Below the pieces are notes generated by a model. The model saw only the letters and a list, made by a program, of their open reading frames with translations. It was not told where the DNA came from and did no database searches. This document shows, piece after piece, positions 1-64,000 of a stretch of DNA of 64,000 bases. The stretch lies in assembly GCA_001816655.1 (NCBI GenBank), contig MHCP01000015.1, positions 96,049 through 160,048 of the forward strand. Direction: 5' to 3'. The DNA comes from Candidatus Woykebacteria bacterium RBG_13_40_15 (GTDB lineage: Bacteria; Patescibacteriota; Microgenomatia; Woykebacterales; RBG-16-39-9b). The translations under genes and the position numbers were made by a program. Every line of letters starts with the position of its first letter. The first letter of the stretch is position 1.

Positions 1-607
1 GACAGTCCGTAATGAAATGGTTTCTTTGATCGAAAAAGGCTATTTAAAACAGCCACACACTAGTGCTGGTCGAATTCCATCTCCTCAAGGCATTAAGTTT
101 TACATAAACGAGTTGATGAAAGAACAAGCGGTTCCGGTTAAAGATGAAGTTTCTATTAAAGAAAATCTTTGGGATTATCGCTTTCACTTACACCGACTTT
201 TGAAGCAGGCAACTAGGGAACTCTCAGAACAATCAGGAACATTAGCCCTAGCCGTTACGGAAGAGGGGGACGTCTTCCATTCAGGTTCTCACATGATCCT
301 CGATATGCCTGAATTTTTTGATATTGATTTGACTAAAACAGTTCTCATGTTATTGGATCACCAAGATCTTTTGAACCAAATTCTAGAAAAAGCAGTTGGG
401 AATGAGCCAACCCATATTTTAGTCGGCAGTGAGCTTGGAAATGATTATTTAGAATCTTGCGGTTTGATCTTTGCCCCGTTTGGCTCTGGAAAGAAAAACG
501 TTGGCATTATCGGAGTAATTGGGCCAACACGCATGGCTTACCCCAGGGTAATTCCCACTGTGAGGTATTTTGGTGATCTTCTCACCGAACTTGTAGGTGG
601 CTGGTAA
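1..607 (+). CDS. hrcA: Heat-inducible transcription repressor HrcA (5'-partial, continues upstream of the window)
   Basis: ORF 17..607. N-terminal GYL..PHTSAGRIPS..G winged-helix motif and C-terminal domain typical of HrcA. Directly precedes grpE-dnaK. Confidence 0.85.
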   Translation, partial: TVRNEMVSLIEKGYLKQPHTSAGRIPSPQGIKFYINELMKEQAVPVKDEVSIKENLWDYRFHLHRLLKQATRELSEQSGTLALAVTEEGDVFHSGSHMILDMPEFFDIDLTKTVLMLLDHQDLLNQILEKAVGNEPTHILVGSELGNDYLESCGLIFAPFGSGKKNVGIIGVIGPTRMAYPRVIPTVRYFGDLLTELVGGW

Positions 608-609
608 CT

Positions 610-1056
610 ATGGCTAAAAAAGCGGATAAGAGTACAGAAAGAATACGGGAATTGGAAAATCAGTTGAAGCGAGCTCTTGCCGATTACGACAATTTACAAA
701 AAAGAATAGAAGCCGACAAAGATCAGATTATAAAATTTTCTAAAATAATAATTTTAAGCAAGTTCTTGGATGTTTTAGACACGTTTGAAAATATTGAAGA
801 GGAATGCAAAGAAGCAAACCCGGGACTGCGAAGTGGAATAGAGCTAACATTGGATCAATTTAAGAAAGTTTTGGCGAGCGCAGGAGTTGAAGAAATTAAA
901 ACCGACGCTGATTTCGATCCGAGATTTCACGAGGCAGTCGACGTAGTAGCCGGAGAAGCCAATAACAAAATCGTTGAAGTCGTCGAAAAAGGCTATAAAA
1001 TAGAAGACAAAATTATCCGCCCAGCAAAGGTGAGAGTAAGCAAAAAGGATTTATAA
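610..1056 (+). CDS. grpE: Nucleotide exchange factor GrpE
   Basis: 148 aa with a coiled-coil N-terminus and a GrpE-like C-terminus. Sits at the grpE position of the hrcA-grpE-dnaK order. Confidence 0.85.
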   Translation: MAKKADKSTERIRELENQLKRALADYDNLQKRIEADKDQIIKFSKIIILSKFLDVLDTFENIEEECKEANPGLRSGIELTLDQFKKVLASAGVEEIKTDADFDPRFHEAVDVVAGEANNKIVEVVEKGYKIEDKIIRPAKVRVSKKDL

Positions 1057-1299
1057 ATGATACGAGTTTTTTCTTTAGTTTGGACCTTAATAATATCACT
1101 TGCCGTTGTCGGGTTAAGCTTCTTTTATATCAGGGGAGATGCTAGAGGTTTTCCTTTTTCTTTTGCGCGGGAAATTGTAACTGAAGGAAATACAGGATTC
1201 CATCTAAACGGCTATCTTTTGGCTTTTGATATAATTTTTTGGTGGCTGCTATTTAGTATACTTTGGATAGTTTTAAAAAACTACGTATTTGAAAATTGA
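1057..1299 (+). CDS. Small hydrophobic hypothetical protein
   Basis: 80-aa ORF with two predicted TM segments, packed between grpE and dnaK. No recognisable family. Confidence 0.3.
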   Translation: MIRVFSLVWTLIISLAVVGLSFFYIRGDARGFPFSFAREIVTEGNTGFHLNGYLLAFDIIFWWLLFSILWIVLKNYVFEN

Positions 1300-1313
1300 G
1301 GAGGATAAATTAA

Positions 1314-3266
1314 ATGGGTAAAACAATTGGTATAGATCTTGGAACTACAAATTCGGCTGTTGCTGTGGTTGAAGGCGGTCAGCCAAAAGTAATTCACAGC
1401 GCTGAAGGAGAAAACATTATCCCAAGCGTTGTGGACCCGGTAAAGCACATTGCTGGGAGAGTAGCAAAACGCCAGCAAATTGTAAATCCAAAAGACACAA
1501 TTTTTTCGATCAAAAGGCTGATGGGCCGCCGTTTCAAGGACGAGTCAGTCCAGTATGATATTAGATGGCTTCCATACACGATAAAAGAAGGTAAAGACAG
1601 CGTGGCCGTAGTTGAAGTGCAGGGTAAAGAATATATCCCGCAAGAAATTTCGGCAATGGTCTTGCAAAAAATAAAAGCCGATGCCGAAAGTTACCTCGGT
1701 GAAAAAGTAACTGAAGCAGTAATTACCGTTCCAGCATATTTTGATGATTCACAGCGCCAAGCAACAAAACAAGCCGGTGAAATTGCTGGCCTAGAAGTTA
1801 AAAGAATTATTAACGAGCCGACGGCTGCCGCCCTTGCTTACGGACTAGATAAAGAAAAAGCCCACACTATCGCGGTCTATGATCTTGGTGGCGGGACTTT
1901 TGACATTACGATTTTGGAAATCGGTGAGGGAGTTTTTGAAGTTAAATCAACTGCCGGGGACACACATCTTGGCGGAGACGACTTTGACCAGAAAGTTCTA
2001 AGCTACTTAATTGACGAATTCAAAAAAGAACAGGGAATTGATCTATCCGGTGACAAACAGGCTCTGCAGAGACTGCGCGATGCCGCCGAAAAAGCAAAGG
2101 TCGAGCTTTCCTCTACTGCCGAAGCAGAAATAAATATCCCGTTTATTACCGCCGATTCTTCCGGGCCAAAACACCTGGTTACGAAGTTAACACGCGCGAA
2201 ACTGGAAAGCTTAACAGGTGATCTTGTCGAAAAGAGTTTTGATGCGGTAAAACAGGCGCTTAAAGACGCGAAACTCGAACCTTCAAAAATAGACGAAATC
2301 GTTTTAGTCGGTGGGCAAACCAGAATGCCCGCAGTTGCCGAAAAAGTAAAAAGTTTCTTTGGCAAAGAAGCGCACAAAGGAATAAATCCGGACGAAGTGG
2401 TGGCAGTTGGTGCGGCGATCCAGGGAGCAGTGCTCGCGGGAGAAATGAAGGAGATGGTTTTGCTGGATGTGACTCCCCTTTCCTTAGGAGTTGAAACACT
2501 TGGTGGGGTGATGACCACGTTGATAGCAAGAAACACAACTGTTCCGACAGCAAAAACAGACGTCTTTTCTACTGCGGCGGATAATCAAACCAGTGTTGAA
2601 ATTCACGTGTTGCAAGGTGAGCGGCCAATGGCAGCGGATAATAAGTCACTCGGGCGGTTTATCCTTGAAGGAATTCCGCCCGCGCCAAGAGGTATACCAC
2701 AAGTTGAAGTGACATACGATATTGATGCAAATGGGATTTTGAATGTTACGGCAAAAGACAAAGCAACCGGCAAAGAGCAATCAATAAAAATTACTGGTAG
2801 CACTGGTCTTTCCAAAGACGAAATAGACAAAATGCAAAAAGAAGCAGAAAGCAACGCGGCTGAAGATGCAAAGAGAAAAGAGCTGATAGAAGCGCGAAAT
2901 ATCGCCGACTCTCTCGTGTACACAGCTGAAAAATCAATCAAAGATGCAGGAGATAAATTGCCCGCTGATGTGAAAACAGAAGTTGAGGAAAAAGTAAAAG
3001 CTGCGAAAGAAGCAATTGCCGGCGATGATTTGGAAAAAATCAAAAAAGCAACTGACGAGCTAGGAGCTTCCCTACAAAAAATTGGCTCTTCAATGTACCA
3101 GACCCCTCCGGGCTCCGACAAAACCGAGTCTTCTCCTCAAGACGAAATAAAAGCCGAAGGTGCAACCACTGAGGACACGGAAAAAGAAACCGGAAGCACT
3201 GAGGAGAAAAAAGACGGACCAGTCGAAGGCGAAGTCGTGGACGAAGATAAAGATAAGAAAGAATAA
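1314..3266 (+). CDS. dnaK: Chaperone DnaK (Hsp70)
   Basis: 650 aa with [17 protein letters not shown] and the full Hsp70 ATPase and substrate-binding domains. RBS GGAGG upstream. Confidence 0.97.
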
Positions 3267-3270
3267 AGAT

Positions 3271-3969
3271 ATGAAAAGTTGGTGGGAATTGGGCGAAGGC
3301 GCTGGTTTCAGTGGCAACAAACTATCAACCTATCAAATTGATTGCCCTTTTTGTGAGGAAAGAGACAATTTTGAAGAAGCGGCTCATTTCGAAAAGAAGA
3401 AACCAAACTCATCCAAAGTACTAAATTTTGACACCTTAAAGTGTGGTAACTGCGCAGGCTATGTTATGGTTCTTTGGTCGTCTAGTGACTATGACTTTCA
3501 TTCCGGAATCCACGATTTTCGAGTGTTACCCTGGTCACTTACAATAAATAAAGCCCCTACTCATTGGCCTCAAGCAATACAAAGATATTGGGTGCAAGCA
3601 AATAAATCTTTACAAGTCGAAAACTGGGATGCCGCGGCTGAAATGGCTAGAAGTACATTACAAATTGCTTTAAGAGACCACGGGGCTGTTGGTAAGGATT
3701 TATTTGAGGAAATAAATAATCTTGCAGAGAAAGGAGTGTTGCCACCTCTTATGAAAGAATGGTCTCATGAAGTGAGAGAGCTTGGCAACGACTCAGCCCA
3801 TCCCAGACCAGAGCAAAAAGAAACAAGCCTAGGAGATGCCCGAGATATTGTAGAATTTTTGGACTTTCTTCTCGAATATCTTTACGACTTGCCAAAACGA
3901 ATAGAAGATTATAGAGGAAGAAGGAAAGCCGAAAAAGCAACCACTCAGATCAAAAAGAAAACAAACTAG
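3271..3969 (+). CDS. Zn-ribbon (CPFC..CGNC) plus DUF4145-like C-terminal domain protein
   Basis: Real start is ATG 3271, not the ORF-track start 3160 that overlaps dnaK. Two CxxC pairs N-terminally. C-terminal RELGNDSAH motif resembles the DUF4145 signature. Begins 5 nt after the dnaK stop. Confidence 0.6.
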   Translation: MKSWWELGEGAGFSGNKLSTYQIDCPFCEERDNFEEAAHFEKKKPNSSKVLNFDTLKCGNCAGYVMVLWSSSDYDFHSGIHDFRVLPWSLTINKAPTHWPQAIQRYWVQANKSLQVENWDAAAEMARSTLQIALRDHGAVGKDLFEEINNLAEKGVLPPLMKEWSHEVRELGNDSAHPRPEQKETSLGDARDIVEFLDFLLEYLYDLPKRIEDYRGRRKAEKATTQIKKKTN

Positions 3970-3987
3970 TTGTAACAGTATTCCAAA

Positions 3988-4030
3988 CTCCCAAAAACTT
4001 GAAATTTCTATAAGTCAGATATATAATCGC
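3988..4030 (+). promoter_or_regulatory. Promoter repeat copy A (TTGAAA-17-TATAAT)
   Basis: -35 TTGAAA 3999..4004, 17-nt spacer, -10 TATAAT 4022..4027. First of five copies of CCAAAAACTTGAAATTTCTATAAGTCA...TATAAT. Confidence 0.6.
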
Positions 4031-4128
4031 GAAGATTACATCTAGCCCGTTTCTATGCGGGATTTAATCCCGTCAGTGAATAATGTCGGTACCACTGCAT
4101 TAGTACAGTCCGAAAGGAGAGTCGTCTG

Positions 4129-4539
4129 ATGGCTGACAGGAAAAGATCGACTTCTTGGAGAGCCGATCCAGAGTTCCGGAGAATGGTGGAGGAAAAGAAG
4201 CAAGAGCTGGATTACCTCTTCGGTCTTATCGGTCCGTTCGAGGATTGGGAGGACTGGGATGAGTCTATCCCAGACGAGGACGTGGTCCGCTTAGAGCTGC
4301 ACGTAGGAGACGGCATTGAAAGAGGTCATCTGGAGCTAACCATGGGCGAGCTTCGAAGGGTCAAAGAGCTCGCCGAACTGCTCAAAGTGCTGAAAGAGCA
4401 GAAGATCATGATCGAAGAGCCAGACACGATCGCTAGACTCACCAGCGAGCTAGGATCCGAAAGTGCAAAGAGGGCTCTCGAGGTAGTACTCGGAAGCTTG
4501 ATAATCGAAGGCTGTCCTTGCGACGAACTGTCGGACTAA
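4129..4539 (+). CDS. Hypothetical acidic protein (GC-rich cassette gene 1)
   Basis: 136 aa, GC-rich codon usage unlike the flanks. GGAGAG RBS. No recognisable domain. Ends in CPCDELSD. Confidence 0.5.
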   Translation: MADRKRSTSWRADPEFRRMVEEKKQELDYLFGLIGPFEDWEDWDESIPDEDVVRLELHVGDGIERGHLELTMGELRRVKELAELLKVLKEQKIMIEEPDTIARLTSELGSESAKRALEVVLGSLIIEGCPCDELSD

Positions 4540-4562
4540 TCACGGAAGCGAGGAGGCTTAAA

Positions 4563-4913
4563 ATGCTGACAATAAAAATGACCGGCGACAACGGCCATCT
4601 GCTAACCATAAGCAGAGAAGAAGGCAGAATCCTTATGGAAATGCGATCGCCTGGGGATATGATCCGGGGCTATGAGTTCCGAAAGCATCCCATTAGCCTG
4701 GCTCGGGCGCTCCACTACGTCCTGGCAGTCCCCGAATGTGATGACCTCGCCTTCGTCGAGGAGGATTTCAGAGGCAGGGTTTCCGTCAAGGAGGAGGAGT
4801 ACACCTTGACCTTTGACACCTTGGGCGAGTCAAAAGGCGTTACAGTCAAGGCCCGGCGGGATGACTTTTCCGACGTGGTCGGCCTTTTGGAAAATCTCCC
4901 CAGAGGCTCATGA
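4563..4913 (+). CDS. Hypothetical protein (GC-rich cassette gene 2)
   Basis: GGAGG RBS then ATG 4563 (the ORF track starts earlier at 4518, overlapping gene 1). 116 aa with no recognisable domain. Confidence 0.45.
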   Translation: MLTIKMTGDNGHLLTISREEGRILMEMRSPGDMIRGYEFRKHPISLARALHYVLAVPECDDLAFVEEDFRGRVSVKEEEYTLTFDTLGESKGVTVKARRDDFSDVVGLLENLPRGS

Positions 4914-4989
4914 TCGATCGTCGCCACCAGCGCCTGCCGACAGAGCTCGACTTTAACCGGTCGGGCTCTTCCATCTCTAATAATTTTCC

Positions 4990-5065
4990 AAAAAAAACTT
5001 GAAATTTCTAAAGCGGCTTCTTGTGTGTTGACAGTCGATACACTAAAGGGGTACACTAGCGGTGT
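4990..5065 (+). promoter_or_regulatory. Promoter repeat copy B (truncated) fused to a TTGACA-18-TACACT promoter with TACACT/GTGTA operator-like repeats
   Basis: TTGAAATTTCTA 4999..5010, then TTGACA 5028..5033 and TACACT 5052..5057. TACACT occurs at 5039 and 5052, with inverted GTGTA at 5062. The ATG at 5066 leaves almost no leader. Confidence 0.5.
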
Positions 5066-5329
5066 ATGGTAAAAAGGGTAAATATTTCTTTTCCAGAAAA
5101 AACCTTAAATGATCTGAAAGAGCTTGTACCACCTCGAGAAAGAAGCAAACTGGTGAGTGAGGCCGTCGAAGAAAAGTTAAATGATTTTAAAAGGGCTGTA
5201 GCGTTTGAGAAGCTCGAGAAAGCCCGTGAGAAATTCTCTTCCTTTGAGACTATTAAAAGCAAGGAAGACACTGTTGCTTGGGTAAAAAATATGAGAAAAG
5301 GTTGGAATCGCAGAGAAACCTCGAAGTAA
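5066..5329 (+). CDS. vapB: Ribbon-helix-helix (CopG/VapB-like) antitoxin
   Basis: 87 aa with an N-terminal RHH pattern (RVNISFPEKTLNDLKEL..RERSKLVSEAVEEKL). Immediately upstream of a PIN gene. Confidence 0.7.
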   Translation: MVKRVNISFPEKTLNDLKELVPPRERSKLVSEAVEEKLNDFKRAVAFEKLEKAREKFSSFETIKSKEDTVAWVKNMRKGWNRRETSK

Positions 5330-5334
5330 TCAGA

Positions 5335-5709
5335 ATGAAATTATTGGTTGATACAAACGTTTTTATTGCTTACGGTAAAAAAAGAGATGGCGGTTTGGTT
5401 GATAGAATAAAATCTGAGAACCACGATCTTTACACCTCGGTGGTGTCGCTAGCAGAACTTCGGAGCGGAATCCACAAACGAGACCTAAATTTTTATCAAG
5501 CGATTAAAGAAACCTTTAGGCCGCTGCCTGTCGATTTGGAGATTGCGGATTTGGCTGGCGAATTTAGATACGAATTTTTGAGAAAGGGTTTGGATATAGA
5601 TTTGGCCGACCATATCATAGCTGCGACTGCTTTATTAAATAATTTGGCGCTGGTTACTTTCAACAAAAAAGATTTTCCCCACAAAAATCTCGAGCTGTAT
5701 CCAATTTGA
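5335..5709 (+). CDS. vapC: PIN-domain toxin (VapC-like)
   Basis: Start at ATG 5335 (MKLLVDTNVFI). Conserved D in the LVDTN motif. About 125 aa, 5 nt after the RHH stop. Confidence 0.75.
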   Translation: MKLLVDTNVFIAYGKKRDGGLVDRIKSENHDLYTSVVSLAELRSGIHKRDLNFYQAIKETFRPLPVDLEIADLAGEFRYEFLRKGLDIDLADHIIAATALLNNLALVTFNKKDFPHKNLELYPI

Positions 5710-5722
5710 TAAAATTAGCAAA

Positions 5723-5842
5723 ATGGAAATAAAGGAAACACAGGCGAAAAGTATTTTAACCCCTTCCAAATTCACAACTGCTTATGCAGGAAAGAGAACA
5801 CTTCAATCTATTGATAAATTAAAGTGTTTCCCAAAAACTTGA
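5723..5842 (+). pseudogene. Diverged duplicate of the 5' end of the radical-SAM SplB-like gene (remnant)
   Basis: Encodes MEIKETQAKSILTPSK..., versus MEIKEIAAKSVLTPSK at 7693. About 80% nt identity over the first ~48 nt, then divergence. The stop falls inside promoter repeat C. Confidence 0.55.
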
Positions 5843-5870
5843 AATTTCTATAAGTCAAAGATATAATTCC
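5829..5870 (+). promoter_or_regulatory. Promoter repeat copy C (TTGAAA-17-TATAAT)
   Basis: -35 at 5839..5844 and -10 at 5862..5867. Near-identical to copies A and E. Confidence 0.6.
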
Positions 5871-5964
5871 ACCAACAACAGAAAAGACTCAACCAAGCCA
5901 GCCACTTACCTAAGAAGGGATTTCAAGTGTAGTTTCGGAGGAATACGAAAGGAGCACGGCGGAA

Positions 5965-6702
5965 ATGAGTGAGGGACGAGTTGCTTTGGTCACTGGTTCA
6001 TCTCGTGGAATCGGCCAGGCCATCGCAGTCAAGCTGGCTTCTCAAGGAGCAAGAGTGGCCATCAACTGTTTCCGAGACTTAGATGGTGCAGCTGAAACGC
6101 TGCGCTTAATCGAATCATCTGGAGGCCAGGCCGTCATAATCAGAGCGGATCTCGGTAGTGCCGAAGGAGTTGCCGACCTGCTTGGAAGAACTCAGCAGGC
6201 TCTGGGAGATATCGATATCCTCGTCCACAATGCCGGGTATTTCTATGCCACTCTCCTGCCTCGCTTCAAGAGGGAAGAGTGGGATAAACTGATACAGATT
6301 AACCTGACAGCGGCTTTCGAGCTCGCTAGCGGTGTATATCTGCAAATGGCGAGGAGGAGATGGGGCCGCATTGTCTTCATTTCTTCAGTCATTGCCCTGG
6401 CTGGCAACACCGGTCAGAGTGGTTACGGAGCTGCAAAGGCAGGGCTGATTGGGCTTGCCAAGTCAGTTGCTGTTGAATATGGTGCTAGGGAAATCACCTG
6501 TAACGTCGTTGCGCCAGGATACATCAGAACCAGGATGACCGAGGATGTTCACGAAGAGACCATCGGCGAAGCTTTAGAACGGCAAGCAATCAAACGGCCT
6601 GGAACACCAGAAGACGTAGCTGCCTTGGTCGGTTTTCTAGCTAGCGACGAGGCTAGTTGGATTACTAGGCAGGTATTCCAGGTCGACGGGGGCCTCCTAT
6701 GA
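5965..6702 (+). CDS. Short-chain dehydrogenase/reductase, 3-oxoacyl-ACP reductase (FabG)-like
   Basis: TGSSRGIGQAIA glycine-rich motif and a conserved YGAAK catalytic motif. GC-rich, with a GGAGG RBS. Confidence 0.8.
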   Translation: MSEGRVALVTGSSRGIGQAIAVKLASQGARVAINCFRDLDGAAETLRLIESSGGQAVIIRADLGSAEGVADLLGRTQQALGDIDILVHNAGYFYATLLPRFKREEWDKLIQINLTAAFELASGVYLQMARRRWGRIVFISSVIALAGNTGQSGYGAAKAGLIGLAKSVAVEYGAREITCNVVAPGYIRTRMTEDVHEETIGEALERQAIKRPGTPEDVAALVGFLASDEASWITRQVFQVDGGLL

Positions 6703-6737
6703 TGCGGGGTTCCCCAAACAGGCCGTAACTTGAGCGA

Positions 6738-7175
6738 GTGCTTGGCGCACTTTTGGAAGGAGGAACGGATTTGGCTGGAATAAACGTCGCCCAATTAACG
6801 AAGGGCTACAAATTTCCCCCGATTACCTTTGCCGTCTCAGCCGAGCAGGCAGAGGCATACCGGAAGGTGACCGAGGGTGTCGAGGGATCAAGCTATATCC
6901 CTCCGCTCGGGGCGATCGCATTCGCCCTTCAGTCCCTGCTCGAGCAGGTGGAGTTGCCGGAAGGCTCGGTTCATGGCGGAGAGGGTTACGAGTGCCATAG
7001 CCCAATTGCGGTTGGTAGCGAGCTAATTGCGAATGGCTCTGTCGTTGACCGAGCTGACCGCGGAAGCTTCGCCCTCCTCGAAGTGGAGATCCAACTGACA
7101 GTGGCAGGTTCTTTGGAACCGGCCTTGGTAAGTGGAGCAACACTCGTGACGCCGCTGCTCAAAGGAGGCTACTGA
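6738..7175 (+). CDS. Hotdog-fold protein, MaoC N-terminal-like (HadA-like non-catalytic partner)
   Basis: 145 aa, GC-rich, directly followed and overlapped by a MaoC dehydratase gene. This is the HadA-HadB-like pair arrangement (inference). Confidence 0.45.
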   Translation: MLGALLEGGTDLAGINVAQLTKGYKFPPITFAVSAEQAEAYRKVTEGVEGSSYIPPLGAIAFALQSLLEQVELPEGSVHGGEGYECHSPIAVGSELIANGSVVDRADRGSFALLEVEIQLTVAGSLEPALVSGATLVTPLLKGGY

Positions 7176-7576
7176 TGACTGTTCTAACTGCTCCGGCTGA
7201 GCTTCGTGCCACCCGCCAGTTCGATCAGGAAACCATCAACCGCTACGCCGATCTGGTCGGGGATCACAACCCCATTCATGTCGACGAGGAGTTTGCGAGG
7301 AGCACTCCTTTCGGCGGGACAATTGCCCATGGCATGCTCGTCTTGTCGCTAGCCTCTAACATGCTGGAGAAGCAATTCGGCGACCGGTGGCGAGCGTCGG
7401 GCAAGTTGAAGGTTCGGTTCAAGGCGCCGACCAAAAGCGGAGCTACCGTTACTGCTCAAGCCAGTTTGAAGGAGGGGGAGCAGCCGGCCGACAACAAGAT
7501 CGCGACCTACCGAGTCGAATGCCGGAACGAGCAGAGAGAGGTAGTCATAGTGGGCACTGCGCAGGTTACTCTGTAA
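7175..7576 (+). CDS. MaoC-like (R)-specific dehydratase, hotdog fold (HadB/PhaJ-like)
   Basis: DLVGDHNPIHVD..GGTIAHGM matches the MaoC dehydratase active-site motif. ATGA start overlaps the upstream stop. Confidence 0.75.
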   Translation: MTVLTAPAELRATRQFDQETINRYADLVGDHNPIHVDEEFARSTPFGGTIAHGMLVLSLASNMLEKQFGDRWRASGKLKVRFKAPTKSGATVTAQASLKEGEQPADNKIATYRVECRNEQREVVIVGTAQVTL

Positions 7577-7595
7577 CCCAGTGCCCAAGTTCGGT

Positions 7596-7642
7596 CCCCG
7601 GGGCCTTGCTGTTCCAGCAAAGGTCCCGGGATAGCCTCTTTT
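7596..7642 (+). terminator. Possible intrinsic terminator after the FabG/hotdog cassette
   Basis: Imperfect GC-rich hairpin (CCTTGCTG-ttc-CAGCAAAGG, flanked by CCCCGGGG and TCCCGGGA), then CTCTTTTA. Confidence 0.3.
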
Positions 7643-7692
7643 ATCAGACATTAAGTTCCCAATAAATTCCTATCTTCTGCTAAAATGACTCT

Positions 7693-8541
7693 GTGGAAAT
7701 AAAAGAAATAGCAGCGAAAAGTGTTTTAACTCCCTCCAAACTCCCCGGAGTTGATTTTGTGGTTAATCCTTACATTAGTTGCGGTTTTGCGTGCACTTAT
7801 TGCTACGCAACTTTTATGGCAAGATATGTCGGCAAGACAGCGAACGATTGGGGAAAATTTGTTTTTGTAAAAGAAAACGCTCCCGAAGTTTTAAAAGAGG
7901 AACTAGCAAAACTAAAAAATAAAGGAGCTGGAAAAAGTATCCTTTTTAGTTCTGTCACCGATCCCTATCAAGGTGCAGAATCAAAATATAAAATTACCCA
8001 AAAGTGTCTGGAAGTTTTAGCAGATTTTGGTTTCAGTGGACAAGTTGGAATTTTAACAAAATCCAATTTAGTTTTAAGAGATGCGGATACATTTAAAAAA
8101 CTAAAAGATGTTGAGGTGGGACTGACTATTATAACAACTGATGATAAAATTTCTCGCTATTTTGAAAAATATGCACCAGCTGCAAGTTTAAGACTAGAAG
8201 CCTTGAAGAAACTAAATGAAGAGGGTATAAAAACTTACGTGTTTGTCGGACCTCTTTTGCCTCATTTTGTTGCCGAAGAAGAAAAGCTGGAAAAGCTTTT
8301 TAAAGAGATTTCCGAAACAGGAAACAAGGGGCTTTTTGTGGAACACATAAATTTGAGTAAATATATTTTGGAAAGACTGGAGAGGGAAACAAAAGATTTG
8401 GATAAAAGTACAACAGCCAAGTTTTATGAGTCAAAACAAAAACCTTACAGAGACAGACTGGATGAAATCGTTGTAAAGTTAGTTAAAAAATACAATTTGA
8501 AACTTCGATCCGGCTCCACAATCTACCATCGCGGGTCTTAA
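7693..8541 (+). CDS. Radical SAM protein, SplB-like (DNA-repair photolyase family, COG1533-like)
   Basis: CGFACTYC (CxxxCxxC) near the N-terminus. GTG start. AT-rich, host-like composition. 282 aa. Confidence 0.8.
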   Translation: MEIKEIAAKSVLTPSKLPGVDFVVNPYISCGFACTYCYATFMARYVGKTANDWGKFVFVKENAPEVLKEELAKLKNKGAGKSILFSSVTDPYQGAESKYKITQKCLEVLADFGFSGQVGILTKSNLVLRDADTFKKLKDVEVGLTIITTDDKISRYFEKYAPAASLRLEALKKLNEEGIKTYVFVGPLLPHFVAEEEKLEKLFKEISETGNKGLFVEHINLSKYILERLERETKDLDKSTTAKFYESKQKPYRDRLDEIVVKLVKKYNLKLRSGSTIYHRGS

Positions 8542-8547
8542 ATTTTC

Positions 8548-8585
8548 CCCACTAAACTTGAAGATTTATCTATTTGTAGTATAAT
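8548..8585 (+). promoter_or_regulatory. Promoter repeat copy D (diverged, TTGAAG-16-TATAAT)
   Basis: CCCCACTAAACTTGAAGATTTATCTATTTGTAGTATAAT. -35 at 8558..8563 and -10 at 8580..8585. Confidence 0.5.
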
Positions 8586-8641
8586 CTGCGCACAATCGAA
8601 TATATTGGAGAGTGCTTCGAAAAACCTTCGAGAAAGGAGGG

Positions 8642-9388
8642 ATGGTTGCCATGTTGCGCTTTCTTCAGCAGCTAACAAGGCGACTCCGAGGAAGAAGTCT
8701 AACCAAGGCCAAGCTTTGGTTGGCGCTTTTGTCCTTGGTGTTCTTGCCTCTTTTTGTGAGTGCCGAGCCTGCCTGTGAGGCGCAGAAGATCCGCGAGCGG
8801 TATGGAGTGGAGATTGTGCTCGTGGGTCAGAGCTGGAGCGAGACCAGCCTGGGCGCGGTTGACGACGCTTTGAGTCGACTTCCACCGCATGTCGTCAGCC
8901 AATTGGGTAGCCGGTTCAACGGCAGTCTGTACATACTGTGCAACACTGAGTCGCGTACCCTATCCGGTACCAGCGTCTTCTCGCACGGCGCGAACTTCTA
9001 CTCCAATAGTGACGGCCGCAACGAGCTCGTCCTCTACCCCGACCAGAGTACACCCACTGTCCTGCACGAACTAGCCCATGCCTATCAACTCCGCTTAGTT
9101 CCAGCGGGAAAGTACGCTCTGGTCTTTCGAGACGAGAAGATGAAGGACTTCATGCAAGCCACCGGTTGGCGTCTACTTAGCTCCGATGCGCAGGTGGAAA
9201 CTGCTCTTGATCAGACACAGCTAAGCTTCGCCTATGATGGTCCGACGGTCTGGCATTTCATGTCCAACAACGACCCGCTGGAGGACTACGCGAACTCGTT
9301 CGCCCTGTTCTTCTACGACCTGGAGCGTCTTCGCCAACTCTCGCCAGTGCGCTACGACTGGATCCTAGAGCACGTGGCCAGCGAGTGA
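8642..9388 (+). CDS. Secreted putative Zn-metallopeptidase-like protein (HELAH motif)
   Basis: Start is ATG 8642, after an AAAGGAGGG RBS. N-terminal hydrophobic signal-like segment. HEXXH motif (VLHELAHAYQ). GC-rich. Confidence 0.55.
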   Translation: MVAMLRFLQQLTRRLRGRSLTKAKLWLALLSLVFLPLFVSAEPACEAQKIRERYGVEIVLVGQSWSETSLGAVDDALSRLPPHVVSQLGSRFNGSLYILCNTESRTLSGTSVFSHGANFYSNSDGRNELVLYPDQSTPTVLHELAHAYQLRLVPAGKYALVFRDEKMKDFMQATGWRLLSSDAQVETALDQTQLSFAYDGPTVWHFMSNNDPLEDYANSFALFFYDLERLRQLSPVRYDWILEHVASE

Positions 9389-9427
9389 AGTTGATGACGA
9401 CGAAGTGCCGAGAATCAGTGAACAGTC

Positions 9428-9457
9428 AAAGGCCCTTGCAGCCAGCGAGGGCCCTTT
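9428..9457 (+). terminator. Possible terminator hairpin after the HEXXH gene
   Basis: AAAGGCCC-ttgcagccagcga-GGGCCCTTT, followed by a short T-run. Confidence 0.35.
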
Positions 9458-9465
9458 CTAATTCC

Positions 9466-9502
9466 CCAAAACTTGAAATTTCTATAAGTCATACATTATA
9501 AT
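9466..9502 (+). promoter_or_regulatory. Promoter repeat copy E (TTGAAA-18-TATAAT)
   Basis: -35 at 9473..9478 and -10 at 9497..9502. Its downstream leader shares GAAAGGAGGGATGG with copy D's leader. Confidence 0.6.
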
Positions 9503-9569
9503 TCCACCACAATTGAATATCGCGGACGGTGTCCTCCGAGAAATCGAAGGGCTTTCAAAGAAAGGAGGG

Positions 9570-10562
9570 ATGGCCGAGATGGCTACCCGACTGCCTCAAA
9601 AAGGGATGGCACCTGGTGCTACCCGAGGCAAACCTGTTACCCTTGAGCAGGTTCTCGATCTGTTGGAACGATTGAAGGGGAAGAAGTTCGGGTTAAGGGA
9701 GTTTCAGAGACTCATTGAGTCGTTCGATGTCCTCGCTCTTATTGGGAGCGGAGAACTGACGAGGGAGACGTTGCGCCTTATCCTTACCCCTAATGAGGGC
9801 TGGGCCGCTGGCGAACTTCAAAGGATGCTGAGTTCCTACTTCCCTTTCTGGAATGAGGAAATTGAGTCCTCACAAGGCTATCCCGATGGTTACCGATTCA
9901 AGTCTGCAGCCGGGAAGCTGCTAGCCTTGCAGAGTCTTCACCTTCTCGGTACCGATGACTATGGCAGCCACGTAAAAGAGCTAGCCACCCACTACGCTCG
10001 CAACATGCCTAAGGGAGCCGAGGAGCTTTTAGTTTGCCCGAAACCCTCAAGGGCGAAGGAGTGGGGGTTAACTTACTCCTACAACCTACCCTTAAGTAGT
10101 GCGTTGATAATCCTAGACAGGGCCATAAAGCCAAGGTTCCAAAACTGGTGGAAAGATGAGCAGCTTGGCGACACCGAGATGCTAAGACTCACCGACAAAA
10201 CTGCAGCAGCGCTCGACAAGCTGGAGGCGGAAACACCAGGAGACTACCTAGTCATTCCTGTCCAGATGGGGATGAGGCACCGTGGCAGAAGCGCTCGTAG
10301 AGCTGTAGCCTGCTTCGCCGAAAACGAGTTCGGTCTCGGTCCTCTCGAAGTCGCCTACTACCTTGCTAGCTGTCCCGAGCGGTTCGTCATGTGGTACGAT
10401 CTAGGGATTATCTGCGCAGGTGCCGAATGCAAAGATAGTCCTAAGGGGGAGTTCGACGGTTGCCCAGCCTTCAACGAGCACCAGGATAGGATCAATCTTC
10501 GCTACCGCCGAGCTGACGAGTACAGTGATTTGTATGGGGTGGCGACCGGCTTCCTGTCGTAG
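9570..10562 (+). CDS. Hypothetical protein (GC-rich orphan, 330 aa)
   Basis: Start is ATG 9570 after an AAAGGAGGG RBS. No recognisable domain. Cys-rich C-terminus. Confidence 0.5.
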   Translation: MAEMATRLPQKGMAPGATRGKPVTLEQVLDLLERLKGKKFGLREFQRLIESFDVLALIGSGELTRETLRLILTPNEGWAAGELQRMLSSYFPFWNEEIESSQGYPDGYRFKSAAGKLLALQSLHLLGTDDYGSHVKELATHYARNMPKGAEELLVCPKPSRAKEWGLTYSYNLPLSSALIILDRAIKPRFQNWWKDEQLGDTEMLRLTDKTAAALDKLEAETPGDYLVIPVQMGMRHRGRSARRAVACFAENEFGLGPLEVAYYLASCPERFVMWYDLGIICAGAECKDSPKGEFDGCPAFNEHQDRINLRYRRADEYSDLYGVATGFLS

Positions 10563-10594
10563 CTCATCCACCTTCTAACCACAGTTGTTAACAA

Positions 10595-10632
10595 GGCGCC
10601 CGACTCTAACCCAGTCGGGCGCTACCATTTCT
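10595..10632 (+). terminator. Intrinsic terminator at the right end of the island
   Basis: Perfect 9-10 bp stem GGCGCCCGAC / GTCGGGCGC with a 9-nt loop, then TACCATTTCT. Confidence 0.5.
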
Positions 10633-10681
10633 AATACTATTAGCAAATTTTGGTTGAATCTGCTAAAATTCATCACTAGTT

Positions 10682-10834
10682 ATGGCTGAAAAACGTGATT
10701 ACTACCAAATCTTAGGCGTAGGAAAAACAGCCTCCGCCGATGAAATAGCATCCTTTGTATGCGAAAAAGACATTCGTATTTTTCGCGTACTCCCGGATGC
10801 TGCGATTAAGCATAGGCTACGCCTATTAGCTTAA
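10682..10834 (+). pseudogene. Diverged duplicate of the dnaJ 5' end (J-domain start), remnant ORF
   Basis: Encodes MAEKRDYYQILGVGKTASADEI, then unrelated sequence. Compare dnaJ MAKRDYYEVLGVSKTASADDI 190 nt downstream. Confidence 0.5.
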
Positions 10835-10869
10835 TCTTTAAAAAAGCTTATTATTTTGATTAACTATTT

Positions 10870-11964
10870 ATGGCAAAAAGAGATTACTACGAAGTGCTAG
10901 GGGTTTCGAAAACCGCTAGTGCTGACGACATAAAGAAAGCATACAGAGGTATGGCACGGAAGCATCATCCGGATGTGGATAAAACAGCTGGTGCAGAAGG
11001 ACGGTTTAAAGAAATAAACGAAGCCTACCAAGTTTTGTCTGACGCCCAAAAGCGGGAGGCTTATGACCGCTTTGGCCACGCTGCTTTTCAAGCGGGTGGC
11101 GCTCAAGGACAGCCGGGTGGCGGTTTTCAATATCAGTACGGACCTGGAGTTTCTTTTGATTTTGATTTCGGGGGTTTCCGAGACCCATTTGATATTTTTG
11201 AAGAATTTTTTGGATCGAGATCTCCTTTTGGTAGACAAAGTAGGCGAGGCCCGGCACGTGGGCAAGATCTTCATTTTGAAATTACCCTACCTTTTGAAAA
11301 CGCTGCTTTTGGGGTGACACGAAATATAGAAATTCCCCGACGCGAAACTTGTTCGGAATGCAGCGGTAGCGGCGCAGCAAAAGGAAGTAAGCCAGTTACT
11401 TGCCCAGCCTGCAGAGGTTCGGGACGAGTGAGCAACCAGACACAGTCTATTTTCGGCGCTTTTATGACGATGTCTCCTTGCCCAACCTGTAGGGGTGAGG
11501 GGACAGTAATCCTCAAGAAATGCCCAAAATGCAAAGGTAGTGGAATAGTGCGCGGAATCAAAGAAACCCAAATTAAAATCCCGGCTGGTGTCGATGACGG
11601 CGACACTATCCGTTTCCAGAGGCTTGGTGAAGCCGGCGAAAAAGGCGGTGAGTACGGAGACCTTTATTTAACTATCAGAGTTCTCCCTCACAAATTTTTG
11701 AAAAGAGCCGGTTTCGATGTTTATTACGAACAACCAATTTCTTTTACTCAAGCAGCACTTGGTGATGTAATAGAAGTACCGACGCTGGACGGAAAAGTAA
11801 ATTTGAAAATCCCAGAAGGAATTCAGACTGGAACGGAACTGCGGTTAAAAGAAAGAGGAATTGTGCATGGACAGTCCCGCGGCGATCAATACGTTAGAGT
11901 AAAAGTGGTAACCCCTAAACACCTTTCCGCTCGGCAGAAGGAAGCTTTAGAAGAGTTGAAATAG
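10870..11964 (+). CDS. dnaJ: Chaperone DnaJ
   Basis: J-domain with HPD. G/F-rich region. Four CxxCxGxG zinc-finger repeats. C-terminal domains. Confidence 0.95.
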   Translation: MAKRDYYEVLGVSKTASADDIKKAYRGMARKHHPDVDKTAGAEGRFKEINEAYQVLSDAQKREAYDRFGHAAFQAGGAQGQPGGGFQYQYGPGVSFDFDFGGFRDPFDIFEEFFGSRSPFGRQSRRGPARGQDLHFEITLPFENAAFGVTRNIEIPRRETCSECSGSGAAKGSKPVTCPACRGSGRVSNQTQSIFGAFMTMSPCPTCRGEGTVILKKCPKCKGSGIVRGIKETQIKIPAGVDDGDTIRFQRLGEAGEKGGEYGDLYLTIRVLPHKFLKRAGFDVYYEQPISFTQAALGDVIEVPTLDGKVNLKIPEGIQTGTELRLKERGIVHGQSRGDQYVRVKVVTPKHLSARQKEALEELK

Positions 11965-12510
11965 GATTCTTCGAATCCTGCGCTATTTCTAGCTAAGGAT
12001 TTTCCATACTTTTGAAATTTTTGAGCTTCTCAATTCCTCAAGTATTCCCAAATCCTGCGCTAGACATCTTATGCTTAGCTAAAAGTGAACAAATAGAACA
12101 GGGGCGAGCTCTCGTCGTGATTCACCGCGGACATCACAACTAAAGAGACTCGCCCCCTGACCAACTGGTCGTACTCCTCGGCCGAGATGCCTTATAAGCA
12201 CGACTAGTTGATCTCTTGTGCGGCGCCGATCATGGCCACGCGAAGACCTCGCTAGCTATTAGGAGGAGGCTAGCCCCAAACCAGCGCCGCCCTCTATTCC
12301 GATTTCTTCCGGGGTGGGGGTGGTGCCAGCAAAAGGAGGTTCTTAGCTGACCGTTCCCCTTTTTCTACCGGGTGAGGTCTTCCATGCGGTTGTAAGCTGG
12401 AAGGAGGTAAGGCCTAAGAGCTCGTAGCCGCGGGAAGTGCCAGCACCACCCCATACCCCAATCGGGATTGCTCGCTTTTATTCCAAAACAGACCAAAAGG
12501 CCTGGGTCTC
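11965..12510. other. GC-rich ORF-free structured region (candidate ncRNA of unknown identity, or decayed foreign DNA)
   Basis: About 550 bp, much more GC-rich than the flanks. No ORF of 60 aa or more. Nested inverted repeats such as GGGGCGAG..CTCGCCCC, and direct repeats of AATCCTGCGCTA. Confidence 0.3.
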
Positions 12511-12513
12511 TCC

Positions 12514-12589
12514 GGTTTCTCGGGAGGGACTCGAACCCCAACCTAAGTGGCTAACAGCCACTGGCTCTTCCAATTGAGCTACCCGAGAA
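12514..12589 (-). tRNA. tRNA-Asn (anticodon GTT)
   Basis: Minus-strand cloverleaf TCTCGGG-TA-GCTC..GAGC-C-AGTGG-CTGTTAG-CCACT..TTCGAGT..CCCGAGA. The T-stem and acceptor junction is one nt off canonical. Confidence 0.6.
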
Positions 12590-12715
12590 TCCCTTCCGGT
12601 TTTTATTTTATTTACTACTCGGTTTATTGTCAACTTTAGCGGGACTTAAAGTGGAGCAGGGTTGACCAGAAAATACTTTAGTGCTACTATTGGCGTATAA
12701 TTTTAGAGACTTACC

Positions 12716-12748
12716 AAAAGTGGGAATAAAATCCCACTTTTACTTTAG
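12716..12748. terminator. Bidirectional intrinsic terminator upstream of nusA
   Basis: Perfect 10-bp stem AAAAGTGGGA-ataaaa-TCCCACTTTT, flanked by A and T runs. Confidence 0.5.
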
Positions 12749-12807
12749 TAGGAAGGTGACAAGTAACAGGTAACAAGTTGCCAAGAGATTTTTAAAAATA
12801 ACTTGTT

Positions 12808-13905
12808 ATGCGACTGAAAGGAGCTAATTTGGCACCAAGAACAGAGTTTGCTTCTGCCTTAAATCAAGCCGCAGCTGAACGCGGGGTAGAACCCGAAGAC
12901 GTCTTAAACATAATTAAAGACGCGATAAAAGCTGCTTACAGAAAAGATTACGGTGGCAAAGAAGAAGACGAAATCGAAGTAGAACTGGATGCGGAATCTG
13001 GTGGAGCAAAGATCCATATTGATAAAAAAGATGTTACCCCTCCTGGTTTTGGCCGAATTGCCGCACAAACAGCAAAACAAGTGATTTTGCAAAGAATCCG
13101 CGAAGCTGAAAAAAGTGCAATTTTTTCCGAATACGAAAAAAGAATCGGCAGTGTTGTAAATGGCATGGTCCAAAGACTAGAAGGGCCAAATCTTGTTGTC
13201 GACATAGGTAAAACCGAAGCTATACTGCCCGCAACAGAAAAATCCTCAGGTGAAGATTATCGTCTAACCCAAAGATTGAAACTTTATATTCTTGGAATTC
13301 GCGAGGGAGCGAGGGGCCAAGAAATCATCGTCTCACGTGCCCACAGGGGATTGGTTGAAGGCCTCTTCAAATTAGAAGTTCCAGAAATTGGTAGTGGTGT
13401 TGTCGAAATAAAAGGAATTGCCAGGGAGGCTGGGAGCAGGAGCAAAGTTGCAGTAAGTAGCCGCCAGGCGGGAGTAGATCCAGTTGGTAGCTGTGTTGGG
13501 CAAAAAGGAGTAAGGGTGCAGGCTGTTATTGCGGAACTTGGGGCGGAAAAAATAGATGTAATTGCTTACAGCGATGAACCAGCAAAATTTGTTGCTGCTG
13601 CGCTTTCTCCCGCTAAAGTTGAAAAAGTAAGTGTGGACGAAGAAACAAAAACGGCTTATGTCGAGGTACCCGAAGATCAACTTTCCCTAGCAATTGGAAA
13701 AGATGGGCAAAATGTTCGCTTATCTGCAAAGCTTACTGGTTGGCGGATAGACATTAAGGGAGCAGACAAAATTCAAGAGCCCGAGGAAGAAGAAAAGACC
13801 AAAGATAAAAAGCCTAAAACTAAGGAAAAAAAGCAAGTTAAGAAAGCAATTAAAAAAACAAAGAGAGTAACAAAGAAAAAGGCAAAGAAAGAAGAAAGTA
13901 CTTAA
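12808..13905 (+). CDS. nusA: Transcription termination/antitermination factor NusA
   Basis: NusA N-terminal domain, S1 and two KH domains, lysine-rich tail. The true start may be TTG 12829, after the GGAGC RBS. Confidence 0.85.
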   Translation: MRLKGANLAPRTEFASALNQAAAERGVEPEDVLNIIKDAIKAAYRKDYGGKEEDEIEVELDAESGGAKIHIDKKDVTPPGFGRIAAQTAKQVILQRIREAEKSAIFSEYEKRIGSVVNGMVQRLEGPNLVVDIGKTEAILPATEKSSGEDYRLTQRLKLYILGIREGARGQEIIVSRAHRGLVEGLFKLEVPEIGSGVVEIKGIAREAGSRSKVAVSSRQAGVDPVGSCVGQKGVRVQAVIAELGAEKIDVIAYSDEPAKFVAAALSPAKVEKVSVDEETKTAYVEVPEDQLSLAIGKDGQNVRLSAKLTGWRIDIKGADKIQEPEEEEKTKDKKPKTKEKKQVKKAIKKTKRVTKKKAKKEEST

Positions 13906-13944
13906 AGCTTACCCAATGGTAATTTTTAAAGCGTCAATTTATTT

Positions 13945-15423
13945 ATGGCAAAAAATGAAAAACGAGTTACCCAAATTAAGACCAACACAAGACCACCGGT
14001 GGTGGCAATTCTTGGCCATGTAGACCACGGCAAAACTACTCTCCTTGATTACATTCGCAAAACTCACGTCGCTGAAAAAGAAGAAGGCGGCATTACCCAA
14101 CACATTGGTGCTTACCAAATAGAGTACAAAGGAAGAAAAATTACTTTTATTGATACTCCAGGGCACGAGGCTTTTTCCGCAATGCGAGCTCGGGGGGGTC
14201 AGGTTTCAGATCTAGCAGTTTTGATAGTTGCTGCAGATGATGGTGTGATGCCCCAAACGAAAGAAAGTATAGCCCATATAAAGGCTGCAAATATTCCTTT
14301 TATCGTGGCAATAAATAAGATGGATATGCCGGGGGCAAATGTTGAAAGAGTAAAAAAAGAGCTTAGCAAAGAAGAGGTTTTTGTAGAAGGATACGGCGGA
14401 GATGTTGTTATTGTCCCAATTTCAGCAAAGACTGGGCAAGGTGTGGATGAACTTTTAGAAATGATTGATTTGGTTGCCGATTTAGCCGAATTAAAAAAAG
14501 AGGAAGGAAAACCTTTTGAAGGGGTCGTCATCGAGTCAAGATTGGATAAATCTCGTGGGCCAATCGCATCAATATTGGTGAAAAAGGGAGTTTTAAAATA
14601 TGGAGATACTGTTTTTACTAAAACTGCGAGTGGAAAGGTTAAGAGCCTTACTGATTCGCTAGGGTCTCGTTTGATAGCCGTGGAAATCTCCACACCAATT
14701 GAAGTTTTGGGCTTTACAAAGGTACCAAAAGTAGGAGAAATCGTTAAAAGTTTTCCCGAAGAATATAAAGAGGAAGGTAAAGAAACAAAACAAGTTTTAA
14801 GTAAAACAAACTTACCACAACTTTCGGAAGATGAAATCCGTTTGATAATTAAAGCTGATGTGATGGGGTCTCTAGAGGCAATCACCAATTCATTAGAGTC
14901 CTTAAAAGACGAGGATCAAAAAATTAAGATTTTCTACGCTGAGACAGGGGACATTTCCGAAAGTGATGTTCTTTTGGCGGCAGCAATAAAAGCAATAATC
15001 ATCGGTTTCAATGTTGGAATTAATTCTTCGGCCGAAAGGCTGGCGAGTGAAGAGAAAGTGTTGATAAGAAATTACAAACTAATTTATGAACTACTCGAGG
15101 AGTTAAAGGAAGGCCTTCACGCTTTGAGCGAGAAGAAGGTGGAGGAGGAAGTGTTTGGAAAAGCAGAAATCATTGCTCTTTTCAAAATCGATTCAACTCG
15201 TATAGCTGGCTGCAGGGTGGTTGAAGGAAGAATAAACCGCGACGATACAATAGTTTTAAAGCGGGGAGAAAAAGAATTAGGGAGAGCTAAAATAGTTTCA
15301 ATGAAGCATCGGGAAAGCGATATAAACGAGGCTAATGTCGGTGACGAATTTGGGTTGGTGCTTGAAAAAGACCTACCATTTGCAAAAGGTGATATAATTT
15401 TCGCTACTATAAGCTCCTCGTGA
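13945..15423 (+). CDS. infB: Translation initiation factor IF-2 (compact form, 492 aa)
   Basis: GTPase motifs [13 protein letters not shown] and NKMD. IF-2 domains II and C1/C2. Lacks the long N-terminal region. Confidence 0.9.
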   Translation: MAKNEKRVTQIKTNTRPPVVAILGHVDHGKTTLLDYIRKTHVAEKEEGGITQHIGAYQIEYKGRKITFIDTPGHEAFSAMRARGGQVSDLAVLIVAADDGVMPQTKESIAHIKAANIPFIVAINKMDMPGANVERVKKELSKEEVFVEGYGGDVVIVPISAKTGQGVDELLEMIDLVADLAELKKEEGKPFEGVVIESRLDKSRGPIASILVKKGVLKYGDTVFTKTASGKVKSLTDSLGSRLIAVEISTPIEVLGFTKVPKVGEIVKSFPEEYKEEGKETKQVLSKTNLPQLSEDEIRLIIKADVMGSLEAITNSLESLKDEDQKIKIFYAETGDISESDVLLAAAIKAIIIGFNVGINSSAERLASEEKVLIRNYKLIYELLEELKEGLHALSEKKVEEEVFGKAEIIALFKIDSTRIAGCRVVEGRINRDDTIVLKRGEKELGRAKIVSMKHRESDINEANVGDEFGLVLEKDLPFAKGDIIFATISSS

Positions 15424-15515
15424 TTAATATCTTCTACTGAAGATTACTCACTGCGGAGATTGCGTTCAAGAATAGCTTAACAGCTATCGACTTGAGCTAG
15501 AGTTAATTTATAAAT

Positions 15516-16328
15516 ATGCAAATAACAGCGGAAAATTTTACATTGCTAGCCAATTTAATACAGACTTCAAAAAAGATTTTGATTTTTGTTGGGGAAAATC
15601 CTAGTATTGATTGCCTAGCCGCTGCTATATTTCTCGAAGAAAATCTCTCGGGTGAAAATAAAAGCCTTGAAGTCGTTGCTTCAGGGAATATACCAGATAG
15701 TTTCAAATCTTTTTCAGAAAAGATTTCAAATAAGGCAAGTGCTAAAAAACTAGTTATATCTTTTAATTGGAAGGAATTAGCTGTGGAAAAAGTTTCTTAC
15801 AATTTGGAAGGTGATAATTTTAACTTTATTGTCACTCCAAGAAACAGAAAAATTAGCGGCGAGGAAGTAAAAATTTCTTACCAGGGACAGGAAGAAGATT
15901 TAATTATCGTTTTAGGTGTTTCCGCTTTGTCGGAGCTTGAGTATTTTTCAGGAAGTAGTAGTGATAAGCCAATGATCAATATCGATAAAAGTAACAAAAA
16001 CGAGCTTTTTGGGACTTTGAATTTCGTAAACTCTCAGGCAGATAGCATATCAGCAATTGTTGCGTCTATTTTTGAGAAAGCAAATTTACCAGTAAAACTA
16101 GCTACTAGTGGAGACTTACTAATTTTGGGAATTCGATCAGCAACAAATAATTTCAACAATGTTTTAGATCCGGCAACTTTTGAGGCGGCCGCTTTTGGCG
16201 CCCGATTAAAAGAGAGAGTAGAAGAAAGGGATAATTTAAAACCAAAGGAGGAGCTAAAGGAAGAAACAAATATACCGGCTGATTGGCTTGCCCCGAAAGT
16301 TTTGCATTCGAAAGAAATTCATAACTAG
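15516..16328 (+). CDS. Hypothetical protein, weak and degenerate DHH-phosphoesterase-like (NrnA-like) fold
   Basis: 270 aa. The N-terminus resembles DHH motif I, but the DHH triad is replaced. Occupies the rbfA/truB slot between infB and rpsO. Confidence 0.3.
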   Translation: MQITAENFTLLANLIQTSKKILIFVGENPSIDCLAAAIFLEENLSGENKSLEVVASGNIPDSFKSFSEKISNKASAKKLVISFNWKELAVEKVSYNLEGDNFNFIVTPRNRKISGEEVKISYQGQEEDLIIVLGVSALSELEYFSGSSSDKPMINIDKSNKNELFGTLNFVNSQADSISAIVASIFEKANLPVKLATSGDLLILGIRSATNNFNNVLDPATFEAAAFGARLKERVEERDNLKPKEELKEETNIPADWLAPKVLHSKEIHN

Positions 16329-16376
16329 CTTCCATCTTGAAGCTACATTTGTTATACTGAAATTGAATTAAAAATT

Positions 16377-16646
16377 ATGTCGCTTGAAAAAGAAGAAAAA
16401 AAGAAAATATTGGAGGAATTTGCCCAGCACCAAGGTGATACAGGAAGCCCAGAGGTGCAAATTGCTCTTTTGACCGAAAGAATAAAAAGACTAACGGAAC
16501 ATTTGAAGGGTCATAAAGGGGATGTTCATTCCCGAAGGGGCCTACTTCAAATGGTTAATAAGAGGCGTAGGATCCTCATGTATCTAACAAGAAAAGACCC
16601 AGACCGATATAAGGGTATAGTTGAAAAAGTTGGCCTTCATAAGTAA
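16377..16646 (+). CDS. rpsO: 30S ribosomal protein S15
   Basis: 89 aa with S15 signature [31 protein letters not shown]. Confidence 0.95.
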
Positions 16647-16680
16647 GTCACTTGCACATATATAGTAAAATAGTTAAACC

Positions 16681-16772
16681 GAGAATCAAGGCAACTTGAT
16701 AGGGGAGAAGTGATCTATAATCAATCTAAGTTGGTTGTAGGTCATGGCTCCCCGTATCTCTTCTTGATTCTC
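16681..16772 (+). promoter_or_regulatory. Structured pnp leader (nested long-range stem-loops)
   Basis: GAGAATCAAG (16681..16690) pairs with CTTGATTCTC (16763..16772). Inner GGGGAG / CTCCCC pair. Immediately upstream of the pnp ATG. Confidence 0.4.
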
Positions 16773-16788
16773 CAAGATAAAAAATTTC

Positions 16789-18864
16789 ATGGATAGAAGA
16801 AAATTAATAAAAAAAGAAATAACTTGGGCAGGCAAAACCCTGTCGCTGCAGTATGGAAAAATTGCGGAACAAGCGGATAGCGCTATTTTGGCCCGTTATG
16901 GCGACACTATGGTTTTGGCTACTGTGGTTTCAGCGCCGCCGCGTGAGGACGTGGACTTCTTCCCTTTAAGCGTTGACTATGAAGAGAAGCTTTATGCAGC
17001 GGGTCGAATTTCTACATCCCGGTTTATAAAAAGGGAGGGGCGCCCAACAGACGAAGCAATTTTGAACGGTAGATTAATTGACCGTTCAATAAGACCTCTT
17101 TTCCCTAAGGATTATTCGAATGAGGTGCAGGTAATAGTAACTGTTTTATCGTACGATCAAGAGAATGATCCAGATATTCCTTCGCTACTTGCTACGAGCG
17201 CTGTTTTGCAAACCTCCCCTATTCCTTGGGACGGCGAACTTGTTGGGGTTAGAGTTGGTTTTGGCAATGGGGGCTTTCTTTTAAACCCAACAAAAAACGA
17301 AGAGTCATTTTCAGACATGTCTCTAACTGTTTCTTTCAACAAGGAAAAAGTCGTAATGATTGAGTGTGGGGCCAATGAGATAGCCGAAGATGTTATTTTG
17401 GAGGCTTTAAAGTTTGGTAGAGAACAAGCAAAGCCGGCGCTCGAGATGATTAGTGAACTAGTAACCGAGGTTGGAGCTGAAAAAGCAAAAGTCGAAAAAG
17501 AAAAAATAGATGAAAAACTCGAAGCAGAAATTGTCTCTTTTATTAAAGAGAATTTCAAAAAAGACCTCTTTGATCCTGATAAAAGTGGCAAGGAAAGCGT
17601 CTTCGAGGACATGAAAGAGAATTTGTACGAAAAATTTGAGGGGAAGCTGACAAAGACTGAAATGAGTAAGATTTTCGATACGACAGTTAAAAAAATGGTT
17701 CGTGAAAATATTGTTCAGGACGAGAAAAGACCCGATAACCGCCCTCTAACGGAGGTAAGACCAATAGAAATTGAGGTTGGGGTTTTGCCCCGCACACATG
17801 GGTCGGCTATTTTTAGACGAGGGGACACTCAGGTTTTGAGTGTAGCGACGCTGGGTTCGACCTCCTTGGAACAATTAATAGAGGGAATGGAAGGGGAAGC
17901 GAAAAAGCGATTCATGCATCACTATACTTTTCCTCCCTTTTCCACCGGAGAGGTTCGCCGCTTAGGGTCTCCAGGAAGGAGAGAAATTGGGCACGGGGTT
18001 TTAGCAGAAAAATCCCTAGTCCCTGTAATTCCTGAGGATGACAAATTTCCATATACTATCAGAGTAGTATCCGAAGTCTTGTCTTCCTCTGGTTCGACAT
18101 CTATGGGAAGTATTTGCGGTTCAGTTCTTGCCCTGATGGACGCTGGGGTTCCAATTGCAGCACCTGTTTCTGGTATAGCCATGGGGTTGGTAATTGAAGG
18201 AGAGAAATACAAAATCTTAACAGATCTACAAGCGTTGGAAGATTTTTATGGGGATATGGATTTTAAAATTGCTGGGACTACCAAAGGGGTTACAGGAATT
18301 CAGCTTGACGTAAAAATCGATGGCTTAAACGATAAAATTATATCAGAAACCCTTTCAAGGGCAAAAGAAGGAAGAGCCTTTATACTCGACCAGATGTTAA
18401 AAGCTTTGCCAAAATCAAGAGAAGATATCTCAAAATACGCACCAAAAGTAATGGTTGTTAACATTCCTCAGAAAAAGATAGGCGAGGTTATTGGTAGTGG
18501 TGGTAAAACAATTAATAGAATAATTGACGAAACAGGTGCAGCAATTGATATTGATGATGACGGGACAGTCCACATAACAAGCACGACAGAGGAGGGCTTG
18601 AACAAAGCAGCGGATTGGATAAAAGGACTCACTCATGAAGTTCGCCCCGGCGAAATCTATGAGGGAACCGTAAAGAGAATAATGCCGTTTGGGGCAATGG
18701 TCGAAATTTTACCTGGAAAAGAAGGGTTGGTACATATTTCTCAGCTGGCTACATACCGGGTTGAAGACATTAACAAAGAAGTGGAAGCTGGCCAGAAATT
18801 TAAAGTAAAAGTACTTGAGATTGATCATCAAGGACGAGTAAACCTCACCCGCAAAGGGGTATAA
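16789..18864 (+). CDS. pnp: Polynucleotide phosphorylase
   Basis: Two RNase PH domains, then KH and S1 domains. 691 aa. Confidence 0.95.
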   Translation: MDRRKLIKKEITWAGKTLSLQYGKIAEQADSAILARYGDTMVLATVVSAPPREDVDFFPLSVDYEEKLYAAGRISTSRFIKREGRPTDEAILNGRLIDRSIRPLFPKDYSNEVQVIVTVLSYDQENDPDIPSLLATSAVLQTSPIPWDGELVGVRVGFGNGGFLLNPTKNEESFSDMSLTVSFNKEKVVMIECGANEIAEDVILEALKFGREQAKPALEMISELVTEVGAEKAKVEKEKIDEKLEAEIVSFIKENFKKDLFDPDKSGKESVFEDMKENLYEKFEGKLTKTEMSKIFDTTVKKMVRENIVQDEKRPDNRPLTEVRPIEIEVGVLPRTHGSAIFRRGDTQVLSVATLGSTSLEQLIEGMEGEAKKRFMHHYTFPPFSTGEVRRLGSPGRREIGHGVLAEKSLVPVIPEDDKFPYTIRVVSEVLSSSGSTSMGSICGSVLALMDAGVPIAAPVSGIAMGLVIEGEKYKILTDLQALEDFYGDMDFKIAGTTKGVTGIQLDVKIDGLNDKIISETLSRAKEGRAFILDQMLKALPKSREDISKYAPKVMVVNIPQKKIGEVIGSGGKTINRIIDETGAAIDIDDDGTVHITSTTEEGLNKAADWIKGLTHEVRPGEIYEGTVKRIMPFGAMVEILPGKEGLVHISQLATYRVEDINKEVEAGQKFKVKVLEIDHQGRVNLTRKGV

Positions 18865-18874
18865 GTTTTCTTTA

Positions 18875-19486
18875 ATGGAAAAAAGCAGACTTTTACAGCT
18901 AGCCAAACAAATTGAAGTTTGCCGCCGTTGCGATTTATATAAAGGTGCAAAAAACGCAGTTCCCGGCGAAGGAAATCCCAAAACAGGCATTTTATTTATA
19001 GGGGAAGCCCCTGGTTTTAATGAAGATATCCAGGGTTTACCATTTGTCGGCAATGCTGGTAAATACTTAGATAATTTGCTAACAAAGATAGGTTTAAGTC
19101 GAGGGGATGTTTTTATAACAAACATGGTGAAGCACCGACCACCTGAGAATCGGGATCCTAGTTTTGGTGAAATTGCAGCTTGTAATGCATGGTTGGAGGA
19201 GCAACTGACAATAATAGAGCCAAAGGTTATTGTTACATTGGGTAGGCTAAGTTTAAATTATTTTTTGCCAAACGCAAAAATATCAGATGTTCATGGGCAT
19301 CCGTATCGTGTCCGAAATTATATTGTTTTACCGATGTATCATCCAGCAGCTGCTTTAAGGAGTATGCAGATAACAACAGAATTAGAGAGCGATTTTCAAA
19401 AAAACCTAGAATTACTAAATAATCCAGATCTTAGCAAGCATATTACGGAATCGTATCAGGACAGCGGGCAGGCCAGCCTTTTTTAA
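18875..19486 (+). CDS. Uracil-DNA glycosylase, family 4 (Fe-S type)
   Basis: CRRCDLY...GEGNP...ILFIGEAPG..ED..G.PFVG.AG motifs typical of family 4 UDG. Confidence 0.85.
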   Translation: MEKSRLLQLAKQIEVCRRCDLYKGAKNAVPGEGNPKTGILFIGEAPGFNEDIQGLPFVGNAGKYLDNLLTKIGLSRGDVFITNMVKHRPPENRDPSFGEIAACNAWLEEQLTIIEPKVIVTLGRLSLNYFLPNAKISDVHGHPYRVRNYIVLPMYHPAAALRSMQITTELESDFQKNLELLNNPDLSKHITESYQDSGQASLF

Positions 19487-19488
19487 AT

Positions 19489-21186
19489 ATGAGTAAAAAA
19501 TTTAAATTAAATGAAAATAGAAGCTATTACGGTAGAGGAAAGTTGAAATTTTTGCCGCTTGGAGGTAATGGTCAAGTGACAAAAAACATGTTCGTTTACG
19601 AATATGGCAGTGATATTTTATTAATTGATTGCGGTATGGGTTTCCCAAGTGAAATGCTCTACGGTGTTGATATGGTTATCCCAGATATTTCTTACCTTGC
19701 TGATAAACGTAATAAAATAAGAGCATTCCTAATTACCCATGGACACGAAGACCATATTGGGGCTCTGCCGTATATTATTGATAAAATTTCTGTTCCAATT
19801 TATGCCACGAAGCTAACAATTGGGTTAATAAAAGCCAGATTAAAAGAAGCAGGAAAACTTAATTTTGCTAATTTTGTTCAAGTAGAGCCTGGAAAAAGAT
19901 ATCAAATCGGCTCCTTTTCAGTAGAACCTTTCCAAGTAAGCCATTCGATTCCCGATTCGGTTGGCTACTACTTAAGTACACCCTTAGGTAGCTTCGTTCA
20001 TACGGGGGATTACAAATTTGACTGGAGCCCGATTGATGGAAGAACCACTGATGTTGAGCGGTTAACAGAGTACGGTAAAAAAGGAGTGCTGGCGCTGATG
20101 AGCGATTGTTTAAGAAGTGAGAAACCAGGAACTACATTGTCGGAGGCGGATATTGGAAAAAATTTTGAAGAGGCAATGAGGGAAACAAGCGGGAGAGTAA
20201 TCATCACAACCTTTTCCTCCAATGTTTCAAGAATACAGCAAGGTATAGATGCCAGTATAAAAAACAATCGCAAGGTATCAATTGCCGGAAGAAGTATGGA
20301 ACAAAACGTAAAAGTTGCAATAGATTTGGGTTATTTGAAAATTCCAAAAGATGTAGTAGTAGGCTTAAATCAAATAGACAAAATCCCCGACAGAAACCTA
20401 ACTTTAATTGTCGCTGGAAGTCAGGGTCAACCAGGAAGTAGCTTATCGAGGATTGCAGCTAGCGAACACAAATTTATCAATATAAAAAAAGGGGACTTAA
20501 TTATTTTTTCTGCTGACCCGATTCCTGGAAATCAAGACTCTGTATATGAGATGATTGACAATCTTTCAAAACTCGGGGCAATAATAAAATACTCTGATAT
20601 AACTTCTGATTTTCACGTATCTGGGCATGCGTCACAAAGTGAACTGATGCTTATGCTTTCACTGGTTAGACCAAAATACTTGGTCCCAATTTCAGGCATG
20701 CACCGGCAGATGCAACAGTATGCACTGCTTGCAAGAGGAAACGGAATACCTTCTCAAAATATATTTGTTGTTGACGAAGGTGGCCTAATAGAATTTGACG
20801 AACATGGTGCAAGAACCTGTGGTGAAGTAGAAACAACCAATGTTTTTGTGGACGGAATTGGCGTTGGGGACGTTGGCTCAATAGTTCTTAGAGACAGGAA
20901 AACTTTAGCTGAAGAGGGAATTGTAGTAGTGATAATTACGATCCATAAAAAAACAAGCCAATTGATTGAGGAGCCGGAGATTGTTTCACGAGGCTTCGTT
21001 TATATGAGAGAAAGCGAGGATCTTATGAAAGAAGCAGTAAAAGTAGTAAAAAAGAGCATAGGAAACAATGGAAGAATTAAAAATTGGATGGTTATCCGCG
21101 AAAGAGTAACAGAGGACCTTGAAAAATTTCTTTTCCAAAAAACCGCCCGCCGCCCAATGGTCCTGCCAGTGATTATTGATGTTTAA
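19489..21186 (+). CDS. rnj: Ribonuclease J (metallo-beta-lactamase/beta-CASP)
   Basis: HGHEDHIG motif, beta-CASP region and RNase J C-terminal domain. 565 aa. Confidence 0.9.
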   Translation: MSKKFKLNENRSYYGRGKLKFLPLGGNGQVTKNMFVYEYGSDILLIDCGMGFPSEMLYGVDMVIPDISYLADKRNKIRAFLITHGHEDHIGALPYIIDKISVPIYATKLTIGLIKARLKEAGKLNFANFVQVEPGKRYQIGSFSVEPFQVSHSIPDSVGYYLSTPLGSFVHTGDYKFDWSPIDGRTTDVERLTEYGKKGVLALMSDCLRSEKPGTTLSEADIGKNFEEAMRETSGRVIITTFSSNVSRIQQGIDASIKNNRKVSIAGRSMEQNVKVAIDLGYLKIPKDVVVGLNQIDKIPDRNLTLIVAGSQGQPGSSLSRIAASEHKFINIKKGDLIIFSADPIPGNQDSVYEMIDNLSKLGAIIKYSDITSDFHVSGHASQSELMLMLSLVRPKYLVPISGMHRQMQQYALLARGNGIPSQNIFVVDEGGLIEFDEHGARTCGEVETTNVFVDGIGVGDVGSIVLRDRKTLAEEGIVVVIITIHKKTSQLIEEPEIVSRGFVYMRESEDLMKEAVKVVKKSIGNNGRIKNWMVIRERVTEDLEKFLFQKTARRPMVLPVIIDV

Positions 21187-21219
21187 CCTGACGTATCCTC
21201 TATCGTTTCACTTACTTTC

Positions 21220-21819
21220 CTAAAGTGCTCCGCACTTAAATAAAATAACCCCCCCTTCCTGATCATAGTAATACTCATCTGTAAAAGATTCTGGAGCAAC
21301 TTCTTCGTCGGCACCAAACCCGTATATTTCCTTTAACTGGGGGAGGGTGTACCTGGGAGCCCAAGTCATGGGCTGTTTTTTGAATCGATGGGCGATTTCT
21401 TCTGCCTGCTTTTGGATTTCTGAAACCCAAGCTGTACCGTTTTTAATTATGATTTTAACATCCAATTCCCGACTGTCCGCTCGTTCAACAACTTCGCCCA
21501 ATTGCCTTCCGAGTTCTTGATTTTCAGGTGAAAGAGTATCGTAATCAATCATTATATATGCAAATCCCGTTTGGACGCTTTCTTTATTTGCTGAGGTAGA
21601 TCGTGTATGGACATTTTTATCGTATAATTCTTCGCACGCTGTTACTAGAGGAGTCTCAACTATGTCTCTTATATCTTCTCTCTTTCGGATTGGCCGGTAA
21701 CTTTGTTTAATAGGCGCGACTTCATCTAATCTGACTGGTGTTTCTTCAGGCCTCTCAAGGTCAGGATTTTGTGTTTGCGGGCCGATTTCCTCTGGTGAAG
21801 GGCCGGGTATTTCGCTCAT
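21220..21819 (-). CDS. Hypothetical protein (orphan, minus strand)
   Basis: 199-aa ORF, the only minus-strand gene in a long plus-strand block. No recognisable domain. Confidence 0.45.
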   Translation of the reverse strand: MSEIPGPSPEEIGPQTQNPDLERPEETPVRLDEVAPIKQSYRPIRKREDIRDIVETPLVTACEELYDKNVHTRSTSANKESVQTGFAYIMIDYDTLSPENQELGRQLGEVVERADSRELDVKIIIKNGTAWVSEIQKQAEEIAHRFKKQPMTWAPRYTLPQLKEIYGFGADEEVAPESFTDEYYYDQEGGVILFKCGAL

Positions 21820-21889
21820 GATTTAATTATTGCTGCAGGAGAAGAAGTAAGTCAAATTAATAAACGATGGTCTTGAAGCAGTCATTAGC

Positions 21890-21918
21890 TTGAACCCCAG
21901 AGTAATTGAGGGTATAAT
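21890..21918 (+). promoter_or_regulatory. Putative sigma70 promoter of ftsK (TTGAAC-17-TATAAT)
   Basis: -35 at 21890..21895, 17-nt spacer, -10 at 21913..21918. Confidence 0.5.
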
Positions 21919-21927
21919 TACCTCACA

Positions 21928-24024
21928 ATGCCCTATCGTCGAAGAAAGTACTCAACAGGTTTTTCAAAGATCAAGCTAAAGAAAAAGACTTTCCAAGCAC
22001 TGGCGGGATTGGTTTTTATTTTGGCTGCGGGTATTACTTTGCTTTCACTTTTCAGTGTTTCATATCCAGCAGTTCTGCTACACGAACAACTTGTAAAATA
22101 TTTCGGGTTTATTACGCCACTTCTGCCAATTGCCCTAACAGTAGCTGGACTCTTCCTTTTGAAAGTAAAGCTACCAATCACTGGGGCGAACAGTGTGGCT
22201 GGGCTATATCTATTCCTGCTTTCGATCCTTTCGTTGGTGGCCACCTTTTCCCCAGCAAAAGGGGGAGTTGTTGGTCAGTCTATCGCTGATATCTTAAGTC
22301 AAACACTTTCCAAGCCAGGGGCCTTTTTTACCTTTTTTATTTTGATGCTTGTTTCGATTGTGGTCTTTTTCAACACATCTCTCGAGACGCTAATAAACGT
22401 TCTTGGGCTTGCCGGTTCTGCTACCCTTTCTTTTCTTAAAGCCGTATTTGCCGGAAAAGAAGGAGAGGAAGAAGAAAAAGAACCAACATTTACTACGAGA
22501 GGTTTAGATAATCAAGCGAAGGCCGAAAAAGAAGAGGAACTTCCTAGTATGAAAGCTCCGATAACTAATTTGCCTGGAAGCGAAGACGTTTGGGAATACC
22601 CCCCCATTGATTTGTTGACAGATAGTCTTGGTGCGAAAGCAACCCGTGGGGATATAAAACAAAGTGCAGCAATTATTGAGAAAACTTTAGAATCGTTTGG
22701 TATTCAAGCAAAAGTTGTTGAGGTAAATATGGGTCCGGCTGTTACCCAATACGCACTCGAAATTGCACTCGGAACAAAACTAACAAAAATTACCTCTTTA
22801 GCCAATGATATTGCCTTGGCGCTAGCCGCTCCTACGGGGACAGTTCGTATAGAAGCGCCAATTCCTGGAAAATCATTAGTTGGTATAGAAGTACCAAACC
22901 TGACATTAGAAATAGTACCGCTTAAAAACGTCTTAACCTCCGCACAAATGCAAAAAGCGAAATCAAAGGTAGAACTTGCGCTGGGCTTAGATGTTTCTGG
23001 CCAATCAGTGGTTGATGACTTAGCTCGAATGCCTCATATGCTTATAGCAGGTAGTACTGGTTCTGGTAAAAGTGTAGCGATCAATGCCTTTATCGCAACA
23101 ATTTTGTTCCGGGCCTCTCCCAACGAAGTAAAATTTATTTTAGTCGATCCAAAAATAGTCGAGCTTTCAAATTGGACGGGCATTCCCCATCTCCTAACCC
23201 CCGTTATTAATGAGCCGGAAAAGGTACTCTCGGCACTTCGTTGGGCAATTGGGGAAATGGAAAAAAGATACAAATTATTTGCGGAAATAGGGGCACGCAA
23301 CATAAATATGTATAACGAGATGAGCGGCTTCCAAGCCTTGCCCTATATAGTTATTATTATCGACGAGTTGGCAGATATCATGCTGTTTGCTCCAGTCGAG
23401 GTTGAAGATGCTATCACTAGACTTGCCCAAATGTCCCGAGCTGTCGGGATCCATATGATTTTGGCAACACAACGCCCAAGTGTCGATGTTTTGACAGGAT
23501 TGATAAAAGCCAATATTCCCTGCCGGGTTTCATTTAATGTCACAAGTCAGATTGACAGCCGGGTAATTATTGACCAGGTTGGTTCCGAAAAATTACTGGG
23601 AAGGGGAGATATGCTTTATGTTCCGCCAGACGCATCGAAGCCATCAAGAATCCAGGGAGTTTTTGTCTCGGAGCCGGAAATAAACAGGTTGATTGGCTTC
23701 TTAAAGAAATCCGGAATAGAACCTCAATATACCGAAGAGGTAACGACAACCCCGGTTTCAAAATTAGCCGGTAAGAAAGGGACAGAAGATGAACTTTTTG
23801 AAGAAGCGGTAAAAGCTGTTGTTCAATACGACCGTGCAAGCGCGTCATTATTGCAGAGACGTTTACGTATCGGTTACGCAAGGGCAGCAAGGCTTTTAGA
23901 CGAGTTAGAAGGTGCTGGTGTTGTGGGAGTAGCCGATGGTAGTAAGGCGCGAGACGTTTTGGTAAAAGATGCGGAAAGAGTAATAGGTAGCGCGTCCAAG
24001 GAGGGATCTGAAGAAAAAGGCTAA
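21928..24024 (+). CDS. ftsK: DNA translocase FtsK/SpoIIIE
   Basis: N-terminal TM helices. Walker A (GSTGSGKS) and Walker B motifs. C-terminal winged-helix gamma domain. Confidence 0.9.
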   Translation: MPYRRRKYSTGFSKIKLKKKTFQALAGLVFILAAGITLLSLFSVSYPAVLLHEQLVKYFGFITPLLPIALTVAGLFLLKVKLPITGANSVAGLYLFLLSILSLVATFSPAKGGVVGQSIADILSQTLSKPGAFFTFFILMLVSIVVFFNTSLETLINVLGLAGSATLSFLKAVFAGKEGEEEEKEPTFTTRGLDNQAKAEKEEELPSMKAPITNLPGSEDVWEYPPIDLLTDSLGAKATRGDIKQSAAIIEKTLESFGIQAKVVEVNMGPAVTQYALEIALGTKLTKITSLANDIALALAAPTGTVRIEAPIPGKSLVGIEVPNLTLEIVPLKNVLTSAQMQKAKSKVELALGLDVSGQSVVDDLARMPHMLIAGSTGSGKSVAINAFIATILFRASPNEVKFILVDPKIVELSNWTGIPHLLTPVINEPEKVLSALRWAIGEMEKRYKLFAEIGARNINMYNEMSGFQALPYIVIIIDELADIMLFAPVEVEDAITRLAQMSRAVGIHMILATQRPSVDVLTGLIKANIPCRVSFNVTSQIDSRVIIDQVGSEKLLGRGDMLYVPPDASKPSRIQGVFVSEPEINRLIGFLKKSGIEPQYTEEVTTTPVSKLAGKKGTEDELFEEAVKAVVQYDRASASLLQRRLRIGYARAARLLDELEGAGVVGVADGSKARDVLVKDAERVIGSASKEGSEEKG

Positions 24025-24040
24025 AAATTGGTAGGTTTTT

Positions 24041-24934
24041 ATGAGGACAGTAGGTGAAATTTTAAGTGAGGCCAGGAATAAAAGAAACCTAAGCTATGAG
24101 CAGGTTGAAAAAGAAACAAAGATCCGGAAAAAAATAATTAAGATTCTGGAAGAAAGTGACTGGAGTAGCCTCCCCCCAACTTACATCAAAGGGCTCTTAA
24201 AAAACTATTCAAGTTATTTAGGATTGGAAGAAAAAAGAATTCTAGCTTTTTTCAGAAGGGAATACGATGAGAAAAAATCCCTATCGGGAGTAAAACCTGT
24301 GGCAAAATTACGTACTGGTTTTCGATTTACCCCTGGTGTTGTTACAGCCTTTTTGTTTGGCCTGGTCACACTGGCAGTAGTTTGGTATTTATTTTCCCAG
24401 TACCAGTCTTTTACAGCGCCCCCGAAATTGGAGATTTTAGAACCCAAAGACAATATAAAAATTTCTTCCATGGAGGTCAATGTCGTTGGGCGTACTTGGA
24501 GCGATTCAATTTTAAAAATTAACGGCGAAACAGTGCAAGTTTCTCCCGGAGGTACTTTTTCAGTTGCTGTTGGACTAAAAGAAGGTAATAACACCTTGAC
24601 GATTACCGCGGCTAATAGATTTGGAAAAATTAGTAAAGTTACAAGGACTATTTTGGTCGAATTAACAAAACAAAAAACAAGCACATCTTCAAGCGAGAAA
24701 AATCTGAGCCTTACCCTACAAATTCTGAATAAATCTACCTTCGTAACAGTTGAGGGGGATGGAAAAGTATTTTTCGAAGGGCTAATGTTAGCGAATACAA
24801 AAAAGGAATTTACAGCAAAAGAAAAAATCAAAATCAAGACCGAAAATGGAGCCACAACAAAAGTGGTAATCGATGGGCAAGAATTAATTTTAGGAAAAGA
24901 GGGAGAAAAGGTGGAAAAAGACTTTACCCTATAG
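24041..24934 (+). CDS. RodZ-like protein (N-terminal XRE-type HTH, one TM, periplasmic beta-rich domain)
   Basis: N-terminal HTH (EILSEARNKRNLSYEQVEKETKIR). TM at about residues 100-120. Confidence 0.55.
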   Translation: MRTVGEILSEARNKRNLSYEQVEKETKIRKKIIKILEESDWSSLPPTYIKGLLKNYSSYLGLEEKRILAFFRREYDEKKSLSGVKPVAKLRTGFRFTPGVVTAFLFGLVTLAVVWYLFSQYQSFTAPPKLEILEPKDNIKISSMEVNVVGRTWSDSILKINGETVQVSPGGTFSVAVGLKEGNNTLTITAANRFGKISKVTRTILVELTKQKTSTSSSEKNLSLTLQILNKSTFVTVEGDGKVFFEGLMLANTKKEFTAKEKIKIKTENGATTKVVIDGQELILGKEGEKVEKDFTL

Positions 24935-25004
24935 GTAAAAATAACTCTTGCTAACAATATAGAAACTTGCTATTCTTGCTCTACTTTAAAAATAAACTGC
25001 TCTA

Positions 25005-25289
25005 ATGGACGCAACAACTTTTCTTCTTGTAATTATATTTTTAGTCGCGGTCGTTTTAATAGCGGTTGGAGTTTATCTAATCATTGTTCTAACTGAATTC
25101 CGAGCCACAATACGTCACACGAATAAAATCTTAGCTCACGTGGATTCCCTTCTTGAAATCGTAGATAATAAAATTGCCCGGCCAGCAAGTTCATTGGTTG
25201 GAATTTTGGGAGTAGTAAAGGACGTAGCCGATTTATTTAAAGATTTCCAAAATAAAGTGCATAAACATGGAGAATCACACGAGCGATAA
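25005..25289 (+). CDS. Small membrane protein, hypothetical
   Basis: 94 aa with an N-terminal TM helix and coiled-coil-like remainder. Confidence 0.4.
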   Translation: MDATTFLLVIIFLVAVVLIAVGVYLIIVLTEFRATIRHTNKILAHVDSLLEIVDNKIARPASSLVGILGVVKDVADLFKDFQNKVHKHGESHER

Positions 25290-25581
25290 TAAAAATGAAG
25301 AGGGCCTTTTTAAAGGGTTGTTTTTTGGCGTACTTGTTGGGGTTGGTTTAGTTTTATTTCTAAACAGCAAAACTGGAAAAGAATTTGTAGAAAAAGCTAA
25401 AGAAAAAATTGACGAAGTTCTCTCCGAAGATTTAGAGGAAGGTGATTACGAGGAAACGGTGGATGAAAATGTAGTACCAGCACCAGTTGAATCAAGCGCG
25501 CCAGCAGTAACTGAAACAAATGAGGAAACAGCAGAACCAGTAGAACCCCCACACAGATTTTTTGAGAAAAAGGAAGAATAA
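25267..25581 (+). CDS. YtxH-like (DUF948-like) small membrane protein
   Basis: N-terminal TM helix followed by a GKEF..KAKE helical region. Acidic tail. Confidence 0.4.
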   Translation: MENHTSDNKNEEGLFKGLFFGVLVGVGLVLFLNSKTGKEFVEKAKEKIDEVLSEDLEEGDYEETVDENVVPAPVESSAPAVTETNEETAEPVEPPHRFFEKKEE

Positions 25582-25647
25582 GCTTTTCTTTGCAATCTAC
25601 CCACAGTTCACATATAATTTGAGCTAATCTGCCTTTACCTAAATAAA

Positions 25648-27603
25648 ATGAAAGCCAAAGAATTGAAAGAAAAATATTTGAAGTTTTTTGAAAGTAGGAG
25701 ACACAAAGTAATTCCTTCAGCTTCACTTATTCCTTCAACAGAAGTTGAAATTACCGGCACTCAAAAAGTACTTTTTACTACAGCTGGTATGCATCCTCTC
25801 ATCCCGTATTTATTAGGTCAGGAACACGTAGCTGGAAAGCGATTATCCAATGTTCAAAAATGTTTTAGAACCGATGATATAGATGAAATTGGGGACGCTT
25901 GGCATCTAACTTTTTTTGAGATGCTTGGAAACTGGTCCCTTGGAGATCCTGCCTCACCTAACGGTATCGGGCAAGGTGGGTATTGGAAAAAAGAGGCAAT
26001 TCCCTGGTCGATGGAATTTTTAACCAGAGAGTTGGGATTGGAGAAAGAAAAAATTTACGTAAGTGTTTTTGGCGGAGATCCGGAAATCCCTGGTGTGGGG
26101 GCTGATGAAGAAAGTGTTTCAATATGGAAAGACGTCGGAATACCAGAGGAGAGAATTCTCCGCCTGGGTAAGACAGATAATTGGTGGGGGCCGGTCGGGG
26201 AGACAGGACCTTGCGGACCGGATACGGAAATGTTTTACGATACAGGAAAACCGGCTCATGGTTCAGATTGTAAACCGGGTGATAATTGCGGTAAATATGC
26301 GGAAATTTGGAACGATGTTTTCATGGAATTTAATAAAACTGCGGATGGAAAATACGAACCCCTAAAACAAAAAAACGTGGATACTGGAATGGGGGTTGAG
26401 CGAACAACTGCAATTTTGCAGGGAAAAGATAATGTTTATGACACGGAACTCTTTTCACCAATTATAAACGAGATTAAAAATTTAGCTAAAGATTGGGATG
26501 ATCGATCAGGAAGAATTATTGCCGACCATTTGCGTGGATCTACATTCCTTATTAGTGACGGTGTAACTCCAAGTAACGTTGAGACTGGTTATATTTTACG
26601 CCGTCTGATTCGACGTGCCATCCGTTATGGTAAACAACTAGGGATAAATCAGAAGTTTGCTTCTAGAATTGCCGAAGTAACTATTGATACAGATAGAGAT
26701 TCTTATCCGGAACTCGTTCAAAAAAAGGATATTATTAAAAAGGAACTTAGTTTGGAGGAAGACCGCTTTGAAACTGCGATAAGAGAAGGCTTGAAAAAAT
26801 CGCACCGAATCTTCGATTTAAAAGTTCCGATTAGCAATGAAAAATATACAAAGATAATGCAAGCTGTTGGAAAGAGGGAAATGTTTAGAGAAATGTACCG
26901 CGGTGAAGTAGAAAGCAAAGATAAGGATTTAAGTTCAGAATTCGGTGTTAAAATTTCCCAAGAAGAAATTAATAAGGCTACAATTTCCGGTAAAGAAGCC
27001 TTCGATTTATACCAAACACACGGATTTCCTATTGAAATGATTGTTGAATTAGCTCAGGCAAGAAATTTACTAGTTGATATAGAGGATTTCAGGAAAGAAG
27101 TTAAAAATCACCAAGAAGTTTCTCGTGCGGGGTCGGAGAAAAAATTTGCCGGTGGGCTTGCCGATCAATCAGAAATTACGACGAAGGGGCATACAGCCAC
27201 TCATTTGTTACATCAAGCATTGAGAACTGTTCTTGGCGAACATGTCGAACAGAGAGGAAGCAATATTACACCAGAGAGAATTCGTTTTGACTTTTCTCAC
27301 GGGGAAAAATTGACAGATGAGGAAATTAAGAAAGTAGAAGAGCTCGTTAATCAAAAAATAAAAGAAGATCTTCCTGTCAAAAAAGAAATAATGAGTCCCG
27401 GAGAGGCCAAAAAAGCAGGAGCGATTGGTTTGTTTGAAGAAAAGTACAGCGATAAAGTTTCAGTTTACTCAGTAGGTAATTTTTCTAAAGAAATCTGTGG
27501 TGGGCCGCATGTAGAATACACAGGCCAACTTGGAAAATTCAAAATAATAAAGGAAGAAGCTTTGGGTTCTGGACAGAGGCGTATCAGAGCTGTGTTAGAA
27601 TAA
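25648..27603 (+). CDS. alaS: Alanyl-tRNA synthetase (compact, lacks C-Ala domain)
   Basis: Catalytic motifs FTTAGM and WHLTFFEMLGNWSLGD. Editing domain with HTATHLLH...CGGPHV. 651 aa. Confidence 0.9.
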   Translation: MKAKELKEKYLKFFESRRHKVIPSASLIPSTEVEITGTQKVLFTTAGMHPLIPYLLGQEHVAGKRLSNVQKCFRTDDIDEIGDAWHLTFFEMLGNWSLGDPASPNGIGQGGYWKKEAIPWSMEFLTRELGLEKEKIYVSVFGGDPEIPGVGADEESVSIWKDVGIPEERILRLGKTDNWWGPVGETGPCGPDTEMFYDTGKPAHGSDCKPGDNCGKYAEIWNDVFMEFNKTADGKYEPLKQKNVDTGMGVERTTAILQGKDNVYDTELFSPIINEIKNLAKDWDDRSGRIIADHLRGSTFLISDGVTPSNVETGYILRRLIRRAIRYGKQLGINQKFASRIAEVTIDTDRDSYPELVQKKDIIKKELSLEEDRFETAIREGLKKSHRIFDLKVPISNEKYTKIMQAVGKREMFREMYRGEVESKDKDLSSEFGVKISQEEINKATISGKEAFDLYQTHGFPIEMIVELAQARNLLVDIEDFRKEVKNHQEVSRAGSEKKFAGGLADQSEITTKGHTATHLLHQALRTVLGEHVEQRGSNITPERIRFDFSHGEKLTDEEIKKVEELVNQKIKEDLPVKKEIMSPGEAKKAGAIGLFEEKYSDKVSVYSVGNFSKEICGGPHVEYTGQLGKFKIIKEEALGSGQRRIRAVLE

Positions 27604-27630
27604 GATATAATAAAGAGGGTAAACCTGACC

Positions 27631-28596
27631 ATGCCTTTTAATATCCTGCAAAGAAAACCAAAGAATCAAAATTTTTTTGTTTTAGAGATAGGGTTGGAAA
27701 GAGTAACCTGCGCTATTTTTAACAAGGAAGATTCTCAACTCAAATTGGCAGGAGTAGGACGGAAGAAATTTTCCTCTCATGAAGACATCTTTAACTCCAG
27801 CATTGAAGCTCTCGACGCTTTATCCGCAATTGTCCCGGACATTCCAGAAAAAGGGATTTTAGGTATCTCTGGAGGTTCTCTAGAAACGATAACCACAATT
27901 GCTAGATACGAGCGGCCAAAGGCGACAAAACCCATTGATCACAAAGAAACAGAACAAGTCTTAAATCAAGTTATCGAAAATCTTGATAAAACAAACAAAA
28001 AAATATTTTTTTCCACAATCTCAGGTGCAAAAATTGATGGTGTCTCGGTAACAAACCCACTTGGCCTAAGGGGGCAAAAAGTAGAGCTATCGTGTTTTGT
28101 CGCTTTTCAATCCGAGGTGGAAGTTGAGCTTCTCAATAGGCTGGTTGGAGAAATCGAAATCGATGTTAAGAAAATGCTTCCAACAAGCTTTTCCGTTTGC
28201 AAAATTCTAGAGCAAAAAGAAGTAAAGAATGCACTCCTTTTTAGAGTAGGTTTGGCCAAAAGCGAAATTACTATTTTGGAGGAGGGGCACGTTTCAGATA
28301 TATATCCTTTCGACTTAGGCATGAATAACCTTTCTTATATTCAATTTGCCTGGGAGGCAGCACTTAAAGATATCGAAAAAGAACATGCCCCGTCACTAAT
28401 CTGGTTATTAGCTGATAACGATGAGGCCGAGTTGGAAAAGCTTAAAGAAGAGTTAAAGTCATACGATTGGCAATCAAAAATAAATATTCCAATTAACCCA
28501 AAGGTAGAAATTGTATCAAGTGTGCATCACTTTTCAGTTTCGGACATAACTCTTTACGCTTTGGCGCAAGAAGGAACTACAAATGAAGATTCTTAG
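27631..28596 (+). CDS. Hypothetical protein, weak FtsA/PilM-like actin-fold resemblance
   Basis: 321 aa. The N-terminal FVLEIGLERVTCAIF pattern resembles the phosphate-1 loop of actin-like ATPases. Weak evidence. Confidence 0.35.
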   Translation: MPFNILQRKPKNQNFFVLEIGLERVTCAIFNKEDSQLKLAGVGRKKFSSHEDIFNSSIEALDALSAIVPDIPEKGILGISGGSLETITTIARYERPKATKPIDHKETEQVLNQVIENLDKTNKKIFFSTISGAKIDGVSVTNPLGLRGQKVELSCFVAFQSEVEVELLNRLVGEIEIDVKKMLPTSFSVCKILEQKEVKNALLFRVGLAKSEITILEEGHVSDIYPFDLGMNNLSYIQFAWEAALKDIEKEHAPSLIWLLADNDEAELEKLKEELKSYDWQSKINIPINPKVEIVSSVHHFSVSDITLYALAQEGTTNEDS

Positions 28597-30091
28597 GTTT
28601 GAAGAGACGAACAATTTAATAGATTGCTTGGAAGCTATAAAAGCCGAGGAAGATACCGAAATTAAAATTTTCACAGCAGAAAGCGAGTTTCTCAAAAAAA
28701 ATCTCAATAGAGAAATTATCCAACTAGTAGCCAAGAATTCGAAAAAAACTGTAAGTTTTGAAGAAACTGCCCCAAAGATAAGCGAGGCCCAAGCAGAAAT
28801 TACAGAAAGAACTGAACAAGCAGAGGCTCCAAAAGAAAATTTGGGTTTTGTGGAAGGAAGGGATGTAGCTGCCCCAACCGCACAAGAAGAGCCTTTGGTG
28901 CCCGAATCTAAAAAAGGATTTAAGCTACCCTCCTTCAAGTTTCCAAAGGGGAAGAAGCTTTATATCATAGCAGGTACTTGCCTTGCAATTTTTTTGATTG
29001 CTGCCTTAACATTTGTGTTTTTACCAAGCGCAAACGTTATTATTTCTACAGAAGCTAATTTCAAAGAAAGCGAGCTAACCCTGACTGCTTCTAAATCTGC
29101 AAGTTCTCCCGATTCTGCTAAAGGTATAATCCCACTTAAAATATTAGATGTAAATGAAGAGGATAATATTGAAGAGAATTCTAGTGGGACAAAAACGACT
29201 GGAACCACCGCCAAGGGAAGAGTGAAAATTGTGAATCGTGATACAGCAAATGGGAAAACTTTCTTTCAAGGTACAGTTATCACAAGTTTGTCAAATCAAT
29301 CTTTGGCATTCAGTTTAGATAGAACGGCGACGATTTCTGCTGCTCCCGCTGGTTGCGAGGCCGATTGTCCGCAAGTTGGAGTTGATGTTACAGCAAAAAC
29401 TATTGGAGAACAAAGTAATTTAAGTTCAGGTACTGTTTTCAAGATAGGGGATGCGAATATTAACTTCGTTTTTGCCAAAAATGATACCAATTTTACCGGC
29501 GGTACTAGTAGGAAAATTACAGTCGTTTCCGCTAATGATCAGAAAAACGCCAAAGAGGATTTATTGAAAAAATTAGAAACAAAGGCCAAAGAAGATTTTC
29601 AGGAGAAAAACCCGGACTTTATAATTCCGGAAGGAGGATTAACGTTTAGTGTAATTAACGAGGTTTATAGCAAGGCTATTGGTGAAGAAGCGCAAAACTT
29701 TCGTTTAAGTATGCAGGTAAAATTTACTGCAAACGCCTTTTCAGAAGATACGTTGAAAGAATTGCTAATAGGTTCTATATCTTCAAATATACCTAGTGGC
29801 TACGGGGTAGATGAGAAAGATTCTAAAATAACTAGCGAAGTCTTGGAAAAAACCGGCGAAGATCTTAAGATCTTAGGGAAAATTAAAGCGAGCTTAATAC
29901 CATCTCTAAATTCAAATGAAATAAAGGCAAAGATATCTGGTAAAAGTTTCTCCAGGGTGGATAGTTACCTACGATCCTTAAATAGCGTCTCAGGTTTTGA
30001 GATTAAGATATCCCCTTCTCTGTTCCGGTTTTTTGGTATACTACCAGTCGTAAAAGATAGAATTAAAATTGAAATAGCGCAAGGAAATTAA
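28583..30091 (+). CDS. Membrane-anchored hypothetical protein (single TM, large extracytoplasmic domain)
   Basis: 502 aa with a TM at about residues 125-150. No recognisable domain. Confidence 0.4.
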   Translation: MKILRFEETNNLIDCLEAIKAEEDTEIKIFTAESEFLKKNLNREIIQLVAKNSKKTVSFEETAPKISEAQAEITERTEQAEAPKENLGFVEGRDVAAPTAQEEPLVPESKKGFKLPSFKFPKGKKLYIIAGTCLAIFLIAALTFVFLPSANVIISTEANFKESELTLTASKSASSPDSAKGIIPLKILDVNEEDNIEENSSGTKTTGTTAKGRVKIVNRDTANGKTFFQGTVITSLSNQSLAFSLDRTATISAAPAGCEADCPQVGVDVTAKTIGEQSNLSSGTVFKIGDANINFVFAKNDTNFTGGTSRKITVVSANDQKNAKEDLLKKLETKAKEDFQEKNPDFIIPEGGLTFSVINEVYSKAIGEEAQNFRLSMQVKFTANAFSEDTLKELLIGSISSNIPSGYGVDEKDSKITSEVLEKTGEDLKILGKIKASLIPSLNSNEIKAKISGKSFSRVDSYLRSLNSVSGFEIKISPSLFRFFGILPVVKDRIKIEIAQGN

Positions 30092-30092
30092 G

Positions 30093-31094
30093 ATGCAATC
30101 AGCCTGGATCGAAAAACCGCAGTTTGGCAAAGCCTTCAAATTATTAATTAGTCTTTTTATAATTTCAGTAATTTCTGTCGGGAGTTTGACGATTTGGGTT
30201 AACTGGTCGCTTTCAGCGCCAAGCAGCGATGGTAGCAAAAAGATATTTGTTATAAAAAGCGAGGAGTCTGTCAGTTCTTTCTCAAAAAGATTGGGAGAGG
30301 AAAATTTAATAAGGAACGCGTTTATGTTCAACCTATATTTAAAATTAAGTGGGTTGGACCGTAAAATTCAAGCCGGTAGTTTTTCCTTGCCAAAAAATTT
30401 AGCCGCTGAAGAACTAGCGAAAGAGTTAACTGAAGGCAGACTCGATAAATGGATAACCTTTGTTGAAGGTTTGAGAAAAGAACAGGTGGCAGAAATTTTA
30501 TCCCAGAATTTTGATATCGACAAACAGAATTTTTTAGAAAGTGTTAAAGAAGGATATCTTTTCCCAGATACATACCTGATACCTATTAAAGCTAGCGAGA
30601 AGCAGATTATTTCTATTTTTGACAAAACATTTAGCGAAAAGGTCACGCCCGACATTATTTTAGAAGCCGAAAAAAAAGGTTTGAATAAAGACCAAATGAT
30701 AAATTTGGCTTCTATTGTGGAAAGAGAAACAAGGAATCAACAGGAACGCCCGATAGTTGCGGGCATTTTGATAAAAAGATGGAAAGAGGGTATGCTTCTT
30801 GCGGCAGACGCAACTGTGCAATACGCTTTAGGTTATAGTAGTGAAGAAAAAAATTGGTGGAGGAAGAATATAACTGCGCAGGACCTGGAATTTTCAAGCC
30901 CTTATAATACAAGATTGAATGTGGGTTTACCTCCGGGGCCGATTTGTAGCCCAAGTCTCGCATCAATAAAAGCGGTTGTAGAAGCCACAGAAAGCCCGTA
31001 TTATTTCTATCTTCATAATAAAAATGGCAATATTTATTACTCAAAAACTTACGAGGAGCATCTGCAAAAAGTAAACCAATACTTAGGGGACTAG
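30093..31094 (+). CDS. mltG: Endolytic murein transglycosylase MltG (YceG-like)
   Basis: N-terminal TM helix. YceG motifs LASIVERE, DATVQYAL and YNTRLNVGLPPGPICSP. Confidence 0.85.
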   Translation: MQSAWIEKPQFGKAFKLLISLFIISVISVGSLTIWVNWSLSAPSSDGSKKIFVIKSEESVSSFSKRLGEENLIRNAFMFNLYLKLSGLDRKIQAGSFSLPKNLAAEELAKELTEGRLDKWITFVEGLRKEQVAEILSQNFDIDKQNFLESVKEGYLFPDTYLIPIKASEKQIISIFDKTFSEKVTPDIILEAEKKGLNKDQMINLASIVERETRNQQERPIVAGILIKRWKEGMLLAADATVQYALGYSSEEKNWWRKNITAQDLEFSSPYNTRLNVGLPPGPICSPSLASIKAVVEATESPYYFYLHNKNGNIYYSKTYEEHLQKVNQYLGD

Positions 31095-31217
31095 TTACCT
31101 ATTGACAAAGCCTAAAGAAACAGTTATCTTTAGTTAGTAATTGAATAAAGATTACGAACGTACGTTGTACGCGCGTTATTTTTTTGTAAAAAAAGGGATT
31201 TATTTCAAAGTTATCAG

Positions 31218-34200
31218 ATGACTAATCGTAAAGTTTTTGGGACAATTGGAAAAGGATTTCCCTTAATAAATTTAATTCAACCACAAAAAGATTCTTATCA
31301 ATGGCTTTTGGACGAGGGAATAAATCAACTACTTGAAGAAATTTCTCCAATTGAAGATTTCACTGGAAAAAATTTTGCTCTTTATTTCCTTGATTACTCT
31401 CTTGGGGAGCCGAAATATTCTCCAAAGCTGGCTTTAGAAAAAGGAGTGACTTATGCCGCTCCGATAAAGGTTAAAAGCAGACTCCTAAACAAACAGACAG
31501 GGGAAAGTCTGGAACAAGAAGTGTTTTTAGGTGACATTCCATTGATGACAGACTCTGGCACCTTTATTATTAACGGAGTCGAAAGAGTAATAGTAAACCA
31601 ACTAACCCGAAGCCCCGGGATTTTTTATACCTCCGGGCTGGATCCTACTACTGGAAGGGACTTATTTAGAGCGGAGCTCCGAGCTATGCGAGGTAGTTGG
31701 TTGGAATTCGAAACTGCTAAAAATGATTTAATTTCGGTGCGTATTGACAGAAAAAGAAGAATTCCCGCGACCACATTTTTGAGGACGATTGGTTATGGGG
31801 TCACAGAAAAAATCAAAGAGACATTCGATGATGTTGACACCAATCCAGACCACAGATACATAGAAACTACACTTGTCAAGGACTCAACAGAGACAGCCGA
31901 AGAGGCCTTTCTAGAAATTTACCGTAGAATGAGGCCTGGAGACCCTCCTATATTAGAAAACGCAAAATCATTTTTGGAAAATCTTTTCTTCAATCGTCAG
32001 CGCTATTCTCTAAGCAAAGTTGGTCGTTATAAGTTGAACAAACGCCTTGGACTTTCGATACAGAACGATTCTGATCACTGGATACTTTCACCAGAGGATA
32101 TTGTTGGCGCAATAAAAATTCTAATTAAATTAAATAATGGTGAAGGGGAAGCGGATGATATTGATCATCTTGGAAACCGGAGAGTTAGAGCGGTTGGAGA
32201 ATTGATACAAAATACTTTACGGATCGGCCTTCTCCAAATGGAAAGAGTAGTCAAGGAAAGAATGAGTCTATCAGCAGATCTTACAGCGGTAACCCCTACT
32301 ACTTTGATTAATGCAAGGCCAATTGTGGCTCGTTTAAACGAATTTTTTGCTGGTAGTCAGCTGTCACAGTTTATGGATCAGATAAATTCCCTTTCAGAAC
32401 TTGAGCACCTAAGGCGTTTATCAGTTTTGGGTCCGGGTGGTTTGACTAGAGAAAGAGCGAGCTTCTCTGTCCACGACATTAATAACTCACAATTCGGTAG
32501 AGTGGATCCTATTAAATCTCCTGAAGGCCCAAGCATTGGTTTAATTACTCATTTAGCATTGATGACTAAAATTAACGAGTATGGCTTCTTAGAAACCCCC
32601 TACCGAAGAGTAAAAAAGGAAAATGGGAAAGTAAAACTAACTGACGAAATTGTTTGGCTCATGGCCGATGATGAAGAGGATTTCTATATTACTCACGCCA
32701 ATCTTGAAGTTGATAAAAGTGGATTTATTTTGGATAAAAGAGTACCTTTCCGGCACAAAGGCGGTTTCACTAGTGGGCCAGCATCTCAGATCGACTACGT
32801 TTGTACGACATCATGGCAAATGTTAGGGGCGAGCTCCTCTGTTATACCTTTTTTGGCTCATGACGACGCTAACAGAGCTCTTATGGGCGCCAATATGCAG
32901 AATCAAGCGGTTCCTCTAGTTAAGCCGCAATCTCCAGTTGTTGGTACAGGTATGGAGGGAGTAGTCGCCGAAAATATTGGCAGAACAGTAAGAAGCCCAG
33001 TGGATGGTGTTGTAGTTTTTGCAGATGCAAACGAAATTATTTTAAAGGGGAAGGACAAGAAAGGGTATAAGTTTCCTCTTACTAAATTTGAAAAATCAAA
33101 TCAAAATACATGCTATTCCCAAAGGCCCCTAGTTTTAGAGGGTCAAAAGGTTAAGCAGGGCGATTTGTTAGTGGATGGGCCAGTTACAGAAAATGGCGAG
33201 TTATCTCTTGGCCAGAATCTATTAATTGCATATATGAGCTGGGAGGGTTATGGGTATGAGGATGCAATAATAATTTCCGATAGATTGGTTCGTGACGACA
33301 CTTTAACTTCGATTCATATTGAGGAATATGAGAGCTCAGTTAATGAAACAAAATTAGGACCCGAAGAAACTACTAGAGATATTCCTAATGTTGGAGAGGA
33401 AGCGTTAGCAAATTTGGAGGAGCAAGGAATTGTTTATGTAGGAGCAGAGGTAGGACCGAATGATATTTTGGTGGGTAAGATTACCCCTAAAGGTGAAACT
33501 GAGTTGACGGCAGAAGAAAGACTGCTACGGGCAATTTTTGGTGAGAAAGCCCGAGAAGTAAGAGATACTTCTTTGCGTATGCCAAACGGCGAGCGGGGAA
33601 CTGTCGTCGGTGTACAAATTCTTTCTAAAGAAGCTGGCGATGAATTGGAGCCAGGAGTAATACGCTTGATAAAAGTGAAAGTTGCTCAAACAAGGAAAAT
33701 TACAGTAGGAGATAAATTAGCGGGCCGTCACGGTAATAAAGGAGTTATTTCACGAGTAGTGCCGGTTGAAGATATGCCATATCTTGAGGATGGTACTCCG
33801 ATTGATATTATTATTTCCCCCCTTTCAGTTATCTCAAGAATGAATCTTGGACAACTTTTGGAAACCCATTTAGGGTGGGCGGCTTCTAAACTCGGACACA
33901 AAGTAGCTATACCCCCATTTGGGGGTTTTACTGAGGGTGAATTGGAAGAAGAGTTGGAAAAAGCAGGCCTTCCAATAAGCGGAAAAACAACCCTGTTCGA
34001 CGGAAAGAGCGGCGAGGCTTTCGAGAATCCCATTACTGTAGGTATAGCTTATATTATGAAATTAGTGCACATGGTTGATGAGAAAGTTCATGCAAGAAGC
34101 ACAGGCCCCTATTCATTAGTTACTCAACAGCCATTAGGCGGTAAGGCTCAGATGGGAGGGCAACGGCTAGGCGAGATGGAGGTTTGGGCGCTCGAGGCAT

Positions 34201-34577
34201 ATGGAGCCGCCCATAGTCTTCAGGAAATGTTAACAATAAAAAGCGATGATGTAGTTGGAAGAGCAAAAGCCTTTGAGGCAATAGTTAAGGGTACAGATAT
34301 TCCTGAAGCTACAGTTCCTGAATCATTCAAAGTTCTTGTGAAAGAATTAAACGGACTTGGGTTAAAGATAGAACTCCTTTGGGCTAAAGTCGAAGAAGAG
34401 AAAAAACCCAGTGAGGCAGAGGCTGAAGTTGAAGAAAAAATAGAAGAAGAAGCAAAAGAACTAGCTAGTGTTTCTGGCGAAGAAGAAGTTGTAAAGGAAA
34501 ATGAAGTCGAGGAAGTGCTATCTTTAGAGCAAGTTCCTGGGGCAGAAACTTTTAGCAGAGAGGAGAAACCATCATAG
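31218..34577 (+). CDS. rpoB: DNA-directed RNA polymerase subunit beta
   Basis: 1119 aa with conserved RpoB regions throughout. Confidence 0.97.
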   Translation: MTNRKVFGTIGKGFPLINLIQPQKDSYQWLLDEGINQLLEEISPIEDFTGKNFALYFLDYSLGEPKYSPKLALEKGVTYAAPIKVKSRLLNKQTGESLEQEVFLGDIPLMTDSGTFIINGVERVIVNQLTRSPGIFYTSGLDPTTGRDLFRAELRAMRGSWLEFETAKNDLISVRIDRKRRIPATTFLRTIGYGVTEKIKETFDDVDTNPDHRYIETTLVKDSTETAEEAFLEIYRRMRPGDPPILENAKSFLENLFFNRQRYSLSKVGRYKLNKRLGLSIQNDSDHWILSPEDIVGAIKILIKLNNGEGEADDIDHLGNRRVRAVGELIQNTLRIGLLQMERVVKERMSLSADLTAVTPTTLINARPIVARLNEFFAGSQLSQFMDQINSLSELEHLRRLSVLGPGGLTRERASFSVHDINNSQFGRVDPIKSPEGPSIGLITHLALMTKINEYGFLETPYRRVKKENGKVKLTDEIVWLMADDEEDFYITHANLEVDKSGFILDKRVPFRHKGGFTSGPASQIDYVCTTSWQMLGASSSVIPFLAHDDANRALMGANMQNQAVPLVKPQSPVVGTGMEGVVAENIGRTVRSPVDGVVVFADANEIILKGKDKKGYKFPLTKFEKSNQNTCYSQRPLVLEGQKVKQGDLLVDGPVTENGELSLGQNLLIAYMSWEGYGYEDAIIISDRLVRDDTLTSIHIEEYESSVNETKLGPEETTRDIPNVGEEALANLEEQGIVYVGAEVGPNDILVGKITPKGETELTAEERLLRAIFGEKAREVRDTSLRMPNGERGTVVGVQILSKEAGDELEPGVIRLIKVKVAQTRKITVGDKLAGRHGNKGVISRVVPVEDMPYLEDGTPIDIIISPLSVISRMNLGQLLETHLGWAASKLGHKVAIPPFGGFTEGELEEELEKAGLPISGKTTLFDGKSGEAFENPITVGIAYIMKLVHMVDEKVHARSTGPYSLVTQQPLGGKAQMGGQRLGEMEVWALEAYGAAHSLQEMLTIKSDDVVGRAKAFEAIVKGTDIPEATVPESFKVLVKELNGLGLKIELLWAKVEEEKKPSEAEAEVEEKIEEEAKELASVSGEEEVVKENEVEEVLSLEQVPGAETFSREEKPS

Positions 34578-37500
34578 ATGAACGAAATAAGAGACTTTGA
34601 AGCGTTAAGAATGATATTGGCGTCATCGGAAGATATTCTTTCGTGGTCACACGGTGAGGTTACAAAACCGGAAACAATAAACTACCGAACTTTTAAACCC
34701 GAAAAAGATGGTTTGTTCGACGAAAAAATTTTTGGGCCAACAAAAGATTGGGAGTGTTATTGTGGGAAATACAAACGAATAAGATATCGGGGAGTTATTT
34801 GTGATAAATGTGGAGTCGAAGTGACTCAATCTAAAGTTAGGCGCGAAAGAATGGGCCATATAAAATTAGCCGCGCCAGTTGCTCACGTTTGGTTTTTCAA
34901 AGGAACCCCTTCAAAGCTCTCCCAACTTTTAGACATAACCCCCCGTTACTTAGAAGCCGTTGTTTATTTTGCAAACTATTTAGTGATTGAGACTGACGAG
35001 GAAAAGAGAAAACGTGTTTTGGATGAAATAGGAAAATTCTTTAAAAACCAGGCCGAACTTATTCAAAAAGATTTTAGCGATCGTGCGAAAGAGACCGATA
35101 AAGATCTAAAAGAGGAACTGAAAAAACTCAACGTTAAGAATAAAGAACAAAGGGAAATAATAGCCGAAGAACTCGAACTTAAAGCAAAAGCAAGACGCAA
35201 TGCCCTGAGGGAAGAAGAAGCCGCGGAGTTAGCAAAGAATGAAGAGCTACGTAATTCAACGAGTGAAAAGGTAAAATTTATCAAGAAACTTTCAGTAATT
35301 TCTGAAGAAGAGTATCATAGGTTGAAAAATTACGGCGCAGAAGATTTTATGAAAGTTGGAATGGGGGCAGAAGCAATTTTGGAACTGCTAAAATCACTAG
35401 ACCTGGATAAGCTTTCCAATACCCTACGAGAAGAAGTTAAAAATTCCTCAGGGCAGAAGTTGTTGAAAGCCACAAAGAGATTGCGTGTGGTTGAGGGGTT
35501 TCGTCAAGCAGGAATAAAACCAGATTTCATGATCATGGCCGTTTTACCGGTTATTCCCCCAGATCTTCGTCCGATGGTTCAATTATCTGGTGGGCGGTTC
35601 GCAACTAGTGATTTAAATGATCTTTACAGAAGGGTTCTAAATCGGAACAATCGGCTGAAGCGGTTAACTGACCTAGGTGCACCAGAAATTATTTTGCGAA
35701 ATGAGAAGAGAATGCTCCAAGAGGCTGTTGATGCACTAATCGACTCAGCACAGCGAACTACTCCCACAAGGGCTGGTGTTCAAGTACTCCGTTCATTATC
35801 CGATATGCTAAAAGGAAAACAAGGAAGATTTCGACAAAATCTTCTTGGAAAACGGGTTGATTATTCTGGAAGAAGTGTAATAGTTGTTGCCCCAGATATT
35901 AAATTAAATGAGTGCCGAGTTCCAAAGGAAATGGCCTTGGAGCTATTTAAGCCTTACGTCCTTCGAGAACTGATTTTCCAAGGTTATGCACCGAATGTAA
36001 AAAGCGCAAAACACGTTTTTGAAAGAAGAGGACCGGAGGTTTGGGATATTCTCGAGTCTATTACAAAAGAGCACCCAGTTTTGTTAAATAGAGCTCCTAC
36101 TTTGCATAGACTTGGTATGCAATCCTTTTATCCGATTCTGACAGAAGGTAATGCCATTGGTATCCACCCCTCTGTATGTGCGGGTTACGGTGCCGATTTT
36201 GATGGCGATCAGATGGCAATTCATGTTCCACTAGCTTCTGCTGCGCAAGAAGAGGCGCTCAATTTAATGATGTCAACCAACAATCTTTTAAGGCCTGCTG
36301 ACGGGGAACCAATAATGACTCCAAACCACGATGTATTTTTAGGTATTTACTATATTACCCTTTTGGACGATGGGGAAGCAAAACACGTTTTTGATGAGGA
36401 AGAAGCAGTAAGGGCGTATTATTTGGGAAATATAGGTTTACGAGAAAAAATAAAAATTATTCGGGAAGGAAAGTCTATCGAAACTTCCGCTGGAAGGATT
36501 TTTTTCAACTTAGCACTACCCATCGAGATGAGATTTATAAACGATGTAATAAAAGGGCCAGATGTTAAAAAGCTACTGGTTGAGTGTCAAAGTCGTTTTG
36601 GGAAGAAGGCCACCGTAGATTTAATTGATGCTTTGAAAGACTTAGGTTTTCATTTTGCTACTACCTCTGGTATTTCAATAGCAATATCCGATGCTGAAAT
36701 AATTTCAGAAAAGAAAAAACTTATCGATGAAGCAGACTCTAAGGTGGAAGAAATTGAGAAGAACTTTAACAGAGGATTAATCACGGAGGCTGAGAAGACG
36801 AGATTATCTCAAGAAGTTTGGGCTACTTTGACAACCAAGATAGATGAACTAACTTGGGAGTCAATGGATGAAGAGAATTCATTAAAAATGATTCAAGGCT
36901 CTGGGGCTCGTGGAAGTAGAGACCAAATAAAGCAACTTGCTGGGATGCGTGGTTTGGTCGCAGACCCAATGGGGAGAATTGTTGAACTTCCAAGTAAGAG
37001 TAACTTCCGTGAGGGTCTTGAGGTATTCGAATACTTTACATCGACCAGAGGTGCCAGAAAAGGGTTGGTAGATAAAGCATTGAAGACTGCCGATGCAGGC
37101 TATCTTACAAGAAGACTGGTCGACGTCGCCCATGATGTAATAGTTCGTGAAGAGAATTGTGGCGCAAAAGACGGAATAACCTTAGAAAGAGTAGGTGAAA
37201 ATAATTTTGCTCAAAGACTTTTAGGTCGAGTAGTCGCAGAAGATATTAAAGATAAGAACAAAGTAATTGTGAAAAGGAACGAGATAGTTACAGAGGCACA
37301 TTTGGACTTAATCGAAAAAGCAAATGTACCACAGGCAGTTATTAGGTCCACTCTCACCTGTGAATCAAAATATGGTATTTGTCAATTATGCTACGGCAGA
37401 GATTTGGCTACTAAGGAGCCAGTAAAAATCGGTACGCCTGTTGGTGTGATAGCCGCTCAATCTATTGGTGAGCCAGGAACACAGTTAACGATGCGTACAT

Positions 37501-38324
37501 TCCATTTGGGGGGTATTGTTGGCTTGGATATTACTCAAGGATTGCCCCGGGTCGATGAAATTTTTGAAGCTAGGGTTCCAAAGACGAAAGCCCTGATGTC
37601 TGAAATTCCTGGAAAAATCGATATAATCGAAGGGGATGAAGAGAGAAAAATCCGCATTACTGCTAAAGACAAAAAAACAATCTTGGAAAAAGAATATATA
37701 GTTCCAGCGACAAGTGAGATTTTAGTCGATACAGGAAATTACGTGGAAGCCGGCACCGGTCTTACAAGCGGGCATTTGGATCTGAAAACTTTATTAGAGA
37801 CTAAAGGACAGCGGGCTGTTCAACAATACATCATTTCAGAATTGCAAAAAGTATATGAATCGCAGGGAGCCCAGATTAATGACAAACATTTTGAAGTAAT
37901 TGTAAGGAAAATGAGCGAAAAGGTTAGGGTTGAAACAGCTGGCGATACTAACCTCCTCCCAGGTGAAATGGTAGACAAAATGCGATTTAGTGAAGAGAAC
38001 GCAAAGGTTTTAGCCGAAGGAGGAGAACCGGCAACTGCTTCAATTGTGATTTTGGGTATTACTAGAGCAGCTTTATACACGGAGTCAGTCCTGTCAGCAG
38101 CCTCATTTCAAGAGACAACTTCTGTCCTGACTGATGCCGCAACGTCAGGAAAAATCGATTATCTAAGAGGACTTAAAGAAAACGTTATTATTGGTCGCCT
38201 GATCCCTACCGGAGAACGTGCTAGACTTAATGGAAAGGCTAGCGAAAAAGAGAAGCGGGCCACTATAATAGCAGCAGAAGATATAAGTATTAAACAGCCT
38301 CAAGTAAAAGAATCCACCTTCTAA
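34578..38324 (+). CDS. rpoC: DNA-directed RNA polymerase subunit beta'
   Basis: 1248 aa with the NADFDGD catalytic motif and a Zn-binding N-terminus. Confidence 0.97.
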   Translation: MNEIRDFEALRMILASSEDILSWSHGEVTKPETINYRTFKPEKDGLFDEKIFGPTKDWECYCGKYKRIRYRGVICDKCGVEVTQSKVRRERMGHIKLAAPVAHVWFFKGTPSKLSQLLDITPRYLEAVVYFANYLVIETDEEKRKRVLDEIGKFFKNQAELIQKDFSDRAKETDKDLKEELKKLNVKNKEQREIIAEELELKAKARRNALREEEAAELAKNEELRNSTSEKVKFIKKLSVISEEEYHRLKNYGAEDFMKVGMGAEAILELLKSLDLDKLSNTLREEVKNSSGQKLLKATKRLRVVEGFRQAGIKPDFMIMAVLPVIPPDLRPMVQLSGGRFATSDLNDLYRRVLNRNNRLKRLTDLGAPEIILRNEKRMLQEAVDALIDSAQRTTPTRAGVQVLRSLSDMLKGKQGRFRQNLLGKRVDYSGRSVIVVAPDIKLNECRVPKEMALELFKPYVLRELIFQGYAPNVKSAKHVFERRGPEVWDILESITKEHPVLLNRAPTLHRLGMQSFYPILTEGNAIGIHPSVCAGYGADFDGDQMAIHVPLASAAQEEALNLMMSTNNLLRPADGEPIMTPNHDVFLGIYYITLLDDGEAKHVFDEEEAVRAYYLGNIGLREKIKIIREGKSIETSAGRIFFNLALPIEMRFINDVIKGPDVKKLLVECQSRFGKKATVDLIDALKDLGFHFATTSGISIAISDAEIISEKKKLIDEADSKVEEIEKNFNRGLITEAEKTRLSQEVWATLTTKIDELTWESMDEENSLKMIQGSGARGSRDQIKQLAGMRGLVADPMGRIVELPSKSNFREGLEVFEYFTSTRGARKGLVDKALKTADAGYLTRRLVDVAHDVIVREENCGAKDGITLERVGENNFAQRLLGRVVAEDIKDKNKVIVKRNEIVTEAHLDLIEKANVPQAVIRSTLTCESKYGICQLCYGRDLATKEPVKIGTPVGVIAAQSIGEPGTQLTMRTFHLGGIVGLDITQGLPRVDEIFEARVPKTKALMSEIPGKIDIIEGDEERKIRITAKDKKTILEKEYIVPATSEILVDTGNYVEAGTGLTSGHLDLKTLLETKGQRAVQQYIISELQKVYESQGAQINDKHFEVIVRKMSEKVRVETAGDTNLLPGEMVDKMRFSEENAKVLAEGGEPATASIVILGITRAALYTESVLSAASFQETTSVLTDAATSGKIDYLRGLKENVIIGRLIPTGERARLNGKASEKEKRATIIAAEDISIKQPQVKESTF

Positions 38325-38378
38325 CTTTAAAGAAAGATCCCATTGTAAAAGGCCGAAATTTATTAAATAATATATTTA

Positions 38379-39293
38379 ATGAGGACCTTTTTGGCCTTTT
38401 TAATGGCCTTTATATTTTTATTTACGTTTCCGTTGGCAGTTATTTCGTTTTCCTTAGAGCATATACTTACCCCTACATATCTCAAGTCCTCCTTGTATAA
38501 GAGCGGGGTTTACAAGGCAGCTACTTCTGCTTTGATTTCCGTAGTTGATGAAATTAAGAACGAAGAAAACCAAATATCGATCGAGGATCAGCAAGAGTTA
38601 AAAAATTTTATAAAAAATGAAGTTACGCCGACGTATGTTAGAAATAAAGTAGAACTGTTTCTAGATCAAACTTTTTTATATCTCGGCAGTAAAAGCGAAA
38701 ACCCGCCAGGTGTAATGTTTTCGGACCTAAAACCTAAAGCTAAAGAAATATTTGGTGGCGAGCCGGTGCCAAAAGAAATAGATGATCTTCTGTCTAAACC
38801 ATTAGCGTTGCCACAAAATGAAGCAAAAAAATTCAGAAATGTGTATCAAATTTTTCAAAAAGCAACGATTCCTTTCATTATCATCAACCTTTCCTTACTG
38901 CTTGTAATATTTCTTTTAGTAAAAGGTTTAAAGTCAAAGTTGCGTTGGGTCTCTGCAACTTTGCTAATTCCAACAATTTTTGGATTAGTTAGCGCCGCGG
39001 CAACGTATGGTTTTGGAGAAGTGATAACATCACTGGCAACAAGTAGACTTGCCGATTCAGAAATAACACAATTTACAGAGCCGATTAGAAATCTTATCAA
39101 GCCGATTACAGCCGATTTGGCTAGCACAATGCTTATTATTTACGGTAGTGTTTTTGTTATCTCAATTGCGCTTTTTATAATATCGCTTCTTATTAGACCA
39201 CCAAAAGAACAAAAGCAAGAGGTCGTTACGCAAAATAAAACTCCAGAAGTACCTATGTCAGAAATAACTTACCCAGGACAAACCCCAGTCTGA
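38379..39293 (+). CDS. Hypothetical membrane protein
   Basis: 304 aa with several TM helices. No recognisable family. Confidence 0.45.
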   Translation: MRTFLAFLMAFIFLFTFPLAVISFSLEHILTPTYLKSSLYKSGVYKAATSALISVVDEIKNEENQISIEDQQELKNFIKNEVTPTYVRNKVELFLDQTFLYLGSKSENPPGVMFSDLKPKAKEIFGGEPVPKEIDDLLSKPLALPQNEAKKFRNVYQIFQKATIPFIIINLSLLLVIFLLVKGLKSKLRWVSATLLIPTIFGLVSAAATYGFGEVITSLATSRLADSEITQFTEPIRNLIKPITADLASTMLIIYGSVFVISIALFIISLLIRPPKEQKQEVVTQNKTPEVPMSEITYPGQTPV

Positions 39294-39316
39294 GATATCA
39301 ATTTTTTATTTGGCTA

Positions 39317-39346
39317 TTGACAAACGTGTCTAATACGGTGTATAAA
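39317..39346 (+). promoter_or_regulatory. Putative promoter P1 of the str operon (TTGACA-18-TATAAA)
   Basis: -35 at 39317..39322 and -10 at 39341..39346. Confidence 0.45.
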
Positions 39347-39374
39347 TGTTCGGTTATTTTTCACCTCCTTTTAG

Positions 39375-39434
39375 CCGGGTAAAAGTTGCTGATTAGATCC
39401 ATTGGGCCTAACAGCAACCCCCGGCTGTTTTATT
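39375..39434 (+). terminator. Terminator/attenuator-like hairpin in the rpsL leader
   Basis: CCGGG..GTTGCTG-(20-nt loop)-CAGCAAC..CCCGG, followed by CTGTTTTATTC. Confidence 0.4.
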
Positions 39435-39452
39435 CTCTGGTGCTAAAGTTAT

Positions 39453-39481
39453 TTGACAGCTGTTTGATCTAAGACTATAAT
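39453..39481 (+). promoter_or_regulatory. Putative promoter P2 of the str operon (TTGACA-17-TATAAT)
   Basis: Consensus -35 at 39453..39458 and -10 at 39476..39481, 28 nt before the rpsL ATG. Confidence 0.55.
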
Positions 39482-39509
39482 CTAGCGAGTAAATTAAGGG
39501 TTAAAAATT

Positions 39510-39923
39510 ATGCCAACAATTAATCAACTTGTTCGAAAAGGCAGAAAAAAAGTAACTACAAAAGTCAAAGCCACTGCTTTGCGTGGTTCTTTTAATTCTC
39601 CGAAAAGAAAATTAGTTCCAACAACTAATCCTCAGAAAAGAGGGGTGGCTATTGCTGTAAAAACAATGACGCCTAAGAAACCAAATTCTGCATTGAGAAA
39701 AATAGCTAGAGTACGTCTTTCTAACCGAAAAGAAATAACTGCTTACATTCCCGGTATTGGCCATAGTTTACAAGAACACTCCATCGTACTGGTGAGAGGT
39801 GGGAGGGTTAAAGATTTACCAGGTGTGAAGTACCATGTTATAAGAGGGCATTACGATACATCTGGGGTGGAGAATCGAAAGCAAGGCCGTAGTTTATACG
39901 GCAGCAAGAAATCTAAAGAGTAA
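39510..39923 (+). CDS. rpsL: 30S ribosomal protein S12
   Basis: [12 protein letters not shown]... with the conserved [10 protein letters not shown] motif. Confidence 0.97.
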
Positions 39924-39925
39924 TT

Positions 39926-39962
39926 ATATCTCGCTAGAAAAACGCGAGATGTAATCTTACGA
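39926..39962. repeat. Hairpin plus AGATGTAATCT palindromic element (copy 1)
   Basis: ATATCTCGC-tagaaaaac-GCGAGAT-GTAATCTTACG, immediately upstream of the rpsG ATG. Confidence 0.5.
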
Positions 39963-39964
39963 TT

Positions 39965-40438
39965 ATGAGAGGTAAAAGAGCTGAAAAAAGAAAACTTGTG
40001 CCGGACCCAGTTTATAATAGCCGTTTAGTTGTAAGGCTTGTAAATCGTATTATGGAACAAGGTAAGAAAAAGGTTGCAGAAGGGGTTGTTTACGATTCGT
40101 TTGAAAAAATAAAGCAGGGGGGAAAAGACCCACTTGAGGTATTTGAAACGGCAGTAAGAAATGTTAGCCCAAAAATGGAAGTAAAATCTCGCCGAATTGG
40201 TGGGGCTTCTTATCAAGTACCGATGGAAGTAAGAGGCGATCGAAAAGAATCATTAGCGCTTCGCTGGATTGTTTCTTTTGCAAAACAGCGGCCTAATTCA
40301 GAATATAAAACAATGATCGATAAATTGGCAGCGGAATTAACTGATGCGGCATCAGGAACAGGTGCGGCAATTAAAAAGAGAGACGACACACATCGTATGG
40401 CTGAGGCGAATAAAGCCTTCTCGCATTTCCGTTGGTAG
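39965..40438 (+). CDS. rpsG: 30S ribosomal protein S7
   Basis: 157 aa with an S7 signature. Ends in [10 protein letters not shown]. Confidence 0.97.
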
Positions 40439-40548
40439 GGCGCTCGGCCTTGCCTTTTGGCTTCGCCAAAACGTAAAGCATTTGCACATTTTCGCTGGTA
40501 ATTAAGCAAGCTCAAACAATTTAATGCCACTGCTTAAAACAGTTCTTA

Positions 40549-40577
40549 TTGACAGGCTGACTGCCTTCTGATATCAT
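40549..40577 (+). promoter_or_regulatory. Possible promoter upstream of fusA (TTGACA-17-TATCAT)
   Basis: -35 at 40549..40554 and a weak -10 at 40572..40577. Confidence 0.35.
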
Positions 40578-40646
40578 TTTCCATTTGAAGAAACCAAGGA
40601 TGTCTTTTCCCAACCAGAATTGATATAATTTAGGCTCAAGCTAAAA

Positions 40647-42755
40647 ATGGCAAAAGAAGTCGCGTTAGAAAACATTCGTAATATTGGTATTATTGCTCAT
40701 ATTGACGCCGGGAAGACGACGGTTACTGAGCGTGTGCTTTTTTATACGGGAAAGACTTACAAAATTGGAGAGGTTCATGAAGGCACTGCCGTCATGGATT
40801 GGATGGCCCAAGAACGCGAGCGAGGAATTACAATTACCTCCGCCGCAACTACCGCTTTTTGGGAAACAAAAGAGGGCCCCTTTAAAGACACAAAACACAG
40901 AGTCAACATCATCGATACTCCAGGCCATGTAGATTTTACAGCCGAAGTTGAAAGATCTCTTCGTGTTTTGGATGGTGGAGTAGTCGTTTTTGATGGAAAA
41001 ATGGGGGTAGAGCCTCAGAGTGAAACTGTGTGGCGCCAAGCTGATAAATACAATGTCCCGAGGATTTGTTTTATCAACAAATTGGATGCAACTGGGAGCG
41101 ATTTTTACAAAAGCTATAAATCAATTAAAGAGAGACTTGGCTCAAATGCTCACCCAATTCAGCTGCCAATTGGTGAGGAAAGCAATTTCAAAGGCGTTGT
41201 TGATCTAATCAGTAGGAAAGCCGCCATTTATACTGATGAACTTGGTGCGCATCCCGCTGAAGCCGAAATTCCAGCCGAATTAAATGATAAAGTCGAAGAA
41301 TACCGCGAGAAGCTGGTGGAGCAAATCGCAGAGCATTCCACTGACGATCTTCTAGAAAAATATCTTGGAGGACAAGAATTAACTGAGGAAGAACTAAGAA
41401 GGGGGCTTCGAGTCGCTACTATTGCAGGAAAAATAACCCCAGTCATGGCTGGTAGTGCCCTTAAGAATAAAGCGATTCAACCTCTTTTAGATGCTGTTGT
41501 GGATTACCTACCATCTCCTCTAGATTTGCCGGCGGTTAGGGGAATTAATCCGAATACAAATGAAGAGGAAGAACGAAAAACTTCAGACAGTGAGCCTTTT
41601 TCAGCTCTCGCTTTTAAAGTAATGTCTGATCCTTTTGTTGGTCGACTAACATATTTCCGAGTTTATTCCGGAAAGCTTACAGCTGGTAGCTATATTTATA
41701 ACTCAAGCAAACAGATTAAAGAGAGAGTCGGCCGAATATTATTAATGCACGCAAATGCTAGGCAAGAACTTACTGATATTTCAGCCGGTGAGATAGGGGC
41801 TGCCGTTGGATTGAAAGATACGTTCACCGGGGATACTCTTTCCGATGAAAGTAAATCGATCGTTTTTGAGACTATCAAGTTTCCCGAACCGGTTATTTCC
41901 TTAGCAATTGAACCAAAGACAAAGGTGGACCAAGAAAAAATGAGCCTGGCTTTGGCAAAACTATCTGAAGAAGATCCCACTTTCCGAATGAAGACAGATT
42001 TAGAAACGGGCCAAGCTATAATTTCTGGTATGGGAGAACTACATCTCGAAATTATAGTTGACCGAATGAAAAGAGAATTTAATGTCGAAGCTAATGTTGG
42101 CCGCCCACAGGTTGCTTATAAAGAAACGATTAGAAAGACCGCTAATGGCGAAGGGAAGTATATCAGACAAACTGGGGGGAGAGGTCAATATGGACACTGT
42201 CTGATTAGACTTGATCCCAAAGGCCGAGGCGAGGGGGGTGAATTTGTTTCCGAAATTGTCGGCGGTGCCATACCACGTGAATTTATTCCCGCAGTTGAAA
42301 AAGGGGTAAAAGAGGCATTCGACAACGGTATGTTAGCAGGCTATCCAGTAGTTGATGTAAAAGCCGCTGTTTACGATGGAAGTTACCATGAGGTTGACTC
42401 GTCTGAAGTTGCCTTTAAAATCGCTGCTTCTATGGCCGTAAAAGAGGCGGCTAAAAAAGGAAACCCGGTGTTACTTGAGCCTATTATGAAAATAGAAGTT
42501 ACTGCTCCTGAGGAATTTATGGGGGAAGTGATTGGAGATTTATCGTCAAAACGAGCAAGAATTGAATCTACTGAAAGTAAAGGAAATACTAGAATAATAA
42601 AAGCCTTAGTACCTCTGGCCGAAATGTTTGGTTATGCCACTACCCTTCGAAGCCTTACTAGTGGTAGAGCAGGTTTTAACATGGAGCCCTCACATTACGA
42701 AGAAGTGCCAGCAAACATCGCGACGACAATAACTGAAAAAGCAGGAAAAAGTTAA
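40647..42755 (+). CDS. fusA: Elongation factor G
   Basis: 702 aa with AHIDAGKTT and DTPGHVDF motifs and EF-G domains II-V. Confidence 0.97.
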
Positions 42756-42769
42756 ATACAAAAAAGGTG

Positions 42770-42798
42770 TTGACTTCTTGCTTATAAATCATTAAAAT
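42770..42798 (+). promoter_or_regulatory. Putative promoter of tuf (TTGACT-17-TAAAAT)
   Basis: -35 at 42770..42775 and -10 at 42793..42798. Confidence 0.45.
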
Positions 42799-42854
42799 CT
42801 CAAGGCTAGCGTTTATTAGAATTTGAGAAGCTTAAAAAATCAAGGAGGATTATT

Positions 42855-44045
42855 ATGGCTGAAGGAAAAAAATTTGAAAGAACAAAACCTCATATAAATG
42901 TGGGGACCATAGGACATGTTGACCATGGTAAAACTACCCTCACGTCCGCTATTACAAAATATTTATCAAAAAAAGGTGGGTCCGAATACGTCCCATTCGA
43001 TTCAATTGATAAAGCCCCCGAAGAGAAACAGCGGGGAATTACAATTGCTTTAGCACACGTTGAATATGAAACTGACAAACGACACTATGCCCATATTGAT
43101 GCTCCAGGACACGCAGATTATATTAAAAACATGATTACTGGAGCGGCCCAAATGGATGGAGCTATTCTAGTAGTTTCCGCTGCTGATGGCCCTATGCCCC
43201 AGACTAGAGAGCACATATTGCTGGCATACCAAGTTGGAGTCCCAGCAATTGTTGTTTATATGAATAAAGTTGATACCGTTGACGATAAAGATTTATTGGA
43301 TTTGGTTGAAGAAGAGATACGGGAATTACTTACCAAGTACGAATATCCTGGTAAGGATGTCCCGATCATTCGTGGCAGTGCCTTGAAGGCTTTGGAGGGT
43401 GACGCTGAAGCTGAGAAGAGTATTGAAGAACTACTTAAGGCTGTTGATGATTATATCCCAACGCCGCCTCGTGAGTTGGATAAGCCATTTTTAATGCCTG
43501 TCGAAGATGTGTTTTCAATCAAGGGTCGAGGCACAGTTGTTACTGGGAGAGTGGAGCGTGGCAAGATAAAGGTGAATGATGCAGTGGAAATAGTTGGTAT
43601 TAGACCAAAGACGACTCAAACAGTCGTTACTGGAGTTGAGATGTTCCGAAAACAACTCGACGAAGGACAAGCAGGAGATAACATTGGGCTCCTTCTTAGA
43701 GGTATAGAAAAAGACGATGTCGAGAGAGGTCAAGTCGTTGCTATTCCAGGTAGTGTTAAGCCCCACACAGAATTCGAAGCTGAAGTTTATGTTTTGACAA
43801 AAGAAGAAGGCGGTCGACACACCCCTTTCTTCTCTGGGTACAAACCACAATTTTATTTTAGAACTACAGATGTGACCGGAGAGTCTACCTTAGCAGAGGG
43901 GACCGAGATGGTAATGCCTGGTGATAACGCTAAACTTAAAGTTAAATTAATTGGACCGGTTGCACTAGAAGAAGGCCTAAGATTTGCTATCAGAGAAGGG
44001 GGCAAAACAGTTGGTGCTGGTGTCGTAACAAAAATCATAGCTTAA
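42855..44045 (+). CDS. tuf: Elongation factor Tu
   Basis: 396 aa with [15 protein letters not shown] and NKVD motifs. Confidence 0.97.
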
Positions 44046-44073
44046 TTAAGTTACAGGATAACAAATAATTAGT

Positions 44074-44382
44074 ATGCCAAAAGGAAGGTTAAGAGTACGT
44101 TTAAAATCATACGATGCACGGGTGCTGGATGACTCGGCGGAGGAAATATTAGATACTGCGATTCGGACTGGCGCAAAAGTTGCCGGTCCAGTCCCGCTTC
44201 CAACAGAAAAAGAAAGTTTTACTGTAACTACCTCGCCACATGTCGATAAGGATGCCCGAGAGCAATTTGAAATCAGGACTCATAAGAGAGTAATTGATAT
44301 AATTGAGCCAACACCAAAAACGTTAGATGCTCTTATGCATCTAGAATTGCCCGCCGGAGTAGATATTGAGGTCAAGATGTAA
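44074..44382 (+). CDS. rpsJ: 30S ribosomal protein S10
   Basis: 102 aa, an S10 family member. Confidence 0.95.
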
Positions 44383-44464
44383 ATTATTTTGCATTTGATT
44401 AATTAATATAAAGTAAATCTTTGGGCCGCAAGGCCCAAGTTTAGTAAAAAATATGGTGAATGGA

Positions 44465-45271
44465 ATGATTGGTAGAAAAATTTTAATGAGCCAGATCTTT
44501 AATAAGTACAACAAAATGATTCCCGTGACAAAAATTAAGGTAGAGCCAAACTTTGTTGTGCAGATGAAGAACTTAGAAAAAGATGGCTATAAATCCGTCC
44601 AACTTGGTGTTGGCGAAAAAAGAAAAGCCAAAAAGCCCCAGCTAGAAAATAGTAAGAAGGTAGGCCTGAGCTTTAGCCCGACTATTTTACATGAATTTAA
44701 ATTCGATGGCGATTTAAAACCTGGAGAAAAGCTAGAAGTGGATCAAGTTTTTCGAAAAGGATCACTGGTTAATGTTTCGGGGGTTTCAAAAGGAAAAGGG
44801 TTTGCTGGGGTTGTAAAACGCTGGGGTTTTGCAGGAGGCCCTAGAACACACGGACAATCAGATCGTGAGCGTGCAGCCGGATCAATTGGCGCGACAACTA
44901 CCCCGGGACGAGTTTATAAAGGTATGAAGATGGCAGGGCATATGGGTAATAAGCAGGTAACAGTGGAAGGGCTGGAAATTGTTGAACTAAACAAAGACGA
45001 AAACGAGATTTTAGTAGCAGGTTCTGTGCCTGGAGCGGTTGGGAGTGTGGTATTTATACAAAAATCAGAAAAGAAAAAGAAGGCGTATCAGGAGCCTGAA
45101 ATACCGCGAACACCTGTAATTTCAGGAAAGGAAGAAAAAGAGACGGAAGGGCCAAAGGAAAGTCTCGCAGAGGGAATTACCGAAGAGCCAAAATCTGATC
45201 ATAGTGCTCCGCAACCCGCTTTAGGCGAAGAAGAAACTACCTTAGAAAGTGAAGGCGATAGTGGAAAATAA
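44465..45271 (+). CDS. rplC: 50S ribosomal protein L3 (with acidic C-terminal extension)
   Basis: L3 core (GKGFAGVVKRWGF.GGP.THG). Likely start is MIGRK at 44465 (the ORF track starts at 44453). About 60-aa acidic tail. Confidence 0.9.
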   Translation: MIGRKILMSQIFNKYNKMIPVTKIKVEPNFVVQMKNLEKDGYKSVQLGVGEKRKAKKPQLENSKKVGLSFSPTILHEFKFDGDLKPGEKLEVDQVFRKGSLVNVSGVSKGKGFAGVVKRWGFAGGPRTHGQSDRERAAGSIGATTTPGRVYKGMKMAGHMGNKQVTVEGLEIVELNKDENEILVAGSVPGAVGSVVFIQKSEKKKKAYQEPEIPRTPVISGKEEKETEGPKESLAEGITEEPKSDHSAPQPALGEEETTLESEGDSGK

Positions 45272-45977
45272 AAAGAAAACAACTAATACTAAAAAGGTAA
45301 AAAAAGAAACAAAACAGATCGATAAAGGATTAAAAACTCCTATTTTTAACAGAGAAGGGGAGGCGGTTAAAAGTATTTTATTACCAAAAGAAATTTTTGG
45401 TCAAAAAACCAATAAAGCTCTACTTGCCCAAGTGATTAGGATTTACCTAGCGAATCAAAGGCCCCCAACAGCTTCAACAAAAACCAGATCTGAGGTGGCA
45501 GGAGGCGGGCGAAAACCACATAGACAAAAGGGAACTGGACGGGCTAGAGCAGGAAGTATTAGAGCGCCGGGGCGGCGTGGTGGTGGCATTGTTTTTGGTC
45601 CTCAACCGACCGCTACGTTATTAAAAGCACCTAAAAAAATGCGTCAAAAAGCTTTTTCAATTGCTCTTTCGGATAAATACACAGAAGGTAATATACTTTT
45701 TGTCGATAGTTTAGAGTTTAAACAACCAAAGACTAAGACAGCAGCCAAGATTTTAACTAAACTACCTCTTAAAAAAAGAGGTAAAATATTACTTGTTTTA
45801 TATGGTGATAGCTCTACTTCATCAAAATCATTTAGGAATTTGGAAAATATTAAAATTAAAAAAATAGATGATTTAAATATCTTGGATTTACTAAAAGCAG
45901 ACAGTTCAATTTTCACACTTGACGCATTGGAAAAATTGAAGGAACGTTTTAATTATGGAAATAAACAGAGTGATTAA
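45249..45977 (+). CDS. rplD: 50S ribosomal protein L4 (with K-rich N-terminal extension)
   Basis: RQKGTGRARAGSIRAP.RRGGG..FGP motif. Confidence 0.9.
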   Translation: MKAIVENKKKTTNTKKVKKETKQIDKGLKTPIFNREGEAVKSILLPKEIFGQKTNKALLAQVIRIYLANQRPPTASTKTRSEVAGGGRKPHRQKGTGRARAGSIRAPGRRGGGIVFGPQPTATLLKAPKKMRQKAFSIALSDKYTEGNILFVDSLEFKQPKTKTAAKILTKLPLKKRGKILLVLYGDSSTSSKSFRNLENIKIKKIDDLNILDLLKADSSIFTLDALEKLKERFNYGNKQSD

Positions 45978-46245
45978 AAAACCACTACTTAGTGAAAAAA
46001 GCTTTCAAGATGCCGCTTCTGGTAAGTTCTCCTTCGTAGTTGATTTGAAAGCAAATAAAAAGGAGATTGGTAAAGCTGTCGGAAAAAATTTTAAAGTTGA
46101 TGTTTTAAGCGTTGCTACAAGGATTTCAAAAGGTAAGCGTGTCAAACTGCGCGGAAGGAATCAAGAAAGAAAAGGATCAAAAGTAAAAATAGCGACTGTT
46201 AGACTTGGTAAAGACCAAAAGATACAGATTTTTGAGGGTGGTTAA
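45955..46245 (+). CDS. rplW: 50S ribosomal protein L23
   Basis: 96 aa, L23 family. Confidence 0.9.
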
Positions 46246-46247
46246 AA

Positions 46248-47048
46248 ATGGTTAAAAAAATAAAAGAAGCAGAAGAGCAAATTAAAAGGAAATTAGCTAC
46301 AAAACCCGTAAAAAGTTTGCGTGAGATTTTGGTTAAGACAGGCGGCCGCGATTTTAGTGGTCAGGTTTCTGTCCGTCATATAGGTGGTCGGCAAAAAAGA
46401 TTTTATAGAATAATTGATTTTAAACGAGATAAATTCAATATTGAAGGAAGTGTGGCCGCAATCGAATATGATCCAAATAGGAACGTAAAAGTTGCCCTAA
46501 TTAATTATGTTGATGGCGAAAAAAGATATATAATTGCCCCTGAAGGTTTGGAGATTGGAGATAAAATAATTTCTGCTGAGAAGGCAGAAATAAAAGCTGG
46601 TAATGCACTACCTCTAAAAAATATTCCGATTGGGGTACAGGTTAATTGCATTGAACTGGTACCAGGAAAAGGTGCAATTCTTGCTAGAACAGCAGGTTCT
46701 TATGCTACTGTTTCAGCTAAAGAAGGATCATTCGCCCACTTAAGACTCCCCTCGGGGGAGTTGCGTAAGCTTGTTAGCGAAAATATAGCAACAGTTGGCC
46801 AGCTAAGCAATATTGATTGGAAAAATAGAAGTTTGGGAAAAGCAGGTAGGACTAGACATATCGGAGTTAGGCCAACAGTTCGGGGTGTAGCAATGAGCCC
46901 CCGAGACCATCCTCATGGTGGTGGTGAGGGTAGAAGTGGTATTGGTATGAGTTCACCGAAAAGCCCAACAGGAAAGAAAACACTCGGCAAAAAAACTAGG
47001 AAATCAAAGTATTCCGATAAGTTTATTTTGGAAAGGAGAAAAAAGTAA
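46248..47048 (+). CDS. rplB: 50S ribosomal protein L2
   Basis: 266 aa with an L2 signature (HPHGGGEG). Confidence 0.97.
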
Positions 47049-47333
47049 ATGGCTAGATCGAGTAAAAAAGGCCCGTATGTTGATGAAAAATTACTGAAAA
47101 AAGTAAATTTTTCTAAAGAAAAGGGTGAACGGACTCCAATTAAAACCTGGGCTAGAAGTAGCCAGATTTCTCCTAACATGGTTGGGGTAACTATCGCTAT
47201 CCATAATGGAAAAACATTTAATCCAGTCTTTATTACAGAAGCAATGGTAGGGCATAGACTTGGTGAATTTGCTCCAACGAGAAGATTTACTGGTCATGGT
47301 TCAGTAACTAAGAGGACAATTACAGCAACTTAA
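47049..47333 (+). CDS. rpsS: 30S ribosomal protein S19
   Basis: 94 aa with an S19 signature. Confidence 0.95.
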
Positions 47334-47342
47334 AGGATTTTT

Positions 47343-47681
47343 ATGTCAGAAGTTACGGCAGTTAGTAAAAATTTAAGAGTATCACCGAAAAAAGTACGGC
47401 TTATTGCGTATAATTTGCGTGGTAAAAACGCAGAAAGCGCTCTTGAATCATTACGTTTCGTACCGAGAAAAGCAGCGACACCCCTATACAAAGTTTTGAA
47501 GTCTGCTATTGCTAATGCTAAGAATAACTTTAAATTGGAAATAGCCCATTTAAAAATCAAAGAACTTTTGGTCGATGAGGGAAAAACTATGAAAAGATAT
47601 CGCCCAGTTTCTCGCGGAGCTGCTCATCAAATTTTGAAAAGAACAACACATATAAAAGTGGTTTTGGAAGGAGAAAACTAA
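47343..47681 (+). CDS. rplV: 50S ribosomal protein L22
   Basis: 112 aa, L22 family. Confidence 0.93.
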   Translation: MSEVTAVSKNLRVSPKKVRLIAYNLRGKNAESALESLRFVPRKAATPLYKVLKSAIANAKNNFKLEIAHLKIKELLVDEGKTMKRYRPVSRGAAHQILKRTTHIKVVLEGEN

Positions 47682-47682
47682 T

Positions 47683-48321
47683 ATGGGACAAAAAGTAGAC
47701 CCAAGAGCAGCGAGACTGACTCTAACACACAACTGGTCATCAAAATGGTTCGCAAAAGATGATAAAAGGTATCGGGAGTTCCTAATAGAGGATTTTCAAA
47801 TCCGAGAGTTAATAATGGGAAAACTACGTAGCTCTGGAGTAAGCCGTGTCTTAATTGAGCGTCCTGTGGGTAAAATAAAAATTACAATTCAAGTTTCCCG
47901 GCCTGGTATGGTTATTGGTCGGGGTGGTAGTGGGGTTGAGGAATTGAGAAAAGCTATAGAAGAAAAAATTGGGAAAAAGGTTTCTTTAGATATCCAAGAG
48001 ATAAAACAATTTGATTTAGATGCCTATTTGGTTGCTCGGGGGATAGCCGATCAAATAGAAAAACGCTACTCAGTAAAAAGGGCAATGATTCAAACTTCAG
48101 AGCGTGTTAAGAGGGTAGGAGCTTTGGGGGTAAAGATTATTTGTTCTGGTAGACTTGGTGGTTCAGAAATTGCCCGCAGAGAAAAAGTAGTTGTGGGTAG
48201 TATTCCAGCATCAACATTGAGAGCAAATATTGATTATGCAAGAGTAGATGCCAAGACGCCAACAGCTGGGGTAGTAGGAGTGAAAGTTTGGATCCATAAA
48301 AAAGAGGAGTCTAAGGAGTAA
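47683..48321 (+). CDS. rpsC: 30S ribosomal protein S3
   Basis: 212 aa with an S3 KH domain. Confidence 0.95.
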   Translation: MGQKVDPRAARLTLTHNWSSKWFAKDDKRYREFLIEDFQIRELIMGKLRSSGVSRVLIERPVGKIKITIQVSRPGMVIGRGGSGVEELRKAIEEKIGKKVSLDIQEIKQFDLDAYLVARGIADQIEKRYSVKRAMIQTSERVKRVGALGVKIICSGRLGGSEIARREKVVVGSIPASTLRANIDYARVDAKTPTAGVVGVKVWIHKKEESKE

Positions 48322-48324
48322 TTT

Positions 48325-48735
48325 ATGCTTCAACCAAAAAGAGTAAAATACAGAATGGCTTTTCGGGGTAATCGAGGTGGGATTGCTACAAAGGGAAGTT
48401 TAATTGAGTTTGGCGAATTTGCCTTGAAATCAATGGATAGCGCTTGGGTTTCCGCCCGTCAAATAGAAGCGGCTAGAAGAGCTATGACTCACTATACGAA
48501 GCGAGGAGGGCGGATTTGGATACGAGTTTTTCCTGATAAACCAGTTAGCAAAAAACCGCCAGAAACAAGAATGGGTTCTGGAAAGGGAGCGGTTGACCAC
48601 TACGTTGCAGTGATAAAGCCGGGGACAATACTTTTTGAGATGGGTGGAGTTTCTTTGGAAATTGCTTCTGAAGCGATGAGGCGAGCAGCGGCAAAATTAC
48701 CAGTTGAAGTTAAATTTATTAAAAAAGAGGAGTAA
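48325..48735 (+). CDS. rplP: 50S ribosomal protein L16
   Basis: 136 aa, L16 family. Confidence 0.95.
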
Positions 48736-48742
48736 TTTTTGA

Positions 48743-48943
48743 ATGACTAAAAAAGATACCGATTACAATCAAAAAGAAATTGGAGAATTAAATAAAATGT
48801 TAGAAGAAAAAGACAAAGAGCTTTTAGAATCAAGGCAGTCTTTAGCCCAAAGAAAGTTAAAGAACGTTCATGAACCGACAAAAATACGTTGCGAGATCGC
48901 TAGAATAAAAACCGCTTTAACTAGAAAGGAATTGGGGGTATAA
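48743..48943 (+). CDS. rpmC: 50S ribosomal protein L29
   Basis: 66 aa, helical, in the L29 position. Confidence 0.85.
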   Translation: MTKKDTDYNQKEIGELNKMLEEKDKELLESRQSLAQRKLKNVHEPTKIRCEIARIKTALTRKELGV

Positions 48944-49168
48944 ATGGATTTTATTGGCAGAGTAACTAGTATCAATATGCAAAAAACAGCAATGGTCGAA
49001 ATAGAGCGTTTTGTTACACACCCCCTATATAAGAAGAGGATACGACGCAGCTCAAAGTTTAAAGTACATGATGAAATTGGAGTAAAGCCTGGCGATAAAG
49101 TTAAAATTGCTACGACTAGGCCAATTTCTAAAGATAAGCATTTTAGAATTGTTGAGGTAATTAAGTAA
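48944..49168 (+). CDS. rpsQ: 30S ribosomal protein S17
   Basis: 74 aa, S17 family. Confidence 0.93.
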
Positions 49169-49536
49169 TGATACAGCATAGAAGTATTTTAAATATCGCG
49201 GATAATAGTGGTGCAAAGAAAGTAATGATGATTGGGATGTCTGGTAGAAGTAAACAACGTTTTGCACGTCTTGGGGATATTATCACCGGTGTTGTTAAAA
49301 AATCGGATCCTCAAGGAAGTGTTAAAGAGTCGGAAGTAGTTAAAACGATAATCGTTAGGACAAAAAAAGAAACCCGAAGAAGCGATGGTTCTTACGTTCG
49401 TTTTGATGAAAATGCGGCTGTGGTAATTGATGACAGCGGAAATCCTCGTGGCAGCAGAATTTTTGGGCCAGTAGCAAGGGAGGTTCGCGAGAAAGGATTT
49501 ATAAAAATAGCATCCCTAGCACCGGAGGTAATTTAG
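49168..49536 (+). CDS. rplN: 50S ribosomal protein L14
   Basis: 122 aa ([13 protein letters not shown]). Confidence 0.97.
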
Positions 49537-49839
49537 ATGAAAATAAAAGTCGGAGATGAAGTAGTAATACTACAAGGTAAAGATAAAGGTAGAACCGGAA
49601 AAGTGGAAAAAAGCTTTTTTAGGAAAGAAGAAATTCTCGTTTCTGGAATAAATATTTTTAAAAAACATTCTAAGAAGCGGGGGAATGTAAGAGGGGGCAT
49701 TATTGATATTACTGTGCCGTTGCCAATATCAAAAGTGGCATTAGTATGCCCAAAATGCAAGCTGCCAACAAAGGTCGCCTTTTCACTTGTTGATAAACAA
49801 AAAGTAAGGGTGTGCAAAAAATGCAAACAGCTAATTTGA
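49537..49839 (+). CDS. rplX: 50S ribosomal protein L24 (with C-terminal 4-Cys Zn-ribbon-like tail)
   Basis: KOW motif (MKIKVGDEVVILQGKDKGRTGKV). C-terminal CPKC...CKKC tail. Confidence 0.9.
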   Translation: MKIKVGDEVVILQGKDKGRTGKVEKSFFRKEEILVSGINIFKKHSKKRGNVRGGIIDITVPLPISKVALVCPKCKLPTKVAFSLVDKQKVRVCKKCKQLI

Positions 49840-50399
49840 AAGAAAAATATATAAAGGAAGTTAGACCAAAGTTAAAAGATACCTTAGGGCTTAAAAACAC
49901 CTATTCTGTACCGGCAATAGAAAAAATAGTTGTAAATACTGGTTTTGGAAAGCTTTCCCCAGATCAAAAAGCTATGGAACAAATTGCATCAGAGATTGAA
50001 AAAATAACAGGTCAAAAGGTAATTTTCACCCGGGCCCGCAAAGCAATCGCAAGTTTTAAGACTAGAAAAGGACAAATAATTGGTGCCAAAGTTACATTGA
50101 GAGGAGAAAAAATGTACCATTTCCTTGAAAAATTAATTGCAATCGTTTTACCGAGAATAAGGGATTTTAAAGGGGTGGATATTAAATCCTTTGACAAGCA
50201 GGGGAATTATACTTTAGGATTTAGAGAAATTAATGTTTTTCCAGAAGTAGAATATACTGCTCGGGCCGAGAAAAAAATTGGATTAGAAATAGTAATTTGC
50301 ACAACGGCTAAAAACGATGATGACGCAAAAGCGCTTTTATCTGAATATGGAGTTCCTTTTAAAAACCTGAAGTCGAAAAGAGATAAAATTAATGGCTAA
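49821..50399 (+). CDS. rplE: 50S ribosomal protein L5
   Basis: Likely start is [10 protein letters not shown] at 49821. L5 family. Confidence 0.93.
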
Positions 50400-50577
50400 G
50401 AAATCAAAGATTGTAAAAGCTAATAGAAAACAAAAATTTAATGTTAGAGATAAAAACCGATGCAACCTTTGTGGTCGCCCACGGGCTTATATGAGAAAAT
50501 TTGGGGTTTGCAGAATTTGTTTTAGACAACTTGCTCACAAGGGAGAAATTCCTGGCCTGGTTAAAGCTAGTTGGTAA
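50392..50577 (+). CDS. rpsN: 30S ribosomal protein S14 (type Z, zinc-binding)
   Basis: 61 aa with CNLCGR...CRIC. Confidence 0.93.
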
Positions 50578-50585
50578 AGGATATT

Positions 50586-50963
50586 ATGAATAGTATTGCT
50601 GACATGACCACAATTATTAGAAATGGGTATCTTGCACGAAAAAGAAGTGTCGATTTACCATACTCAAAATCAAAAAATGATATTGCTAAAAAACTACTTG
50701 AGATTGGTTTTTTGGAAGCACTTGAATCAAAAGATAAAAAGACCTTGAAAATTTTACTTCGCTATAATAATAATGAACCAGCAATCAAAGGCATAGAACT
50801 AATCTCGAAACCATCTCTACGGGTGTACGCTTCCTCTAAAGCGATACCAAAAGTATTAAGCGGCCTTGGTGAGGTAGTTATTTCTACCAACAAGGGTATC
50901 TTGACCGGAGCGGAGGCTAGAAAAATGAAAAGTGGTGGGGAGTTAATTTTGAAAGTGTGGTAA
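50586..50963 (+). CDS. rpsH: 30S ribosomal protein S8
   Basis: Likely start is MNSIADM (the ORF track starts at 50571). S8 family. Confidence 0.93.
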   Translation: MNSIADMTTIIRNGYLARKRSVDLPYSKSKNDIAKKLLEIGFLEALESKDKKTLKILLRYNNNEPAIKGIELISKPSLRVYASSKAIPKVLSGLGEVVISTNKGILTGAEARKMKSGGELILKVW

Positions 50964-50966
50964 TTT

Positions 50967-51524
50967 ATGAGCAGAATCGGTAGAAAACCAATATCAATAC
51001 CAGAAACTGTAAACGTTGAAATCAATCATAAGGTATTGGTAAAGGGGCCACTGGGGGAGCTAAATCAAAAAATTCCAAGGGGTATTAAGGTTGAACAAAA
51101 TGATAATATGTTGGTAGTTTCAGCCCAAAAAGAAGATAAGCAGACTAAAGCTTTCCATGGTCTAATAAGAAAGTTGATTGCTAATATGATAGAAGGTGTT
51201 ACAGTAGGGTTCAAGAAACGCTTGGAATTGATAGGAATTGGGTATCGAGCAAACTTGTCCGGGGACAAACTAGTACTATCCCTAGGTTTTTCCCACCCCG
51301 TTGAGATAAAACCAGTAGAGGGTATAGATTTTTCTGTTTCTGATAACAAAATTACAGTCTCTGGAATTAATAAAGAATTAGTAGGTAGAATAGCGGCGGA
51401 AATCAGAACTACACGGCCCCCGGACGCCTATAAAGGTAAAGGCATTCGTTATGAGGGGGAAATTGTTAAGTTAAAACCAGGAAAGGCAGCTAAGACTAGC
51501 GTAGGATCTGTAGCCGAGGCGTAA
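50967..51524 (+). CDS. rplF: 50S ribosomal protein L6
   Basis: 185 aa (MSRIGRKPI). Confidence 0.95.
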   Translation: MSRIGRKPISIPETVNVEINHKVLVKGPLGELNQKIPRGIKVEQNDNMLVVSAQKEDKQTKAFHGLIRKLIANMIEGVTVGFKKRLELIGIGYRANLSGDKLVLSLGFSHPVEIKPVEGIDFSVSDNKITVSGINKELVGRIAAEIRTTRPPDAYKGKGIRYEGEIVKLKPGKAAKTSVGSVAEA

Positions 51525-51526
51525 AT

Positions 51527-51871
51527 ATGCAAGAAAAAGCACGTGAACGAAGAAAAAAATCTGTTAGAAATATAATAATCGGTACTAAAGAGCGACCTCG
51601 TCTTAATGTTTTTAGATCGAGCAAACACATTTACGCTTCGTTGATAGATGATGGTTCTAGGAACACTATTTTTACCGTTGGTGAGTCAAATATTAAGACT
51701 AAAGAAAAAATAACGAAATCAGAGAAAGCCTTTCTGGTAGGTAAGCAGATTGCTAATATAGCTTTGAAAAAAGGTATAAAAAAGGTCGTTTTTGACCGCA
51801 GTGGTTATCTTTATCATGGGCGGGTACAAAAAATTGCTGAAGGAGCAAGAGAAGGGGGCTTAAAGTTTTAA
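51527..51871 (+). CDS. rplR: 50S ribosomal protein L18
   Basis: 114 aa, L18 family. Confidence 0.93.
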   Translation: MQEKARERRKKSVRNIIIGTKERPRLNVFRSSKHIYASLIDDGSRNTIFTVGESNIKTKEKITKSEKAFLVGKQIANIALKKGIKKVVFDRSGYLYHGRVQKIAEGAREGGLKF

Positions 51872-51883
51872 TAAGGTATTTTT

Positions 51884-52495
51884 ATGGCAGAATATAATAC
51901 TGAAAACGAGTTTGAAGAGAAAATAGTTCAAGTGAATAGGGTTTCGAAAAAAACTGCGGGGGGAAACAAAATTGGATTTTCCGTATTGGTGGTTGTTGGT
52001 GACAGAGACGGGCGTGTAGGGGTCGGTTTAGGCAAGGCACCTGGTGTGCAAGACGCAATTAAAAAAGGAGCTACGTATGCTAAAAAACACCTACTTATTG
52101 TGCCTATGGTAGAGACAACGATTCCCCATGAAGTTTTTATAAAGCGCGGCGCAGCAAAAGTTTTGCTAAAGCCAGCGGCCAAAGGCACTGGGGTAATAGC
52201 TGGTGGGGCTGTTAGAGCTGTGGTTGAAGCCGCTGGAATCAGAGATATTTTGTCAAAAGTTTTAGGGACTTCCAATCAAGCCTCGAACGTCTACGCTACC
52301 TTAGAAGCTCTTAGAGAGTTGAGACCGTTAGCTAGTAAAGAAAAAGTTTTAGGTAAAGAGGATCGTAAAGGCGAAAAAGAGGCCAGTAAATTAATGGAAA
52401 AAGACAGGCAGAGTGTGAATAAATCCCAAAAAAATAAAACCAAACCAAAAAACCAGCCAAAGACCAAGAAGGAAAGCAAAAATGGACCTAAATAA
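51884..52495 (+). CDS. rpsE: 30S ribosomal protein S5 (with K-rich C-terminal extension)
   Basis: S5 dsRBD and C-terminal domain, followed directly by rplO with no rpmD (L30) in between. Confidence 0.95.
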   Translation: MAEYNTENEFEEKIVQVNRVSKKTAGGNKIGFSVLVVVGDRDGRVGVGLGKAPGVQDAIKKGATYAKKHLLIVPMVETTIPHEVFIKRGAAKVLLKPAAKGTGVIAGGAVRAVVEAAGIRDILSKVLGTSNQASNVYATLEALRELRPLASKEKVLGKEDRKGEKEASKLMEKDRQSVNKSQKNKTKPKNQPKTKKESKNGPK

Positions 52496-52919
52496 ACTGC
52501 CAAAAATCAAACAGAGAGCAAAAAAAAGACTCGGTAGAGGTGAATCTTCTGGAAAAGGCAAAACCAGTGGTCGTGGAGCAAAAGGGCAGAAAAAACGGGA
52601 GAATGTAAAAGTAGGTTTTGAGGGAGGCCAGCTGCCCCTACAAAAAAGACTCCCGCAAAAAAGAGGCGTAGGTAATAGAATAAAATTTCCAGTAATTGCG
52701 ATTACTACAGCACAATTGAATAAACTGTTAGCAAAATCTATTGTGGACGAAAAAACCTTGAGGAAAGAAGGCCTCATTCCAAAAAGCCGTCGGAAAATAA
52801 AAATTATTGCAGGAGGTAAATTAGAAAAAGTCTTGAAGGTTACACTACCAACGACCAAATCAGCCAAAAATATTATTGAAAAGGCTGGAGGCACAACTAC
52901 TTATGAGAGTTCTGATTAA
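52482..52919 (+). CDS. rplO: 50S ribosomal protein L15
   Basis: 145 aa with a GRG-rich N-terminus. Confidence 0.93.
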   Translation: MDLNKLPKIKQRAKKRLGRGESSGKGKTSGRGAKGQKKRENVKVGFEGGQLPLQKRLPQKRGVGNRIKFPVIAITTAQLNKLLAKSIVDEKTLRKEGLIPKSRRKIKIIAGGKLEKVLKVTLPTTKSAKNIIEKAGGTTTYESSD

Positions 52920-54180
52920 TATTTGGAACGCACCGGATCTGCGAAAAAAAATTCTTTTCACGGTTTTCATCATTATCGTCTTTAGATTAATTACGTACAT
53001 CCCACTTCCAGGTGTGGATGTACTAGCTCTAAGGAGCCTTTTTTCAGGCAGTCAAATCTTTCAATTATTGGATCTTTTTTCCGGCGGTACCCTTTTTAAT
53101 TTTTCAATAGTTACTTTAGGGTTAAATCCCTACATAAACGCCTCGATTATCTTTTCGTTATTGACGAATGTTGTACCAAAACTTGAAGAACTACAAAAAG
53201 AGGGGGAATACGGGCGAGCAAAAATAAATCAATATACTAGATATTTAACGGTACCGTTGGCTTTTACTCAATCTTGGGGTGTTTTGATTTTCTTTCAACG
53301 TAGCGGAACAGGACTTTTAACCCACTTATCACCCCTAGAACTCGCCACTATAATAATCGCTATGACTTGTGGGTCAGTCGTTTTAATGTGGTTTGGGGAG
53401 TTAATTACAGAATATGGGATTGGTAATGGAATCTCCATTTTGATTTTCGCAGGAATATTGGCTAGACTTCCGGTTTCGCTAGTGCGCACCACAACTATAT
53501 TCACTGCGGAAAATGCACTTAATATTTTGCTTATTTTGGTATTAGCGTTGGTGGTAATTGGAGCGATTGTAGTGATAAATGAAGCCCACCGTCGAGTTCT
53601 AGTACAGTACGCAAGAAGGGTGAGGGGAGATCGGTCTTATGGCGGAGGTTCTACTCACCTACCGATCCGTATTAACCAAGCAGGCGTTATTCCAATCATA
53701 TTTGCAATTTCGATTATTTTATTTCCTGGGATGTTAGCTACATTTTTTGCAACCTCTGCAAACCCAGCAGTTGCTAACGCTGCCAAGGCGGTAAGCGATT
53801 TTTTCAATAATACTACATACTACTCTATTATTTATTTCTTCCTCGTTTTGATTTTTACGTATTTTTACACCGCTATTACTTTCCAACCAACTAAAATTGC
53901 AGATGATCTGCGAAAATACGGGGGTTTCATTCCAGGTATCCGGCCGGGCCATGCAACAAGTGATTATCTGTCGTATATTATCAATAGAATTACTCTTATT
54001 GGTGGGATTTTCTTAGGAGTTGTTGCGGTTCTACCCTTTGTAGTTACAGGTGTAACGAATGTTTCCACATTGGCAATTGGTGGTACGGGTTTATTAATTG
54101 TTGTTTCAGTTGTTTTAGAGACCGCTAAACAGTTGGAAAGTCAACTCGTAATGAGAAGCTACGAAGGATTTTTACATTAA
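52903..54180 (+). CDS. secY: Preprotein translocase SecY
   Basis: 10 TM helices. Likely start is MRVLINIW at 52903 (the ORF track starts at 52876). Confidence 0.95.
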   Translation: MRVLINIWNAPDLRKKILFTVFIIIVFRLITYIPLPGVDVLALRSLFSGSQIFQLLDLFSGGTLFNFSIVTLGLNPYINASIIFSLLTNVVPKLEELQKEGEYGRAKINQYTRYLTVPLAFTQSWGVLIFFQRSGTGLLTHLSPLELATIIIAMTCGSVVLMWFGELITEYGIGNGISILIFAGILARLPVSLVRTTTIFTAENALNILLILVLALVVIGAIVVINEAHRRVLVQYARRVRGDRSYGGGSTHLPIRINQAGVIPIIFAISIILFPGMLATFFATSANPAVANAAKAVSDFFNNTTYYSIIYFFLVLIFTYFYTAITFQPTKIADDLRKYGGFIPGIRPGHATSDYLSYIINRITLIGGIFLGVVAVLPFVVTGVTNVSTLAIGGTGLLIVVSVVLETAKQLESQLVMRSYEGFLH

Positions 54181-54184
54181 AACT

Positions 54185-54718
54185 ATGAATATAATTGTAT
54201 TTGGAGCCCAAGGAACAGGAAAAAGCACCTACGCGAGGTATATAGCGGAGAAGCTATGTGTACCATATGTGTATTCCGGTGATTTGTTTCGCCAAATGAG
54301 CAGTGGGAATACTCCCCTTGGGAAAAAAATTAGAGATTATGTTTCACAGGGTCTTTTGGTGCCGGATGAGATTGTAATTTCAGCGGTTATAGATTGCTTA
54401 AAAAAAAGTGATTTATCAAATGGAATTGTTTTCGATGGGTTTCCTAGAAATCTAAAGCAGGCGAAAGCTTTGCCTACCGATATTGATTTAGTCATTCATA
54501 TAACGCTTCCAGAAAAAATAATTTTAGAGAGGTTGTTGAAGAGAGGCAGGTCTGATGACACCATCGAGACAATAAGAAAGAGGCTGGAGATTTATTCAAA
54601 TGAAACAGCGCCTCTACTAAAGTTTTACCAAGAGAACGGAGTAAAGATAATTGAGATTGATAATACTCCTCCAATTGGAGTTGTAAAAAGACAAATAGAT
54701 GATCTACTTAAAAAATAG
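54185..54718 (+). CDS. adk: Adenylate kinase (short form)
   Basis: P-loop GAQGTGKST. The LID region appears reduced. In the canonical position after secY. Confidence 0.8.
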   Translation: MNIIVFGAQGTGKSTYARYIAEKLCVPYVYSGDLFRQMSSGNTPLGKKIRDYVSQGLLVPDEIVISAVIDCLKKSDLSNGIVFDGFPRNLKQAKALPTDIDLVIHITLPEKIILERLLKRGRSDDTIETIRKRLEIYSNETAPLLKFYQENGVKIIEIDNTPPIGVVKRQIDDLLKK

Positions 54719-55451
54719 AAAAGAGTTGGAAATAATGAAGAAAGCTGGGCAGATTGCGAAATTTGCTATGGATGAGGTATCAAAGAATATTATTCCTGGA
54801 GAGAAAACAGCATCTCTGGATAGAATAGCCGAAAGATTAATAGAAAGTTATGGAGCAGAGAGCTCTTTTAAAAAAGTCGAAAATTATAATTATACGACTT
54901 GTATAACACCAAACGAATTAATCGTTCACGGTGTACCGGGAGATTATATTTTGAAAGAAGGCAATATTTTAGGGGTAGATCTTGGAGCTTACTACAACGG
55001 TTTTCACTCTGATATGTCCACCACATTTCCCGTAGGTAAAATAGCTAAGGAAACCGAGAGATTTTTGATGGTAGGTAGGAAGGCATTAAAAAGGGCGATA
55101 AAAAAAGTCAAGGTGGGAAATTCCATAGGGGACATTAGCGAAACCATCCAAAACGAAGTTGAAAGCGCTGGTTATTTTATCGTTAGGGAATTTTCTGGTC
55201 ATGGTATAGGGAAGGATTTACACGAAGACCCTCTTATCCCAGGTTTTGGGAAATCAGGGACTGGTGAAAAGATCCAAGAGGGAATGGTTTTTGCTATTGA
55301 GGTAATTTATAGCCAAAGAAGATCGACAATAAAATTACTTCCTGATGGGTGGTCGGTATCTACTTCCGATAGTTCTTTGGCAGGTCTATTCGAACACACA
55401 GTAGCGGCGACCAAAAAAGGACCCTTGGTGTTGACGGAGAGGTTAAATTAA
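54699..55451 (+). CDS. map: Methionine aminopeptidase type I
   Basis: 250 aa with MetAP metal-ligand motifs (FSGHGIG..H). Confidence 0.9.
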   Translation: MIYLKNRKELEIMKKAGQIAKFAMDEVSKNIIPGEKTASLDRIAERLIESYGAESSFKKVENYNYTTCITPNELIVHGVPGDYILKEGNILGVDLGAYYNGFHSDMSTTFPVGKIAKETERFLMVGRKALKRAIKKVKVGNSIGDISETIQNEVESAGYFIVREFSGHGIGKDLHEDPLIPGFGKSGTGEKIQEGMVFAIEVIYSQRRSTIKLLPDGWSVSTSDSSLAGLFEHTVAATKKGPLVLTERLN

Positions 55452-55463
55452 TGATAAAATCCG

Positions 55464-55730
55464 TTGGGCGCAAAAGGCGCTAGTTTTGTTATGGAAAAAG
55501 ATATTTTTTTGATATCTGGCAAAGTGCTGGAAAGCTTACCTAATACGATGTTCAAGGTCGAAATAGACGGAGGTGAGCTACCCAAATTAAAAGGCACGAC
55601 AATCCTTTGCCACATAGCAGGGAAAATGAGAATGCATTATATTAAAATTTTGCCGGGGGATAAAGTAAGAATTCAAGTATCACCTTATGATTTAAGTAAG
55701 GGTAGGATAATTTATAGAGATAATAATTAA
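55464..55730 (+). CDS. infA: Translation initiation factor IF-1
   Basis: S1-like OB fold. The likely true start is the internal MEKD at 55494. Confidence 0.88.
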
Positions 55731-55734
55731 ATTT

Positions 55735-55848
55735 ATGAAAGTACAAGCTTCAATCAAAAAAAGGTGCTCAAAATGTCAAATTGTAAAGCGTAGGCGGTGC
55801 CTTTATGTGATTTGTGAGAACCCAAGGCACAAACAGAGGCAAGGTTAA
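55735..55848 (+). CDS. rpmJ: 50S ribosomal protein L36
   Basis: 37-aa [37 protein letters not shown]. Below the ORF-track length cutoff, so found by eye. Confidence 0.9.
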
Positions 55849-55851
55849 TTC

Positions 55852-56268
55852 ATGGCAAGAATTTCTGGTGTAGAGCTACCGAGCAATCAAAAAGTATTAT
55901 ACGCACTTCCTGTAATTTATGGGGTGGGGTTTACTTTGGCAAAGAAAATAATTGAAGCTGCCAAAATACCAATTGATAAAAAAACAAATGATTTAAAGGA
56001 AGAAGAGGTATTAAGATTGCAAAAAGAAGTCGAGAAATATCCAGTTGAAGGGGAATTAAGACGGCTCGTTAGCCAAAATATAAGAAGATTAGAGGATATA
56101 AGTTCATATAGAGGTTTGAGGCATAGAAGGGGACTTCCTGTGAGAGGGCAGCGGACTAGGAGTAATGCCAGGACAAAAAGAGGAAATAGGCAAACGGTTG
56201 GTGCGATAAAGAAGGATATGAAAGCAGTAGCAGCAAAATCAGAAAGTAACGAGAAAGGAGCTAGCTAA
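55852..56268 (+). CDS. rpsM: 30S ribosomal protein S13
   Basis: 138 aa (MARISGV.LP). Confidence 0.95.
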   Translation: MARISGVELPSNQKVLYALPVIYGVGFTLAKKIIEAAKIPIDKKTNDLKEEEVLRLQKEVEKYPVEGELRRLVSQNIRRLEDISSYRGLRHRRGLPVRGQRTRSNARTKRGNRQTVGAIKKDMKAVAAKSESNEKGAS

Positions 56269-56276
56269 TTTAAACC

Positions 56277-56654
56277 ATGGCTAAAAGTCTGAAAAAAGCA
56301 AGTAAAGATCTATCTTTAGCGAAAATATTTATAAATGCGACTTTTAATAACACAATGGTTACTGTAACCGATGCAAAAGGTAATACTATTGCTTGGGGTA
56401 GTGGAGGAACAATGGGGTTTAAAGGAGCTCGTAAATCTACACCTTACGCTGCGACAACTGCAGTTGAAGCTATTGCCAAAAAAGCCTTGGCTGCTGGTGT
56501 TCGTGATGCCGAAGTTTATATAAAAGGCCCTGGATCGGGTAGAGAGGCCGCCGTAAGAGCCTTACGAAACAGCGGCTTTAATATAAGAGTAATCGCAGAC
56601 ATCACACCCATCCCTCATAATGGACCAAGAGCGAGAAAGCGAAGGCGCGTTTAA
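56277..56654 (+). CDS. rpsK: 30S ribosomal protein S11
   Basis: 125 aa, S11 family. Confidence 0.95.
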
Positions 56655-56657
56655 AAT

Positions 56658-57284
56658 ATGGCTAGGTATTTAGGACCAAAATTTAGGTTAGATAGGCGAG
56701 AAGGAACGAACCTTTTTCTAAAGGGAAAGAGGAGCACTTCTCCAAAGCATCCAATTGAAAAAAAAGGCGCAGTACCTCCTGGTCAACACGGGACATCTAA
56801 GTTAAGAAGAAAAGTTTCAGATTTTGGGCTGCAACTTCGGGAAAAACAAAAAGTTAAAAGGATATATGGATTACTTGAGCGCCAGTTTAAACGTTGTTTT
56901 ACCGAAGCATCGAAAGAGGTTGGCAATACTGGAGAGGCACTTTTTAGGTTGCTAGAAACAAGGCTTGATAATGTAGTATACAGACTCGCGTTTGCCCCCT
57001 CTAGGGCAGCGGCTCGTCAGCTTGTTACCCATGGTCATGTGTTAGTAAACGGTAAGAAAACTAGTATACCATCTTACAATTTGAAAGTTGGGGATGTAAT
57101 TGCCCTTTCGGAGAAAGGGCAAGGATTGCCAGGTACGAAAGAAAGCCTGGAACTTAGAGGCGACCAGCTCCCATCTTGGTTGAGTAGGCAGGCTTTAGTT
57201 GGTAAGATTAAGTCCATACCAAGCAGCGAAGATTTAGATACAACTATCGATAAACAGCTAATTATTGAATGGTACTCTCGTTAA
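56658..57284 (+). CDS. rpsD: 30S ribosomal protein S4
   Basis: 208 aa (MARYLGPK). Confidence 0.95.
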   Translation: MARYLGPKFRLDRREGTNLFLKGKRSTSPKHPIEKKGAVPPGQHGTSKLRRKVSDFGLQLREKQKVKRIYGLLERQFKRCFTEASKEVGNTGEALFRLLETRLDNVVYRLAFAPSRAAARQLVTHGHVLVNGKKTSIPSYNLKVGDVIALSEKGQGLPGTKESLELRGDQLPSWLSRQALVGKIKSIPSSEDLDTTIDKQLIIEWYSR

Positions 57285-57290
57285 AGTTAT

Positions 57291-57325
57291 ATCTCGCTAA
57301 GAGATATATACGCGAGATTTAATCT
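57291..57325. repeat. Hairpin plus AGATTTAATCT palindromic element (copy 2)
   Basis: ATCTCGC-(14-nt loop)-GCGAGAT-TTAATCTTGCG, between rpsD and rpoA. Confidence 0.5.
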
Positions 57326-57367
57326 TGCGTAGGAGTGTTGCGACGCAGAAAGCTTTAGCTTTCTCTT

Positions 57368-57408
57368 ATATCTTGCAGAGAAACAAGCGCAAGATGTAAT
57401 CTTGTGAT
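57368..57408. repeat. Hairpin plus AGATGTAATCT palindromic element (copy 3)
   Basis: ATATCTTGC-(12-nt loop)-GCAAGAT-GTAATCTTGTGATTAT, about 25 nt before the rpoA ATG. Confidence 0.5.
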
Positions 57409-57433
57409 TATTAAAAACTTTTAAGGAGGTTTT

Positions 57434-58333
57434 ATGATAGATTTAGTAAAAGTTAGTCAGTCTGGAGACTCCAGGCAATCATCAATAGTAGTTGAACCAC
57501 TTCCTCAAGGGTTTGGTTTAACCTTGGGGAATTCTCTGCGAAGAGTTTTACTCTCTTCTTTGACGGGGGCTGCAATCACCCAAGCGAAAATTGACGGTGT
57601 GCAGCATGAATACAGCACTATAAAAGGAGTAAAGGAAGATGTTGTGGAACTTCTATTGAACCTAAAAAAGATTAGGTTGACTATTGAGGGAGAAAAGAGT
57701 GCAAAACTAGAACTTGACGCAAAAGGGCTGGGAGAAGTTAAAGCAAAAGACATTAAGTTACCCGCGGGTGTTCAAATAGCAAACCCCGATCTACACATAG
57801 CCTCTTTAGCGGAAAAGTCTAAGTTGTCTATAGAAATGACTGCAGAAAAAGGACAAGGCTTTTTGCCGGTTGAATCTCGCAGGTCTTTAGGGATTGGAAG
57901 AATTCCACTTGATGCGACTTTTTCTCCTATTGTAAAAGTAAATTATAAAGTTGAGCCGATTCGTGTTGGGCAAATGACCAATTTTGATAAGTTGACACTC
58001 TTTGTTACTACCGACGGTACGATTACACCAGCAGAAGCGGTAAAAAACGCCTCAAAAATATTGCAGGATTACTTCGCGATTTTGGTTGAGCAAAGAAAGC
58101 AACCAATACGAGTTCAAGAGCCACCGGTAAGTGCTGCAAAAATCAGTAAGAACGCTTCCGTAGAAGAACTAGAGCTTTCTACTAGGGTCACTAATGCATT
58201 GAAGAACGCAAATATTGATACGGTTGAGAAATTGATTGAAACCCCGAAGGAAGAACTTGTCAAGTTAAAGAATATGGGTGCAAAGTCTATTAGTGATATT
58301 GAGGAAAAATTGAAGGAAAAAGGGCTAATTTAA
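57434..58333 (+). CDS. rpoA: DNA-directed RNA polymerase subunit alpha (compact, 299 aa)
   Basis: N-terminal dimerisation domain and C-terminal alpha-CTD (HhH). Confidence 0.93.
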   Translation: MIDLVKVSQSGDSRQSSIVVEPLPQGFGLTLGNSLRRVLLSSLTGAAITQAKIDGVQHEYSTIKGVKEDVVELLLNLKKIRLTIEGEKSAKLELDAKGLGEVKAKDIKLPAGVQIANPDLHIASLAEKSKLSIEMTAEKGQGFLPVESRRSLGIGRIPLDATFSPIVKVNYKVEPIRVGQMTNFDKLTLFVTTDGTITPAEAVKNASKILQDYFAILVEQRKQPIRVQEPPVSAAKISKNASVEELELSTRVTNALKNANIDTVEKLIETPKEELVKLKNMGAKSISDIEEKLKEKGLI

Positions 58334-58337
58334 GTTT

Positions 58338-58835
58338 ATGATTCATAGAGTATCCAAAAGAAAATTTTCGCGTGATACAAATGCCAGAAAAGCGTTGCTA
58401 AAAAATCTAGCCAACGAACTTATTCTACACGAGCGTATTACTACCACGCAGGCCCGTGCTAAGAGCCTGCGACCATTTTTAGAAAAGCTGGTAACAAAAT
58501 CTAAAAATAATACGCTATCAACTCGTAGATTATTGATATCTAGATTGGGTTTGCAAAATGCTGTCGGCAAACTGCTAGATGTGATAGGGCCAATTTTTAA
58601 AGAACGTCCTGGGGGTTACACAAGAATAATCAAACTTCCATCACGAACCGGGGATAATGCAGAAATGGCAGTTATTGAGTTTGTGGAAAATGTTTCGGAA
58701 ATTGCGGCAAAAAAGAAACTTGAAAAGCCAACAAAAGAAGAGAAGACAAAAATAGAAGTTAAGGAAAAACCAAAAACCAAAAAGATAGTTCAAAAAAAGA
58801 AAGAAGTTAAACCAAAAGAAAAAACTAAAAAATAA
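58338..58835 (+). CDS. rplQ: 50S ribosomal protein L17 (with K-rich tail)
   Basis: L17 core plus a lysine-rich C-terminal extension. Confidence 0.92.
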   Translation: MIHRVSKRKFSRDTNARKALLKNLANELILHERITTTQARAKSLRPFLEKLVTKSKNNTLSTRRLLISRLGLQNAVGKLLDVIGPIFKERPGGYTRIIKLPSRTGDNAEMAVIEFVENVSEIAAKKKLEKPTKEEKTKIEVKEKPKTKKIVQKKKEVKPKEKTKK

Positions 58836-58837
58836 TT

Positions 58838-59290
58838 ATGGAGAAGAAAATTGCAAGTACAACCAGACAAAGAACGCCAAAAAAATTAGAACCAGAAAGA
58901 AATTGGTTTTTATTCGATGCGGAGGACGAGATACTTGGTCGTCTAGCAGCAAAAATAGCACCAATTTTAATGGGAAAAAATAAAGTCTCTTGGCTGCCTT
59001 ATTTGGATAAAGGCGACTTCGTTGTGGTAGTTAACGCCTCGAAAGTAGCAATCAGCGGCAATAAAGAAGAAGATAAAAAATACTACCGATACTCTGGTTA
59101 TCCAGGAGGGTTAAAAACTGAAAACCTAAAAGTTAAGAGAGCTACTAAACCACAAGATATCATTTATCATGCAGTAGCCGGAATGTTGCCAAAAACTAAA
59201 TTAGGTAGACAAATGATTAAAAAACTTTTTGTTTACCCTTGCGATAAACATCCACACGAGGCTCAAAAACCAGTGAAGATGGGAGGTTAA
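58838..59290 (+). CDS. rplM: 50S ribosomal protein L13
   Basis: 150 aa, L13 family. Confidence 0.93.
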   Translation: MEKKIASTTRQRTPKKLEPERNWFLFDAEDEILGRLAAKIAPILMGKNKVSWLPYLDKGDFVVVVNASKVAISGNKEEDKKYYRYSGYPGGLKTENLKVKRATKPQDIIYHAVAGMLPKTKLGRQMIKKLFVYPCDKHPHEAQKPVKMGG

Positions 59291-59291
59291 A

Positions 59292-59756
59292 ATGCCAAGA
59301 AAAAAGAAAGAAGAAATTAAAACCAGCGAAAAAGAAGTAAAAGAAAAAAAAGCAAAGAAAGTGCCCGTTGAAACTCTAATGGGTACAGGAAGAAGAAAAA
59401 CATCAATTGCCACAGCTTGGTTAAAGCGAGAAAAAGGAGTCTTTACCGTAAACGAAAAACCGATGGAAGAATATTTCCCTGGTGAGGCAGCAAAGAAAAT
59501 TTATGAAGAGCCCTTGAGGGTGGTAAACCGAGTCGGCCAAATATCAGGGACAATCAAAGTTTCCGGTGGTGGTACTGCTTCTCAGTTGGGTGCAGTGGTT
59601 CATGCCCTTTCTCATGCATTAGCGAAGGCAGACCAATCATATAGAGAGATTCTTTCAAAAAAGAAATTTCTGACTCGTGATTCTCGGATGAAAGAGCGTC
59701 GTAAATATGGACACGCAGGAAAAGCCCGTAAGAAAAAGCAAAGCCCGAAGCGATAA
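59292..59756 (+). CDS. rpsI: 30S ribosomal protein S9
   Basis: 154 aa (GTGRRK...), basic C-terminus ending in KR. Confidence 0.93.
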   Translation: MPRKKKEEIKTSEKEVKEKKAKKVPVETLMGTGRRKTSIATAWLKREKGVFTVNEKPMEEYFPGEAAKKIYEEPLRVVNRVGQISGTIKVSGGGTASQLGAVVHALSHALAKADQSYREILSKKKFLTRDSRMKERRKYGHAGKARKKKQSPKR

Positions 59757-59801
59757 TCCTAAGATTTTCGAAGGACAGAGTCCGAAACGATAAATAGAGG
59801 A

Positions 59802-59835
59802 GTCGAGGCCAACCAGTAAACCAGCTGACCTCGAC
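59802..59835. terminator. Bidirectional hairpin between rpsI and the convergent 3D-domain gene
   Basis: GTCGAGG-(20-nt loop)-CCTCGAC. Confidence 0.4.
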
Positions 59836-59907
59836 CCAAAGGTTCCAATCAGGAAAAGACCACCCCTAGACCGCCAAGGATTTCCCTATATGCTGCAGGG
59901 AGACAGC

Positions 59908-60495
59908 CTAGTCTCGCCAGATGATGAACCCGTTTCCCCTAAAAGGGAAATTGTAGCCCTTACCGTTTTCTGCAACCCAGATATCCACCTTGTTTCCAGT
60001 TACAGCTCCTCCGGTGTCTTCGCAGGTGTAGACTTGATCCGAGTTGTCACCAACGATGGTGAACTCTCGCCCCAACCATTCAATAGGGCAAGCAGCCACA
60101 CCAGGGCGAACAGGGGTGCCGGACTTAGTGTTACCACAATAACCGCCACCATCATCACCTAGCACTTCTACTGTCTTACGGCAGTAGTAGAAGGCGATCC
60201 AGACTTCGGTGCCTAGATTTGCCTTGGAGGTTGGGGGGTTTGGTTGTGGTTGTTCCTCAGCCACAGGGGGTGAACTTGCGGCCCGCATCTCTGGTTGCGG
60301 TATACCCGGGGTTGGTGTTGGTGTTACCATCGTGGGGGTTGGAGTGACTAGAGACGTTTCTTGAGAGAGCTTGACTTGGGTCTGTTCTCGAGGGTTTTGC
60401 CCAGCAGATCTTTGATTGTGTTGGTGCATGTTGGTACGAATCCCAGGTATCAGTGCCACTAGTAGAACTAGGATTAGCACCAGCCAGACGCGCAA
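59908..60495 (-). CDS. Secreted 3D-domain protein (MltA/YuiC-like cell-wall-binding/lytic domain), Pro/Thr-rich linker
   Basis: N-terminal signal-like helix. PTPT linker. C-terminal YTCEDTGGAVTGNKVDIWV 3D-domain motif. GC-rich. Confidence 0.6.
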   Translation of the reverse strand: MRVWLVLILVLLVALIPGIRTNMHQHNQRSAGQNPREQTQVKLSQETSLVTPTPTMVTPTPTPGIPQPEMRAASSPPVAEEQPQPNPPTSKANLGTEVWIAFYYCRKTVEVLGDDGGGYCGNTKSGTPVRPGVAACPIEWLGREFTIVGDNSDQVYTCEDTGGAVTGNKVDIWVAENGKGYNFPFRGNGFIIWRD

Positions 60496-60584
60496 TCTCC
60501 CTTTCTCCTTGAGCAGCCTTTCCCGTCACACCGGAACCAACCTGAGGATAACAGTTTAAAGTGAGATTGTAAACAGGCAAGTGA

Positions 60585-60785
60585 CTAATACATTTTTCCG
60601 CGGAAGATGGCTTGGTAGAATAAAAGAAGACTAATTGCTCCGGGTAAAATTGCAAACTTTTTTGCTAAATCCCAAGGCAATTGGACTAAGAGGAAAGCGG
60701 CCACAAGCAATATTATTGCCCAAGCAATTATTGGCATTCTCGTTAATTTCCAAATAATATCTTTCCAACGGTTTTGCGTTTCCAT
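60585..60785 (-). CDS. Small membrane protein, hypothetical
   Basis: 66 aa with one TM helix. Between the 3D-domain gene and tRNA-Pro. Confidence 0.3.
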   Translation of the reverse strand: METQNRWKDIIWKLTRMPIIAWAIILLVAAFLLVQLPWDLAKKFAILPGAISLLLFYQAIFRGKMY

Positions 60786-60821
60786 ACTTTCCTAAATCAA
60801 TTATAATACAGATTGCGCTAA

Positions 60822-60896
60822 CGGGGTGTAGCTCAGTGGTAGAGCACAGGGCTGGGGGTCCTGGTGCCGGAGGTTCGATTCCTCTCACCCCGACCA
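60822..60896 (+). tRNA. tRNA-Pro (anticodon GGG)
   Basis: Canonical cloverleaf CGGGGTG-TA-GCTC..GAGC-A-CAGGG-CTGGGGG-TCCTG..GGAGG-TTCGATT-CCTCT-CACCCCG-A-CCA. Confidence 0.9.
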
Positions 60897-60932
60897 ATTC
60901 TCGACAAATAATTTTGGTAGTATAATCTAAGT

Positions 60933-61340
60933 ATGTATATCGCATATGCTATTCTTGCTGCTTTTACAGCTGGTTTGGTCGCAATATTTGGAAAAATTGG
61001 TCTTGAAAAAGTTGACACCACTTTGGCCACAACCATCCGCGCAATAATAATGGCCGCTATTTTGCTTCTGACAAGTCTCGCACTCCGAAAGTGGAATCTC
61101 TCGCAAATAGATAGTAGAGCATTCCTTTACATTTTTCTGGCCGGTCTTGCTGGAGCAGTCTCTTGGCTCTTCTACTTTTTGGCTTTGAAAAGCGGCCCAG
61201 CTACAGCGGTTGCTGCACTTGATCGATTGAGTGTTGTTTTTGTGCTTGTTTTGGCGGCTATATTTTTGAATGAAAGTCTGACAGTTAAAACTGTAATTGG
61301 TGGGGTCTTAGTAGTAGTAGGCGCACTTCTTTTTATCTAA
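60933..61340 (+). CDS. EamA-domain (DMT superfamily) small membrane protein
   Basis: 135 aa with four TM helices in a single EamA repeat. Confidence 0.6.
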   Translation: MYIAYAILAAFTAGLVAIFGKIGLEKVDTTLATTIRAIIMAAILLLTSLALRKWNLSQIDSRAFLYIFLAGLAGAVSWLFYFLALKSGPATAVAALDRLSVVFVLVLAAIFLNESLTVKTVIGGVLVVVGALLFI

Positions 61341-61942
61341 TTTACTCCAACCTTCTCCATCACATCCCCTATCTTTATTTTGTCAACCACATCTATGCCA
61401 GAGATTACTTTTCCAAAGATCGTATATTTTTTCGGTAAGTCATTGGTTGCCAGCATTATGAAAAATTGACTGCCGTTTGTATTTGGGCCGGAATTTGCCA
61501 TGGCTACTATTCCTCGATCGTAATTACGTGTAACCGTTTCATCTTCGAATTCATACCCTGGGCTACCGGTTCCGTCTCCATTTGGATCCCCGCCTTGGAT
61601 AACAAAACCCTCCTCTCGGCGATGGAATGTTAACCTATCATAAAATCCTTGTTTTGAAAGAAATATGAAATTACTAACTGCTTTTGGAGCTTCCTCACCA
61701 AATAGCTCGATTTGTATATCTCCTTTAGCAGTTTTAATTAATGCTACTTTATTTTTCAATTCTTCAGCGGAAAAAACACCGGGAAATTTATCGAATTTTT
61801 TACTTTTCTCCCCCAAAGCATTTGTTGTAGATTGATTAGGCACGATAGAACCCTCCTTTTTTGTTTTGTTATTAATAGAAAAAGCTACTAAGATAATTAT
61901 AATCAAAGCAGCTACTCCGACAAAAATACTAGTTGATTTCAT
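61337..61942 (-). CDS. Cyclophilin-type peptidyl-prolyl cis-trans isomerase (membrane-anchored/secreted)
   Basis: N-terminal TM helix. Cyclophilin motifs FHR...GFVIQGGDP.G.GTG..GY.F.DE and NSGPNTNGSQFFI. Confidence 0.85.
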   Translation of the reverse strand: MKSTSIFVGVAALIIIILVAFSINNKTKKEGSIVPNQSTTNALGEKSKKFDKFPGVFSAEELKNKVALIKTAKGDIQIELFGEEAPKAVSNFIFLSKQGFYDRLTFHRREEGFVIQGGDPNGDGTGSPGYEFEDETVTRNYDRGIVAMANSGPNTNGSQFFIMLATNDLPKKYTIFGKVISGIDVVDKIKIGDVMEKVGVN

Positions 61943-62087
61943 AGAAAAATTATTCTAACACATTTTTCAAAATCAGAACAATCGTAAGGTTACCTGTCCG
62001 TCGGCAGGCGGACATCTCGCCACCCCTTCTATGGTGAGATATAGTCCGCTTTGCGTACTGTTTCTCTAGGGATATATAATTAGTTTA

Positions 62088-63329
62088 ATGAGTGAGACTT
62101 CTGAAATTCCCCAAAGCCCGCCCGAAGGTGGAATAGCTACAGAAAAACCTGTTCCTACAGCCGCAGAACAGAAAAAGCAAGAACCAGAAGAAAAAGACCC
62201 ATTTAAATTGGAAATAGAGGGAGCTGGGGATGAGATTCGCGAGTTACTGAAAAGAGAAAACTTTATAGCACATGATAATGACGATTTAATTAGACAACTA
62301 GAAGACCCAAATCGTCGGTTTGCAACCTTAGTTGGGTTTAGGAGAGAAGAAGGAAGAGAGCTTCCGGTTAAAAGATTTTTCAAAGGCCCCCTGCCGCAAC
62401 AAGATCCAGAAAGAGACGAAAAAACAAGGCTTGCTTTCCAACGCCAAACCCTCGCACATTATTATTTGGATATGCATACAGAAGTCCCGCTTGCAGAAAT
62501 ATTTGAATTTAACGCCGATCCTTCAAAGGGACCGATGTATGCTGTTATGGCGACTTACGAGGAAGGATCTGGTATTGGGTTTTTAAGAGGTTACGAGGAC
62601 ATTGGTAAGCTAACACCAAAGCACGCTAGACTTGCAGTCCGGGCAATAAGAGGTTTAGCCCATCAAGAAAATGGAATTACGCCTGAGTTAGCAGAGGTTT
62701 TAGATAAAAGACCCGCCTACCAAGACTTCGAAGGTTTTGAAGGAAATATGACTGCTATTTTGGATAAGCCGGTAATTGGAGCAGGCAAGCCTCACTCCGA
62801 GGATAAAAGACCTTTGCATAAGATTTTGGAAGAAAGAACTAGAATAGGCGGTTTTAGGGAAAAGGCTTTAAGTCTGGTCGCCTGCTTGAAAACAACTATT
62901 GAAGAAGGACAAAAAGGTATTCATTTGGTTCACGGTGATTTGGCACCAAACAATCTTTTTCTTGGAGACGGAATAAAGGCCGAAGAACTAATGTTCTTAG
63001 ATTTCGAGTGGGCGGGTATAAGTGGTAATCAAATACTTGCCGAGGCTTATGATTTTGGAAATTTGCGGGCACGGTCATGGACAAACGAAGAATTTAGAGA
63101 TTCTTTGGATAAAGAAATGATTGAAAGTTACGCGTCAGAAGGCCGTGAAGATATTGGTAGGGCAATTGTTACCCTTGGAATTTTAAGATCGCATATGAAT
63201 CTCGCTGGTTTTTTTGAAAATTACCCACCCGAAAAATCTGAACAACAAATACAAATTGAACGTCGCGAAGCAACAGAAAAAGATATTGCTAAAGCATGGG
63301 AAGTTTTAGGACTTAATCCTAAAGCTTAA
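62088..63329 (+). CDS. Hypothetical protein with kinase-like (APH/choline-kinase family) catalytic motif
   Basis: 413 aa. HLVHGDLAPNNLFL resembles the HGDxxxxN catalytic loop of phosphotransferase-family kinases. The N-terminus is low-complexity. Confidence 0.55.
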   Translation: MSETSEIPQSPPEGGIATEKPVPTAAEQKKQEPEEKDPFKLEIEGAGDEIRELLKRENFIAHDNDDLIRQLEDPNRRFATLVGFRREEGRELPVKRFFKGPLPQQDPERDEKTRLAFQRQTLAHYYLDMHTEVPLAEIFEFNADPSKGPMYAVMATYEEGSGIGFLRGYEDIGKLTPKHARLAVRAIRGLAHQENGITPELAEVLDKRPAYQDFEGFEGNMTAILDKPVIGAGKPHSEDKRPLHKILEERTRIGGFREKALSLVACLKTTIEEGQKGIHLVHGDLAPNNLFLGDGIKAEELMFLDFEWAGISGNQILAEAYDFGNLRARSWTNEEFRDSLDKEMIESYASEGREDIGRAIVTLGILRSHMNLAGFFENYPPEKSEQQIQIERREATEKDIAKAWEVLGLNPKA

Positions 63330-63372
63330 ACTTGTTTACAAGTATTAAAAGTTTGGTTTATACTTAAATTAA

Positions 63373-64000
63373 TGGATTTTTCTGCCCTGATAAAAAAATC
63401 ATTCGATATTGCCTGGCACAATAGAGTGCTTTGGCTTTTTGGCTTTTTATCCGGTGGCGTAACAGGCATTGGTTCCTTAAATCCGAATAGTTTCAATATC
63501 GGGCTACCAAGCTCTGAAAAATCAACGGAGCACACAAGTAATGTACTTGGAGCTATGGACCCTTCAGCAATTTCCTCGCAGACCTGGTTAATAATACTTT
63601 TAGTAGCGGCTTTGGTTATATTGGTTCTTGTATTAATTGCGATTTTTGTCAGTAATTGGGCTGCTGGGGCATTGGTTTTTTCAATTCTTGAGCGGGACAA
63701 ACAAAGACCCTCATTTAGTGTGGGGGCGCGTGCCGGATTTAAGTATTGGTGGAAGTTTTGGCTGCTTACACTTACTTTAGGACTTTTAATTTTAGCCTTT
63801 ATGTTAATGCTAGCTTTACCGGCCATCCTACTTTTTATTAGTAGGCTGCAGGTGTTGGCGATAATTTATATAGTTTTAGCGGTTATTATATTTGTGCTGG
63901 CAATTTTTGTGATTTCCACAATTGGATCACTAATCATTACTATTTCTCAAAGAATTATTATTCAAAAAGAAGTTGGGGTGTTGGAATCAATTAGACTTTC
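63373..64000 (+). CDS. Multi-pass membrane protein (3'-partial, runs off the window)
   Basis: Open frame from ATG 63373 to the window end with several strongly hydrophobic segments. It reaches no stop, so it is absent from the ORF track. Confidence 0.45.

Follow-up and report, generated by a model that had tools for sequence, protein, structure and literature searches.

Our analysis of a 64,000-nucleotide stretch of the Candidatus Woykebacteria bacterium RBG_13_40_15 genome (here referred to as the window) revealed a set of short hairpin-forming sequences that most probably represent a family of very small, nonautonomous mobile DNA elements occurring in Candidatus Woykebacteria and in related Microgenomates. 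The S7 and RpoA proteins encoded in the window show 100% identity to those of this bacterium. On the target strand, an occupied site reads (T)ATAAT, followed by CGCAAG-ATTACATCTCGC-loop-GCGAGATATAAT and then by the flank. The unit lies immediately 3′ of ATAAT, in most cases within a perfect TATAAT, and its own last bases are (A/G/T)TAAT, so that the site looks like a duplicated −10 box. The insertion leaves the −35/−10 pair intact and sets a second TATAAT beside the original start region. The original prediction had described three near-identical hairpin elements, together with related motifs at an island promoter, as a regulatory or processing element placed at internal entry points of the ribosomal superoperon, with the binding site of a dimeric regulator, an RNase processing signal, and a mini-repeat as candidate identities.

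The three ribosomal elements were indeed present where they had been placed, in the rpsL-rpsG and rpsD-rpoA spacers. The pattern ATCTYGC-N3-20-GCRAGAT matched the window three times (39928-39950, 57291-57318, and 57370-57395) versus 0.01 matches expected by shuffling, and the 18-mer GCRAGATKTAATCTTRYG had three exact occurrences. The bare 11-mer AGATNTAATCT with at most one mismatch was found 8 times versus 6.4 times expected in the window, which is not above chance; significance resides in the longer unit, not in the bare 11-mer. Based on Pfam labels from syntenic loci, the gene order around the two sites (slashes) is rpoB-rpoC-x-rpsL/rpsG-fusA-tuf-S10...spc...rpsM-rpsK-rpsD/rpoA-rplQ. As listed in Table 1, copy A fills the 41-nt rpsL-rpsG spacer wholly, and most of the 149-nt rpsD-rpoA spacer is taken up by copies B and C, which a 36-nt linker separates. 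The RNA fold of copy A has an energy of −15.9 kcal/mol (z = −3.9), and its inferred target, ATTATG on the plus strand and CATAAT on the minus strand, includes the rpsG start codon (39965-39967). Copy B is without the terminal ATTATA and is joined to the linker module, while copy C lies 5′ of the target ATTAT (57407-57411), 22 nt before the rpoA Shine-Dalgarno sequence and start codon (57434). Elsewhere in the window (51884-52919), the S5 and L15 open reading frames (ORFs) overlap, leaving no room for rpmD (L30) between them.

Table 1. Positions of the hairpin elements and associated features in the window
Feature	Positions	Strand	Description and evidence
Island promoter copy A	3999..4027	+	TTGAAA (3999-4004), 17-nt spacer, TATAAT (4022-4027)
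Copy D	4028..4068	-	Diverged 41-nt insert; plus strand reads CGCGAAGATTACATCTAGCCCGTTTCTATGCGGGATTTAAT; alignment, nhmmer, covariance model
rpsL stop codon	39921-39923		TAA
Copy A	39923..39961	+	39-nt insert between rpsL stop codon and rpsG start; ATTATATCTCGC-TAGAAAAAC-GCGAGATGTAAT-CTTACG; "forward" orientation (the TATAAT-bearing strand is the minus strand); 60.2 bits (covariance model)
Inferred target of copy A	39962..39967	-	Comparison of filled and empty sites, and sequence
Copy B	57286..57329	+	Directly after rpsD stop codon (57282-57284); GTTATATCTCGC-loop-GCGAGATTTAAT-CTTGCG; forward orientation; 46.3 bits (covariance model)
Linker module	57330..57365	+	TAGGAGTGTTGCGACGCAGAAAGCTTTAGCTTTCTC; own small hairpin AGAAAGC/GCTTTCT
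Copy C	57366..57406	+	TTATATCTTGC-AGAGAAACAAGC-GCAAGATGTAAT-CTTGTG; forward orientation; 64.7 bits (covariance model)

The motifs reported from the island, AGATTACATCT at 4033-4043 and GGGATTTAATCCC at 4059-4071, were confirmed as well. They constitute both ends of one diverged but complete fourth copy on the minus strand (4022-4068), which was recognized in an alignment with the reverse complement of positions 4010-4070. This copy D was supported by nhmmer (E value of 8.6 × 10−4) and by the covariance model (46.8 bits; E value of 3.4 × 10−7), and a covariance-model scan of the window found no full copies beyond A to D. Copy D has the "reverse" orientation that is common in the family and is co-directional with the downstream gene (4129-4539); the TATAAT at 4022-4027 of island promoter copy A is its target, after which it is inserted. 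The proposed link with the island promoter is real, but not for the reason originally given: the element inserts directly behind TATAAT −10 boxes. The segment 62030-62087, which precedes the gene at position 62088, reads GGTGAGATATAGT-CCGCTTTGCGTA-CTGTTTCTCTAGGGATATATAAT, followed by 7 nt and ATG; it resembles one or two copies of the element that have decayed and have the orientation common in the family, and it was not detected by nhmmer or the covariance model.

The promoter that precedes copy D is one of three copies of an approximately 40-nt sequence (TTCCCAAAAACTTGAAATTTCTATAAGTCA...TATAAT) located at 3988-4027, 5828-5867, and 9462-9502. The island itself is a GC-richer stretch at about 4 to 12.5 kb of the window (45 to 53% GC versus ~39% elsewhere) that ends adjoining a tRNA-Asn gene (12514-12589, minus strand). 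Its ORFs include a PIN toxin and SDR, MaoC, radical SAM, and DnaJ proteins, and no integrase or transposase was found among them.

Comparison of filled and empty sites defined the inserted unit. In the loci L125 to L127, whose S7 protein is 90% identical to that of the window, the rpsL-rpsG spacer comprises 2 nt (TAA-TC-ATG) and represents an empty site: it reads ...AAAGAATAATCATGAGAGG, while the window reads ...AAAGAGTA, the insert ATTATATCTCGCTAGAAAAACGCGAGATGTAATCTTACG, and then ATTATGAGAGG. Upstream of fusA, both L127 and the window are empty, with CTGATATAAT running directly into TTAAGTTCAG (also written as GATATAAT followed by TTAAG); at the same place, L125 and L126, which have the same S7 protein as L127 and are 88 to 95% identical to it in DNA sequence, carry exactly 44 extra bases, CGCAAGATTGATATCTCGCGATTGTTTCTCTGGCGAGATATAAT, after TATAAT. 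The third orthologous site, rpsD-rpoA, harbors no copy in L130 to L133 (RpoA 87 to 88% identical; GTTAATATTATTAAAC..AAGGAGG), one copy in L134 to L137, and two copies plus the linker in the window. The single copy of L134 to L137 lies 5′ of ATTATTAAA, exactly at the place of window copy C, and copy B is missing from L128, L129, and L130 to L133. Finally, the paralogous island promoters provide a fourth comparison, as the TATAAT of the copies at 5828 and 9462 runs straight into TCCACCA with no insert and that of island promoter copy A is filled by 41 nt. The rule on the target strand, ...(N)ATAAT, then the insert ending in (A/G/T)TAAT, then the flank, was identical in 4 of 4 comparisons, this being a set of only four, with relatives represented by metagenome assemblies. 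At the level of sequence, these comparisons show the ribosomal copies A to C to be derived, lineage-specific insertions.

This result bears directly on the idea that the element constitutes a conserved cis-regulatory RNA or operator of ribosomal-protein operons, acting in S7 or S4 autoregulation, RNase processing, or binding of a dimeric repressor. Escherichia coli possesses translational operators for S7 in the str operon (rpsL-rpsG) and for S4 in the alpha operon, and the window copies resemble them in occupying the same two intergenic regions and in forming a stable hairpin together with an alternative one. Unlike such operators, however, the element is not kept even where S7 is 90% identical, and it also fronts unrelated genes. 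The closest relatives lack it at rpsL-rpsG and carry none or one copy at rpsD-rpoA, and the spacers of the more distant Woykebacteria L128 and L129 are unrelated in sequence at both places, so that a role at internal entry points of the superoperon is not supported; conservation at these positions is absent from L125 to L127, L128, L129, and L130 to L133. Moreover, the element precedes many nonribosomal genes, mostly in the opposite orientation, and a search against Rfam 15 yielded no family match to it even at an E value of ≤1. The cis-regulatory reading is largely refuted by the empty sites, and we consider it highly improbable. An RNA-processing role is possible, and no observation requires it.

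The host sequence at the left junction corroborated the target rule. The hexamer at 31 independent, nontandem left junctions was TATAAT in 25, and the others were AATAAT (twice), CATAAT, TGTAAT, TCTAAT, TATACT, and TATAAC. Those non-TATAAT hexamers that lie in ribosomal operons (window copies A and C and L134) are antisense-strand sites; in the window, the target CATAAT overlaps the start codon of rpsG, and the target AATAAT precedes the Shine-Dalgarno sequence of rpoA. The left hexamer and the right end differ in several copies (AATAAT and GTAAT in L134, TATAAT and TTAAT in copy D, TGTAAT and ATAAT in L014), and hence there is no 5- to 6-bp target duplication; a 4-bp TAAT duplication is possible and would look the same as an element whose right end simply terminates in TAAT and which duplicates nothing.

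Next to an occupied TATAAT, a TTG 16 to 18 nt upstream was present in 13 of 25 cases, compared with 24 of 105 unoccupied intergenic and 15 of 190 unoccupied coding TATAAT sequences; this is an enrichment at real sigma-70-type promoters, and the element thus sits preferentially on genuine −10 boxes. The occupied promoters include a perfect TTGACA-N17-TATAAT before rpsL in Woykebacteria GWB1_45_5 (L128 and L017) and TTGAAA-N17-TATAAT at copy D. This excess could reflect selection for function instead of targeting. Several features of the family follow from the target rule. With TATAAT being the −10 hexamer itself, most survivors lie at the −10 boxes of promoters; since TATAAT is not palindromic, the rule alone explains the orientation bias; and as each element ends in a new TATAAT target, tandem copies are a natural result.

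To place the window copies within a family, an exact-pattern scan covered 185,579 GTDB representative genomes and returned 42 loci, with about 10 chance matches expected over the whole collection by our own estimate. Sixteen matches lie on 12 contigs of Woykebacteria GWB1_45_5, and further clusters were found in SMAG_U2959 (six), C24_maxbin.080 (three), and Woykebacteria LejiaB_43_27 (two). Single variants came from two Curtissbacteria, one Daviesbacteria, and one contig labelled Gammaproteobacteria, and the matches from unrelated phyla were single and mostly within coding sequence. The 49-nt consensus is ATTATATCTCGCTAGAGAAACAAGCGCGAGATGTAATCTTGCGATTATA, its reverse complement being TATAAT-CGCAAGATTACATCTCGCGCTTGTTTCTCTAGCGAGA-TATAAT; about 43 nt of it are inserted, and the flanking repeat brings it to 49 nt. 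Eight copies are identical to each other, and most others have one to three differences. Across at least four species-level genomes, the canonical copies hardly differ from each other, which is unlike decaying junk. Either the spread was recent or the sequence is under selection, and the latter could mean a host function. The pattern was not found in a scan of viral contigs, and a metagenome scan with the S7 protein yielded only relatives of ≤62% identity from unrelated organisms, none of them with the element. Searching with the L16 protein of the window returned two short contigs and nothing more.

According to simple ORF calls, the copies in other genomes lie overwhelmingly between genes, and at approximately 20 of 24 sites between co-directional genes the TATAAT-bearing strand is the coding strand. 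Window copy D shares this majority orientation, and copies A to C have the opposite one. The genes downstream are unrelated to each other and comprise those of an ABC ATPase, MurG, RecR, trigger factor, MurD, GlyRS, a release factor, FtsW, and L25, as well as rpsL and a tRNA gene; several more were recognized by eye, which we take to be FtsH, S1, ValRS, and rpmH. The mini-repeat alternative of the original prediction is borne out by this dispersed and overwhelmingly intergenic distribution, a pattern at odds with a motif of chance frequency lacking intergenic bias.

Direct tandems that overlap by a shared TATAAT are common (L006, L018, L032, L035, and L036). In composites, the element is joined either to a unit with a short loop or to the TAGGAG...GCTTTCT module, which in the window stands between copies B and C. 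This second repeated module, TAGGAG-N5-GCGACGCAGAAAGC-N4-GCTTTCT, occurs at window positions 57330-57365 and in L038, L040, L007, L125/L127 (upstream of rpsL), and L129. It is always fused to the ...ATCT(C/T)GCG of the hairpin element, usually within the loop, as in the long composite elements of other genomes, and relative to the element it is oriented differently in the window than elsewhere.

Some of the records that carry the element deserve comment. The record named "Candidatus Nanoarchaeia archaeon SMAG_U2959" (DASVHF01; L001, L007, L018, L026, L029, and L129) contains a bacterial S10-spc-alpha operon, and its S7 and RpoA are each 76% identical to those of the window; it looks like a mislabelled Woykebacteria-like bacterium of the Candidate Phyla Radiation (CPR). 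The "Gammaproteobacteria" contig L033 carries a variant of the element identical to that of the Curtissbacteria contig L037. In L016 (6500-6582, minus strand), a sequence resembling the 5′ half of a tRNA (GCGCTTGTAGCTCAATCGGATAGC...) starts 8 nt after the TATAAT end of the element, and Rfam places a complete tRNA approximately 140 nt beyond it; the half may represent a partial tRNA duplication at the insertion site.

The hairpin proposed originally does exist, but its extent had been given as too short: (A)TTATATCTYGC pairs with GCRAGATKTAAT over 12 bp, and the full stem is formed by the arms ATTATATCTYGC and GCRAGATKTAAT. Similarly, the AGATnTAATCT sequence described as a palindrome is present, but it is mostly the 3′ arm of this longer stem together with the tip of an alternative hairpin, CGCRAGAT-NTA-ATCTTRYG (CGCGAGAT-GTA-ATCTTGCG), which shares the middle arm GCRAGAT with the main stem. 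In an alignment of 25 distinct copies, the 12-bp stem was paired in 96.3% of cells, compared with 22 to 52% when the partner columns were slid. The outer eight pairs are conserved in sequence, and the inner four are variable, three of the four with compensatory double changes (TCTCGC/GCGAGA, TCTTGC/GCAAGA, TCCTGC/GCAGGA, and TCGCG/CGCGA). The alternative hairpin was 92.5% paired across the copies, with covariation weaker than in the main stem. Compensatory change in both arms favors a folded nucleic acid over a pair of protein half-sites; together with the functionally unrelated downstream genes, it makes the predicted binding site of a dimeric regulator, and with it a sequence-specific dimer site in ribosomal operons, unlikely.

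G-U pairs are confined to the "forward" strand of the element, and yet the folding energies of the two strands are close (RNA, −13.7 versus −12.1 kcal/mol; DNA, −8.5 versus −7.9 kcal/mol). Both strands thus fold about equally well, and either may be the one that matters, as DNA or as RNA. Inspection of the sequence revealed no terminal inverted repeats, whichever way the unit was rotated; CGCAAG... at one end and ...ATATAAT at the other are not inverted copies of each other. In place of an independent hairpin at each end, the unit has one main hairpin and an overlapping second one sharing an arm. On the 5′ side of the inner stem, ATTA is complementary to the TAAT at the right end, and this pairing constitutes the outer stem, which is 97.5% paired.

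Two hairpins that share the middle arm GCRAGAT and are paired in 96% and 92.5% of cases across copies could in principle form a transcriptional switch, and the element might then be an intrinsic terminator or attenuator with mutually exclusive structures. We find this reading scarcely credible, as a U-tract follows neither hairpin in either orientation and the element lies between promoter and start codon, not behind genes; in addition, the insertion is polymorphic among relatives, and copies occur in both orientations relative to transcription. CRISPR and TIGR arrays were ruled out, the copies being dispersed singletons or direct tandems without spacers, and an integron attC or dif-like site was dropped, as matching core motifs are absent.

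The consequences for the host genes seem to depend on the site. The rpsG gene has no Shine-Dalgarno sequence (window, 39965; L125, 4799-4802), and the distance from the rpsL stop codon to the rpsG start codon is 41 nt in the window versus 2 nt in the closest relatives, whose gap implies translational coupling. On the operon mRNA, the hairpin of copy A would keep the stop codon of rpsL near the start codon of rpsG, with both at the foot of the stem; such modelled folding may explain why an insertion between formerly coupled genes is tolerated. Copy C leaves the rpoA Shine-Dalgarno sequence untouched, and we infer that the ribosomal-operon copies are largely passive, though the backward-facing TATAAT ends of copies A to C could start antisense transcripts. 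Copy D is located between the −10 box of the island promoter and the gene and therefore should be transcribed as a 5′ hairpin.

This raises the question of whether the element, being mobile, has also been domesticated as a portable promoter or leader cassette that is kept because it boosts or tunes expression. In one version, the end TATAAT would serve as the −10 box of leaderless or near-leaderless mRNAs; in the other, the hairpin would act as a 5′-terminal stabilizer on transcripts from the upstream −35/TATAAT. Consistent with the former, start codons lie 6 to 14 nt past the second TATAAT without a Shine-Dalgarno sequence in L001, L002, L011, L014, L030, L031, L036, and L041, and the tRNA gene of L010 begins 14 nt past it. 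Consistent with the latter, the 5′ end of a transcript starting approximately 7 nt past the first TATAAT would all but coincide with the hairpin foot. The near-identity of the sequence across species, the enrichment at real promoters, and the element-free TATAAT-N7-9-ATG arrangements that are common in the window (21928, 60933, and 62088) would also fit a cassette. However, the empty sites indicate that the preexisting promoter already explains the short distance to the start codon, and the same element-free cases show this spacing to be the original promoter geometry. Furthermore, the canonical element has no −35-like hexamer 16 to 18 nt before its own TATAAT, and the three ribosomal copies of the window point the wrong way for such a function. 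An internal −35 for the second TATAAT was rejected specifically, since the canonical copies have TCGCGC at 17 nt and only the T-type variant has TTGCTC at 16 nt. On balance, a cassette with a host function seems rather unlikely.

Apart from the element, many genes start 6 to 11 nt after a TATAAT without a Shine-Dalgarno sequence in the window (21900-21930, 60905-60935, and 62065-62090), and the same near-leaderless spacing was observed in L001, L002, L011, L030, L036, and L041. This suggests that leaderless or near-leaderless mRNAs may be common in Woykebacteria.

As to how the element could move, we propose as the likeliest mechanism a single-strand "peel-and-paste" transposition by an HUH/Y1 enzyme, by analogy with IS200/IS605 and REP/RAYT systems, although we hold it to be less probable than not. 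The hairpin would be the recognition structure of the enzyme, and the ATTA 5′ of its foot would act as a guide pairing with the TAAT cleavage sites. Members of the IS200/IS605 family insert 3′ of a short target of fixed sequence, cause no true duplication, and have a right end terminating in a similar short sequence; they are also without terminal inverted repeats, form hairpin ends, insert in a strict orientation, and carry a guide tetranucleotide by the hairpin foot (PMC6006769). All four of our comparisons showed insertion 3′ of a conserved 4- to 5-nt target without duplication, as in this family, with a 4-bp TAAT duplication being possible. Like IS608, ISDra2, and the miniature derivatives known as PATEs, the element inserts 3′ of a fixed target, has a TAAT-ending right end, is devoid of terminal inverted repeats, keeps a strict target-strand orientation, forms a covarying hairpin, and has by the hairpin foot an ATTA that is complementary to TAAT and might serve as such a guide. 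Unlike them, it is only 43 nt long, has one main and one overlapping hairpin instead of separate left and right ends, and targets the −10 consensus of promoters. A candidate transposase did not emerge: tblastn with three Y1 and RAYT queries against 567 kb of loci, which is a weak test, gave nothing better than an E value of 1.7, and the same search found no RAYT gene flanked by REPs in the 8- to 20-kb pieces around the matches; among the island ORFs, only the domains listed above were found.

The element also resembles the REP, REPIN, and BIME sequences that are associated with RAYT (TnpA-REP) in Proteobacteria, in that it is a short (20 to 45 nt) imperfect palindrome with many extragenic copies, forms tandem or mosaic clusters with linker motifs as BIMEs do, is without terminal inverted repeats, and shows compensatory stem changes and a short conserved sequence 5′ of the hairpin foot. 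In contrast to REPs, its consensus has no GTAG or CGTC tag next to the stem, it lies at −10 boxes 5′ of genes and not at their 3′ ends, it has a precise insertion point after (T)ATAAT, and its host is a CPR lineage. With the Correia elements (CREE/NEMIS) of Neisseria it shares a small size, dispersal, A/T-rich intergenic targets, −10-like sequences, and a cotranscribed hairpin. Correia elements measure 100 to 155 bp, are bounded by terminal inverted repeats of 26 bp, duplicate TA, and form a hairpin that is an RNase III substrate; the present element has none of these features. More generally, the terminal inverted repeats and fixed-length duplication of classical miniature inverted-repeat elements, whether Correia-like or IS630/Tc1 derived, were not found.

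The nearest concept is that of putative mobile promoters, near-identical promoter-proximal sequences located before nonhomologous genes within and between genomes (Matus-Garcia et al. 2012, PMC3488235; PMC3575422). The element differs from these in that it starts after the −10 box and brings no −35, and in that both its limits and its target rule can be fixed with single-nucleotide precision. A search of the literature on repeats in CPR bacteria, on TATAAT-targeting miniature elements, and on REP/RAYT in Patescibacteria found nothing comparable. Miniature hairpin mobile elements are known as a kind, and the apparent homing to −10 boxes is what sets the present one apart.

Combining these lines of thought, the element could be the relic of a promoter-homing single-strand transposon whose enzyme reads the single-stranded nontemplate TATAAT and which has been co-opted as a portable expression module. 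Single-stranded TATAAT would be met either where RNA polymerase has formed an open complex or where the lagging-strand template is exposed, and each jump would rebuild the −10 box and give the mRNA a 5′ hairpin, a property that hosts with many leaderless genes would have co-opted. We regard this combined scenario as improbable; if true, mobile DNA would gain a novel targeting logic, and the CPR its first described system of dispersed repeats.

Our results correct a tempting annotation, in that comparisons of CPR ribosomal-protein operons should treat these hairpins as insertions. They define a mobile unit of 43 nt to the nucleotide, with a clear target rule, insertion after TATAAT. The occupied promoters, which apparently stay usable, amount to a natural experiment on the tolerance of extra sequence between a −10 box and a leaderless start codon, and the presence or absence of the element between near-identical strains offers a strain marker for Woykebacteria. 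Finally, the element may drive the evolution of promoters in very small genomes.
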